NCBI RefSeq assembly: GCF_009914755.1
Contig: NC_060933.1
Source of the DNA: the human T2T-CHM13v2.0 reference genome, Homo sapiens
DNA: 64,000 bases
Direction: 5' to 3' (one strand)
Below the pieces are notes generated by a model that was not told the DNA's origin, searched no databases, and saw only the letters and a list, made by a program, of their open reading frames with translations. Below are positions 1 through 64,000 of this stretch, one piece after another (position 1 is the stretch's first letter; each line of letters starts with the position of its first letter). A program made the position numbers and the translations under genes.

Positions 1-87
1 CAACTTTTTAGACATGTGTGTCATGGGGGCGGGAGTCAGCTGAGCTGCTGGGGCAAGGTGAAATTTTTTTTGAATGCCAAAATATTC

Positions 88-367
88 TTTTTTTTTTTTT
101 TTTTTTGAGAAAAAGTCTGGCTTTGTTTCCCAGGCTGGAGTACAATGGCGCGGTCTTGGCTCACTGCAACCTATGCCTCCAAGCAATTTTCCTGCCTCAG
201 CCTCCTGAGTAGCTGGCATTACAGGCATGTGCCACCACACCTGGCTAGTTTTTGTATTTTTATTAGAGACGGGGTTTTGCCAAGTTGGTCAGGCTGGTCT
301 CGAATTCCTGACCTCGTGATCTGCCCGCCTCGGCCTCCCAAAGTGACATGAGCCACCATGCCCGGCC
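88..367 (-). mobile_element. AluS-type SINE with small internal deletion
   Basis: poly-T at 88, Alu body, ends CCCGGCC; lacks the CTGGGATTACAGG segment. Confidence 0.93.
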
Positions 368-1256
368 ACTTATTCTTTAATGATTTTGAAAACAATGACC
401 ACACCTTGGACATATAATGTCCAGTGCACTCTTCATTATCTAGTTTGAATTTTTATTTCTGAAGATATTTTTTGCTGTCTGTGGTCATTTTTTCTTCCTT
501 TTGTAGTATCCTCTGCTGCATTCAAATGGTTTAAAGAAGACCTGTTTGTGTCATTCTTTAACATCAAATTTATCTTGATATGTAGCTTATATTTTGTTTC
601 TGCTTCTTTTTCTTTTAGATATAAAACATGGAAATTTACTCATTGTACATGAGTACCTCTGTTGTATACATGAAGTATACATGTTATTAAACTTGTTTTA
701 CATAAATAAATTTCATATATATAAAAATATATGTATAACTTAAAAAGTAAAATGAACATTCATGTTTTGATCACAGATTTTTTTAAAAAACAATGGAATC
801 TGTCTTTGAAGCCCTGAACACAGCTACTTTTCTATTTATTTACTGAGCACTTAATTTGGTTTTCTGATTAGAATCAACATTTTTCTGTCATTGCCTTTCT
901 CTACATGGTTTTGTATCTCTTTCATTTTGTTGACATTATGTCAGCAAAGATGTCTAGATCTCTTCTTCAAAGTCTTTAAATCGTCACACATCTCTCTGCC
1001 CCTTTCCTTTTTTCTAAAACTGCCTGTATCCTTTTTCTCCTCAACTCAGATATTAAAGATGTTTTCTTCTCTTTTTCTACATTGAATGATCTCCTTGATG
1101 CTTTTTGTGTGTACTTTTTTTTTCTTCTGATAGACTGTGGTCAGTGGGTATCAAAATGTACTTTTGTGTCTTTTTAAACGTATGTGTTTTACTTTTTTAT
1201 CTTGGTTACTCATCTCTGGGTTATGGCTTATATTTAGTAATAGATGATTTTACTTA

Positions 1257-1610
<354 letters not shown>

Positions 1611-1818
1611 ACTGTATGGCTATAATATCACTTTACCTGCCATATATGCCATAAAATTGTTCTTCATATTATTTATCTAAGATTATAATTTCATATAGAA
1701 TGCTTTCAAACTATGTTCAGTTGAAACTGAAAGGAACATAGTTTATAGATTTGTTTCTTCAATATGCCATAACAGATGTTTAAACAATTATTAAATATTT
1801 ACTCTTAAAAATACTTGA

Positions 1819-2483
<665 letters not shown>

Positions 2484-3181
2484 AACGTATGGTAATTTTA
2501 AATCAGTTTTGGTATTAAAAATCATGTAATTTTGGAAAATATTGATAATGGAAAAACCCAAATTCTGCCAAAATATGTTGAGAAAATAGAGGGTAAATAT
2601 ATCTTTTCAGACTTTAAATGCCTCAGGCTCTTAGTTAATCTTCCCCAGATCTGGGAAGACCTAGAAGGGAAGAGATTGGGCTACGTTAATGAGCGCCATT
2701 TCAATCTCTTGGCCCTGCAGCAGCCATTTCAAAATACGACAAAAAAATATATTTGGGGGTAAAATATTTTGATTTCCTTCAGCTTCTTCTCTCTGTGATG
2801 CTGCACCAGAATCAGGTTGGAAAGGAAGCCACATTATAAGAGTTAATAAAACCCATCTGATGAGATTTGATAGTTTGAAGGGTGTGATTCCCAGACCCTT
2901 TAGATAGAAATTGAGGCCAAGGAAAACAAGGTCTTATTCCTCAATATAAATCTGTCAGTGCTCTAAGCAGTGAAAGATTTTTCATTTAATTTTACAGACT
3001 TGAAACTAATGAAAAGGATAGCTTTTAAAATATAAATCTCTTTTTCTATGAAAAGGACATGCTGTTGATTCTCTTAGGCCTTGAACCCTGGCCAGTGATC
3101 TGAAACCAAGCAGTACCTGTCTCCAGATCACTAGTACCAAAATCACTAGTACCAAATTAATTTGGGGTGGGGGATAACAGG

Positions 3182-4900
3182 TTTATTGAGAAATAATGAA
3201 CACACCATGCAATTCACTCATTTAAAATATATAATTTATTAACTTTAGTATTTTCAGAGAGTTATGCAGTCATCATTACAATCAATTGTAGAACATTTTC
3301 ATCACCCTAAAAACAAACCCCACATCATTTAGCTATCTTCACTAGTTTTCCCTTCCTCCCTCAGCCCTAGGTAACCACCCACCTTCTTTGTATAGATTTG
3401 CCTATAAGCCTCTAAAATGAAAAGCCAGTGGTCTACTGTGACTGGCTTATTTCACTTAGCATAATTTTCCATGCTGCATCTGTGCTGCAGCAGGTATTGA
3501 TGCAGGGTTTTTGCTCCTTAGTTCAGCTCAATCTGGGTTCTTCTGTCATGACCAGGAAAAATTAAGCACACAGACACATTGAAGGGTGAGGAGGACAGAA
3601 TTTATTAAGTGAAAGGAAAGCTCTCAGCAAAGAGGGGCGTCCTGCAAACAGGTTTCCACCTCACAATTGAATACCAGGAGCACAGGAGCTGAAGTGGCCA
3701 GGCTCCTGCTCTGCATAAGGCGTGAATTCCTGGTGACTCCACCCCATCCCCCCAGTGCTTGTGGGCCTCGGGTCTGCTGCCGGCACGTCCAGGCAAGGCA
3801 AGTCCAGGTTCCCCTATCTGCACATAACGTCTGGTGTAAACACTTGTGAGGCTTGTTGGGGATTCTCCAGGGACCCTTCCTTATCTGCCTAGGCATTTTG
3901 CTGTCTCCTCCTAATACAGTATCAGTACTTAGTTTCTTCTTATTGCAGAGTGATATTCCATTGTATGGATACATCAAACAGTTTATTTATCCATTCACCA
4001 GGTGATGGACCTTTGGGTTCTTTCCCACCCAAAGGTGATGGACATTTTGGTTCTTTCCACTTTTTCACTCTTATTAATAATGCTGCTGTAAACATTTATG
4101 TATGAGTTTTTGTGCTTGCGTATGTTTTTGATTTTCTGGAGTATATACTCATGACTGGAATTTCTGGGTCGTATGGTAACTTCATGCTTAACCTTTTGAG
4201 GAGCTGCCAGTTTGTTTTCCAAAGTGGCTGCACCACTTTACATCCCCAGCAGCATTGGATAAGGGCTTTAATTTCTTTACATTTTTCCTAACACTTATTT
4301 TCTCTTTTTTATTGAATAAAGGTTTCATCCTGTGGTGTGAAGTGATACCACATGTGGTTTTGATTTACTTTTTCCTAATGACTAATTACATTAAGCATCT
4401 ATTAATGTGCTTATTATCCATCTTTATATCTTCTTTGCAGAAATATCTACTCAAATTCTTTGCCCATTTTTTAAATTGGGTTATCTTGTTATTTATGAAT
4501 TGCAAAGGTTCTTTATATATCCTACATATGTAAGTCCCTTATCAGATACATGCTTTTCAAATACTTTCTTCTACTCAGTATCTTACCTTTTCACTTCTTG
4601 ATACTGTCTTCTCAAGCACAGCAGTTTTCAATTTTGAAGTTCATTGAATCCATTTTTCCTTTGGAGTCATAGCTAAGAAAACACTGCCAAATGCAGTCAC
4701 AAAGATTTATGCCAGGGTTTTCTTCTTACTTTATTTATTTTTTGCATGTGGATATCCAGTTGTCGCAGCACCATTTGTTGAAAAGACTATTCTTTTCCCA
4801 TTCTGTTCTTTTGTTAACCTTGTATAAAATCAATTGACTGTCAAGGTGCAGGTTTATTTGTAGATTATCAATTCTTAGTTTGTTTATATCTATTCTTATG
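3182..4900 (-). mobile_element. Old L1M (L1MB-like) 3' fragment interrupted by an LTR
   Basis: L1MB-type 3' end (tttattgag...agaacattttcatcacc) and degenerate antisense ORF2. Confidence 0.8.
3498..3918 (-). mobile_element. Solo ERV1 LTR (MER48-like)
   Basis: TG...CA termini, 4-bp TSD GTAT at 3494-3497 and 3919-3922; subfamily from memory. Confidence 0.8.
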
Positions 4901-6224
4901 CCACGGCCAAATTGAATTTAATGAGAAGTTTTTTTCAAGCATGTTGCATATTACCAGTTGTCTTATATCATAATAAAAATTAAATTTAGTGGAATATCTT
5001 TAACTTCACCTTTTGTGCCTCAAAGGAATCTCTGGCCAGCTTATACCTTACTTTCTCTAAGACATGGCAAGTCAGGCTTACCAGACACTCTTTTTTTCTC
5101 TATTCAAACCTTTAGTCTCTTTTCCATTGCCTCCCTCTATAGTTATATTTTCAGTAAGTTTTCATCACACGATCTGCTGATGTAGTCTAATATTTAGTGT
5201 ATTATGTTTTGCTAACTCATTATAATTCATAGAATCTTCCAGAGATGTTTACCATCCAGGAAGGAGAAGTCTGAGCTGCCAGCTTTCCTCAGTGGAAATC
5301 ATGTGAAGTCATCATGTTGTAGTTCGCAGATCCTCTTTCCACCCGGTAGCTGGTTCTCTTGGGTAGCACTGCATCTAATCCTTTACTTGGTGCAGATCTT
5401 GCATTCTCAGAAACCACAGTTCCCTGTATTGACCTCCTTTTACTGAAACAGAGATGCACAGCTCTGCTTTCTAGCTCAGTAGAGGATTCTTGGGATATAA
5501 AGTTTAACTCATTCCAAGAAAAAGTCTTAGGAGTGCAGCACTTCAAAATCAGGTAATGTTCAGGCAATTTATTGGAGACAAATAGTAGATTAGTATTTTG
5601 ACTTTTGAAATTTCAGAGCCAAGTTGTGTGCTGTAGAGAAGCATTGTGGTATAATACAGAGATGGGATGGTCTTAACTTCTCCATACAAACAAGCTTGAA
5701 GTAAGATAAAGGAGAAATTGCATTTGATGTCTTAACACTCAAAGCATACTGTGCTTATTTTACTTCTGTGAAGACTAAAAATCATTCCATAATGTTCTCA
5801 TTTCCTCATTGAGAAAAGGAAAATGAAAATTGAATACTAGATTGATTAATAAATACTCAAAACTTATTCTTTTAGAATTTTCATTAACTGAAATCAGGCA
5901 AATGTCTGATTTTGGTTATCTAACCAAGTATTTCTAGTTGTTTTTCAAATCATACATCTTCTTTCTTTGCAGTCTTATTTCCTAACTTGAGGGGAAATTG
6001 TAAGGAGACACCCTTGCCTTGTTATGAGAGTTCATAATTGAAGGGGGTTTTAGGAAATGTTCCTCCTCAGCAGCTTATGTCTCTCTCCTGGTTATCTACT
6101 GCTTCTCAATAATGTTTGCCATCAATAAATTAATCTCAACATTTATTAGATCCTACTTTAAAGGAGACTCTTTTCTCTGCATAAGTTATGTTTCCTGTTG
6201 TCTCTTTTTAAAACTTATTTTTCT

Positions 6225-6610
6225 AACAATTATCCAGTGTTTTGTGGCTTTAAAAGAAAAACATTTATTTTGTTCATGAACCTGTGGTTTGAAAAAAGCT
6301 TAGCCAGGACAGGTCATCTCTGCTCCCCTCAGCTTCCCTAGGAATAGCTGATCAGTTGGGGAAATGGAATCCTCTGAAGCTTTGCTCACCCATGTGTTTG
6401 ATGGTTGATGCTGGCCATTGGCTGGAACCTTGGTTGGAGCAGGCAGCATGAATATTGACACTGACACTCCCAGGCTGTCTCTCTGGCCTGATCTCACTCA
6501 CAATCTGGGGGCTGAGTTCAAAGGGAAAGCAGTCTGAGATAGGGAAGCCACATGATATCCCTTTTACTGCATTCTATTCATTAGAAGGAAGTCAGTAAGG
6601 GTTGCCCATA
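6225..6610 (-). mobile_element. MLT1-type MaLR LTR remnant
   Basis: degenerate MLT1 motifs (cattctattcattagaag...gtcagtaagg); boundaries approximate. Confidence 0.55.
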
Positions 6611-6639
6611 TTCTGTTTTTTTAATGGGATAAATATAGC

Positions 6640-8370
6640 TTCTCTTTTGTTTTAATTGACATGTATATACATAATTTTGGCCAATAGAGTGATATTTTGA
6701 TACATGTATATAGTGTGTAATGATCAAGCTAACTAGCACATTTACTACTTCAACCATTTTTCATTTTTTGAATTGTGAACATTCAAAATCTTCTGCCTTT
6801 TTAAAAATATACAATAAATCATAGTTAACCATATTCACCCTACAATGCCACAGAACACCAGAACTCATTCCTCTTATCTAACTGTAATTCAGTATCCATT
6901 AACCATCCTCCCCTCCCCTACCTCTGTGAGCTTTTTTGTTGTTGTTAAGAGACAGGGCCTTGCTAGTCTAGTCTGGGCTCTGGGCAACTGTCGTCACCCA
7001 GACTAGAGACAGTGGCTTGTTCATACCTCACTGCAGCCTCAAACTCTTGGGCTCATGTGATCCTTCCACCTCAGCCTCCTGAGCAGCTAAGATTATGGGC
7101 ATGCACCATTGCACCTGTCTGATTTTTGACTTTGTAGAGCTATCTACCTATGTTGTCCAGGGTGCTCTGGAACTTTGGCCTCAAGTGATTCTCCTGCCTT
7201 GGTCTTTCAAAGTGCTAGGAAATTACAGGCAATAGCCAGGTTGCCCAGCCCTCAGTTTTTCTTTAGCTCCCACATATGAGTGAGAATGTGCAGTGTTTAT
7301 CTTTCTGTGTCTGCACTTAACATACCATCCCTCAGACTGATCCACATGGCCACGAATAACAGGATTGAATTCCTTTATATGGTGAATAGTATTCTACTCT
7401 GTTTGTGTGCCACAGTTTTTTGTCCATTCATTTGGTTATGGACATGCAGGTTGATTCCATACATCAGCTATTGTGAATAGTGCTACAATAAACATATGAG
7501 TACAGGTATCTTTTTGATCTATTGTTTTCTTTTCTATTGCCTGAATACCCAATAGTGGGTTTGCCGGATCCCTTGGCAGTCTCATTATTAGCTTTTTGAG
7601 AAAACCTCATGTTGTTTTCTATAGTGGCTGCACTAATTTACCTTCCCACCAACAGCATGTTAGAGTTTACTGTTCTCTGGAACCTCACCAGCATATGTTA
7701 TTTTTTTGTCTTTTCAATGATAGAATTTATTCAAATTGAAGCAAGATTGTATCACATTGAAGATTTGATTTTTATTTCCCTGAGGATTAGTGATACTGAG
7801 CATTTTTAAATTTATTTATTGGCTATTTGTATTTCTTTTTTCTAAAGAAAAGTATAGTTAGATATTTTGCCCAATTTTGAACTCAGATTTTTTTTTACTG
7901 TCAAGTTTTTTGAGTTTCTTGTATATTTTGGATACTAGTCCCTTATTAGATGAATAGTTGACAATATTTTCTCCCATTCCACTGGTTTTCTCTTCACTCA
8001 GTTTGCTGGGCAGAAGCTCTTTATCTTAATGTAATACCATTTGTCTATCATTTGGTTTTTGCCTATGCTTCTGATGTCCTACCCATAAAAATCTTTGTGC
8101 AGGCTAATGTCCTCAAGCATTTTTCCTACATTTACTTAGAGTGGTTTCATAATTTTAGGCCTTAAATGTCAGTCTTCAATCAATTCTGAGTTTATTTCAT
8201 TATGTGCTGTTACATAGGAAGCTAGTATCATTCTTCTCCATATGGATATTTAGTTTTCCCAGTGCCATTCATTTGAAGAGACTGTCCTTTCCCCAGTGTA
8301 TGTTCTTGGCACCTTTGTCCAAAATCAGTTGGCTGTAAATATGTGGATTTATTTCTGGGTGTGTATTCTA
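6640..8370 (-). mobile_element. L1MA-type 3' fragment interrupted by AluJ
   Basis: antisense L1MA 3'UTR (agaacaccagaactcattcctc) and ORF2 remnants. Confidence 0.8.
6932..7250 (-). mobile_element. AluJ SINE
   Basis: diverged Alu dimer in antisense. Confidence 0.85.
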
Positions 8371-8485
8371 TGGCCTTTACCCCAAGAATCATTACTTCTT
8401 AAAATGCAATTCAAATTAGCATGAAACATTTGCGGTTTAAGGAAAGGCTTATGGCATCAGAATCCTTATTTACAGGATTCATTAT

Positions 8486-8781
8486 TTTGTGTTTTTTTGA
8501 GATATGGTCTTTGTCTGTCATCCAGGCAGAAGTGCGGTGATGTGGTCATAATTCACTGCAGCCCTGAACTCTGGGTACAAGCCATCTTTTTGCCTCAGTC
8601 TCCCAACTAGCTGGGTCTCCAGGCATGAGCCACCATGCCCAGCTAATTTAAAAAAAATTTTTTGTAGACATGGGGGTCTCACTATGTTGCTCTGGCTGAT
8701 CTCAAATTCCTGGCCTCAAGTGATCATTCTGGCACAGGCTTTTAAATTGCTACAATTACAGGAATGAGCCACCATGCCTAG
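8486..8781 (-). mobile_element. AluJ SINE
   Basis: diverged Alu dimer in antisense. Confidence 0.88.
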
Positions 8782-9088
8782 TATAGAGTGTTATATTATT
8801 TTCAAAGTCTTATTCTGAGAGCCATTTATTGACTTTGGCCTAAATAACTCAATATGATATCTCTGAAACTTTTTTTTGACATATTATGGGGAATGATAAT
8901 GAGGGAAGGTGGTTAGACACTTTTTACTAAGAGATAACTTAGTGCCATCTAAGGAGGAACAAAAATGAATTATCAGAAAAATAAAAGTAAGATGAAGTGC
9001 AAAAGTTCTGTGGCAAAGATGATGATAGCAAATAATATATTTTTGTGACTCATGGTAGCTTTAACTTTTTTCTTAAAATTCTGAGTAA

Positions 9089-9619
<531 letters not shown>

Positions 9620-10104
9620 TAGCAATTTGCTTTGTAGAGTTCTAGAAAAAAAATGGCATCTGTTTTTTCTTTTAAATATTTACATTTCCATTATTATTAT
9701 AACAAAATCAATCTTTCAGAGTAATGATTCTCACTGTGGAGTCATTTGATGATTAAGATCAGTTGGCATAAGAAAATTGTGATTTCAAAATTATGTGATA
9801 CTTTTGAATTGGTCTTAAGCTACATTGTTCACTAATCACTTTTTAAAATTATGAATGGATTCTATTACTTTTTATATGAGCAGATTACATTAATACATAA
9901 TTATGATTTCAAATTTTTATAAATCAGACAATTCTGAATTCAGTTATTAGTTTTGATCTTGCTGATAAATATTTTAAGCTTCAGCCTCTTTTACTAACAT
10001 ATTCACAATTGCTCTTTGAATCACTGACTCAAAATGAAAGGCAACAAACATATAATAATTAGGTTATAATTGTTTTAAAAGTGTATTCTTTTCCTTTGTT
10101 TTAG

Positions 10105-10317
<213 letters not shown>

Positions 10318-10923
10318 TAAGTCAAAACATACACTCATAGAAAATGAATTAAGCTCATTAATTTGTTTTGAAAGCATAATTTTTAGTGAGATGGCTTCAG
10401 GAGATTAGTAGGAAGTGAATGCTAATCTAATAATGTAATTTCAGAAAATAATGTTAGTAAATAATCTTACCTTTAAAATGTTAGTCAAGGATAGTTTCTG
10501 TCCCATTTCTTTCTCTCTCTCTCTCTCTTTTTTTTTTTTTGCTTTTGTATGGCTTTTTTCCCCTGAAAAGTCTCATGTAGTTAACCTGATCTGTTAGTTT
10601 TTGTCACTAAGTATTTTCGAAGCATTATAATTAATAATGTGATCTTGTTATAAAATTGCTTGTCAGAATTTTCCTAAATAGAAATATTAATGAGTTTAAT
10701 TTATTTTTTGGTAGATCACAACCTAAACCCAAAGTTTCAAGTGGTACTGCTACTCTGGGCACAATCATTTTTTATTGTGATCTTTAGTATTATCACTAGA
10801 GGGTGCCTCAAGAAAGACTATTTGTGTAACATTTTCAAGATGTTACAGAAAGGCATCCTTGTGAAATAGGGAATACTTATCAAGGAATTTAAAGAAGTGT
10901 AATTCACAAAGTGGTTAAAACAT

Positions 10924-11475
10924 AACTAGAAATACCATTTGACCCAGCAATCCCATTACTGGGTATATACCCAAAGGATTATAAACCATGCTGCTATAAA
11001 GACACATGCACATGTATGTTTATTGCAGCACTATTCACAATAGCAAAGACTTGGAACCAACACAAATATCCAACAATGATAGACTGGATTAAGGAAATGT
11101 GGCACACATACACCATGGAATACTGTGCAGCCATAACAAATAATGAGTTCATGTCCTTTGTAGGGACATGGATGGAGCTGGAAACCATCATTCTCAGCAA
11201 ACTATCGCAAGGACAAAAAACCAAACACTGTATGTTCTCACTCATAGGTGGGAATTGAACAATGAGAACACATGGACAAAGGAAGTGGGGAACATCACAT
11301 ACTGGGGCCTGTCGTGGGGTGGGGGGATGGGGGAGGGATAACATTTGGAGATATACCTAATGTTAAATGATGAGTTACTGGGTGCAGCACACCAACATGG
11401 CACAGGTATACATATGTAACTAACCTGCACGTTGTGCACATGTACCCTAAAACTTAAAGTATAAAAAAAAAACAA
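10924..11475 (+). mobile_element. 5'-truncated L1PA4/5-like element
   Basis: ORF2 C-terminus ([15 protein letters not shown]), 3'UTR G-tract, A tail. Confidence 0.93.
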
Positions 11476-12159
11476 AACCTTGTTCAGCCTGAAGGGGTGT
11501 GTGGAAGGCAGAAGGAAAAAGCCCTACCTCCAGTGCCTTGGTCACAGTGCTGGGGGCTAATTTCCTTCAGACATGCTTTAGTTCTTTTTGATCACCAACC
11601 AGCCAATCTAGTTCTCCCCCAGGAGTTGTTGTTCTGAATTATTCCTCAGTGCCAAATGCTTAATTGTTCTTAGATAATGGGTGAAATGCACAAGGGCGAA
11701 ACCTAAAATTTGTTTGCTAAACACAAGTATTCCTAGATTTTGTTGTTGTTGTTCATTTTAGTTTTCTTAACCTACATTAAGGAGTACAACATGATGTTTT
11801 GATACAATTATTTCTAGTGAAGTGGTTCTTATAATCAAGCAAATCAACATATTCTTTTCTCACATTGTTACCCTTTAAATATGAGTATTTCTAATGGAAT
11901 CTTCAGAATCTCACAAGTAGAGCCCTTTTAGAAGGCAGCAAGTGTTACCTGTTGAGCCATATATCACTGATAGCCATTTCTCTTCCCTGTCTACTTTGTT
12001 TGTACTGCTTGTTCAGTATAAATCACCTTAGAAACACAGGTGCTTCTTTAGAATGATTTTAAAATTATACTTGCTTACAACAGGTATGCTCTCACACATC
12101 TTCAGTGTGAAAACACTGTTTAGTGGATAATTTAGTTTGCTCTCAGGGCAAGTTTTTAA

Positions 12160-12495
<336 letters not shown>

Positions 12496-12803
12496 TAATT
12501 CTTGTTTTTAATTTGGTGAAATACTGAGTTCTGTTGACTTATGCATGTTTAGTAAAGATCATAATTAACTGTGTTAACACAGAAAGGAAATGGAAACTTT
12601 ACATTTTTTAATTCCCTGGAGCTCTCATTTTCAAGAGATACCCGTTTACTAACTTTATTCAATAAATGTGACTAAACTGACACATTTAAAATGTCTTTAA
12701 AAGCTGCATTTAAGTTAGGTTTTAGAAATTGCATATTATTGCCTGATAACTGATGATATAGTTTGAGATGCTTTGGCTTACTCTCTAATTGATTATAGTT
12801 TAG

Positions 12804-13118
<315 letters not shown>

Positions 13119-13146
13119 CATGTCACTTTTAAAGTTTCTTTGCACC

Positions 13147-13445
13147 AGCCAGGTGTGGTGGCTCATGTCTGTAATCCCAGCACTTTGGGAGGCTGAGGCA
13201 GGTGTGTCACAATGTCAGGAGTTCAAGACCAGCCTGGCCAAGATGGTGAAAGTACAAAAAGTAGAAAAAAAAAATTAGCCAGGTGTGGTGGAGAGCACCT
13301 GTAATCCCAGCTACTAGGGAGGCTGAGGCAGAGAATTGCTTGAACCCAGGAGGCGGAGGTTGCAGTGAGCCGAGATCGTGCCACTGAACTCCAGCCTGAG
13401 TGACAGGGTGAGACTTCATCTTGAATATAAAAAATTTAAAAAAAA
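13147..13445 (+). mobile_element. AluS SINE
   Basis: full dimer; TSD aaagtttctttgcacc / aaagtttatttgcacc. Confidence 0.93.
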
Positions 13446-13623
13446 GTTTATTTGCACCATCTCAACTCTTTCCACCCATAATCACAACTGAATGATTGGC
13501 ATCCAAACAGTTTACCACATATAGATGTTTATTATTTAGTAGAATCCAAAATAATTGCATTTTATGAATTAAACAAAACACTAAAATGTTCATTTCCATT
13601 TTTATGTTCAAAGCTTTGTGCTT

Positions 13624-13923
<300 letters not shown>

Positions 13924-13959
13924 GGTTTATGCTTTTCTTACGTAAGAGTACATTCTCTG

Positions 13960-15085
13960 ACTATAAAAATCCTGGAAGAAAACCTAGGAAATACTCTTCT
14001 GGACTTCATACTTCTCAATTAATTTATGGCTAAGTCCTCAAAAGCAATTGCAAGAATAACAAAAATTGATAAGTATGATCTAATTAAGCTAAAGAGCTTC
14101 TGCACAGCATGAGAAACTATCACAGGATTAAACAGACAGCGTAGAGAATGGAAGAAAACATTCACAAACTATGGATACAGCAAACACCTATTATCCAGAA
14201 TCCATAAGAGATCTAAACAAATCAACAAGCAAAAAATAAATAACACCATTAAAAATGGGCAAAGGACGTGAACAGACACTTCTCAAAATAACACATGTAA
14301 GTGGCCAACAAACATATTAACAAATGCTTACCATTGTTAATCATCAGAAAAGTGCCAAACAAAACATCAGTGAGATACCATTTCACACCAGTCAGAATAA
14401 CTTGTTGAAAAGTAAAAAGAAAAAAAAAAAAGATGTTGGGGAAGCAGTGGAGAAAAGGGAACACACACCGTTTGTGGCAATGTAAATTAGTTCAGCTACT
14501 ATGGAGAGCAGTTTGGAAATTAAGAACTAAGGATGACCGTTGGATGCAGCAATCCCATTACTATACTAGGCGTATACCTAAAGGACAATAAATCGTTGTA
14601 ATAAAAAGATGCTTGCACATGTGTGTTCATTGCAGCACTATTCAAAGCAGCAAAGACATGGAGTCAATCCAGGTGCATCCAAGGCAGATTGAAAATCCAA
14701 GGTAGATTGGAATGTTCCATACATACCATGGAATACTATGCAGCCAAGAAAAGAACAAAATCATGTCCTTTGCAGCAACATGGATACAGCTGGAATCCAC
14801 TATCCTAAGCAAACTAACACAGAAACCAAATATCTCATGTTTTCACTTATGTGGGAGCTGCACATTGGGTGCACATTGTCATAAACCTGGGAACAGTAGA
14901 CACTGGGAAATAAGAACAGGGAGGGACAGAGTGGGCCAGGGTTGGAAAACTACTTATTGGGTCCTATGCTTACTACCTGTGTGATGGGTTCCACTGTACT
15001 CCAAACCTCGGCATCCCTCAATATACTCTTGGAAGAAGCCTACACAGGTACCACCTTAATTTAGAATACAAACTAGAAAAAAAGA
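13960..15085 (+). mobile_element. Older L1PA/L1PB ORF2 end and 3'UTR
   Basis: IKILEENLGNTLLD and MFIAALF ORF2 motifs, A-rich tail. Confidence 0.88.
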
Positions 15086-15267
15086 AACAAACAAAAAAAC
15101 ACAAAAATTTACTATTAAAAAAGTTTACTATAAGTAGAGAATAGAAATTTCTTTTTAAGATAAAATTTATTGATGTAAAAACATTGGATTAAACTTGTAT
15201 ATAGGGCAGTTTTGCTAAGAATTTCAAAGCAATGCATTCATTGCAAAAGATGACTTTAATTATTTAA

Positions 15268-15561
<294 letters not shown>

Positions 15562-15865
15562 ATTGTTTAACCTTTGTACTAATAAAACACTACCTTTCTA
15601 AAATCATGTATATGCAGTAGACCAATATTAACTGTATTTTTGTCTGATTACTCTAAACAGCATTACACAGGTGCATCCTCTTATCTAAACTTAAAATAAG
15701 TAGAAATTTTACTTCATTTATGTGATTATTTTTCTATTTAAGCAAACTTCAAGTTATGTCTAGTCACTAAAAATACTAAAGGCCACATTTTGTAAGTGAT
15801 ACATTATTTGCATGATAATGTTTCTTGTTTAACTTAAACATTATTATTATTTTTACTTATTTTAG

Positions 15866-15943
15866 ATGGAGCTGGACTGTGTAGAACAAATAACTAGAGA
15901 AACAAAGAGAAGTATGTTGCCAAAATTTATTAATTACATTTAG
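15866..15943 (+). CDS. ANKRD20A: ANKRD18/ANKRD20A-family terminal (or penultimate) coding exon
   Basis: tttAG acceptor; MELDCVEQITRETKRSMLPKFINYI* (TAG 15941-15943); internal donor a|GTatgt after 15911. Confidence 0.82.
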   Translation: MELDCVEQITRETKRSMLPKFINYI

Positions 15944-16419
15944 GTTTATTTTAGAAATTAAGTGTAAATAACAAATGGCATTCCTTTTCATTGTTTGGTT
16001 AGTAGATACTATGTCAAGTATTTTTTTTCTTACACACATCTAATGCAAGATGTGAAAACAAAAACTTTCACAGAGAAGACTGTACTTATGCACCATAAAT
16101 TCATCATGTTCCATAGCTTAAAAAATTCCCAAGAAGTCTATGCATCTGTTTTTTACTGGCTCTACACTTTCTTAAGTTTTGCCATCATCATGGAACTGTC
16201 AGCCAGCACACTGAAATGATTCTCAGAAAACAAAGGCATCACCAAGTTCTCAGGGTTTTGGTACAGATTGAAGGCCAACAGACCTCAGACTCATTTTGAA
16301 ATCCTTAGCTGGGCAATAACCCTTCATAAGCAGTCACTTGACAGGTGACATTTTAAATCTCCTATCATTTACAGTGTCATTGGCTTACATCTGTTCTCAG
16401 GAAAAGTTCCAAATTTTTC

Positions 16420-16880
16420 ACCATGAAATAAAAACACCCACGTCAATGTGATTCTTGTCAAGTTACTCAGCCTTGTTTTTTGCCACTTACCGCACTCTAC
16501 CCTTTGCTCTAGCACCAAAGTGGAGGAGAGTAGAACTCCGCAGGGCTCTTCCTCACCTCAGGCTCTTGGCCTTCGCCTCTTCCCTCTATCTGGCAAGCTT
16601 TTCCTTGTCCTTCAGGTATCAACCTATGTTATCTCCTCCACCAGAAAGCCCATGACATTGACATAAAAGTGGGATAGATGTCCCTTTTGTGTGTTCCAGT
16701 AGTGCCCTGCTGTATACCTGTCATGGTATCTATGACACTATGTGGACCTTGCCTACCTGTCTGTTTTTTTAGGTTATAGCATATGACTATTGGGAGGTGG
16801 ACCATGCCATCTTCATCTTGGAATTCCAGTGCTGGTTCTAGTACCTTAGCACGTGGCTGTTGATTACATGAATGAAGAAT
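16420..16880 (+). mobile_element. L2 fragment
   Basis: degenerate L2 3' motifs ending tgaatgaa; approximate. Confidence 0.5.
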
Positions 16881-17081
16881 GAAAAACCTCTGATATTTAA
16901 ACACAATAGAATTAATGCCATGTGTAAATTATTTAATAGTAATTTTGTGTTGTAAATGTACATAGATATTTCTCATTCTTACTAACTCTGATAAAGTTCT
17001 CAACTCTTTAGTATTTAAACTCACATTTAGTTAACTGAAGTGTATTAGGTAAAGAACATAATTCTTTCTTTTTCTTTCCAG

Positions 17082-17128
17082 TTGTTGCTGTGTTGAACAC
17101 TTGCTCCCGTCTACTTACTTCTCTATAA
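17082..17128 (+). CDS. Alternative last exon homologous to the ANKRD26 terminal exon
   Basis: strong polypyrimidine tract + cAG at 17081; phase-1 join to 15911 gives IVAVLNTCSRLLTSL*; weak similarity to remembered ANKRD26 AAAELESGSIASPLGST. Confidence 0.55.
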
Positions 17129-17360
17129 TCCACTGGTAAGCCACATCTAATGAAGAGAATGTTTAACCATAAAGTCTTAAGGAAAAATTTTATTATTTAA
17201 AAGATTATAAAACTTTATTACTGGGCTGTTTACAGAACATTTTAATTGTTTTTCATAAAATATATAACATTACAATCTTTACTGAAGTAGGATGTTTTTG
17301 TATCACATGTGTGATGATAATTTATAGGGTAATTTAAATGATGTTTTTTAGCCTCAAGTT

Positions 17361-18172
17361 TTTTCTTTTCTTTTTTTTATTATACTTTAAGTTTTAGGGT
17401 ACATGTGCACATTGTGCAGGTTAGTTACATATGTATACATGTGCCGTGCTGGTGCGCTGCACCCACTAACTCGTCATCTAGCATTAGGTATATCTCCCAA
17501 TGCTATCCCTCCCCCCTCCCCCCACCCCACAACAGTCCCCAGAGTGTGATATTCCCCTTCCTGTGTCCATGTGATCTCATTGTTCAATTCCCACCTATGA
17601 GTGAGAATATGTGGTGTTTGGTTTTTTGTTCTTGCGATAGTTTACTGAGAATGAAGACACTTCTCAAAAGAAGACATTTATGCAGCCAAAAAACACATGA
17701 AAAAATGCTCATCATCACTGGCCATCAGAGAAATGCAAATCAAAACCACAATGAGATACCATCTCACACCAGTTAGAATGGCAATCATTAAAAAGTCAGG
17801 AAACAACAGGTGCTGGAGAGGATGTGGAGAAATAGGAACACTTTTACACTGTTGGTGGGACTGTAAACTAGTTCAACCATTGTGGAAGTCAGTGTGGCGA
17901 TTCCTCAGGGATGTAGAACTGGAAATACCATTTGACCCAGCCATCCCATTACTGGGTATATACCCAAATGACTATAAATCATGCTGCTATAAAGACACAT
18001 GCACACGTATGTTTATTGCGACATTATTCACAATAGCAAAGACTTGGAACCAACCCAAATGTCCAACAATGATAGACTGGTTTAAGAAAATGTGGCACAT
18101 ATACACCATGGAATACTATGCAGCCATAAAAAATGATGAGTTCATGTCCTTTGTAGGGACATGGATGAAATT
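17361..18172 (-). mobile_element. L1PA2-like insertion with 5' inversion (twin priming)
   Basis: antisense 3' end 17361-17654 joined to sense ORF2 piece 17655-18172; GAG (not ACA/ACG) at the Ta diagnostic site; TSD ttagcctc(ctt)aagtttt. Confidence 0.92.
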
Positions 18173-18578
18173 AGCCTCCTTAAGTTTTAAGTGGATCTTG
18201 CAAATGAACACTAGTATTATTGAGTTTGATGTACTCAAATTGCCCAAATGTCAGCTGTTTAAACAGCCAAACAACCAAGTCATCATTGATACTTTAGTAA
18301 ATGTCATCGAAGGCTTCTTTGCATTTTACAGCTTTTACTACTTAGGGGAGTTAAGGAGTACCTGCCAGGCTTGTCCATGCTAATGTGACAATTTTCTTTT
18401 TGTAGTTGAACCGTATTTTGTGGGGAGATACTTTGAGGCTCTGTAAATATCCAGTTACTCCTCAGAACCCACTAGATTTAGCATTTCATGGATGACTTGT
18501 GTTTGAACAATTATTACTATGATGGTTGCCAGATGATTATTTTCTTCTCTTCTTTGCTGTACATGGAGAAGTAAAACC

Positions 18579-18584
18579 AATAAA
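18579..18584 (+). terminator. Candidate polyadenylation signal for the ANKRD gene
   Basis: AATAAA at the end of the AT-rich UTR-like region, before the shift to GC-rich sequence. Confidence 0.4.
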
Positions 18585-19334
18585 TAACTGAGAAGGGAAA
18601 GCTCATGATTCTCGTGCTCCAATTCCCCAAGATTAGGCCAGTGGTAGACATTTCAAGCTGACTTCTTGTCTTTTTTATTTGTCTTCGTTACTCTGTCAGC
18701 ACTTTTTTAGTTTCTGGAACAAGATGTTCTAAGCTAATGTTGTATTTTCTCTGCTCCAGCCATGGAATGAGTGATTTTTCTTAGAAGCAGAGGTGGAGCC
18801 ACTGAGGAAGCACAGGCAAGCCCTCCCCAGCATGTGATCACTGGTCCCCAACAGAACAACCGCTGCCGCATCCATGAGATACCAAGAAATTAGCAAAGGG
18901 CCTTCTGGCTGTCTGGGCACAATCCTCATGTGGTCCCTGGCTCAGCCTCAAGGGTTCTGCATTAGTCTCTGTGCTGTGTCTGTAGATCGGGACTCTGTGG
19001 GTAGGGCCCTGGGATGCCCAACAGCACAAGATGTCTCATCTGCCAAATGTCCCTGCCTTCCTCCCACTCTGACACTCAGGAATAGGCTACATGGCATGTC
19101 CAGGCAGTGCCAGGCCACCTCACTATCTCCTTTGAGATTGGCCCAGAGGGCTTTTGGGGTGAGTGTGAAGCTGGGCACCTGGAGCCTGAGGCCAGCTGTC
19201 TCTCCCTCTGTCTTGGAGGAAAAGCCATGTCCCAAAAAAAACCCTAGAGCCTGACCTCTGGGCACACATACAGGGAGGGAGGGTCTGTGGGCTGAGGGGG
19301 GCATTGTAATGAGACTTTGAGCATGCTGCTCACG

Positions 19335-19935
19335 GGCCTGGTCAATGGACCATGCTCAGAGATGACCTGGTCATCAGGACCTAGTCAGTTGGGACCTGGT
19401 TAGTGGTGGCCTCCTCAGTAAAGGCCTCATCAGTGGGGACCTGGTGACCTAGTCATTGGAAGCCCAGTTCATGGGGACCTAGTCAGTGATGGTCTTCTTA
19501 GTGAGGCCTGATGGGCTGGAACATAAACAATGAAAAACTGGTTGGTGGGGCCTATACAGTATACTAGGGGCCTGGTCAGTGTGGGGCCTTAGTGGCTTGG
19601 AGCCTCGTTAGTGAGGGCCTGGTCAGAGGGGGCTCAGTCAGCTGGGGACTGATCCATGGAAAATTGTTCAGTGGGGGTCAGGTGAGCAGCGACCTGGTCA
19701 ATTGTGGTCTTGTCAGTGGGAACCTGGTCAGTGGGGACCAGGTCAGTGGGAAATTGGTCAGTGAGGTCTGGCCTGTGAGGTCTGGCCTATGAGGCCTATT
19801 AAGTGTGAGCCTGGTTAGGAAGACATGGTCAGTGGGGACTTGGTCAGTGGGAACTGGTAAATGGAGGAGTGGTCATTAGAGGCCTCATCAGTGGGAAACT
19901 GGTCCTGGGTGGCTGGTCAGTAGGAACCTGGCCAG
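19335..19935. repeat. Degenerate 15-bp minisatellite (GGCCTGGTCAGTGGG), block 1
   Basis: period-15 units, e.g. gtcagtgggaacctg gtcagtggggaccag gtcagtgggaaattg at 19712-19756. Confidence 0.88.
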
Positions 19936-20301
19936 CTGGCCACTGTGTGACCTCAGGCAGGGGGTTTGTCTGGAGTCTCCTTGCCTCCATCTGCAGGGAA
20001 GGTGAGTCAGGGCACCTTGGAGGGTGGCTGGAAAGAGAAGGTGAGAAGATGTGTTGAATCCAGCACCACTTGGCAGACCTACAACTTTACACATGACTTG
20101 TGTTCCACCTAGAGGGGGTGCCAGCCCTCTCTGCTGTGCCTGGTGCCCCTCCTCTCTCTGCATCCCCAGGACCACCATGGGTGGGGAAGGCAGAGATTGG
20201 GGAGCACCTGTAGAAGCTCTAATGCTGGCCATGAGCCCTCAGTGATGACCTGGGTGCACCTGTGAGTGGAGAAGCTAGGCCTGGCCAGAGAAGCAAGAGA
20301 A

Positions 20302-20372
20302 ACACACACACACATATGTGCACACACACACACAGGCACACACACATGCACAAACACACTGCATCCACACAT
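20302..20372. repeat. Imperfect (CA)n microsatellite
   Basis: visible CA run with interruptions. Confidence 0.85.
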
Positions 20373-20479
20373 GTCAGTTCAGGGGATAGAGGACACTGAC
20401 TCTGGGCCCTGTTGACCCATGCAGGCTCCCATTGTGGTGGGTTGTGTCACCCCACAATGTCACTGTTGCTGAGCCCCCA

Positions 20480-20720
20480 TCGCCTCTGTGTTGTGGAGCA
20501 GTTAGAGACACACTGTGGTGTCTGAGTGTCTCTGCATGAAGGACCGTTTTCTAGGTGAGAGGCACATCTCAACACAGCTGACTGATCAGACTCAGATGAG
20601 TGGGACCTGCTCTCTTCTCTTCCTCCTAGCTTGGGGACAGTCGCTATCAGGTGGGTGGTTTTGGCCTCTGGGCAGCTACTGAGGGTAATCCCTGAACACT
20701 CACCGGATGCCTATTCTGTG
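20480..20720 (+). pseudogene. TBC1D3-family 5' non-coding exon and intron start (degenerate)
   Basis: tgagaggcac...cagctgactgatcagactcag|ATgagtgggacctgctctctt...ttggcctctgggcagctac resembles remembered TBC1D3 exon 1/intron 1; donor GT>AT; region may overlap FAM95-type lncRNA annotations. Confidence 0.55.
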
Positions 20721-21318
20721 CTGACAGTCATCTCGTTCATCCTCGCAGCAATTCCATTCTGCATCTTTTCTAGTCACCCCCGTGATTACCCAGGACAACC
20801 CCATCAGGCCCTCTCACCCAGGCCCAGTCCAGCTCCATGATAACCAAGACGCAGGTCCAGAGACAACCGCCCTGCATGGTGCCTGCATCTGACCCCCTTG
20901 GTGGGTAGTGACCAGCACAACATGGAAGAAGTCAGGGCAGCATGCAGCCAGCTGCCCTGCAGCCCCAGATGGCTCCTAGGCCTTGGGAAGTCATTCTCAA
21001 AGGGGAAGCTGGTCATTTTGAGGTCCCTGGAGGGAAGGGTGAATGTGTCATCCCAACAGCCCTGGAAGCCAGCAGCATGCCATACATCTTACCCAACCTG
21101 TGTGACAGAGGCCCCCTCCTGGGGCACAAGTCCCATACCTAAAGGGTCCTGTCCCAGTTGAACCTCATCCTGAGCCCTGGGAGGGGAGGAGCACCATGGG
21201 CCTCCCTGCAGCAGCCAGGGTTACCACCCAGGGGACTCAGCCTTCTGTGGCCCTGGCCAGACTTAGAATTTGGCCCAAGACAAGACAAGCTCACTCGGAG
21301 CAGCTTGTCAGTACCCGG

Positions 21319-21649
21319 GGCCTGTGCATGCCAAGTAAGTCCAAGCTGGCTCAGAGCAACCAGCCACCTCTGCAAGGGTTTGCCAGGAGCAGGTGGACCA
21401 GCCACCAACCTCACCGACTCAAGGAAACAGGGATGGCCAGGTTCCCACACCCCGAGTGACCACCACCTGACAGCTGATGGAGTGGAGGCCTGAGGAAAAG
21501 CAGATGGCACTGGGGCCCTACCTCCAGGGCTGAGTAACTGATTTACTGCAAGTGAGGTTGGTGGCTGGTCCACCTGCTCCTGGCACACCCTTGCAGAGGT
21601 GGCTGGTTGCTCTTTGAGCCAACTTGGCCTTGCCTGGCATGCACAAGCC
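21319..21649. repeat. Inverted repeat, ~97-bp arms, ~137-bp spacer
   Basis: 21319-21414 is the reverse complement of 21552-21649 with few mismatches. Confidence 0.9.
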
Positions 21650-21805
21650 TCAGTTCAACAACTGTGCTGCAAATGGAGCCACATAGAGGAAATGAGCAGC
21701 AGGCTCAGGAGCAGGGTTTGCACTGCCTTTGGGGCTCCAATCCATGCATCGGGGCTCCAATCCATGCATCAGGGCTCCTACAGCACTGTGGGCTTCTTGG
21801 GTGCC

Positions 21806-23002
21806 AAGAGGCAGACCACAGGCCCTCTTGAGGAGGATTCTATGTTCAAGTGCAGAAAGGGCCCAGTCTGGTAGATGAACCACACGGCCAGCTTCTGGGT
21901 GCAGGCACAGTGCCACATCTTCCATCACTTCCTGATGTGCCACACCAGCACTGAAGAGACAGCCTGGAGACAGGGCAAGAGGAAGGCTGAGAAGGATGAG
22001 ATGGTGAGTGCCAGATTCTCCCTGGCTCTGAGCCCACCTCCAGGGTGACACTCAAACTTTAGGAGTGGGAGAGCAAGATTGACAGCTTCAAATGCTTCAC
22101 CAAGAAGATGGACAACAGGGCACTCAGCTCAACTTCACAGCCAATGAGTTGACATGCAAGCAGGTGATGGTGACAGGCTTTAAGAAAGAGCATCAGAAGG
22201 CTGCCAGTTCTTCAGCCTCAGCCAGGCCTTGGAGCTGGACCAGCCCATCCACTTCACCACAGATGCCTTCAACACTGTCAGTGAGCTCTTTGCCAATCAT
22301 CCCAGGCAGAACCTGGACCCAGTCATGGACCTGTTAGTACTGTCTCAGGGACACCAGACCAACATCCTGAACATCATCCACATACACAAGCAAGTTCTTA
22401 CCAAAGTCGCGGAGGGCAGGCAACATGTGGCAGAAGGGAAGATAGAGATGCAGAGGCTGATGACATCAGAATCACAGGAACAGGAATTCTTTCACCACTT
22501 CAGTGGAAATTCACCACTTCCATCCAATTTGAATGAGAGACATGAAATCACAGATGCAGCATTTCTTGCAAAAAGAGATACTATTTTTTCAAAAATCATC
22601 CAGGAATTGATAGTGTTGAATTACTAGATATTTGATTGTGGACTGTTTACAGTTCAAGGATACTTTCTACACAGAATAATAACACTAGCAAGGAGCTAGT
22701 GCCAGCTATCCGTGGTAGCACAAGGATGGTTTTGTGCTCAACTGAAATCCAGCTGAATACAGAATTGGGTAGGAAACAGTTAATATGTTGACAGAATAGA
22801 AACAGTAGCAAACACGAACTAAATCATGCCATGAATGCCTAAACTACCAATGTAACTTTTGGAAGAATGATAATACCACTTTACTGCTTTTTGAAGTATG
22901 AATATTTTAGTGTATATGCCGTAGACCACAAACCCTATAAAGAGTCCCAAATAAGTTGGCTGGATAAAGCCTGCTGTGCATGTCTTTATACTCAAAGACT
23001 GA
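21806..23002 (+). pseudogene. SNX18P: SNX18 processed pseudogene (PX end, BAR domain, part of 3'UTR), 5'-truncated
   Basis: KRQTTGPLEEDSMFKCRKGPVW*MNH...[15 protein letters not shown]...LDPVMDLL; stops and frameshifts; no intron at the exon1/2 junction (HKQ|VLTK). Confidence 0.92.
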
Positions 23003-26000
23003 TGATGCAATTCGAATATGTGTCCCCACCAAATCTCATATTTAATTATATTTCCTAATGTGGAAGGTGGATCCTGGTATAAGGCAATTGATTTATGAAG
23101 GCAAATTTCTCATGAATGGTTCAGCACCATCCCCTTGTACCAGCCTCACAATCATGAGTGACTTCTCGTGAGATCTGGCTACTGAAAACTCTATGTCACC
23201 TCCCTACTCTGCGTGTTTTCCTCTTGCCATGTGAGACAACTCACTCTTTCTTTGCCTTGTGCAAAGATTGAAAGATTTCTGAGGCCTCCCAGAATCAGAA
23301 GCCCTGTGCTTCCTGTCCACCCTGCAGAACCATGAGCCAATTAAACCTCTTTTTCAAAATGAATCAAACAGAAAATGGCAAATGACGATTGCAGTATTGC
23401 TATAAAGATACCTGAAAATGTGGAGGCAGCTTTGGAACTAGGTAATGGGCAGAGGTTGGAAGAGTTTGGAGGGCTGAAAAGAAGACAATGAGAAAATTTT
23501 TGGACTATCTTAGAGACTGGTTAAATGGTTGTGATAAAAATCCTGGCACAAACATGGATAGTGAAGGCCAGGCTGAGGAGGTCTCAGATAGAAATAAGAA
23601 GCTTTCTGGAAAAGGTCTTCCTTTTGAATATGGAAAGCTTACACAATGCCTGTACCATCATTATACGTTAGAAGCTGTGAACTTGCTTTTTATTTCAGAG
23701 GCTCATAGGAAAAAGAGACTGTAGCCTTGACTCAGATGAGATTTTGGACTTTCTAAGTTTGAGTTAATGCTGAAATGAGTTAAGACTCATTCTGGCAAGG
23801 CATGATTGTATTTTGCAATGTGAGAAGGACATGATATTCATGGGATCAGGGACAGAATAATATGGTTTGTCTCTGTGTCCGTATCAAAACCCATGTGGAA
23901 TTATACTCCCTAATGTTAGAGGTGGGGCCTAGGTGGAAAAAGATTTAGTTATAAAAGGGTGCGGGTAGGTTCTCCATGAATGATAAAGGACCATCACCTT
24001 GATGCTGTCCTCCTGATAGCGAGTGAGTTCTCATGAGATCTGGTTGTTTAAAAGGCTGTGGAACCTCTTTCCTCACTCTGTCTTCCTCCTACTCCTGCCT
24101 TAAGAGATATCTCATTGTCTTGGCTTTTGGTATAATTAGGAGGCTTCTTGATTCCTCCCAGAAATGGAAGACACTATGCTTCCTTCACAGCTTGCAAAAC
24201 CATGATTCAATTAAACCTCTTTCATTTACAATAATAGAGAAAATTAGAACTGCAGAGAGAGCTGTGAAATGTCTTCAAGGCCTTTTTCCCTTTGTCTTGA
24301 CTATTAGCACAGGGCTTCTTTATATGCAAATTTCTGAAGTCTTCTTGAATTTTTCCCCTTAAATGGGGTTTGTGTTATTGCTACATAGCCAACCTGCTAT
24401 AGAGATACCTGAAAAAGTAGAAGCAGGCTCAGTAGTGGGTAGCAAACAAAGATTGGGAGGGTTTGGAGGGATTAGAGCATGACAGAAAGATGAGGGAGAG
24501 GGAGGAAGTGATTTAATCATGGATAAGCAGGGGTGGGTGTGGATGGAAAAAGGGGTGGGTAGGGTGGGAATGAGTAGGCTGGCTGTAGGGTGGTGGGAGG
24601 GTCGTGGGTAATAGGAAGGGGGAGTAGCATGCTGCAGAGGCAGAGCCTCATGTAAAACCATTACTAGGGCAGTGCACCTGTGGCTTTGCAGGTTTGAGCA
24701 CCCATGGCTGCTCTCATGGACTGGACTAGTGTTCAGTGCCTGTAGCTCATCCACACTGAGGGTGCAAGCTGTTGGTGGGTCTCAGAATCTGGGGTCTGGA
24801 GGGTGGTAGCCCTGTGTGGGGGCTCCAAGTCCGTATTTTCCTTCTGCACTGCCCTAGTAGAGGTTTCCCAAGAACTCTGCATCTGCAGCAGGCTGCTGCC
24901 TGGAAACAGTGGGAGGTGGGGGTGAGAGGCAGATCCTTCACCAATGGTTAAGCACCATCTTCTTGATGCTGACCTAGTAACAGTGAGTTCTTATGAGATC
25001 TGGTTATATAACAAGGTGTGGCACCTCTTTCCTCTCTCAGTCTTGCTTCTGCTCCTGCCATATGAAACATCTCCTTGCCCCTTGGCCTTCTGGTATGGTT
25101 GTGAGGCTCCCTGAGATGTCCCAGAAGCAGAAGCCGCTCTGCCTCCTTTACATCCTGCTGAACCATGAGCCAATTAAACCTCTTTTCTTTATGATCATAC
25201 AGAAAATTAGTGCTATGAAGTGGAGCTATGAAGTGCCTTCAAGGCCCTTTCCCCTTTTCTTGGAAACCAGCACTCAGCTTCTTTTCATGCAACTATCTGG
25301 AGCCTTCATGAATTTTCCCCCTGAAAGTGGACTTTTCCTCTTTTACCACACTGCCAGGTTGTGATAAAGATAGCTGACAATGTAGAACCAGGTTCAGAAG
25401 TGGGTAAAAGACAGAGGTCAGGAGAGTTGGGAAAGCTTGGAAGACAGCAAGATGAGGAAAATTTGACCATTGTAGAGAATTGTTAAATACTTGCGATCAG
25501 AAGGCTGACAGAAGGATAAACACTGAAGTTCAGACTTAAAAGGTCTCAGATGAAAATTAGGAATTTCCTGTGAACAGGAGCCATGGTTACATTTGATTGG
25601 CCTTAGCAAAGAACGTGGCTGCACGGTGACCCTGCCCTGGACATCTATGAAACTATGAATTTGGGGGTGATGATTTAGGATGTATCTGGTGGAATGAACA
25701 TCTAGGCAGCCTAGCGAGGTGTCCTGTCTGCATTGAATAGCCTGTGTTCTTATGTGTGACCTAAGAAATGACTTCAAGTTGGAACTTCTATTGAAATGAG
25801 AAGTGGAGACCTAAAGTTTGGAAAATCTGCAGCCTGGCCCAGTGGTCAAAAAGAAAAGCTGATTCTCCGGGGGAAAATTGAAGAAGGCTTAGAGTATCTG
25901 CATAAAAAGAAGCCCAGTGCAAATAGCCAAGACAATGGGAAAGAGGCCTCGAAGGCATTTCACAGTCCTCTGCAGCAGCCCTTGCTGTCACAGGCCCTAG

Positions 26001-29000
26001 GGCCTGGCAGAGAAGAATGGTTTCCTGGGGAAGCTTCATGGCCCCATTGCTGTGTGCACCCTCAGGCCACTGCTGGCTGCATCCCTGCGGTTCCAGCTCC
26101 AGCCATGGCTCAAAGATGCACAGGTACAGCTTGGGTTACTGCTTCAGAGGTGGCTCCAAGCCTTGATTGTTTCCATATAGTGTTAAGCCAGCAGATATAC
26201 AGAGTAAGAGACTAGAGGCTTGGGAGCCTCTGTCTAGACTCCAGAAGATGCACAGAAATGCCTGGATGTCCAGGAAAGCAGCTTTTTCAAGAGGCAGGGC
26301 CTCCTGGGAAACCTCTATAAGGGGAGCAAAGAAGGGACATATAGGGTTGAAGCCCCCATACAGGGAGGCATCATTCTCCAAACCCCAGATTCATAGACCC
26401 ACAAACAGCTTGCACCCTCAGTATGGAAAAGCTACAGGCACTCAACACCAGCCCTGTCCATGATGGCAGCTACAGGGGCTGAACACTGCAAAGCCACAGG
26501 TGCAGATCTGCCCAAGGCCTAGGAAGCCCAGCCCTCACACCCCTGTGCCATGGATGTGGGACAGGGATTCAAAAAGGATGATTCTGGAGCTGTAGGATTG
26601 AGTGATTGGCCTGCTGGGTTTTGGACATTTATGTATCCTATGAATCCCATCTGTGTTTTGTGCTTCTTTCCAGCAATTTTTTTTCTATTGGTTGAGAATG
26701 CTTACCCATTGCCTGTACAATCATTGTAGCTTGGAAGTAGTTAAGTTGCTTTATAATTCACAGACTCATGGCAGAAGGGACTGTAGATTTATCTCAGATA
26801 AGACTTTGGGCTTTGGATATTTGAGTAAATGCTGTAATGAGTTAAGATTTGGGGGACTGCAGGGAAGGCATCATTGTATTTTGCAATGTGAGAAAGACAT
26901 GAGATTTGGGGGACCCGGGACAGAGTAATATGATTTGGCTCTGTACCTCTCCCAAAACTCATGTGGAATTTTAATGGGGAAAGTTAGAGGTGGGGGCTGG
27001 TGGAAGGTGATTTAATCATGGTGGAGAGTGGAGGTTGGATGGGAGGGATGGGGAGAGTTGGAGGGTATTGTGGAGGTGGGGAGAGTTGGGGGGGATTGTG
27101 TTTGGGTTTATGGGTAAAAGGCAGGTGTGGGGGTGGATCCTTCACAAATGGGTAAACACCATTTCCTTAATGCTGCCCTTCTGAGAGTGAGTTCTATTCA
27201 TGATTTTGGAGCTGTGAGATTGAATGAACAGTGTCCTGCTGGGTTTTGGATGTGCATTGGGCCTGCGGTCCCACTTGTGTTATTTTTCTTGGAAATTTCT
27301 TCCCTTTGGATTGAGAAAACTTGCCCAATACCTGTACCATCATTGTACCTTGAAAGAAATGAATGCCCTTTTAACTTCAGGGCCTCATAGGCAGAAGAGA
27401 CTGTAGCCTGGTCTCAGATGAGACTTTTAACTTTTCACATTTGAGTTAGTGTGGGAATGAGTTAAGGCTTTTGGAAACTTTTGAAAAGATGTGATTGTAT
27501 TTTACTGTGTGAGAAGGACATGGGATTTGGGGGGGTCAAGGTCAGCATAATATGATTTGGCTGTGTGCCTCTAGAAAAACTCACATGGAATTTTAATCCC
27601 AAATGTTGGAGGTGGGGTCTGGTGGGAGATTATTTAATCATGGATGGGAGGTGTGGGGGTGGAAGAAAAAAGGGGTGGGTAGGGTGGGGAACAGTATGCT
27701 GGCTGTAGGGTGGTCGGAGGGTGGTGGGTAGTAGGAAGGGGGAGTAGCCTGCTGCAGAGGTAGAGGCTCATGGAAAACCTCTACCAGGGCAGTGCACCTG
27801 TGGCTTTGCAGGCTTTAGCCCCCATGGCTGCCCTTATGGGCTGGGCTGGTATTGAGTGTCTATCGCTTTTCCAAACTGAGGGTGTGAACTGTTGGTAGGT
27901 CTATGAATCTGGGGTCTAGAGGATGGTGGCCTCCTGCAGAGTGACTCAAAGCCCTTGTTTTCCTTCTGCACTGCCACAGAACAGGATTTCCAAGAGGCTC
28001 TGCCTCTGCAGCAGGCTTCTGTCTGGAAACAGTAGGGGGTGGAGGTGTGTTGGTGGGGTGGATCCTTCACCAGTGGTTAAGCACCATCTTCTTGATGCTG
28101 ACTTAGTGATAGTGAGTTATCATGAGATCTGGTTGTATAACAGGCGGTGGCACCTCTTTCCTCTGTGAGTCTTGCTCCTACTCCTGCCGTATGAAACATT
28201 TCATTGCTGCTTTCCTTCTGGTATGATTGGGAGGCTTCCTGAGTCTTCCCAGAAGCAGAGGCCACCATGCTTTCTTTATAGCCTGAAGACCCATGAGCCA
28301 ATGAATCCCCTTTTCATTATGACCACACAGAAAATAAGTACTGCAAAGTGGAGCTATGAAATATCTTCAAGGACTTTTCCTCATTGTCTTGGCTGTTAGC
28401 ACTGGGCTTCTTTTTAATGCAAATATCTGAAGCCTTCTTGAAGTTTCCCCTGGTGGAGAGTGGAGGTTGGATGTGTGGGAAGGGGAGGGTTGGAGGGTAT
28501 TGGGAGGGTGGGGAGACTTGGGGGGGATTGTGTTTGGGGTTACAGGTGAGAGACAGGAGTGCCAGGCTGCAACAAAGATACCTGAAAATGTAAAGTGGTT
28601 CAGAGGTGGGTAACACCAGAGGTTGGAGAGTTTGGAGAGCTTGAAAAAAGACAGGAAGATGAGGGAAAGTTTGGACCATTGTAGAGACTTGTTAAATAAT
28701 TGTGATTAAAACGCTGACAGAAGGAAGGACAGGGAAGGCCAGGGAAGGCCAGGCTTACAAGGTCTCAGATGAAAATGAGGAACTTACTGGGAACAGGAGC
28801 CACGGTTACTTTTGTTTTGCTGTAGCAAAGAATGTGGCTGCAGGGCGACCTTGCCCTTGAGATCTGTGAAACTTTGAACTTGAGGGTGATGAGTTAGTGC
28901 ATATCTGGTGAAATGAACTTCTAGGCACCATAGCACAAGAGGGATCCTGTCTGCATCAAACAGTCTGTGCTGTTATGTGTGACCAAGGAAATGACCTCAA

Positions 29001-32000
29001 GTTGGAACTTATATTTAAATGATAAGCAGAGCTCAAAAGTTTGGAACATTTGCAGCCTGGCCAGGTGGTCAAAGAGAAAAGCTGATTTTCAGGGGGAAAA
29101 TTCATGAAGTCTCCAGAAATTTGCATAAAGTGGAGGCCAGTGCTAATAGCCAAGACAATTGTGGGGAAAAGGCTTGGAGGCATTTCAGAGATGTTTGCAG
29201 CAGCCCTTGCTGTCACAGGCCTTGGGACCTAGGAGAGAAGAATGGTTTCCTGGGCCAGCCCCATGGCCCTGCTGCTGTGTGTAGCCTCAGGACACTGCTG
29301 CCTGCATCCCAGCAGCCCCAGCTCCTGCTCTGACCTTGGCTGAAAGATGCACAGGTACATCTTGGGTCACTGCCTCAGAGGGTGCAAGCTATAGGCCTTG
29401 GTTGCTTCTACATAGTGTTAAGCCAGTGAGTCCACACAGCACTAGTCTAGAGACTTGGGAGCCTCCATATATATTTCAGAAGATGTATGAAAATGCCTGG
29501 TGTCCAGACAGAAGGCTGCCAAAAAAGCAGAGTCTCATGGGAAACCTCTACTTGGGCAGTGCAGAAGGAAAATATGAGGTTGGAGCCCCCACACTGGAGG
29601 CCACCATCGTGCAGACCCCAGATTCATAGACCCATCAAAAGCTTCGTACCCTCCATGGGTTAAAAACTTCAGGCACTCAACACCAGCACAGCCCATGAGG
29701 GCAGCTGTGGGGGCTGAACACTGCAAAGCCATAGGTGCAGAGCTGCCCAAGGCCTTGGGAGCCCACCCTCACGCCCTTGTGCCCTGGATGTGGGACAAGG
29801 ATTTAAAAGGGATGACTTTGGAGCTGTAGGTTTGAATAAGCGGCCTGCTGAGTTTCAGAATTTCGTGGGACCTGTAAGTCCTGTTTGTGTTTTGTTCTTC
29901 TCTCTGGCAAAAATCTTCCTTTTGGGTGGAGATTCTTACTCAATGCCTGGACAATCGTACCTTGGAAGTGGTTAACCTGCTTTGTATTTCAGAGGCTCGG
30001 GCAGAAGAGACTGCAGCTTTGTCTCAGTTGAGACTTTGGGCTTCAGACATTTGAGTAAATGTTGGAATGAGTTAAGACCTTGGGGGTCTTATCCAAGACG
30101 ACGGGGAAAAGTCACTGAAGGCATTTCATAGCTTAACTTCACAGTACTAATTTTTTGTGTGTTCATAACAAAAAGGGGTTTAATTGGCTTATAGTTCTGC
30201 AGGCTGTAAAAAAAGCATAGTGGCTTGGGGAAATGGCAGGTAATGCATCATTTCATTTTGCAAAGTGAGAAGGACGTGAAATCTGGGTAGGCAGGGACAG
30301 AATGATAAGATTTGGCTGTGTGTCCCTACAGAAACTTATCTGGAATTTTAATTGGAAATCTTAAAAGTGGGGCCAAGTTGAAGGTGATTTAATCATGGAG
30401 GGCAGTGGGGGTTGGAAAGTGGGGATTGGGGAGCATGGGTGGATTTTGGTGGAGGTGAGGGGTGAAAGGTAGGGGTGGAGGCAGGATCCCTCACAAATGG
30501 TTAAACACTATCTCCTTAATGTTTTCCTCACGATGGTGAGTTCTCGTGATGGTTTTGGAGCTGTGAGATTGAATGGATACTGGCCTTCTGGGTTTTGGAC
30601 TTGCATTGGCCCTGTCATCTCATTTGTGTTATTTTCCTGGCAAACCTCTACCCTTTGGATTGAGAAAACTTGCCCAATGCCTCTACCATCATCGTACCTT
30701 GAAAGAAAAGAACTCCCTTTTAAATTCAGGGACTCATAGGCAAAAGGGACTGTAGCCTTTTCTCAGGTGAGACGTTGAACTTTTTACATTTGAGTTAATG
30801 TTGAAATGACTTCAGACTTTCAGCAACTTTTGAAAAGGCATGATTGTATTTTACTCTGTGAGAAGGATATGATATTCAGGGGATCAGGGTCAGAATAATA
30901 TGGTTTAGCTGTGTATCCCTAACTAAACTCATGTGGAATTGTAATCCTGAATGTTGCAGGTGGGGTCTGGTGGGAGGTGATATATTCATGGATGGGAGAG
31001 GGGTAGGGTTGGAAGTACAAAGAGGTGGGTTAGGTGGGGAGGAGTAGGTTGGCTGTAGGGTGGTGTGAAGGTGGAATGTTGTGGGAGGGGAGTAGCCTGC
31101 TGCAGAGGCAGAGGCTCATGGGAAACCTCTACTAGGGCAGTGCACCTGTGGCTTTAGCCCCCATGGCTGCTCTCATGGGCTAGGCTGGTGTTTAGTGCCT
31201 GTAGCTTTTCCATACTGAGGGTGCAGGCTGTTGGTGCATCTATGAATCTGGGGTCTGGAGGATGGTGGCCTCCTGCATAGGGGCTCCAAACCCATATTTT
31301 CCTTCTGCACTGCCCTAGTAGAGGTTTTCCAAGAGGCTCTGCCTCTGTCTCAGGCTTCTGCATGGAGACAGTGAGGGGTGGATACGGGGTGGGGGGCAGA
31401 TCCTTCACCAATAGTTAAGCACCATCTTTGTGATGCTGATCTCCTCATAGTGAGCTCTCATGATATCAAGTTGCATAACAGGATATAGCTTTAGATAACA
31501 TGAATATTTGGCTACTTCTACTTTGAATCACAATGTAAACAGAATTAATAATTCTGTTGAATTGTACACACAATTAAGTTTATGAAACCAATTTAAATTA
31601 GTTAACCATTTTCTCATATTACTGGATTCAGAAAAGCTCTAACTTATTCAGTCATCTGTTATTAGCATGTCAAGTTTCCCCAACTTTAAATCATGATTGC
31701 TAAACTACAGGAAAGTCAACTACAGCAAAGAGCAAACTCTCCCATTTGGTAACAATTGAAAGGCAGGGCAGCACAATACAATTCATTCCAATAAGTTTTC
31801 ATATCACTTCAAAATATCAGGATAGTCCAGTATCAATGTATAACTTGAGGCAATTTTTGTATTCTGTTTACAGCAATATAATTTCATAAGAGTTCTTTGG
31901 TGAAAAGCAAATCGTGGTGTTAGAGAAAAAACAAAATTTCACTTCATTTTTTAGCTAACTTCAGACTCATCCATCCAGAAGAAACATATTCAAGGTATTC

Positions 32001-35000
32001 CAAAATAATAAAAACCTCAAACTGCATCACAGTTGGCATCTTGACATTTAATACATTGAAAATCACAACATATGAAGTGTCTTACTAAGACAGTAAACAC
32101 AGTAAATAATCATTCAATTCTTTATTCAAATATAAATAATATTCATGTTTAACCAATGTAGAAATTACAAATATATGTAATTACATAAAAAAAAAAAGGA
32201 TATGGCACCTCTTTCCTCTCGCTGTTGTGCTTCTGCTCCTGCTATATGAAACATTTCATTGCCGCTTGGCCTTCTGGTATGGTTGTGAGGCTTCCTGAGT
32301 CCTCCTAGAAGCAGAAACAACTATGCTTTCTTTACAGCCCGAAGAACTGTGAGTCAATTAAACCTCTTTTCTTTATGTATATACAGAAAATTAATGCTGC
32401 AAAGTGAAGATATGAAATGCCTTCTAGGCCTTTCCCGCAATCTCTTGGCTGTTAGCACTGGTTTTTTTAATGCAAATATTGGAGGCCTTCTTGATTTTTC
32501 CCTTGATAATGGACCCTTCTTCTTTTACCACATGGCCAGGCTGTGACACAGATAGCTGACAATGTAGAAGCCAGTTCTGAATTGGGTAATGGCCAGAGGT
32601 TAGAGAGTCTGGAGGATGGTAACCTCTTGTGTGGGGCCACCAAGCCTTTTTTTGTGTGTTTTGTTTTTTTTCTGCTCTGTCCTAGTAGAGGTTTTCCTAG
32701 TGGCTCTGCCTCTGCCTCAGGCTTCTGCTTGGAAACAGTGGGGGTTGTGGGTGGTAGGGGGCAGATCTTTCACCAATGGCTCCACCAATGGTTAAGCATT
32801 CTTGATGCTGACCTTGTGTTAGAGAGTTCTCAGGAAATCTGGTTGTATAACAGGGTGTGGCACCTTTTTCCTCTCTCTGTCTTGTTTCTACTTCTGCCAT
32901 ATAAAACATACCATTGGTGCTTGGTCTTCTGGTATGATTGGGAGGCTTCCTGAGTCCTCCCAGATGCAGAAGCCTCTATGATTTATTTAAAGCACGCAGA
33001 ACCATGAGCCAGTTCAACCTCTTTTCTTTCTGATTATACAGAAAATTAGTACTGTGAAATGGAGCTATGAAATGCCTTCACGGCCTTTTCCTTATTTTCT
33101 TGGCAATGAGCACTCAGCTTCTTTTCAGGCAAATATCTGAAGCCTGCCTGAATTTTTCTCCTGAAACAGACTTTGCTTCTTTTACCACATTGCCAGGCTG
33201 CAACAAACATAGCTGAAAATGTAGAAGCAGGTTGAGAAGTGTGTAACGGCCAGAGGTTGGAGAGTTTGGAGGTGTTGGAAGAAGACAGGAAGATGTGGAA
33301 AAGTTTGGACCAGTGTAGAGACTTGTTAAATAGTTATAATTAAAAAGATGACAGAATGATGGACAGTGATGGCCAGGCTTAGAAGGTCTCACATGAAAAT
33401 GAGGAGCTTGCTGGGACGAGGAGCCAAGGTCACTTTTGTTTTGCCTTAGCAAAGAACATTACTGCACGATGCCCTTAACCTGGAGATCTGTGAAACTTTG
33501 AACTTGAGAGTGATGATTTAGAATGTATCTGGTGGAATGAACTTTTAGGCAGCAAAGCTCAAGAGATGTCTGGTCTGTGCCAAACACCCTGAGGTCTTAT
33601 ATGTGACCAAAGAAATGAACTCAAGGTGAAACTTATATTTAAATGAGACGGAGAGCTTAAAAGTTTGGAAAATTTGCAGGCTGGCCAAGTGGTCAAAAAG
33701 AAAAGCTGATTTTTGGTGAGAAAGTTCAAGAAGATTTCAGAAATGTGCATAAAATGGAATTGAGTGCTAATAGCCAAGACAATGATAAAAAGGACTTGAA
33801 GGCACTTCAGAGACTTTTGCAGCAACCCTTGCTGTCACAGGCCCCCAGGCCTGGGAGAAAAGAATGGTTTCCTTATCCAGTCCCATGGCCCTGCTGCTGT
33901 GTCCATCCTCAGGACACTGCTGGCTGCATACCTGAAGCTCCAGCTCCAACCATGGCTGACAGATACAAAGGTACATCATGGGTCACTGGTTCAGAGGGTG
34001 CAAGCTGCAAGCCTTGGTGGCTTCCACATAGTGTTGAGCCAGCAGGTGCACAAAGGCCAAGACTAGAGGCTCAGAATCCTTCATGTAGACTACAGAGGAT
34101 TTACAGAAAAACCTGGGTGTCCAGGTCGAAGCTATTCAAAGAGGCAGAGCCTCATGGGAATCCTTTACTAGGGCAGTATGGAAGGAACATATAGGGTTGG
34201 AACCACCACACAGGGAGCGCCATTCTGAAATGTCAGATTCATAGACTCACTAACATCTTGCATCCTCATTGTGGAAAAGCTACAGGTGCTCAAAACTAGC
34301 CCAGCCCATGAGGGCAGCTGCGGGGGCTGAACACTGCAAAGCCACAGGTGCAGAGCTGCCCAAGGCCTTGGGAGCCCAGCCCTCACGCCCTTGTGCCCTG
34401 GATGTGGGACAAGGATTTAAAAAGGATGATTTTGAAGCTGTAGGTTTGAATAACTGGCCTGCTGGGTTTTGGAATGTCATGGGAACCTGTAAGTCCCGTT
34501 TGTGTTTTGTTCTTCCCTCTGGCAAAAAATCTTCCTTTCGGGTGGAGGTTCTTACACAATGCCTGGACAATCGTACCTTGGAGGTAATTAACTTGCTTTG
34601 TATTTCAGAGGCTCAGGGGCAGAAGGGATGGCAGTCTTGTCTCAGAAGAGACTTTGGGCTTTGGACATTTCAGTAAATGCTGGAATGAGCTAAGACATTG
34701 GGAAACTGTAGAGTAGGCATCATTGTATTTTGCAGTGTGAGAACAACATGAGATACGGGGGGTCAGGGTCAGAATAATACGATTTGGCTCTGCATCCCTA
34801 CCAAACTCATTTGGAATTGTAATGGTGAATGTTAAAGGTGGGGCCTGGTGGGAGGTGATTTATTCATGGAGAATAGTGGGGGTTGGAGGTAGGGGTGTGG
34901 GGAGAATGGGAGAGATTATTTTGTGGTGGGGGTAAAAGGTAAGGGTAGGGGGGCAGATCCTTCACAAATGTTTAAACCCTATCTCCTTAATGCCGCCTGT

Positions 35001-38000
35001 GTGATAGTGAGTTCTCTTGATGATATTTGCAGCTGTGAGATTGAGTGAATCCTGTCCCGCTGAGTTTTGGACTTGTGTTGGGCCTGTGGGCCCGTTTGTG
35101 TTACTTTTATGGGAGATTTCTTCCCTTTGGACTGAGAAAGCTTACCCAATGCCCGTACCATCATTGTACCTGGAAAGAAAAGAACTCCATTTTAAATTCA
35201 GGGACTCATAGGCAGAAGAGACTGTAGCCTCGTCTCAGGAGAGACTTTGAATTTTTTTACATTTGGAATGAGTTAAGACTTTTGGAGATTTTTGAAAAGT
35301 CATGATTGCATTTTGCTCTGTGATAAGGACATGAGATTCTGGGATATCAGGGTCAGAATAATATGGTTTGGCTGTGTGTCCCTATGAATCTCATGCGGAA
35401 TTGTAATCCCTAATGTTGAAGCGGGTGACTCAATTATGGACAGGAGGTTGGTGGTGGTGGAAGGTAAAAGGGATGGGTAGGATTGGGAGGAGTGGGTCGG
35501 CAGTAGGGTGGTGGGAGGGTGGGTGGTAGTAGGAAGGAGTAGCAGCCTGCTGCAGAGTGAGGGACTCATGGAAAACCCTCTACTAGGGCAGTGCACCTGT
35601 GGTTTGCAGGGTTTAGCTCAGCTGTTCTCATGCGCGGGACTGGTATTGAGGGCCTGTAGCTTTTCCTCACTGAGGGTGCCAGCTGTTGGTGGGTCTGTGA
35701 ATCTGGGGTCTGGAGGGTAGTAGCCCCCTGTGTGGGGGCTCCAAGTCCATATTTTCCTTCTGCACTGCCCTAGTAGAGGTTTCCCAAGAACTCTGCATCT
35801 GCAGCAGGCTGCTGCCTGGAAACAGTGGGAGGTGGGTGTGGGAGGCAGACCCTTCACCAATGGTTAGGAACCATCTTCATGATGGTGACCTGGTGATAGT
35901 GAGTTTTCATGAGATCTGGTTGTATAATAGGACATGACACCATTTCCCTCTCTCATGCTTGCTCCTTCTCCTGGCATATGAGACATTTCATTGCCCCTTG
36001 ACATTCTGGTGTGATTGGGAGGCTTCCTGAGTCCTCTGAGATGCAGAAACTAGTATGCCTCCTTACAGCCTGCAGAATCATTAACAATTAAACATCTTTT
36101 CTTTTTGATCATTGAGAGAATTTTTAATGCAAAGAAGATCTGTTAAGTGTCTTCAAGGCCTTTTCCCCAATGTCTTGGCGATCAGCACTCAGCTTCTTTT
36201 CATTCAAGTCTCTGAATCCTCCTTGAATTTTCCCCCTGAAAATGGACTTGTCTTCCATACCACATTGCCAGGCTCTGACAAAGATAGCTGATAATGCAGG
36301 AGCAGGTTCAGAAGAGGGTAGCAGACTGAGTTCAGGAGAGTTTGGAGGGCTTCCAAGACAAGAAATTGAGGGGAAATTTGGATCTTTGTAAAGAATGGTT
36401 AAATACTTGTGATCAGAAGGCTCACAGGAAAATAGACAGTAAAGATCAGACTTAGAAGGTCTCAGATGAAGATGAGGAACTTACTGGGAATAGGAGCCAA
36501 GGTTAGTTTTGTTTTGCTGTAGCAAAGAATGTGGCTGAACATTGACCCTGCCCTGGAGATATGTGAAACTTTGAACTTGAGGGTGATGACTTAGTGAGTA
36601 TCTGGTGGAATGAACTTCTGGGCAGCAAAGCCCAAGAGGTGTCCTGTCTGCATCAAACAGCCTGTGCCCTTATGTGTGATTGAGGAAATGACCTCTGGAT
36701 GGGTCTTACATTAAATGAGTCACAACTCTTAATATTAAATGAGAAACGGAACTCAAAAGTCTGGGAAACTTGCGGCCTTGCCAAGTGGTCAGAAAGAAAA
36801 GCTGATTTTCAGTGGGAAAATTCAAGAAGGCTTCAGGAATTTGCACAAAAAGGAGCCCGGTGCTAATAGCCAAGACAATAAGGAAAAGACCTTGAAGGCA
36901 TTTCAGAGACCTTTGCAGCAGCCCTTGCTGTCACAGGCCCTGGGGCCTAGGAGGGAAGCATGGTTTCCTGGGCCAGTTCCATGAGCCCCCTCTATGTGCA
37001 GCCTCAGGACACTGCTGCCTGCATCCCTGCAGCTCCATTTCCAACTCCAGTCATGGCTGAAAGATGCACAGGTAGAGTTTGCATCCCTGCTGCAGGGGTG
37101 CAAGTTCCAAGCCTTGGTGTCTTCCACATAGTGTTAAGCCAGCAGCTGCACAGAGCACAAAACTAGAGGCTTGGGGGCCTGTGTCTAGACTCCAGAGTAT
37201 GTAAGGAAAAACCTGGGTGTTCAGGCAGAAGCTTTTCCAAGAGGCAGAGCCTCATGGCACACCTTTACCAGGGCAGTACAGAAGGAGAATATGGGGTTGG
37301 AGTCCCTAAATATGGAGACACCATTCTCCAGACCCCAGATTCATAGATACACCAACAGCTGGCACCCTTAGTGTGGAAAAGCCACAGGCACTCAACACAG
37401 CCCAGCCCATGAGGGCAGCTGTGGGGGATATATCATGCAAATCTACAGGTGCAGAGTTGCCCAAGGCCTTGGGAGCCCAGCCATCACACGCCTGTGCTCT
37501 AGATGTGAGATGTAGATTCAGAAAAGATGATTTGGAGCTGCAGGATTCAATGACTGGCCTGCTGGGTTTTTGACTTCATGGGGTCTGTAAGTCCTTGGAC
37601 TTTTCAGTAAATGCTGGAATGAGTTAAGTCATTGGGGGACAGTAGAGAAGTCATCATTGTATTTTGCAGTGTGACAAGGATACAAGATTTGGGGACCAAA
37701 GGCCAGAATAATATGATTTGGTTCTGTGTCCCTACCAATACTCATGTGGAATCGTAATGGGGAATGTTAAAGTTGGGGCCTGGTGGAAGGTGATTTAATC
37801 ATGGAGAAGAGTGGGGGTTGGAGGTAGGGGTTTGGGGAGAATGGGGGAGATTATTTTGTGGGTGGGGGTGAAAGATGAGGGTAGGGGGGTGGATTCTTCA
37901 CAAATGGTTAATCACTATCTCCTTAATGCTGTCTACATGATAGTGAGTTCTCTTGATGATTATGGAGCTTAAAGATTGAGTGAATACTGTCCTGCTGGGT

Positions 38001-41000
38001 TTTGGACTTGCATTGGGCCTGTGGTCCCATTTGTGCTATTTTTATGGTAAATTTCTTCCCTTTGGATTGAGAAAGCTTACACAATGCCTGTACCATCATT
38101 GTACCTTGAAAGAAATGAAATCCCTTTTAAATTCAGAGACTCATATGCAGAAGGGACAGTAGCCTTGTCTCAGGTGAGACTTTGAACTTTTTACATTTGG
38201 AATGAGTTAAGGCTGTTGGAACTTTTGAAAAGGCATGATTGTATTTTACTCTGTGATAAGGACATGAGATTCTGGGATAGCAGGGTCAGAATAATATGGT
38301 TTGGCTGTGTGTCCCTATAAAAATTCATGTGGAATTTTAATTCCAAATGTTGAAGTTGGGGCCTGGAGGAGATGATTTAATCATGGACTGGAAGCGGTTG
38401 GGGTGGAAGGAAAAGGGTTGGTTAGGGTGGGGAGGAGTAGGCTGGCAGTAGGGTGGTGTGAGGGTGGTGGGTGGGAGGAAGGGGGAGCAGCCTGCTGCAG
38501 AGGCAGAGGCTCATGGGAAACCCTCTACTAGGGCAGTGCACCTGTGGCTTTGCAGGGTTTAGCTCCTGCCACAGCTCTCATGGGCTGGGCTGGTGTTGAG
38601 TGCCTGTAGCTTTTCCACACAAGGTGTGAGCTGTTGGTGGGTCTATGAATCTGGGGTCTGGGCCTCTGCCTCAGACTTCGGCCTGGAAATAGTGGGAGTT
38701 GGGGGTAGGGGGCGAATCCTTCACCAGTGGATAAGCACCATCTTTGTGATGCTGACCTTGTGATAGTGAGTTCTCATGAGATCTGGTTGTATAATAGGGT
38801 GTGGGACCTCTCTCCTCTCCCTGTCTTGCTCCTCCTCCTGCCACATGAATCATCTCATTGCCCCTTGACATTCTGGTATGATTGGGAGGCTTCCTGATTC
38901 CTCTTAGATGTAGAAGCCACTATACTTCCTTATAGCCTGCAGAATCATGAGCCAAGTAAACCTCTTCTTTATGATCATAGAGAAAATTAGTACTGCAAAG
39001 TGGATCTATTAAATGTCTTCAAGGCCTTTTCCCTATTGTCTTGGGAGTCAGCACTCAGCTTCTTTTCATTCAAGTCTCTGAACCCTTCTTGAATTTTCCC
39101 CCTGAAAATGGACTTGTCTTCCCTTACTACATTGCCAGGCTGCAGCAAAGATAGCTGATAATGTAGAAGCAGGTTCAGAAGGGGGTAGCAGACAGAGTTC
39201 AGAGAGTTTGGAGGGCTTTGCAGACAAGAAGTTGAGGGAAAGTTTGGATCTTTGTGAAGAATTGTTACATACTTGTGACCAGAAGGCTCACAGGAAAATG
39301 GTGAGTGAAAGCCAGACTTAGAAGGTCTCAAATGAAAATGAGGAACTTACTGGGAACAGAAGCCAAAGTGACTTTTGTTTTTGCCTTAACAAATAATGTG
39401 GCTGCACGGTGACCCTGCCCTGGAGATCTGTGAAACTGAACTTGAGGTTGATGACTTACTGAGTATCTGGTGGAATGAACTGGGCAGCAAATCTCAAGAG
39501 GTGTCCTGTCCCCATGGAACAACCTGTGCTCTTATGTGTGATGGAGGAAATGACCTCTGGATGGGACTTACATTAAATGAGTCCCATCTCTCAGAACTCA
39601 AATTTAGGAAAATTTGCAGCCTGGCCAAGTGGTCAAAAAGAAAAGCTGATTTTCAGGGGGAAAATTGAGGAAGGCTTCAGAAACTTGCATGAAAAGGAGC
39701 CCGGTGCTAATAGACAAGATAATAGGGAAAAGGCCTTGAAGGCATTTCAGAGACCTTTGCAGCAGCCCTTGCTATTGTGGGCCCTGGGGCCTAGGAGAGA
39801 AGCATGGTTTCCTGGGCCAGTTCCATGAGCCTCCTTTATGTGCAGCCTCAGAACACTGCTGCCTGCATCCCTGCAGCTCAAGCTCCAGCCATGGCTGAAA
39901 GATGCACAGGTACAGCTTGGGTCACTGCTTCAGAGGGTGCAGGCTAGAAGCCTTGGTAACATCCTCATAGTGTTAAGCCACTGGTGGACGTAGTGTGAGA
40001 CTAGAGGCTTGGGAGCCTCTCTATAGATTTTGGAAGATGTATGGAAATTCCTGGGTGTCCAGGCAAAAGCATCCCAAAAAGGCAGAGCCTTATATGAAAC
40101 TTCTACTAGGGCAGTGCAGAAGGAAAATATGGGGTTGGAACTCCCACACTGGAGACCACCATCATGCAGACCCCAGATTCATAGACCCCCGCCCGCAACA
40201 ACTTGTTTCCTCAGTGTGGAAAAGTCACAGGCACTCATCACCAGCCCAGCCCATGAGGGCACCCTTGGGGCATATACCCTGCAAAGCCACAGGTGCCAAG
40301 CTGCCCAAGGCCTTGGGAGCCCAGCCCTCACACCCCTGTGTCCTGAATGTGGGACAGGGTTTCAAAAAGGGTGATTTTGGAGCTGTAGGATTGAATGACT
40401 GGCCTTCTGGGTTTGGAGTTTCATGTGGCCAGTAAGTCCTATCTGTGTTTTGTTTTTTTCTGGCAAAATTCTTCCTTTTGGCTGGGAATGCTTACCCAAT
40501 GCCTGTACAAGCATTGTACCTTGGAAGTAGTTAACTTGCTTTATATTTCAGAGGCTAATGGGCCTAAGGGACTGTAGCCTTGTGTCAGATGAGACTTTAG
40601 GCTTTGGACATTTGTATAAATGCTGGAATGATATAAGATTTTAGGGGACTTTAGGGAAGGCATCATTGTATTTTGCAATGTGAGAAGGACATGAGATTTG
40701 GGGAGTGAGGGAAAGAATAATAAAATTCAGCTGTGTCCCTACCAAAACTCATGTGGAATTGTAATTGGAATGTTAAAGGTGGGTCCTGGTGGAAGATGAT
40801 TTAATCACGGTGCAGAGTGGGGGTTGGAAGATGGGGGTGTAGGGAAAATGGGGGAATTATGGTGGGGGTGAGGGGTGAAAATTGGGGTGGGGGGTCAGAT
40901 CCTTCACAAATCATTAAACACTATCTCCTTATTGCTGTCCTTGTGATGGTGAGTTCTTTTCATGATTTTAGAACTGTAAGATTAAATGGATACTGGCCTC

Positions 41001-44000
41001 CTGGGTTTTGGACTTGCATTGGGCCTGTGGTCCCATTTGTGTTATTTTCCTGGGAAATTTCTGCCCTTTGGATTGAAAAAGCTTACCCAATGCCTGTACC
41101 ATTATTGTACCTTGAAAGAAAGAACATCCTTTTAAATTCAGGGACTCATAGGCAAAAGGTACTGTAGACTTGTCTCAGATGAGATGTTGAATTTTTTACA
41201 TTTGAGTTATTGTTGGAATGAGTTAAGACTTTTGGAAAGTTTTGAAAAGGCATGAATATATTTTGCTCTGTGAGAAGGACAAGAGACTGCAGGGGATCAG
41301 GTCAGAATAATATGATTTGGCTGTGTTTCTTTACCAAAACTCATGTGAATTGTAACCCTTAATGTTGGAGGTGGGACCTGGCTGGAGGTGATTTAATCAT
41401 GGATGGGAGGGGGACCGGGGATGGAAGGAAAGGGGTGGGTAGGGTGAGGAGTAGGTTGTTAGTAGGGTGGTGGGTACTAGGAGGGGGGTGTAACCTGCTT
41501 CAGAAGCAGAGGCTCATGGAAAGTCTCTACTAGGGCAGTGCACCTGTGGCTTTGCAGGGTGTAGCCCCCATGGCTGCTGTCATGGGCTGGGCTTGTGTGG
41601 AGTGCCTGTAGCTTTTCCACTCTGAGAGTGCAAGCTGTTGGTGGGTCTGTGAATCTGCAGTCTGGAGGATGGTGGCCTCCTGTATGTGGGCTCCAAGCCT
41701 ACATTTTCCTTCTGCACTGCCCTGGTAGAGGTTCTCCAAGAGGCTCTGCCTCTGCAGGAGGCTTCTACCTGGAAACAGTGGGGGGTGGTGTGGGTGGATC
41801 CTTCACCAATGGTTAATCTTCTTGATGCTGATCTCCTGATACTGAGTTCTCATGAGATCTGGTTGTATAACAAGGTGTGGCACCTCTTTCCTCTCTCTGT
41901 CTTCCTCCTACACCTGCCATATGGAACATCTCATTGTCGCTTGGCCTTCTGGTATGGTAGGAGACTTCCTGAGTCCTCCCAGAAGCAGAAGCCACTATGT
42001 TCCCTTTACAGCCTGCAGAACCGTGAGCCAATTAAACCTCTTTTTAAAATAATACTACAGAAAATTTGTACTGTAGAGTGGAGCTATGAAATGCCCTCAA
42101 GGTTTTTTTCCTGATGTTTTTACTATTGGCATTTGGCTTCCTTTATATGCAAATATCTGAAGCCTTCTTGAATTTTCCCCCTGAAAATGGACTTTTCTTC
42201 TTTTACCACACTGCCAGGCTGTCACAACGATAGCTGAAAATGTAGAAGCAAGTTCAGAAGCAGGTTCAGAAGCTGGGTAACAACCACAGGCTGCACAGTT
42301 TGGAGGGCTTGGAAGAAGACAGAAAGATGAATGAAAGTTTTGACTATTGTAGAGACGTGTTAAATAGTTATAATTAAAAGGGTGACTGAAGGATGGATAG
42401 TGAAGGCCAGGCTTAGAAGGTCTCAGATGAAAATGAACAACTTACTGGGAGCAGAAGCCAAGGTTACTTTTCTTTTGCCTTAGCAAAGAACTTGGCTGGA
42501 TGGTGCCCCGCCCTGGTGACCTGTGAAACTTTGAACTTGAGGGTGATGATTTAGGGTATATCTGGTGAAATGAACTTCTAGGCAGCAAAGCTCAAGAGGT
42601 ATCTTGTCTGTATTGAACAGCCTGTGGTGTTCTGTGTGACCGAATAAATGACCTTAAGTTGAAACTTATATTTAAATGAGAAGCAGAGCTTTGAAGTTTG
42701 ATTTGCAGCCTGCCCAAGAGGTCAAAAAGAAAAGCTGATTTTTAGTGGGAAAATTCAAGAAGGCTTCAGAAATGTGCATAAAATGGAGCCCAGTGCTAAT
42801 AGCTAAGACAATGTTAAAAAGGCCTTGAAGGCATTTCAGAGACCTTTGCAGCAGAGCTTGCTGTCACAGGCCCTGAGTTCTAGGACCGAAGAATGGTTTC
42901 CTGGGTCAGTCCCATGGTCGCGCTGCTGTGTCCATCCTCAGGACAGTGCCGCCTGCATCCCTGCAGCTCCAGCTCCAGCTCCAGCCATGGCTGAAAGATG
43001 CACAGTTACAGCTTGGGTCACTGCTTCAGAGGGTGCAAGCTGCAAGCCTTGGTGGCTTCCACATAGTGTTAAGCCAGCAGGTGCACAGGCTTGGGAGCCT
43101 TTATCTAGACTCAAGAGTATGTAAGGAAAAACCTGGGTGTCCAGCTGGAATGAAGCTTTTCCAAGAGGCAGAGCCTCATGGGAAATCTTTACTAGGGCAG
43201 TGCAGAAGGAACATACAGGGTTGATGCCCCCATACAGGGAGGAACCATTTTCCAGACCCCAGATTCATAGACCCACCAACTGCTTGCACCCTCAGTGTGG
43301 AAAAGCCACAGGCACTGACCACCAGCCCAGCCCATGAGGGCAGCTGTGGGGAAAGACCCTGCACAGCCACAGAAGCTGAGCTGCCCAAGGCCTTGGGAGC
43401 CTCGCCATCCACTCTTGTGCTCTAGATGTGGGATGTAGATCCTTTCAGAAAAGATGATTTGGAGCTGTAGGATGGAATGACTTTCCTGCTGGGTTTTTGA
43501 CTTGCATGGGGTCTGTAAGTCCCATCTGTGTTTTGTGCTTCCTTCTGACAAATTTCTTCCTTTTGGCTGGGAATGCTTACCCAATGTCTCTACAATCATT
43601 GTACCTTGGAAGTAGTTAACTTGCTTTGTATTTCAGAGGCTCGAGCAGAAGGGATGGCAGCCTTGTCTCAGATGAGACTGGGCTTTGGACATTTCAGTAA
43701 ATGCTGGAGTGAGTTAAGACTTTGGGGGACTGTAGAGAAGGCTTCATTGTATTTTGCAGTGTGACAAGGATATGAGATGTGGGGGGACCTGGGTGAGAAT
43801 AATATGATTTGGCCCTGTGTTCCTACCAATACTCTCATGGAATTATAATGGGGAATGTTAAAGGTGGGGCCTGGTGGGAGATGATTTAATCATGGAGAAG
43901 AGTGGGGGTTGGAGGTGGGGGAGTGGGGACAATAGGAGAGATTATTTTGTGGGTGGGGGTGAAAAATGAGGGGGGACGGATTCTTCACAACTGGTGAAAC

Positions 44001-45008
44001 ACTATCTCCTTAATACTGTCTGCGTGATAGTGAGTTCTCTTGATGATTATGGAGCTTAAAGATTGAGTGAATATTGTCCTGCTGGGGTTTGGACTGACAT
44101 TTTTGTATTTTTCTGGGGAATTTTTTCCCTTTGGATTGAGAAACCTTACTTAATGCTGGTACTATCATTGTATCTTGAAAGAAAAGAAATGCCTTTTGAA
44201 CTCAGGGACTCATAGGCCGAAGGGACTGTAGCCTTGTCTCAGATGAGACTTTGAATTTTTTATATTTGGAATGAGTTAAGAATTTTGGAAACTTTTGAAA
44301 ATGCATGACTGTGTTTTGCTGTGTGAGAAGGACATGAGGTTCTGGGGTATCTGGGTCAAATAATATGGATTGGCTGTGTGTCCGTATAAAACTCACATGG
44401 AATTGTAATCCTTAATTTTGGGGCCTGGTGGTAGGTGATTTAATCTTGAATGGGAGGGGGTTCGGGGTGGTAGGAAAAGGAGGGGTAGGGTGGGGAGGAG
44501 TAGGTTGTCAGTAGGGTGGTAGGAGGGTGGGGGGTAGTAGGAAGGGGGAGTAGCCTTCTGCAGAGGCAGAGGCTCATGGAAAACCTCTACTAGGGCAGTG
44601 CACCTGTGGCTTTGCAGGCTTTAGCCCCATGGCTGCTCTCATGGGCTGGGCTGGTGTTGAGAGCCTGTAGCTTTTCCATACTGGGGGTGTGAGCTGTTGG
44701 TGGGCCTATGAATCTGGGATATGGAGGATGGTGGCCTCCTTTTTGGGGGCTCCAAGCCCATATTTTCCTTCTGCACTGCCATAGTGGAAATTTCTCAAGA
44801 GGCTTGGCCTCTGCAGGAGGCTTCTGCCTGGAAACAGTGGGCGGTGGTGTGGGTGCAGGATCTTCTTGATGCTGATCTCCTGATAGTGAGATCTCATGTG
44901 ATCTGGTTGTCTAACAGGGTGTGGTACCTCTTTCCTCTCTGTGTCTTGCTCCTACCCCTGCCATATGAAACATCTCATTGCCACTTGGCCTTCTGGTATG
45001 ATTAGGAA
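23003..45008 (+). repeat. Tandem macrosatellite of ~3.1-kb units made of rearranged MST-type MaLR LTR and internal fragments (~7 units)
   Basis: marker CAGTGCACCTGTGG at 24670, 27790, 31138, 35589, 38534, 41536, 44596 (spacings 3120, 3348, 4451, 2945, 3002, 3060); starts with a near-normal LTR followed by the internal-region start at 23003-23600. Confidence 0.93.
31490..32197 (+). mobile_element. Retroposed non-repeat AT-rich insert with poly(A) tail and TSD (orphan transduction or truncated processed pseudogene)
   Basis: A11 tail 32187-32197; TSD aacaggatatagc / aaaaggatatggc; other units show the empty site tataacagggtgtggcacc. Confidence 0.85.
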
Positions 45009-45870
45009 GGGCCTGGTCAGTGTGGGCCTGGTCAGTGAACTAGTCAGTTGGGACTTGGTCAATGAGGCCTATTTACTGGGGGAATGGTCAGCCAGGGTCT
45101 GCTTAGAGAGGGTCTCATTAGAGGGATCGAGTAGTGCAGGTCTTGTTGAGTGGGGACCTAGTGGCAGACAAATGTTTGGTGTCTGGTCAGTGCAAACCTG
45201 GGCTGCAGGGCTTGGTGAGTGGAGACCTGGTCAGCTGTGGCTTGGTGGTAGCCTTGTCAGAATGGGCTGGGTCACTGGTGACCCGGTCAAGGGGTGCTAT
45301 TCAGTGGAGGCCTGGTCACATGGGACCTAGTCAACAGGGCATGTCCTCATCAGTGAGGCCCTTGTCAGTGGGACCCTGGTCACGGCAGCCTGGTCAGGTC
45401 AGTGGAACCTAATCAGTGGGGGCCTGGTCAGAGAGGACTTGATCAGTGGTGGCTTTTGTAGCACTGGTCTATGGGGTGACCTGGTCAACGGGGGTCTGAG
45501 CGGTACATGCCTGTTCAGTGGTGCCTAGTCACTAGGTTCCTGGTCAGGGGCATCTGGTCACCGCAGGCCTGGTTAGTAGGGGCCTGGTCACTGGCAGCCT
45601 GTTCCCTGGAGACCTGGTCAGTGGGGCTTCATCTGTGGGGCCAGGCAATGGGGTCATGATTGATGGAATGTGGTCAGGGAGGCCTTGTCAGTAAGGCCCT
45701 GGTCAGTGAGGCCTTGTCAGTGAGGTCCTTGTCAGTGGGGTCCTGGACACTGTGGGCCTGGCAGCGGGAATCTAGTTAGTGGGGCCTGGTGATGGGGGCC
45801 TAATCAGTGAGAGTGTGGTCAGGGAGGACCTGATGTGCGGGATCTGGTCAGCAGGGACCTGGTCAGTGGG
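45009..45870. repeat. Degenerate 15-bp minisatellite (GGCCTGGTCAGTGGG), block 2
   Basis: same unit as 19335-19935; abuts the end of the MaLR array. Confidence 0.88.
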
Positions 45871-46099
45871 GCTGCTGAGCACTGCTGGGAGGTGTCAGGG
45901 GAAATGCATGTTGTCAGGGGAAATGCATGTTATCAGGGGCCCTATGGACAGCTGGGATGGCCCAGTGGTGTCCAATGGCCCAGTCAAAAGTGGACAAAGC
46001 AGGTGTTTGGATGGACCTGGGAGATCTTGTTCAGAGATTCTGAAAGAACAAAGGTAAAGGACGGGCCAGAGTGGCTAGAGAGATGGTCACAGTCTATGG

Positions 46100-47070
46100 G
46101 CTGCACAGGATGGAGGAAGCCATGGAACAGGCAGGGTGGGCAGCAGGGGTGCAGGGAGAGGCAGGTGCATGCTGGGAGATCGGACCCTGTGAGGGCTGTG
46201 GGGGCGTCAGGTGGGGTGGGCTCCAGGTGCACTCTCAGTGCACTGGGCAGGTCTCGGTCCAGGCTCTCTGGACCCTGGTAGGGTGATGTGGTCACTCCCT
46301 GGGGGACTGCTGTCAGGCCCAGCCACCCACCCTTGGCAGCAGTGTCCCATCTCTGGACTGGACTTTCTCAGATCCTGCAGAGGGCACAGCCTCCAGCCCA
46401 GAAGGGGCAGCCCCTTGGTGCAGCCCAAGCTCTCCATGGGCCTGGAGCATCCCTGCCAGCCCTGTGCTCCGTCTACTCCCAGGTCCCGCTTTTCAAGTGT
46501 CAGCCAGCAGAGAGGCTCCGTCCTCCCTTCCCTATGTGTCTCCTGGGCTGAAACTTGGGGCGCATTGGGACAGGGATGGTGCTTTCCTCAGGCCCATTTA
46601 GGGAGGAGACTGGCTCCCAGCCTGGCACAGGTCCTCAGCTCTGCCTTGGTTGCCTTAGAGTGACATGGATCAGTCAGTGCCCTGAAGGTAAATGGAAGAG
46701 ACTGTCCCTGCTGTGTGGGAGGCTGGTCTAGGGATGGAGGACTTGGCAGGTCCTCCCAGTCTGTCAGGCCTGGACAGCACTGTCCTGTCTCAGGACTCAG
46801 GAAGTCCGGTCCTGGGATGGGATGGTGCTGCCCAGGGTGGGTGGCCAGGGCTTGACAGCAGTCCCCCAGGAAGTGACCACATCAGCCAACCAGGGTCCAG
46901 GGAGCCTGGCCTGAGACACCCACCCAGTGCATTGAGGGTGCACCTGGAGCCCACCCCACCTGATGCCCCCACAGCCCTCGCAGGGTCTGACCTCCCAGCA
47001 TGCACCTGCCTCTCCCTGCACCCCAGATGTCCACCCTGCCTTTTCCCTGACTTCCTCCATCCTGTCCAGC
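46100..47070. repeat. Inverted repeat, ~280-bp arms, ~410-bp spacer
   Basis: 46100-46377 vs 46791-47070; ORFs on opposite strands share PSALRVHLEPTPPDAPTAL. Confidence 0.92.
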
Positions 47071-48585
47071 AGGATGGGCTGGTCAGTGGGACAGCCTCTG
47101 TGCACATTTTGTGGCAAGTAGGAGTGACACATCATTCCTGGGAGGCCCCGTGGTTCCTGCCAAACCCAACCCCAGAATTCTCCCTGAGGTGGTTTTACCA
47201 AACCCATAACCCAGAACTGCTATTGTGGTTTGGGGGTCAGCACCCACCGGCGCCAGGGCACTACTGGGAGGCTGGGACCTGACCAAAGCCCATGGTGTCT
47301 GTGGCCTGAGGACAGGGTGTCTTGGGGCCATGAGGACAGGCCACCAATGGCCGTTGGGTCATAGGGCCTGAGCCCCAGTGTTTGTCCTTCCCTGGCTCCT
47401 TCTGGTTCAGTCCCATCAGGGCTCTGGATCCCAAGACACAGCATCCAAAGTTCCCTCCAGGAATCCTGGTGGCTTGGCTTACTTTGTCATGTTTCATCTG
47501 ATAGCAAAAATATCAGATCGGCTGCACAGAAAAAAATGGCTCACAGTGCTTAATGACCAGAAGAAATCTAGGAGCAGCAAGAAGGTAATGTGGAGAGGGG
47601 AGGACCTCCATGACCGGTGTCCGCAGAGCCAGGGGTACAGGCACCCAGTGCAGTGACCTGGCACCACCTGCCTCTCAGAGGGTGGGTAGCACACTGTCCT
47701 TACCTGGGGGACAGCAGGCCTGGTCACCAGCTTTTCTCCCTGTCCCTGCAAGCATCACATTGCTGGAAGAGAATTTCATGCCAGAGCTTGGACCATCCCT
47801 AGCTTGGGGGTTAGGGGTTGTCTCTTGGTGACCTAAATGAAAAAATAGGTCCAGATCAGAGTTCCTGATGCATAGCACTCACCCACTCTTTGAATCATGG
47901 GAGGGGAGGCCTAGTCCTAGGTAAACCTAAACTCTTTGAGGAACCACAGAGCCCAAGGCTGGAAACCTCCAGAATCCTCCAGCCCCCGATCCTCCCCGGG
48001 GACTGCTGTGGCCTGTCTCACCAGAGCACTCTTCTGTCTGTAGATGTCTCAGCTGCTCTACAAGGGAGTCCTATTTCAGGTGTGGGGCTGGGTATGGTCA
48101 CTCCTGCTGGATGTCTAGAAGGTGAAAACCAAGGACCTAGGAAAATACCAGATACAGCCTTTCCACCATCATCCAGAGCAGGACAAACACGCCAGGTGGT
48201 GTCAGGAACCTAGGTCTCCAGCTGGAGGGAATGTCAACCCTGCAGTGGGAGCCCATCACACATCCTAGGCACAGATGCTAATGTAGGCACCGCAGGTAAG
48301 CTGGTCTTGGTACCCCTCCCTGGCTTCAGAAAGAAGCCAAACAAGGAGCTTTCTGCAGAATGAAACCTCTTTTCCATCCAGAAGCACTGCTGACTGTTTG
48401 GTGGTTGCCGTTAGGGCAGTGAGCCTTTTGTCCATTCTGAGATTGGGCTGGTTTCTCCTCTTGGCCCTGCCCTACAGACCATAAAGGAAAACAGCAAGAG
48501 GTCCCCAGCAAACATCTACAGATGGCCCTGGACATCAGCCACATTCGGAGAAACGTGTCATGTTCTGGGAGGACTAAGGCATCGA
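46661..48585 (+). pseudogene. Unprocessed TBC1D3/USP6/TBC1D26-28-family (Rab-GAP TBC) gene fragment; exons 46661-46687, 47505-47584, 48044-48151, 48478-48585
   Basis: exons read (S)DMD..VSALK; ..RKKWLTVLNDQKKSRSSKK; MSQLLYKGVLFQVWGWVWSLLLDV*KVKTKDLGKYQ; TIKENSKRSPANI/QMALDISHI..MFWED*GI; sizes 80/108/108 nt vs 81/108/110 recalled for TBC1D3; one donor GT>AT. Confidence 0.82.
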
Positions 48586-48953
48586 GTAAGGCCTATGGGG
48601 CTGGAGGATCCCAGGGCAGGTGGGGCAATCCAGAGCTGTGGGGGCTTCCATGGGAATTGGGAGGTCCCAAGGCAGAGGTAGGGGTTCCACAGGAGGAGTC
48701 ACAGAGCACCAAGTGTTCTCTTGGCCCAGGGAGCAGTCAACACCATGGACTGAACACCCACTGGGCTAAGCCCTGGGCCAGGCTGGGGCATGTGGGGCCA
48801 GGAGGCAGCTCAGAGTGGGAGACAGAGAGACAAGTGTGCTCAGAGGGCACCCGTATCTGCATATAACGTGGTCCTGAGTTTCTGGCTGGGAAGTGCTTCC
48901 AGGGTTTCATATGTGTTATGGAGATGCTTCCTCTCTCCAACCTCACCGTGCAG

Positions 48954-49936
48954 GAATCCCAGTGAATATATTGCCACCATCTTGGAGCTCAGTGCCCTCA
49001 TAGTGTAAGAGCACCAGCAGATCTGCCTGTGCACAGACTTCCTGTACTACCTCACTCCTGAGGGGAGATGCTTCTGCAGGGCCTGCGACCTGGGGCACAA
49101 CTTTAGACACCATCATCCTGGAGCGGCACTGCACCCTCACTAGCCAGGGTGTTGATGACTTCCTCAATGCCAAGGCCACGTTCAAGATTTTCGACTTCAG
49201 TGATGCGTTTGTGCTGAGCAAGGTGGGCTTCTCCGGGATCTTAATTCAAGAGGTAGAATGCAGCTTGAGATCTAGTGTCTGATCGAAGAACTTGAACTTG
49301 ACCTGGAGGGCTCTGGGGAGCCATGGAAGGTGCTGGATAAAGGAGGGACAGTCATATATGTTTTAGAGATGACTGTGGAAGGCTGCCTGGAAGGAGTGAA
49401 CAAGAGCCAGGAGACCAGGGAGGGAGTTTGTGGGGCAGGTCTGGAGATGGCAAGGGAGGGATCCTGCTTGGATGAAAGGACTTCAGGGACTGTCTCGGGT
49501 TACACTCAGGTGCCCTCAGAGCTACTGTGTTCAGGGTTCTTGTCTCCAGGATGAAAATAAGGAGGAGTTGTCAGACAAGGACATATACATGGAGGCTGGC
49601 ATCTTCGTGAGTGCCAATCGTGGTCCTGGTGTGGACTACTGTGGGAACAGGGGTCTCTCCATCCAGGGACATGGTGGATGGACCCTACGTCACTCCATTC
49701 TGCCCTTCCTTTCCCTCCCATTCTCCTGAGGGACTCAGTGCATGGGCACTGTCCAACCTCTGGTGCTGAAGCAGCCAAGAGACCCAAGCCTGCCTGGCTG
49801 CCACTTAGGATATGACAGCACAGCCAGTGGCCTCTACTGGATCCTGGTACCCCTCAGAAGACACCCAGACACTGGGAGTGCTGCCACCTCGTGGTGCAAG
49901 AGTTCTGAGGGATGGCAATTCTGAAGACATTTAATG
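48954..49936 (+). pseudogene. CYP4F: Unprocessed CYP4F pseudogene fragment, exons 7-9 (48954-49222, 49550-49606, 49809-49936)
   Basis: NPSEYIATILELSALIV*...QGVDDFLNAKATFKIFDFSDAFVLSK; DENKEELSDKDIYMEAGIF; GYDSTASGLYWIL; GT-AG boundaries retained, stops and frameshifts; exact CYP4FnnP paralog unknown. Confidence 0.93.
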
Positions 49937-50444
49937 GTGGGTGCCAGGCCTCATGGCTGTTCCCCAGCCCCTCTCATTGGCTCTGCTCCAGGTGGAGAAG
50001 GGGGATGATGTCTCTGTCAGTTCTGCCAGTTTAGCCTAGCAGGAAAAGAAGCAGAGCCCAGAAGCAGGGCCTGGTACCCAGCCTGCCTAACAAGGGAGAA
50101 TTTGTAGGCTTTGTGGACAGAAAGATCTGGGACTCCATGTCACCCACTAACTTGCTGAGACATTAGTAAAATCAGTTTTCTTTTCTGAACTATGTTTCTG
50201 TCATCTGTACATTGAGAGGAATTTCTTTTACTCCACGAGGCTGCTTGGAGAATTAGTGACAGTGTGTGTAGAGCATGTGCCACCCAGCAGGCATTTGGTG
50301 TCGAGACCACACCTCCTCCCCCTTCATTTTCAGCCTAAATTTGCATTTTGTTCTTAAGACTTTCACTCGCCTTAATTTTACTCTTTCCTCTGATTCCCAC
50401 CTTATCGTCTATCCCATGGAGTCACTAGGATCTAAGTGGGTAAC

Positions 50445-50532
50445 AGTCATGTATGCATGTATGTGTATGTACGTATATACTTTGTTGGTGTTGGAGTGTG
50501 GTGTGTGAATGTGTGTGTGTGTGTGTGTGTGT
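50445..50532. repeat. (TG)n / (TATG)n microsatellite
   Basis: visible run. Confidence 0.85.
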
Positions 50533-50599
50533 TGGAGTTACTGGGTGACTGAAACTGTACACATCAAGCTGTCGTTCTGCTCATTGCTGGAAGCGCTGT

Positions 50600-51017
50600 C
50601 AGGGGTCCTGCCCTCAATCCCAGGTCTGACCCTTGCAGCGCAGGCAGGACATTCTGGAGGAATCATGACTTTGGGAGGACCCCTGAGGAGTGACTGGTGG
50701 GTATTGGTGAATAAATACCTCTGGTCCCTTGCTCTGGGTATGACGACTCTGAAGCACATGTTCTGTGCTGTCTCTCAGAGGTACCTGGCAGGGCTGAGTC
50801 CTGGCTGCCACAGTGGAAACTTTCTTGATGAAGGTCCGTTTAACTGCTGCATTCCTTTCCTGTCTCAGTTCCCCACTCCTCCACTGATGTTTCCTGGGAT
50901 TAGCACCCTAAGGAAGAACTGGCAGTCGAATTAATATCCTAGCGTTATCTCCAAACAACATTTTTGTATTTGAATCTTTGCCTCAGGATCTACTTCCAGG
51001 AAATTCAGACTAAGACA
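50600..51017 (+). mobile_element. ERVL LTR16-like remnant
   Basis: 3' end ctcaggatctacttccagggaaattcagactaagaca resembles LTR16 termini. Confidence 0.55.
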
Positions 51018-51059
51018 CACATTTTTCTTTTGGCTCCTTGAATCCCCATAGGCCTGACA

Positions 51060-51560
51060 TTTTGCTGTTTTTATCAAAAAGGAACATGAGGATCAGAGAG
51101 GGAAAGTCACTTGCCCAAAGTCACCCAGCTGAACAGTGGTAGAGTTCAACTTTGATCATGAGATGTCTGGCCCCAAGGTGGAGGCTTGCTCCTCTCTCAT
51201 GAGACTCCTTCCTTATCAGGGTCAAATGAATGAATGGAGGATGTTAAAAGTGGGGTCTCTGATGCCTTTGCCAGATAAACCCCAGGCTCATGGCTGGTGC
51301 CTGTTTTCTCATTCTTACCTCATTAAGAGTAGTAATGAAAAAACATGCTCAGTGCTGACCGTGTGCCTGGGGGTGTTGTAGGCACTCCGCTTACTTTAAT
51401 TCATTTAATTTTCACAATAACCTTGTTTTTACTTCTAGTTGTTATGTGAAAAAACTGAGGCAAAGAGCAATACAGAGAGTTGCAAAAATTCATACCGCTG
51501 GTCCAGGTTTGAACCAAACAGTCTGCACCTGGAGTCCTTGTTTGTAACCATGGCACCCTG
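51060..51560. mobile_element. MIR fragments
   Basis: MIR core motifs (gtcacttgcccaaagtcacccagct; aaactgaggc). Confidence 0.65.
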
Positions 51561-51640
51561 TCTTCACACATATCTCATCGTGGAATTCCATCTTGTGTTA
51601 GGCATGGCACTGAGCAGCTTCTTTTAAGAACATAATTTGT

Positions 51641-51932
51641 AGCCAGGCGCAGCGGCTTATGCCTGTAATCCCAGCACTTTGGGAGGCCTAGGCGGGCAGA
51701 TCACGAGGTCAGGAGATCCAGACCATCCTGGCTAACTTGGTGAAACCCCGTCTCTAGTAAAAACACAAAAAATTAGCTGGGCATGATGGTTGGCACCTAT
51801 AGTCCCAGCTACTTGGGAGGCTGAGGCAGGAGACTGGCATGAACCCGGGAGGTGGAGCTGCAGTGAGCCGAGATGGCACGACTGCACTCCAGCCTGGGTG
51901 AGAGAGCAAGACTCCATCTAAAAAAAAAAAAC
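51641..51932 (+). mobile_element. AluY SINE
   Basis: gatcacgaggtcaggagatc, accatcctggctaac diagnostics; TSD aacataatttgt. Confidence 0.93.
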
Positions 51933-53553
51933 AAAACATAATTTGTAATTATGTAAATTACTAATTCTACTTCAAAGTGCCACACAGCCTTCATGTGATA
52001 AAATGAAGCAATTGGTAAGTCTAAGCATTGAGAAAAAACATTATTTTTTCCACTCCCAGCTCCATTCCAACAGTTGGGACAGTGTTTTCTCTGTGCCTAT
52101 AGAAACCTCAGCTACTGTGCCGAGGAGTCTGGTCCCTTTGGGGAATGTGACAGTCAGGTGCTGGCAGGGACCTCGAAGTGGCTGAAAGATCATTAAGAAA
52201 AAGCTGTTTACAAACGTGTGGGCTGGGCCAAGGGGAACCATGAGGAAGGTGCAAGGCCCTGGGGTTAGCATCATCTGGGAGCTGTCACCACACTCCAGGC
52301 TGATGGGGCCATGGAGAAGCTGTTCCAGTAACTCAGAGGGAGAATCTACAGCTGAAAGAGGTGGCCAGGGGACACATCACTCCCTGTGCCCTTTGACTGC
52401 ATCTGGATGCCCCCACTAACCACACTACCATCTCCTTATTAGATTGGAGAGGTTGCAGGGCAGGGTTCTAAGCCTCCTATTGTGGCTCACCTCCAACAGT
52501 GAGCCAGCAACAGCTCCCCTAGCCCCACAGCCCAGGGTCCACTTAGCCCCTCTATCCTGCATGGTCCCCTTCCCCTCTGGGAAGCAGATACCCAAAAGAG
52601 CAGCAGAAACCTGTCTCTCTCTGCAGGGCCCTCTGCTCCTTGTGAGTGGTGTTTTGTGGGTGTCCTCCCTTGGTTTTGGATGGGAAACACCCTTTTCCCT
52701 TCCACAGGGATTGTTTCTGTGGACCCCACCCTGAGTGGGGTCCCTGTTGGGACAATGGGCAGGTGGGGATGGTGGGACCAACTCTTTAGGACCAGCAATG
52801 CCAAACAGATCCCACTCCGGGGAAGTTCATTCTAAGTGTCATGGGTCCTCTGGAACTTTTTGAAGGTTTCCTGTTTTCTTCTCCCCCTAATCAGCTCATC
52901 TGATCCCCTGGGATCTCTACTAAGATGCTGGCAGCCCAACCAGCTGGTCTGGCCCTGGACATGCCTTCAGGGACTGGTTATCCTTCATGACCTGTGTTGT
53001 GGTCATTGGTAAGCAGCACCTGCTTCTAGCTTTACTGTTGGGCCAGATTTCATCCCCACCATGGCTCTTCACTGCGGCTGCTTCCTGCTCCCTCCATGGA
53101 CCTGCACAGAATTGTCCCATGTTTCTGTTTGGGCACCACTGAGGAAGGAAGCATGAAGGTTGCACAGGTCAGGCCATTCTATTGCCCTCCTGCTGCTGGG
53201 TCTTTAATCCTGGGATGGCTTCAGGGGCTGGTCCTTCTCCATGGCCTCTCCACATATCTCAGGTTTCTACTCAAAAGTCACCTCTTGGAGGGGTCTCTCC
53301 CTGTCACTGTGTTTGGAACAGCTCCTTCAGTTTCTTTCTAGCTCATCTCACTCTGGTAATGTCTTTCATTACCACCACCACATGACCTGGTCTTGCGACC
53401 TGTTAGCTTCCTTCATCAGGCATGAGCACCAGGATGGCAGGGGCCTCATCTGTCCTATTCCTCCTGTGGCCTGGGTCCTAGCACCATGTCTGGTACAGTG
53501 TAGGTGCTCAAGGGAAGTTTACTTTATAGAACTGTCTACCTGGGAGATGTTGC

Positions 53554-53944
53554 TGTTAGTCTAACCTGTACCATTTTGTAAACCTGCAGCCATTTTGCAC
53601 ACCCTGGTCAGAATGAAACATTCCTTGGGAACTCGGGCCGTGAGAAGCATCCTTCCTGATCACCTGACTGTAGAAACATCCTTATCGCACCCTCCCGGGC
53701 AAAGGCCCAACAGCCTGACTGCAGGAACATCCTTGCCATATCCTGCCGGGCAGCAAGCTCTACAGCCCAGACCCCTCCTTCCCAGTCCCATGATCACCCC
53801 AGCCTGTGAGAGGCAGTTGGTGCTGGCAGTAAGCTGGTTTCCTCCTCTGCAGGGTTTTGCTAGTAATAAAGGTGTTGCTGTTGAAGCCGTCAACTGTCTT
53901 TCTCTGTCTTTCTTTAACCCTCGCCTTGCCTTCAAAATCTAACA
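53554..53944 (+). mobile_element. Solo ERV LTR (ERVL-class, LTR18-like)
   Basis: TGTTAG...CTAACA inverted termini, internal AATAAA near 53865; subfamily uncertain. Confidence 0.72.
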
Positions 53945-54499
53945 ATAGCTCTACCTCTCCATTTTACCAAGGAGGATATGAGACTCAAGGAGAGCAAGAG
54001 ACTTACCCAGAATTACAGAGCCAGTGAGTCACAGAGCCTGAACTTGAGCTCAATTCAGCTGAATCCAGAACTCATGTCTTCCTGAGAGTCCAGGGAAGGA
54101 AAGGTGGAACTGCAGCCAGTGGGTGCCCACAGGCTTGTCCTAGGAGACCACATGCAGCCTCCTGGGAATTGTGTCCTCTTGGGCACAAAAGAAGAACTGT
54201 TCACCTGTGCTGCATCAGCTAAGTGTCCCCATTGTCCCAAATTGTTATATTTTTTCAAAGTTTTGTTTTAATAACTAGATTTCTCACAGCTCAGTGTTGA
54301 AAACAAAGCACAGAGGCATATAGAAAGCCTTGTTTGGGTTTTTCTCATTTTTTCCCCAGTGACTATACAAATGAATGTACAAAAGAGCACAAGTACGCTC
54401 ATACTTTTTATATAGAGATGAGGCTCCCCCACTCATATTCCTCTGCCACTACTCTTCCTTTTTTTTTTTTTTTTTTTTTTCATGGGAGGACCTCTCTTT

Positions 54500-54930
54500 C
54501 AATACTAGTCCATGTGATTTGGGAAGGCTGACCCACCCTGGGCAATCAGATCGGCAGGGTAATTGATTCAGGAGTGGTCATGTGATCCAAGCTGGGCTCA
54601 TGGAAGTCATCCCTGAACTTTTGATGAAACTGCTGGGAATGAGGTGCTTTCTTTTTATTGGCATATCTATTTGTAAGGAAGTAAGTGATGTGAACTTTAT
54701 GGGGCCATTTTTGCTGCTCTCTCAAAACAGCCTGCCTGAAAAGCAGAGCTGACACAGGAAATGAAGGGACAGAATGAGCCTTGGTTTATATTAGTTGACC
54801 CCTGATCCCACTGAGACAGAAGCCCATCTAACTCATGTACATTTTTAGTAAGTAAAGCCAAATAATTCAATGTTCCGCTGGATCCAGTTAGGTTTCAGTC
54901 ACTTGCAGTCAAGAGAGTCCTTCATAATAG
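54500..54930 (+). mobile_element. MLT1-type LTR remnant
   Basis: ends gtcacttgcagtcaagagagtcct, typical of MLT1J/K. Confidence 0.55.
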
Positions 54931-55149
54931 CACTTTCTGTGATGCTTAGGTCCCACCTGCCAGAGCTTTAGAACTGTAGAAGGGTAAAGTGAACCCAGGC
55001 AGTGCTGAGCTAGCTAGTCTCCTGGCTAAGTGTGCAAAGGAACCCTGGAGTCACTACCACTTTGGTCTGAAAAATAGCCTTGCCTGCTGCTTACCATACA
55101 GCCATAGGGGTATTGCTTCCCTGAGCCTGTAGGCATTATACCTCTTTTT

Positions 55150-55272
55150 AAAAATGATGTTTATTTAAGAAAATGTTTTGTGCAGATGGTGTCTTGCTAT
55201 GTTGCCCAGGCTTGTCTTGAACTCCTGGCCTAAAGTGCCGAGATTATAGGCACGAGCCACTTTGCTTGGCCA
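55150..55272 (-). mobile_element. Alu monomer/FLAM fragment
   Basis: ttgctatgttgcccaggcttgtcttgaactcctggcc. Confidence 0.75.
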
Positions 55273-55321
55273 GCACTATACTTCTATTAGTTGTCAATGC
55301 TTTTTTGTTCTGTAGTTTCTA

Positions 55322-55425
55322 GTGTGTGCTTGAGCATGCGTGTGTATGTGTGAGTTTATGTGTGTGTATGTATGCGTGAGAGTGTATGTGTGAGTTTTTG
55401 TGTGTGTGAGTGTGTTTGTGTGAGT
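55322..55425. repeat. Imperfect (TG)n tract
   Basis: visible run. Confidence 0.8.
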
Positions 55426-55645
55426 TTTTACCTTTGTCTTGCAGGGTTATTGCAAGCATCAAGTGGGATCTCTGTTCTCTTTTCTCCTCCTGATTCAGAG
55501 AATGACTTAAGGATCTGTGATGTGTGCCAATTTTCAACGCCCTGCATAAATAATGGGGAGTACTGTTGCCATAACTTTGCACTAGTTTTAATTCATTTTA
55601 TCTGTTTAGCATGAGATAACTCAAAGTCCCTGAATAAATTTATGT

Positions 55646-55690
55646 CATATATATATACATATATATATATATTTATATATATATACACAT
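55646..55690. repeat. (TA)n microsatellite
   Basis: visible run. Confidence 0.85.
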
Positions 55691-56330
55691 AAGTATGTTT
55701 CTTGAGAGCTGACAAGCTTAGTTTTTGTTCCCTGATGCTGCAGTAGAGGCCACTGTGTTCTGATTTTCGAGTGATGGCTGCCAGCTCTCCAAGTGTCACA
55801 GTGAGTGAGGCATCCATGGGGGCAAGCGCCAAGGATGAGTGTGGCCAGTCAGCATCTGCAAGCCCGTTTTGTCTATCCTCTTTATTTTTATAATATGTTT
55901 TATTCATTTTTTAGGTTTATCATTTAATCTGTTATAAACTTCTCTCCTAAAATGTTTCTTAGTTCTACTAGGGGTTAGTTTCATGAAACAAGTCCAGAAA
56001 TAGTCCAGGGCAGCCAGGGATACACAACATGCCATTGGGGAGGGAGAAATCTTGTAGATTGAAGGTTTTGTTGTAGGGACAATCGTTCCAATGGTCTTCA
56101 AGTTGCTAAATCCAACTCAGGGCATTTCATCCTATTTCCAGACAGCAGCAAGCAGAGAGAGCAAAGGGAACTTGGTCAACAAAAAAGAGGAACAATAACT
56201 CTCCCCTTTCCAAACAGATTTTCAGAAATCCAAAGCAGTGAATTCTGCATTTCACATTGGCCAGAACTATAAAATTTGCTCACTACAGTTACGAGAAAAA
56301 CTGGGAAACTCATTTAAAGACATTAACCAG

Positions 56331-56670
56331 GGCCAGGCATGGTGGCTCATGCCTGTAATTCCAGCAATTTGGGAGGCCAATGTGGGAGAATCACTTGAGC
56401 ACAGGAATTTGAAACCAGTCCAGGCAACATAAAGAGACCCAGTCTCTACAAAAACAAAACAAAACAAAAGCTGGTTGTGGTGGTGCACACCTGTTATGCC
56501 TGCAGTCCTACCTACTCAGGAGTCTGAGCTGGGAGATCACATGAGCCCAGGAGTTCAAGGCTGCAGTGAGCTCTGATCATGCCACTGCACTCCAGCCTGG
56601 GAGACAGAGTGAGACCATTTTTCAAAAAAAAATTGTAAAATAATAAAATATGCATAAATAAATAAATAAA
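56331..56670 (+). mobile_element. AluJ SINE
   Basis: dimer, (AAAT)n tail, TSD taaagacatt. Confidence 0.9.
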
Positions 56671-57600
56671 GACATTTAAACAGTGCTCCTTGGAAAAAGT
56701 GAATCTATGTTCCCTTAGTGAAGAAGATGAGAATAATGGATATAGCAGGGAAATGGACAGCATTGGCCACATTAGACCAAAATGAAAGTACACCAAATCA
56801 GTACCATTAAAACCACATAATGGGACCATAATGCAGTCAAATTGTGACCAACAAAAACAAACTGACAAAAAAGGTGTCATGGAGCATACGAATTCTAAAT
56901 CTAAATTGAATGGAGCTCAGAAGGGCTTCCCATTGAAAATGAAACTATGTGTATGTAAATGAATTGTAACAAAGCTACTACATAGCAACATTAAGGTGGC
57001 AGAGCGGAAAGGTTGCTAAGACAGATATCTGTCATCTTATAACATTTTTTAAGAAAGGAAAAACTACAAAATTATGAATTTGAGTTCTAATTGGGGGATA
57101 AGACAATGCTAAAGGCAATAATTGTTAACGTTTACTGTGCTTCAGTCCTACCCTGTGCTCATTCATGCCCAATAAGTGAAGAGCTGGAACTGAAAGCTTT
57201 CTTATATTTATTCAATTGTAGTCTCCCTCCAGGGTGTGGAATCATGTATAAAGGAGGGATAGTGTTTAAAGAGGTATTTTCTGCATTTTTTACTTCCATA
57301 AGCAGTCTCTGCTGTGTGAGTTCTTGTATGAACCATGAGTCTGAGACAACACTGAGGCTTTTTTCATATTCCTTACTTTCATAGCTTCTCTCCAGTGTGA
57401 GAACAAATATCTACTCACGATGAATGAAGATGAAAGGCTTTCCATAGACTTTACCTTCAGAGGGTTTCTTTTCACACTTCTGTAAGATAGGAGAGTTCAG
57501 GAAAGATGTTCTCAAGCGTGTTAACTCATTGAGCTCCCTTCCAGTATGTCCTCCTCACATGTTCAGTATGGTGAAAAATTAATGATGATTTCCCTGCCTT

Positions 57601-58338
57601 TCACTCACAGGGCTTCTCACTATTGTGAATCTTAAGATGGCTTTTAATTCTGGTGACTTTGCAAAGTCTTTTTCACATTTATCACATTTATAGGGTTTCT
57701 CCCAGTGTGACTCCTTATATGTGCATGTTTTGAGCCTTGCTTGAAGGCTTTCCCACATTCCTTACATCCATAGGGCTTCTCCAGAATGTTCTTTCTTAAA
57801 TGTTTATTAAGGTGTAGGGAATATCTAAAGCCTTTCTCACTTTTGTTACATTCATAAGGTTTCTCTCCAGTGTGAAGTTTCATATGTCTCATAAGAAATG
57901 ACTGATAACGTAAAGGCTTTCCTTCATTTGGGACATGTATGGCTTTTCTCTCCAGTAGTACTACTCCTGTGTGGACAAGAATTTGGAGCAGGGACAGAGG
58001 TTTTTCCACTTTGATGATTCTTATTCTTCATCTCTACAGAACAGGACTGCATCTGGACAGCATGGCCTGAGTTATTTCTGAAGATGTTTTCACATTGAGT
58101 AAAATTATACATTTTCTCCCTAACATGAGTTATGTGTGCCCTAAGGCACATGTCTTCACTACAGTCTAATTCAAATGGACTCCACTCATGAATGTTTGTC
58201 CTTGTATTAATTTTACTATGTATATGATGGACATTGTTCTGACTGCCTGTCCATGTGTTTGATTTTAGCTGTTTTTCTCCCATATGAAACCCAGTGAATG
58301 TTGCACTTCAAGACTATCATGTTGATTGTTTTCATATA
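57601..58338 (-). pseudogene. ZNF114P: ZNF114-like C2H2 zinc-finger pseudogene (last-exon fragment)
   Basis: KSNTWTGSQNNVHHI...YQSFLMRHMKLHTGEKPYEC...FRYSLHLNKHLRK...KIHNSEKPCE* matches remembered ZNF114; premature stop, frameshift; truncated at an L1. Confidence 0.88.
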
Positions 58339-58339
58339 T

Positions 58340-58845
58340 ATTACTTTATTGCAATAGTTTTTGGGAAACAGGTGGTTTTTGGTTACATGGAAAAGTTACT
58401 TAGTGGTGATTTCTGAGATTTTGGTGTATGCATTACTCGAGTAGTGTACATTGTACCCAATGTGTAGTCTTTTATCCCTCACCCTCCTAACTTTCCCTCT
58501 GAGTCCCCAAAGTCTATTAAATCATTCTTATGCCTTCACTCTCTCATAGCTTAGCTCCCACTTATAAGTGAGAACATATAATATTTGTTTTTTATTCCTG
58601 AGTTACTTCACTTAGAATAATCATCTCTAACTCCATCCAGGTTGCTGCAAGTGTCATTATTTGATTCCTTTTTAGGGCTGAGTAGTATTCCATGGTGTAT
58701 CTATAACACATTTGCTTTGTCCACTCATTGGCTGATAGACATTTAACCTTGTTACACATTTTTGCAACTGTGAATTGTGCTGCTATGAATGTGCATACAT
58801 GTGTCTTTTTCATATGACTTCTTTTCCTCTAGGGGGATACCCAGG
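58340..58845 (-). mobile_element. L1PB-like 3' fragment
   Basis: antisense L1PB 3'UTR and ORF2 tail (TFIAAQFTVAKM). Confidence 0.88.
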
Positions 58846-59578
58846 AGTGAGCTGATACTAATTTAAATAGAGATAATTATAAAATAAAGTAATGACCAAG
58901 TGAAAATTACCATTTCTAGTAGTAAAACAAAATACCTTTATTGAGTAAAGCTTGAACATATTTCTGCTCACATAAAGAACATATAACTTTTGTATTTTGT
59001 ATAAATGATATGCTTTATCTCACTAGACTCATCCTATGGTTAATTGGTTGGGGAGGGTTGGAGAAAGTAATATATCTTTAAATTTAGCTTCTTGATTCAC
59101 GTTTTTCTTCAACTTTCAATAGCTCTCTTTTAGTTAAATGCCTCCAGGAAGATGTTCAGATGCTTTGGGCTTTCTGTGGCCTCAAGGCAAAGGGAAAGTG
59201 AATCTGAAGTCTCTTATTGTCTTCATGCTGTTCTCTAGACCTCTGCTTTCTCTGTGGCAGAGGGTCTCTCTGGTCTGATCGCTGGGGCCATTGCATTGCT
59301 CTTCTCTGAGATGAAGCTTGTATTCTCGAATCAAAGTACAGTGGAATTCTCTTGCTTTATTAGCCTCCTGTTGGCTTGGGTAAGATCTTCAGATCTCTGT
59401 GAGTTTCAGCATCCTTCTTCTTCCACAGTATGTCTGGAATGGTCACATGTGACTTTTTGGCAGGATCATTTTGCTCCTTGGTGCAGTGGCCCCATGTTAT
59501 GTATGTTAGTTTTTAGCTCAGTTAAGTTGCTTCTTATTTACCTCTATGACACTTCCACATTGCATAGATTCATAGGTC

Positions 59579-60029
59579 TAGTAGGAGGTTTTTTATATAA
59601 ACCAAGCTGCCAGAAACAGAAGAATGCTCACACAGTAAGTCAGGCAAACCAAATTTATTACTCACAGAGGAGCAGGAAGAATCAGCAAAACCATTAAGTT
59701 CTATGGCAAGCCTGACCCTTGAGGTCAGAAAAGTTGCCCAGGGTTGACGGAGTCTCCTCTGCACATGCCCCACTGTGTACTGCACTGAGGAACCCATGAG
59801 TGCTCCACCCTAGGTTTCACACCCCACATGCACCTTGGCTCTTTGAGTTTAAGGGCTGCAGTAATATCCTGTTCTAGGAACAATAAGGACAGAGCCCAGA
59901 CTGTCCCAGACAGTTTCTACTCATCTCAGGATATTGTCTTCTTGGAGCATTCTAAAATTATTCCGAGAACTAGGAGGTACAGAAAGCTGAGTTGGTCAAG
60001 GCCATTCAGGTCTTGTCCTCCTGACCACA
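59579..60029 (-). mobile_element. ERVL LTR (LTR47-like)
   Basis: reverse strand starts tgtggtcaggaggacaagacctgaatggccttgaccaactcagc; subfamily from memory. Confidence 0.65.
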
Positions 60030-60666
60030 GAAACAAAGTAGACTATAAAACAATAAACATTGGCAGAAGTAATCATATTGCATTATGATAGCCATTCTTC
60101 ATTATGATAAAAAGAATTTATCCTCCAAAAAGTTATCTGAGTTCTAAATCTGAATGAACCCAGCAAAACATAGATTTGGGACTGTTGTTACAGTTTAATA
60201 AAATATATACTAAACCAACAAATTTAATTAAATACATAAACTCTAGAAGAAGTATAAAAATCATAAAGACTCGTTTCAGTAAATGTTGGCATATGAAATT
60301 ATCAGATATATGACAGAGTAATAGAAAATGTTGACACTGCTTAGGGCAAAGTGAATATGATTGATATTCAGATGAACAAAGAAGATAGTAAACTCAATAG
60401 AAAAATGGGCCAAAAAATTCAATACATTGTTAACAATCTGACAAATGCAAATGTACACAAATAAAATGAGATCTGTATTTTCACCACTTGCTTAGAAAGT
60501 ATAAGAATCCTAGATAACATTGAGTGATGAGGATATGAGGAAAACAACCTTTATGGGCAATGGATGGGAAATTAAATGGTTTTAACCATTTCAGAAAATA
60601 ACATGACAGGACCCATTTGAAAGTATGCATACTCTACAACCTGTCTCAATGATGGGTACATATACC

Positions 60667-61348
60667 TGATATAGTTTGGATGTGTGTCCCCTCCAAATCT
60701 CATGCTGAAATGTGATCCCCCATGTTGGAGGTGGGGCCCAGTGAGAGGTATTGGATCATGGGGTGGATGCCTTATGAATAGTTTAGCACAGGAATGTCCA
60801 ACCTTTTGGCTTCCCTGGACCACATTGGAAGAAGAATTTTCTTGAGCCACACATAAAATACACTAAAAATAGCTGATGAGCTAAAATAAATAAATACATA
60901 AATAAATCAATAAAGACCCCCCCCCCCACACACACACACACATACACAAACTCTCTTTTGTTTTAACAAAGTTGACAAATTTGGGCCACATTCAAAGCTG
61001 TTCTGACCTGCATTCAGCCCACAAGCTGTGGGTTGGACAAGCTTGGTTTAGCACAATCCACTTGAGTGAGTTGTTCTCAGTGAGTTCATGAGAGAACTGA
61101 TTGTTAGAAATAGTCTGGGACTGCCCCCTTCTCTCTCTTACTCCCTGTCTGACCATGTGACACACTGGCTCCCCTTCACCTTCTGCCATGATTTTAAGCT
61201 TCTTGAGGCCTCACCCAGAGCAGATATCATTGCTTCCTGTGCAGTCTGCAGAACCCTGAACCAAGATAAACCTCTTTTATAAAAAAATAAATAAATAAAT
61301 AACCCAGGATTGGGTATGTCTTCATAGCAATACAAAGAGACTAACACA
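60667..61348 (+). mobile_element. Solo MST (MaLR) LTR interrupted by MER30
   Basis: tgatatagtttggatgtgtgtcccc...gactaacaca. Confidence 0.88.
60789..61045 (+). mobile_element. MER30 hAT-Charlie DNA transposon
   Basis: cagg..tgtccaa / ttggacaagcttg termini, 8-bp TSD GTTTAGCA at 60781 and 61046. Confidence 0.88.
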
Positions 61349-62085
61349 GCCCCTGACAAATTGTGACACATGACCAAAAAGTGTTTTCATAAGGATACCA
61401 TAAGGAGTGAATATTTCAGTAGCAGGATATCAGTGTGAATTCTACTACAAGACTGGATAGGGAAAATGTGGTTGATTCATTTTATTGAAAACTATGCAGC
61501 AGCTACAGGGGAATAAACAACCAAAAATAACCTACAGCAATGTGGGAATGTATGAAGGATGTTATGCTCTGTGAAAAAATTAGAAATAAAATTAGATTTA
61601 TAGCACAATACTCTTTAAGCAAAATGTATACACTCATGTATATACACATACACACACTCAGAAAACAACCTTCTTATCTTGTAAGAATTCTTTAAGAGTA
61701 AAGAACCTATATCAAACACATTAGCATGCCTGTCTGTGACAAGGGATAAGGAATTTAAAAATGAAACAAGTAAAACCAGAGAAACTTGTAGGAAACAATA
61801 ATGATAGTCTCATGAAGTAAAGAATGTGATTAATTTTTTGCAACTGTGGTATAAAAACAGATTGTCAAAATCAAATATAATGAGCTTTAGCATAGAGCCT
61901 ATTGTAGGGCAAAAATCAAATTTAAATACTTAGTTTACATAGTTTGATGCAGGAATGGTCTCCTATGTGAAGTAGTAAGATACACTAAACAATCCATGGG
62001 TGTACGGGAAGAAAATACTCAAAATGCTACTTATATTTATTTTTTACTCATTTTTCCAACAGTTTAGTATCTAAATGCCAGGGGA

Positions 62086-62395
62086 GGCCAGATGTGGTGA
62101 CTCACACCTGTAATCCCAGTGCTTGGAGTGGGTGGGGGTCAAGGCAGGAAGAACACTTGAGGCCAAGAGTTCTAGACCAGCCTGGGCAACCTAGTTGGTT
62201 TTTGTGTCCACACACAAAAAATTAAAAATTAGCCAAGCATGATGTCGTGCACCTGTAGTTCCATGTACTGGACAGGTTGAAGCAGGAGGATCAGGATCAC
62301 CTGAGGGAGGAGTTTGAGGCTGCAGTGAGCAATGGTTATTCCACTGCACCATAGCCTGGGTGACAGAATGAGAACCTGTCTCTTAAGTGAAAACA
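62086..62395 (+). mobile_element. AluJ SINE
   Basis: diverged Alu dimer. Confidence 0.85.
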
Positions 62396-63340
62396 AGTAA
62401 GTGCGAGGAGAACACATGATCTTTCTAGTTTTCAGTCCCTCTTGCAATTCCCTGTAGATTATTTTGCTTATTCCCAATGTTCCAGCTGTTTCTGCACATT
62501 GTAGGCTTGTTCTTCTACCTACTCAAGGCCCCAGATCCAGCAAATGTCCCAGAGATGGGCTCTGTTGCTAATCTGTGATCACCAAGGAAGGGCTTGTTTT
62601 TCTCTGAAATTTAGTTCATTGAAACTTTAGGCACACAGTTTTTTGATGGCTTTAAACAAAAAAATAATAATTTTTTTAAGTTCATCCAATATTTTCTCAT
62701 TATGGCAGGAGCAATTGTCTTTGGTAGCTTTATTTTAATTGGAAGAAGAATTTCTAACATTGGCATTGTAATGAGGTTTTTGGTCTTTGACCCTAGTGGA
62801 GCAATTAAATCTACGTATATTTCTTCTCTTATGCATGTATTGAAGGATCAAATGAGAAAATATATGTAGAGTGCACAAAGTGTCTAATGTACACTAGTGA
62901 TATACAGTTGTTTTATGACTACACACTGAAAACACATAATCAACCAGATTGCTTCCTGAGAACTAGAGCCAGGCTTTTCCGATGATACTTAGCCGTCAAA
63001 TAATTCTATTCAATTTTTCATGGGACTTAGGGTTTGCTCCATGAAGTGCTGCCACAGTATGCAAATCAATTATGTCAATAAATGTGCTAATTTATTCAGC
63101 AAACATATTCTTGTAGCAATAGTTACTCAATGAAAGAAGTAACATTTAATTTCTAGTAGAAGCTACTTCTCTCATTGTGAACTCGTTACAAAGCTTGAAT
63201 GCTCTAGCTATTTTGAGGAGCATTAATAAGCATTACCTAAAGAAGATGATATATTCCCTAGACAACAAGAACTCTTATTTCTCTTTATCTTCTTTTTGAT
63301 AAATGCTACAGTCTCTTGGTAGTGAATCCAGATTCTGTGG

Positions 63341-64000
63341 TGTGGGGAAAAGAAAGAGAGATCAGACTGTTACTGTGTCTATGTAGAAAGAAGTAGACAT
63401 AAGAGACTCCATATTGTTCTGTACTAAGAAAAATTCTTCTGCCTTGAGATGCTGTTAATCTGTAACCCTACCCCCAACCCTGTGCTGGCAGAGACATGCA
63501 CTGTGTTGACTCAAGGTTTAATGGATTTAGGGCTATGCAGGATGTGCTTTGTTAAACAAGTGCTTGAAGGCAGTTTGCTTGTTAAAAGTCATCACCACTC
63601 TCTAATCTCAAGTACCCAGGGACAAAATACACTACACACTACGGAAGGCTGCAGGGACCTCTGCCTAGGAAAGCCAGGTATTGTCCAAGGTTTCTCCCCA
63701 AGTGATAGTCTGAGATATGGCCTTGTGGGAAGAGAAAGACCTGACCATCCCCCAGCCAGACACCCATAAAGGGTCTGTGCTGAGGAGGATTAGTAAAAGA
63801 GGAAGGCCTCTTTGCAGTTGAGATAAGAGGAAGGCATCTGTCTCCTGCTTGTCCCTGGGCAATGGAATGTCTCAGTGTAAAACCCGATTGTATGTTCCAT
63901 CAACTGAGATAAGGAGAAAACTGCCTTAAGGCTGGAGGTGAGACATGCTGGCCACAATACTGCCCTTTAATGCACCGAGATGTTTATGTACATGCACCTC
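63341..64000 (+). mobile_element. HERV-K(HML-2) LTR, LTR5A-like, truncated by window end
   Basis: TGTGGGGAAAAGAAAGAGAGATCAGACTGTTACTGTGTCTATGTAG start and continuous U3 sequence. Confidence 0.93.

What the first reader, a model, noticed from the sequence alone, without database searches (positions are those of the whole stretch)
46661..49936. Phase-compatible TBC1D3/USP6-family x CYP4F gene fusion
Seen: four spliceable exons translating to the N-terminal half of a Rab-GAP TBC domain (KKW..VL.D..K.RSSKK; YKG....WG.VWSLLLD; K.RS...I..DISHI) are followed ~370 bp later on the same strand by CYP4F exons 7-9. The last TBC exon ends in phase 2 (ATC GA|gt) and CYP4F exon 7 starts in phase 2 (ag|G AAT CCC), so splicing reads ...I-E-N-P-S-E-Y. 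Intron similarity appears to switch from TBC-type to CYP4F-type near 48800-48815 (recalled sequences). Known: USP6 arose as a TBC1D3-USP32 fusion. Inference: this is an independent, now disabled TBC fusion that may be annotated only as a CYP4F pseudogene/lncRNA, and its 5' exons are TBC-derived.
Basis: partly seen in the sequence, partly recalled or inferred. Interest (0 to 1): 0.82.

Follow-up and report, generated by a model that had tools for sequence, protein, structure and literature searches.

The report
TBC–CYP4F chimeric pseudogene, FAM95 lncRNA
A dead fragment of a TBC1D3-type gene is joined to a dead fragment of a CYP4F gene, and the pair is transcribed as a non-coding RNA of the FAM95/PITAR family, so it is a by-product of duplication near the centromere and not a lost fusion protein.

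Summary
Window 45978-48801 is colinear, exons and introns, with TBC1D3, TBC1D26 and TBC1D28 at 68-75% identity. Window 48783-50255 is colinear with CYP4F8 and CYP4F23P at 73-79%. The switch lies at 48783-48802, and both parental introns are phase 2.

It is not a USP6-like fusion gene.
- The same junction occurs in 17 copies on chr2, 8, 9, 13, 18, 20 and 21, so it arose once.
- All 17 copies share two frameshifts and a TAA in the last TBC exon. All 16 copies that keep the first CYP4F exon share a 2-bp deletion and a TAA there.
- The TBC start-codon exons have no homolog anywhere in the window.
- Only about the first third of the TBC domain and the middle third of P450 are present.
- One frameshift is also found in related TBC fragments on chr16 and chrX that are not joined to CYP4F.

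The unit is transcribed. The curated lncRNAs FAM95B1 (PITAR) and LOC105379252 use exactly these TBC and CYP4F splice sites. PITAR's published TRIM28-binding element maps to TBC-intron-derived sequence at 46098-46176. I found no paper stating the TBC origin of FAM95. The finding is ordinary in kind and modest in interest.

The parts
45978..48801 (+). Genomic fragment of a TBC1D3/TBC1D26/TBC1D28-family gene. It holds part of an upstream intron, four coding-exon homologs and the first ~216 bp of the next intron. It has no start-codon exon.
   Evidence: Colinear blastn and MAFFT alignments to TBC1D26, TBC1D28, TBC1D3 and an unannotated TBC-like pseudogene at chr19:19.88M. TBC1D3 coding exons 1-2 have no hit in the window.
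46098..46176 (+). Homolog of the ~80-nt element of PITAR (FAM95B1) exon 1 that was deleted in the published deltaPITAR construct. That element is the TRIM28 3'UTR-binding region. It lies in TBC-intron-derived sequence.
   Evidence: The site-directed-mutagenesis primers of PMC11415074 map at 46073-46097 (-) and 46177-46194 (+). The element is 77/79 identical to the FAM95B1 locus and 67/77 identical to the TBC1D26 and TBC1D28 intron.
46100..46336 (+). Left arm of an inverted duplication.
   Evidence: the repeat finder gives I1 46100-46255 / 46915-47070 at 90% and I2 46251-46336 / 46832-46917 at 84%. TBC1D3, TBC1D26, TBC1D28 and the chr19 copy hold this sequence once.
46832..47070 (-). Right arm of the inverted duplication. 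It lies inside an insertion (about 46745-47080) that is absent from TBC1D3, TBC1D26, TBC1D28 and the chr19 copy. The arms flank the first TBC exon homolog.
   Evidence: The inverted matches appear at the paralogous copies.
46661..46687 (+). Homolog of TBC1D3 coding exon 3 (ETELPPLTAREAK). It carries a 7-bp deletion. The ancestral donor GT is now GG, and a cryptic GT lies 6 nt upstream.
   Evidence: Alignment. The 7-bp deletion is in 16 of 17 copies and is absent in the chr8 copy.
47505..47584 (+). Homolog of TBC1D3 coding exon 4 (QIRREISRKSKW...). AG and GT are intact. A 3-bp deletion is shared by all copies, and a 2-bp A-run insertion private to this window copy shifts the frame.
   Evidence: Its donor at 47584 is used by FAM95B1 and LOC105379252.
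48044..48151 (+). Homolog of TBC1D3 coding exon 5 (LIDRAYKG...RGPMW...). It has an in-frame TAG at 48116-48118, CGG>TGG at the Arg of the R..W motif, and donor GT>AT.
   Evidence: tblastn of TBC1D3 exons against the window gives E = 6e-5 and 44% identity over 32 aa. The acceptor at 48044 is used by FAM95B1.
48478..48585 (+). Homolog of TBC1D3 coding exon 6 (IMKEKGKRSS...IDRDVSGT...). It has two 1-bp deletions and a TAA at 48575-48577. The donor GT is intact and the parental intron phase is 2.
   Evidence: All 17 copies share these lesions. The donor at 48585 is spliced to 48954 in RefSeq models.
48783..48802 (.). Breakpoint interval between the TBC-type and CYP4F-type intron, with a short G-rich overlap (CTGGGGC...AGGA) common to both parents.
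   Evidence: The junction sequence is the same in all 17 copies.
48783..50255 (+). Genomic fragment of a CYP4F gene of the CYP4F8/CYP4F23P lineage. It holds the end of one intron, three exon homologs and the start of the following intron.
   Evidence: No CYP4F8 similarity is seen beyond 50255 although the fetched CYP4F8 locus runs 2.3 kb further.
48954..49222 (+). First CYP4F exon homolog (annotated as CYP4F60P, 48954-50018). It has a TAA at 49006-49008 and a 2-bp deletion. AG and GT are intact.
   Evidence: (tblastn E = 5e-20). The parental CYP4F8 exon matches Pfam p450 positions 170-248 of 462.
49550..49616 (+). Second CYP4F exon homolog. Its donor is lost in this copy.
   Evidence: The parental exon matches p450 positions 252-273.
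49809..49936 (+). Third CYP4F exon homolog, with two 1-bp deletions and a TAA.
   Evidence: The parental exon matches p450 positions 275-313. It is an exon of XR_007080240.1.
46197..53893 (+). lncRNA LOC124906824 (three Gnomon models). All three splice 48585->48954 and use the CYP4F exon 48954-49222.
   Evidence: RefSeq annotation read.
19603..20725 (+). A separate piece homologous to the 5' end of TBC1D26, TBC1D28 and TBC1D3. It adjoins SNX18P5 and lies 25 kb upstream of the rest.
   Evidence: The chr19:19.88M TBC-like pseudogene also has an SNX18 pseudogene beside it.

Best explanation
This is one junction in a pericentromeric mosaic of small duplicated segments. An internal 2.8-kb fragment of a TBC1D3-family gene, very probably already dead, became joined to a 1.5-kb internal fragment of a CYP4F gene of the CYP4F8/CYP4F23P lineage. 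The fragment holds coding exons 3-6 and no start exon.

The join happened once, intron to intron, at a short G-rich overlap. This is inferred to be non-homologous or microhomology-mediated end joining. The unit then spread by segmental duplication to at least 17 places on chr2, 8, 9, 13, 18, 20 and 21.

No protein is encoded. What survives is RNA-level. Several parental splice sites are still used, so the locus gives spliced non-coding RNAs of the FAM95 family. These sites are the donor at 47584, the acceptor at 48044, the donor at 48585, the CYP4F acceptor at 48954 and the CYP4F donor at 49222. The window copy is LOC124906824, and its locus is 97.6% identical to FAM95B1 (PITAR).

Shown here: the homologies, the single shared junction, the shared lesions and the shared splice sites. 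Inferred: the joining mechanism, the order in which the TBC gene died and the fusion took place, and any PITAR-like activity of this particular copy.
For: - Colinear TBC homology over 45978-48801 and CYP4F homology over 48783-50255.
- The same junction sequence in 17 of 17 copies.
- The TBC part of the 17 copies forms one clade with 100/100 support.
- Lesions shared by all copies, including the earliest-branching chr8 copy: TBC exon 48478-48585 has two 1-bp deletions and a TAA in 17/17. CYP4F exon 48954-49222 has a 2-bp deletion and a TAA in 16/16 present. CYP4F exon 49809-49936 has at least 2 deleted bases in 14/14 present. A TAG in exon 47505-47584 is in 12/17, including chr8.
- No homolog of the TBC1D3 ATG exon in the window, although it is found in TBC1D26, TBC1D28 and chr19.
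- Exon and intron divergence are alike among the fused copies: 0.161 against 0.157, 0.095 against 0.081 and 0.125 against 0.097.
- The neighbouring sequence is also a patchwork. 54435-55905 resembles chr8:38.80M and 56331-58335 resembles ZNF114 at chr19:51.28M.
- The splice sites of NR_026759.1 and NR_136310.1 map exactly to 47584, 48044, 48295, 48382, 48585, 48954 and 49222. The Gnomon models here use 48585->48954.
- FAM95B1 is described as a nuclear, non-coding, testis- and glioma-expressed RNA (PMC11415074, passages).
Against: - The phases of the two parental introns match, which a fusion gene would need. This is expected by chance one time in three.
- The donor at 48585 and the acceptor at 48954 are intact in every copy that has them. 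That could reflect past or present selection on splicing.
- The stem leading to the common ancestor of the fused copies is long, at 0.12-0.16 changes per site. A coding phase on that stem is not directly excluded.
- Pfam gave no hit for any of the six translated window pieces. The protein-level TBC evidence in the window rests on one exon at E = 6e-5 plus the DNA alignments.
- Expression of this particular copy is only modelled by Gnomon. I saw no reads.
Confidence: 0.85

Rival explanations
1. This is a USP6-like chimeric protein-coding gene. A TBC-family 5' half spliced in frame onto CYP4F exons, made a fusion protein in an ancestral primate, and was later disabled.
For: - Both parental introns are phase 2.
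- The splice sites at 48585 and 48954 are conserved in all copies.
- Spliced RNAs cross the junction.
- The same gene family gave rise to USP6 (PMC4949931, passage).
Against: - The common ancestor of all 17 copies already had stops and frameshifts on both sides of the junction.
- There is no start-codon exon in the window.
- The TBC part stops after about profile position 67 of 216, and the P450 part covers only positions 170-313 of 462. On recalled knowledge of P450 architecture, that range excludes the heme-binding region.
- One exon frameshift is shared with the chr16 and chrX TBC fragments, which are not joined to CYP4F.
- The TBC exons show no constraint.
- The open stretch across the junction is 20 codons.
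Confidence: 0.05
2. A CYP4F fragment was inserted into an intron of an otherwise continuous TBC pseudogene, so TBC sequence resumes downstream.
For: The CYP4F piece is short, at 1.47 kb, and is flanked by non-CYP4F sequence on both sides.
Against: No TBC1D3, TBC1D26, TBC1D28 or chr19-type similarity is found anywhere in the window after 48804, apart from Alu matches. The sequence after 50255 has no TBC relative in the genome search, whose 40 scored candidates were partly taken up by Alu matches.
Confidence: 0.05
3. The TBC resemblance is due to chance or low complexity, and the locus is only a CYP4F pseudogene.
For: Pfam finds nothing in the translated window pieces.
Against: There is a 2.8-kb colinear DNA alignment to three annotated TBC genes, with conserved exon boundaries. 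In the genome search of 48094-48416, every match beyond the 17 fused copies lay outside chr19 and so outside the CYP4F cluster. Most lay at chr17 TBC-family loci, including TBC1D26, TBC1D27P, TBC1D28 and TBC1D3 copies.
Confidence: 0.01

Closest known systems
FAM95B1 / PITAR lncRNA and its paralogs (FAM95A, FAM95C, LOC105379252)
   Same: - The window locus is 97.6% identical to the FAM95B1 locus over 45000-50449.
- All splice sites of NR_026759.1 map to conserved GT/AG sites here.
- The equivalent of the published TRIM28-binding element is 77/79 identical.
   Different: - The Gnomon models for this copy start at 46197-46217, downstream of that element, and keep 46197-48585 unspliced.
- This copy has private changes, such as the 2-bp insertion in exon 47505-47584.
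- No experiment addresses this copy.
USP6 (Tre2), the hominoid TBC1D3-USP32 chimeric gene
   Same: The 5' partner comes from the same TBC1D3-type gene family. The join was made at DNA level in a duplication-rich region. Transcripts splice across the junction.
   Different: USP6 is described as a fusion gene and oncogene (PMC4949931, passage). That it keeps a start codon, a whole TBC domain, a whole protease domain and one open frame is my recollection and was not checked here. In this window there is no start exon, both domains are cut, and stops and frameshifts lie on both sides in every copy.
Dispersed CYP4F pseudogene fragments (CYP4F25P-CYP4F62P) in pericentromeric duplications
   Same: The CYP4F part is one of these (CYP4F60P). 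The same three-exon fragment with the same lesions occurs at the other copies, which carry names such as CYP4F25P, 26P, 27P, 29P-35P, 44P, 59P and 62P.
   Different: Those annotations name only the CYP4F part. The adjoining TBC-derived exons are unnamed. At one paralog they carry a CYP4F name (CYP4F45P).
Mosaic pericentromeric duplicons formed by juxtaposing segments from different chromosomes
   Same: Within 64 kb the window holds pieces related to SNX18, a TBC gene, CYP4F, chr8:38.80M and ZNF114. The whole block is repeated near centromeres of several chromosomes.
   Different: Nothing differs in kind. The particular point is that two gene fragments were joined intron to intron in the same orientation, so their splice sites work together. 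The two-step model of such regions is recalled, not checked here.

Membership tests
TBC1D3/TBC1D26/TBC1D28 gene family (as a pseudogene fragment) | Colinear exon-intron homology to family members | tested here: met
   45978-48801 aligns with TBC1D26, TBC1D28 and TBC1D3 at 68-75% identity, with exon boundaries in register. In the tree it falls inside the family.
TBC1D3/TBC1D26/TBC1D28 gene family (as a pseudogene fragment) | Recognisable RabGAP-TBC domain (Pfam PF00566) in the translation | tested here: inconclusive
   0 of 3 TBC pieces of the window gave any Pfam hit at E <= 10. Of three exons of intact TBC1D3 tested alone, two gave no hit and the third gave only a weak one (E = 0.14, positions 37-67 of 216). 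The test therefore has little power on single exons. tblastn of the TBC1D3 exon against the window gives E = 6e-5.
TBC1D3/TBC1D26/TBC1D28 gene family (as a functional gene) | Start codon and an uninterrupted reading frame | tested here: not met
   No homolog of the ATG exon is in the window. Frameshifts or stops are present in all four exon homologs.
Chimeric (fusion) protein-coding gene of the USP6 type | One open frame running across the junction from a start codon | tested here: not met
   Only 20 open codons lie between two TAA stops at the junction. Lesions lie on both sides in 17/17 and 16/16 copies.
Chimeric (fusion) protein-coding gene of the USP6 type | Compatible intron phases at the junction | tested here: met
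   TBC1D3 reads ACC AA|gt and CYP4F8 reads ag|G AAG. The chance expectation is 1 in 3.
Chimeric (fusion) protein-coding gene of the USP6 type | Purifying selection on the exons | tested here: not met
   Exon and intron p-distances are about equal among the fused copies. Power is low, with about 290 exon sites. No dN/dS was run because no frame is intact.
Chimeric (fusion) protein-coding gene of the USP6 type | Open frame in other primates or at the ancestral node | not testable with these tools
   No primate genomes were available. Parsimony over the 17 human copies places the lesions in their common ancestor.
FAM95 lncRNA family | Paralogy with FAM95B1 and the same splice sites | tested here: met
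   97.6% identity. Exact mapping of 7 of 7 tested exon boundaries to GT/AG sites in the window. Gnomon lncRNA models share the 48585->48954 junction.
FAM95 lncRNA family | Expression and PITAR-like activity of this copy | not testable with these tools
   Reads were not available. Only model transcripts exist for this copy. The element homolog at 46098-46176 lies upstream of the modelled start sites.
CYP4F pseudogene | Homology to CYP4F exons and introns, with disabling lesions | tested here: met
   (E = 5e-20). The parental exons match Pfam p450 positions 170-313 of 462.

The most novel reading that the evidence does not exclude
The FAM95/PITAR lncRNA family was born from this TBC-CYP4F chimeric pseudogene. 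Its exon-intron architecture is inherited from the splice sites of two unrelated protein-coding genes. The element through which PITAR is reported to bind TRIM28 mRNA is exapted intron sequence of a TBC1D3-family gene, duplicated in inverted orientation only in the fused lineage. The derivation is shown here by homology. It remains open whether the inherited parts are what make the RNA work, and whether other copies such as this one share the activity.
Probability: 0.5. Interest if true: 0.45.

Novelty: new member of a known kind. Interest (0 to 1): 0.3.

Why it matters
The result explains where a studied cancer/testis lncRNA family (FAM95B1, also called PITAR) comes from. It also points to an annotation problem, because TBC-derived exons are unnamed and in one paralog carry a CYP4F name. 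It is a clean example of how gene fragments juxtaposed near centromeres yield spliced non-coding RNAs and not new proteins. For work on PITAR, it means that several copies more than 97% identical exist, which matters for probes, siRNAs and read assignment. It does not add a second USP6-like fusion protein to the human gene set.

Tried and rejected
- Pfam on six translated window pieces gave 0 families at E <= 10. The pieces are too short and too broken. I fell back on DNA alignments and on Pfam scans of the parental exons.
- I considered chr19:19.88M as the direct TBC donor, because an SNX18 pseudogene lies beside it as in the window. It is sister to the wider group but distant, with a 0.21-0.22 branch, and shares none of the exon frameshifts. 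It is a relative, not the demonstrable source.
- The chr6, chr16 and chrX TBC fragments come out closer. The chr6 and chrX rows have very long branches (0.58 and 0.53) and odd base composition, so their placement is unsure. The homology of chr16 and chrX ends near window 48705, before the CYP4F breakpoint. They therefore cannot show whether their ancestor was fused or not.
- I did not attempt absolute dating. Root-to-tip depth of the fused clade is about 0.08-0.12 changes per site. This GC-rich sequence need not evolve at the genome-average rate, and no primate genomes were available.
- Literature. The search 'CYP4F' + 'TBC1D3' found 23 papers, of which 15 were listed. By title and abstract start, all of those are expression or association studies. 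The search 'CYP4F' + 'pericentromeric' + 'pseudogene' + 'duplication' found 0 papers. For the FAM95 names (62 papers, 25 listed) and the CYP4FnnP names (60 papers, 25 listed), I saw only biomarker and expression studies in the listings, apart from PITAR. The PITAR paper has 0 occurrences of TBC1D, CYP4F, pseudogene or paralog. PMC6414417 lists FAM95B1 as a pseudogene-derived lncRNA with parent CYP4F3 and has 0 occurrences of TBC1D3. Older subscription papers on P450 pseudogenes and on pericentromeric duplications are outside the searched library, so the TBC origin may be in print there.
Supplementary file 8 of PMC11415074, the predicted PITAR-TRIM28 pairing, could refine the element's limits.
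- I did not verify the CYP4F exon numbers 7-9, because the 5' part of CYP4F8 was not fetched.

Full report
WHAT IS THERE

I read 46100-50100 and its translations. I then searched the window's own genome with 46200-48950 and with 48800-50100.

The first query found 16 further copies that run through to its end, at 82-97% identity. It also found several truncated copies. At 67-74% identity it found TBC1D26 and TBC1D28 on chr17 and an unannotated place at chr19:19.88M.

The second query found the same copies and, at 70-79%, the CYP4F cluster on chr19. The longest matches were in CYP4F23P and CYP4F8.

Local blastn and MAFFT against the fetched loci gave these results:
- Window 45978-48801 is colinear, exons and introns, with TBC1D26 and TBC1D28. 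The stretch 46131-48801 is also colinear with TBC1D3. Identity is 68-75%.
- Window 48783-50255 is colinear with CYP4F8 and CYP4F23P at 73-79%.
- TBC-type similarity stops at 48801-48804. CYP4F-type similarity starts at 48783-48792.
- The overlap is a short G-rich motif present in both parents.

THE EXONS

I identified the exons of TBC1D3 on its locus. They splice into one open frame, ETELPPLTAREAK / QIRREISRKSKW... / LIDRAYKG... / IMKEKGKRSS..., with the last exon ending ACC AA|gt.

The four window homologs are:
- 46661-46687. It has a 7-bp deletion. The ancestral donor is now GG, and a GT lies 6 nt upstream.
- 47505-47584. It has a 3-bp deletion and a private 2-bp insertion.
- 48044-48151. 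It has an in-frame TAG. The Arg codon of the R..W motif is now TGG, and the donor is AT.
- 48478-48585. It has two 1-bp deletions and a TAA.

The three CYP4F homologs are:
- 48954-49222, with a TAA and a 2-bp deletion.
- 49550-49616, with the donor lost.
- 49809-49936, with two 1-bp deletions and a TAA.

CYP4F8 starts its exon ag|G AAG CCC. In the window, however, the frame across the junction is open for only 20 codons.

At protein level, tblastn of the TBC1D3 exons against the window finds only exon 48044-48151 (E = 6e-5). The CYP4F8 exons give E = 5e-20. Pfam finds nothing in six window pieces.

Of the parental exons, only the last TBC exon touches RabGAP-TBC, at positions 37-67 of 216 with E = 0.14, below the cut-off. 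The three CYP4F8 exons cover p450 positions 170-313 of 462. Both domains are therefore cut. The TBC part is roughly the first third. The P450 part is the middle third, and by recollection that range excludes the heme-binding region.

ONE EVENT, MANY COPIES, DEAD AT THE ROOT

All 17 copies carry the same junction sequence. They lie at seven places on chr9 and five on chr2, and on chr8, 13, 18, 20 and 21.

In a maximum-likelihood tree of the TBC part they form one clade (100/100), with the chr8 copy branching first. The lesions are distributed as follows:
- The two deletions and the TAA of exon 48478-48585 are in 17 of 17 copies.
- The 2-bp deletion and TAA of exon 48954-49222 are in 16 of 16. 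The chr20 copy has lost most of that exon.
- At least two deleted bases in exon 49809-49936 are in 14 of 14 present.
- The 3-bp deletion of exon 47505-47584 is in 17 of 17.
- An in-frame TAG in exon 47505-47584 is in 12 of 17, including chr8. The window and its four closest chr9 relatives read CAG there.
- The 7-bp deletion of the first exon is in 16 of 17 and is absent in the chr8 copy.
- A stop in exon 48044-48151 is in 15 of 17 and is absent in the chr8 copy and in chr2:95.27M. These last two lesions arose after the first split.

By parsimony, the common ancestor of all present copies already had stops and frameshifts on both sides of the junction. Among the fused copies the TBC exons diverge as fast as the introns.

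The exons holding the TBC1D3 start codon and the next coding segment have homologs in TBC1D26, TBC1D28 and the chr19 copy. They have none in the whole window.

RELATIVES NOT JOINED TO CYP4F

The chr19:19.88M pseudogene continues with TBC-type sequence past the breakpoint. It is a distant sister with a 0.21-0.22 branch. It shares the Arg>Trp change but none of the frameshifts.

A search with 48094-48416 turned up further TBC fragments. With three of them added, on chr6, chr16 and chrX, the tree puts them next to the fused clade at 100/97. The chr6 and chrX rows have very long branches, so their placement is unsure.

The chr16 and chrX fragments share one of the two 1-bp deletions of exon 48478-48585. 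They have 23 bases between conserved anchors, against 24 in TBC1D3, TBC1D28 and chr19. Their TBC homology ends near 48705, at a different junction. This suggests that the TBC donor was already a pseudogene when it met CYP4F. It does not prove it, because those fragments could in principle descend from the fused unit.

CONTEXT

The surrounding sequence is a patchwork:
- A separate piece of the TBC gene's 5' end lies at 19603-20725, next to SNX18P5.
- A piece related to chr8:38.80M lies at 54435-55905.
- A piece of ZNF114 lies at 56331-58335.

TBC similarity does not resume after the CYP4F piece. The TBC|CYP4F join is therefore one of several joins between segments that are each only a few kilobases long.

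WHAT IT DOES NOW

The three Gnomon lncRNA models of LOC124906824 all splice 48585->48954. The curated RNAs FAM95B1 (NR_026759.1) and LOC105379252 (NR_136310.1), at paralogs 97.6% and 94.2% identical, have exon boundaries that map exactly to 47584, 48044, 48295, 48382, 48585, 48954 and 49222. They therefore use the donor of one TBC exon, the acceptor of the next, the donor of the last, and both sites of the first CYP4F exon.

FAM95B1 has been named PITAR. It is described as a nuclear, non-coding, testis-restricted and glioma-expressed RNA whose first exon binds the TRIM28 3'UTR through an ~80-nt region (PMC11415074; passages read).

The primers of that paper place its exon-1 clone at window 44776-46658 and the deleted element at 46098-46176. 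That element is 77/79 identical between the window and FAM95B1. It is 67/77 identical to the corresponding intron sequence of TBC1D26 and TBC1D28.

The element lies in the left arm of an inverted duplication, 46100-46336 against 46832-47070. The other TBC genes hold this sequence only once. The modelled start sites of the window copy (46197-46217) lie just downstream of the element.

COMPARISON AND NOVELTY

The locus works like other pseudogene-derived lncRNAs and belongs to the FAM95 family. It does not meet the defining features of a fusion gene such as USP6, which arose from TBC1D3 and USP32 (PMC4949931, passage).

CYP4F ancestry of FAM95B1 is in print (PMC6414417, table passages). I found no statement of its TBC ancestry in the searches, nor in the PITAR paper. 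Subscription literature was not searchable.

VERDICT

The fusion-protein interpretation is not supported. The thing is a chimeric pseudogene junction that serves as the scaffold of a known lncRNA family.

Noticed in passing
paralog chr9:42957677-42957999 (T2T), equivalent to window 48094-48416: The RefSeq pseudogene CYP4F45P sits on TBC-derived sequence. A genome search with the window equivalent hit the 17 fused copies and further loci mostly of the TBC family on chr17. No hit fell in the CYP4F cluster, among the 40 candidates scored.
   Followed up: yes
window 46100-46336 and 46832-47070: An inverted duplication of about 240 nt, 84-90% complementary, flanks the first TBC exon homolog. The right arm lies in an insertion that TBC1D3, TBC1D26, TBC1D28 and the chr19 copy lack. 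The modelled first exon 46197-48585 holds most of both arms, so the RNA could fold back on itself.
   Followed up: partly
chr19:19879797-19882365 (T2T; loci L034/L035): An unannotated TBC1D3-family pseudogene has homologs of the start-codon exon and of the four exons seen in the window. An SNX18 pseudogene (LOC100533625) lies about 7 kb away, echoing the SNX18P5-TBC neighbourhood of the window.
   Followed up: partly
window 19603-20725: A separate fragment is homologous to the first ~1.6 kb of TBC1D26 and TBC1D28 and to the first ~240 bp of TBC1D3. It directly adjoins SNX18P5, 25 kb upstream of the other TBC piece. The intervening TBC segment with the start-codon exons is missing.
   Followed up: partly
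chr16:38.98M, chrX:51.75M and 51.82M, chr6:29.39M, chr1:245.94M (loci L044-L046 for three of them): Further unannotated TBC-family fragments. The TBC similarity of the chr16 and chrX copies ends at a common, different junction near window position 48705.
   Followed up: partly
chr9:33599222-33623808 (CYP4F26P; loci L040-L042): This copy has a ~1.6-kb insertion inside the homolog of TBC exon 47505-47584. Its annotated pseudogene span starts about 18 kb upstream of the TBC part. I did not examine what that upstream span holds.
   Followed up: no
window 45200-45900 and 19600-19860: Tandemly repeated sequence lies just upstream of the TBC piece. It is also present at 19.6-19.86 kb and, in the opposite orientation, beside the SNX18 pseudogene at chr19:19.89M.
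   Followed up: no
TBC1D3, TBC1D26/28 and chr19 alignments: Across the TBC1D3 family the three exons differ more than the alignable introns do (0.33-0.41 against 0.21-0.32). This is unusual for coding exons. It may reflect fast protein evolution, or the fact that only conserved intron parts could be aligned.
   Followed up: no
window 52185-53353: About 1.17 kb is present in this copy but absent from the four closest chr9 paralogs. Their matches skip query positions 1929-3098. The segment holds the lncRNA exon 52895-53008.
   Followed up: no
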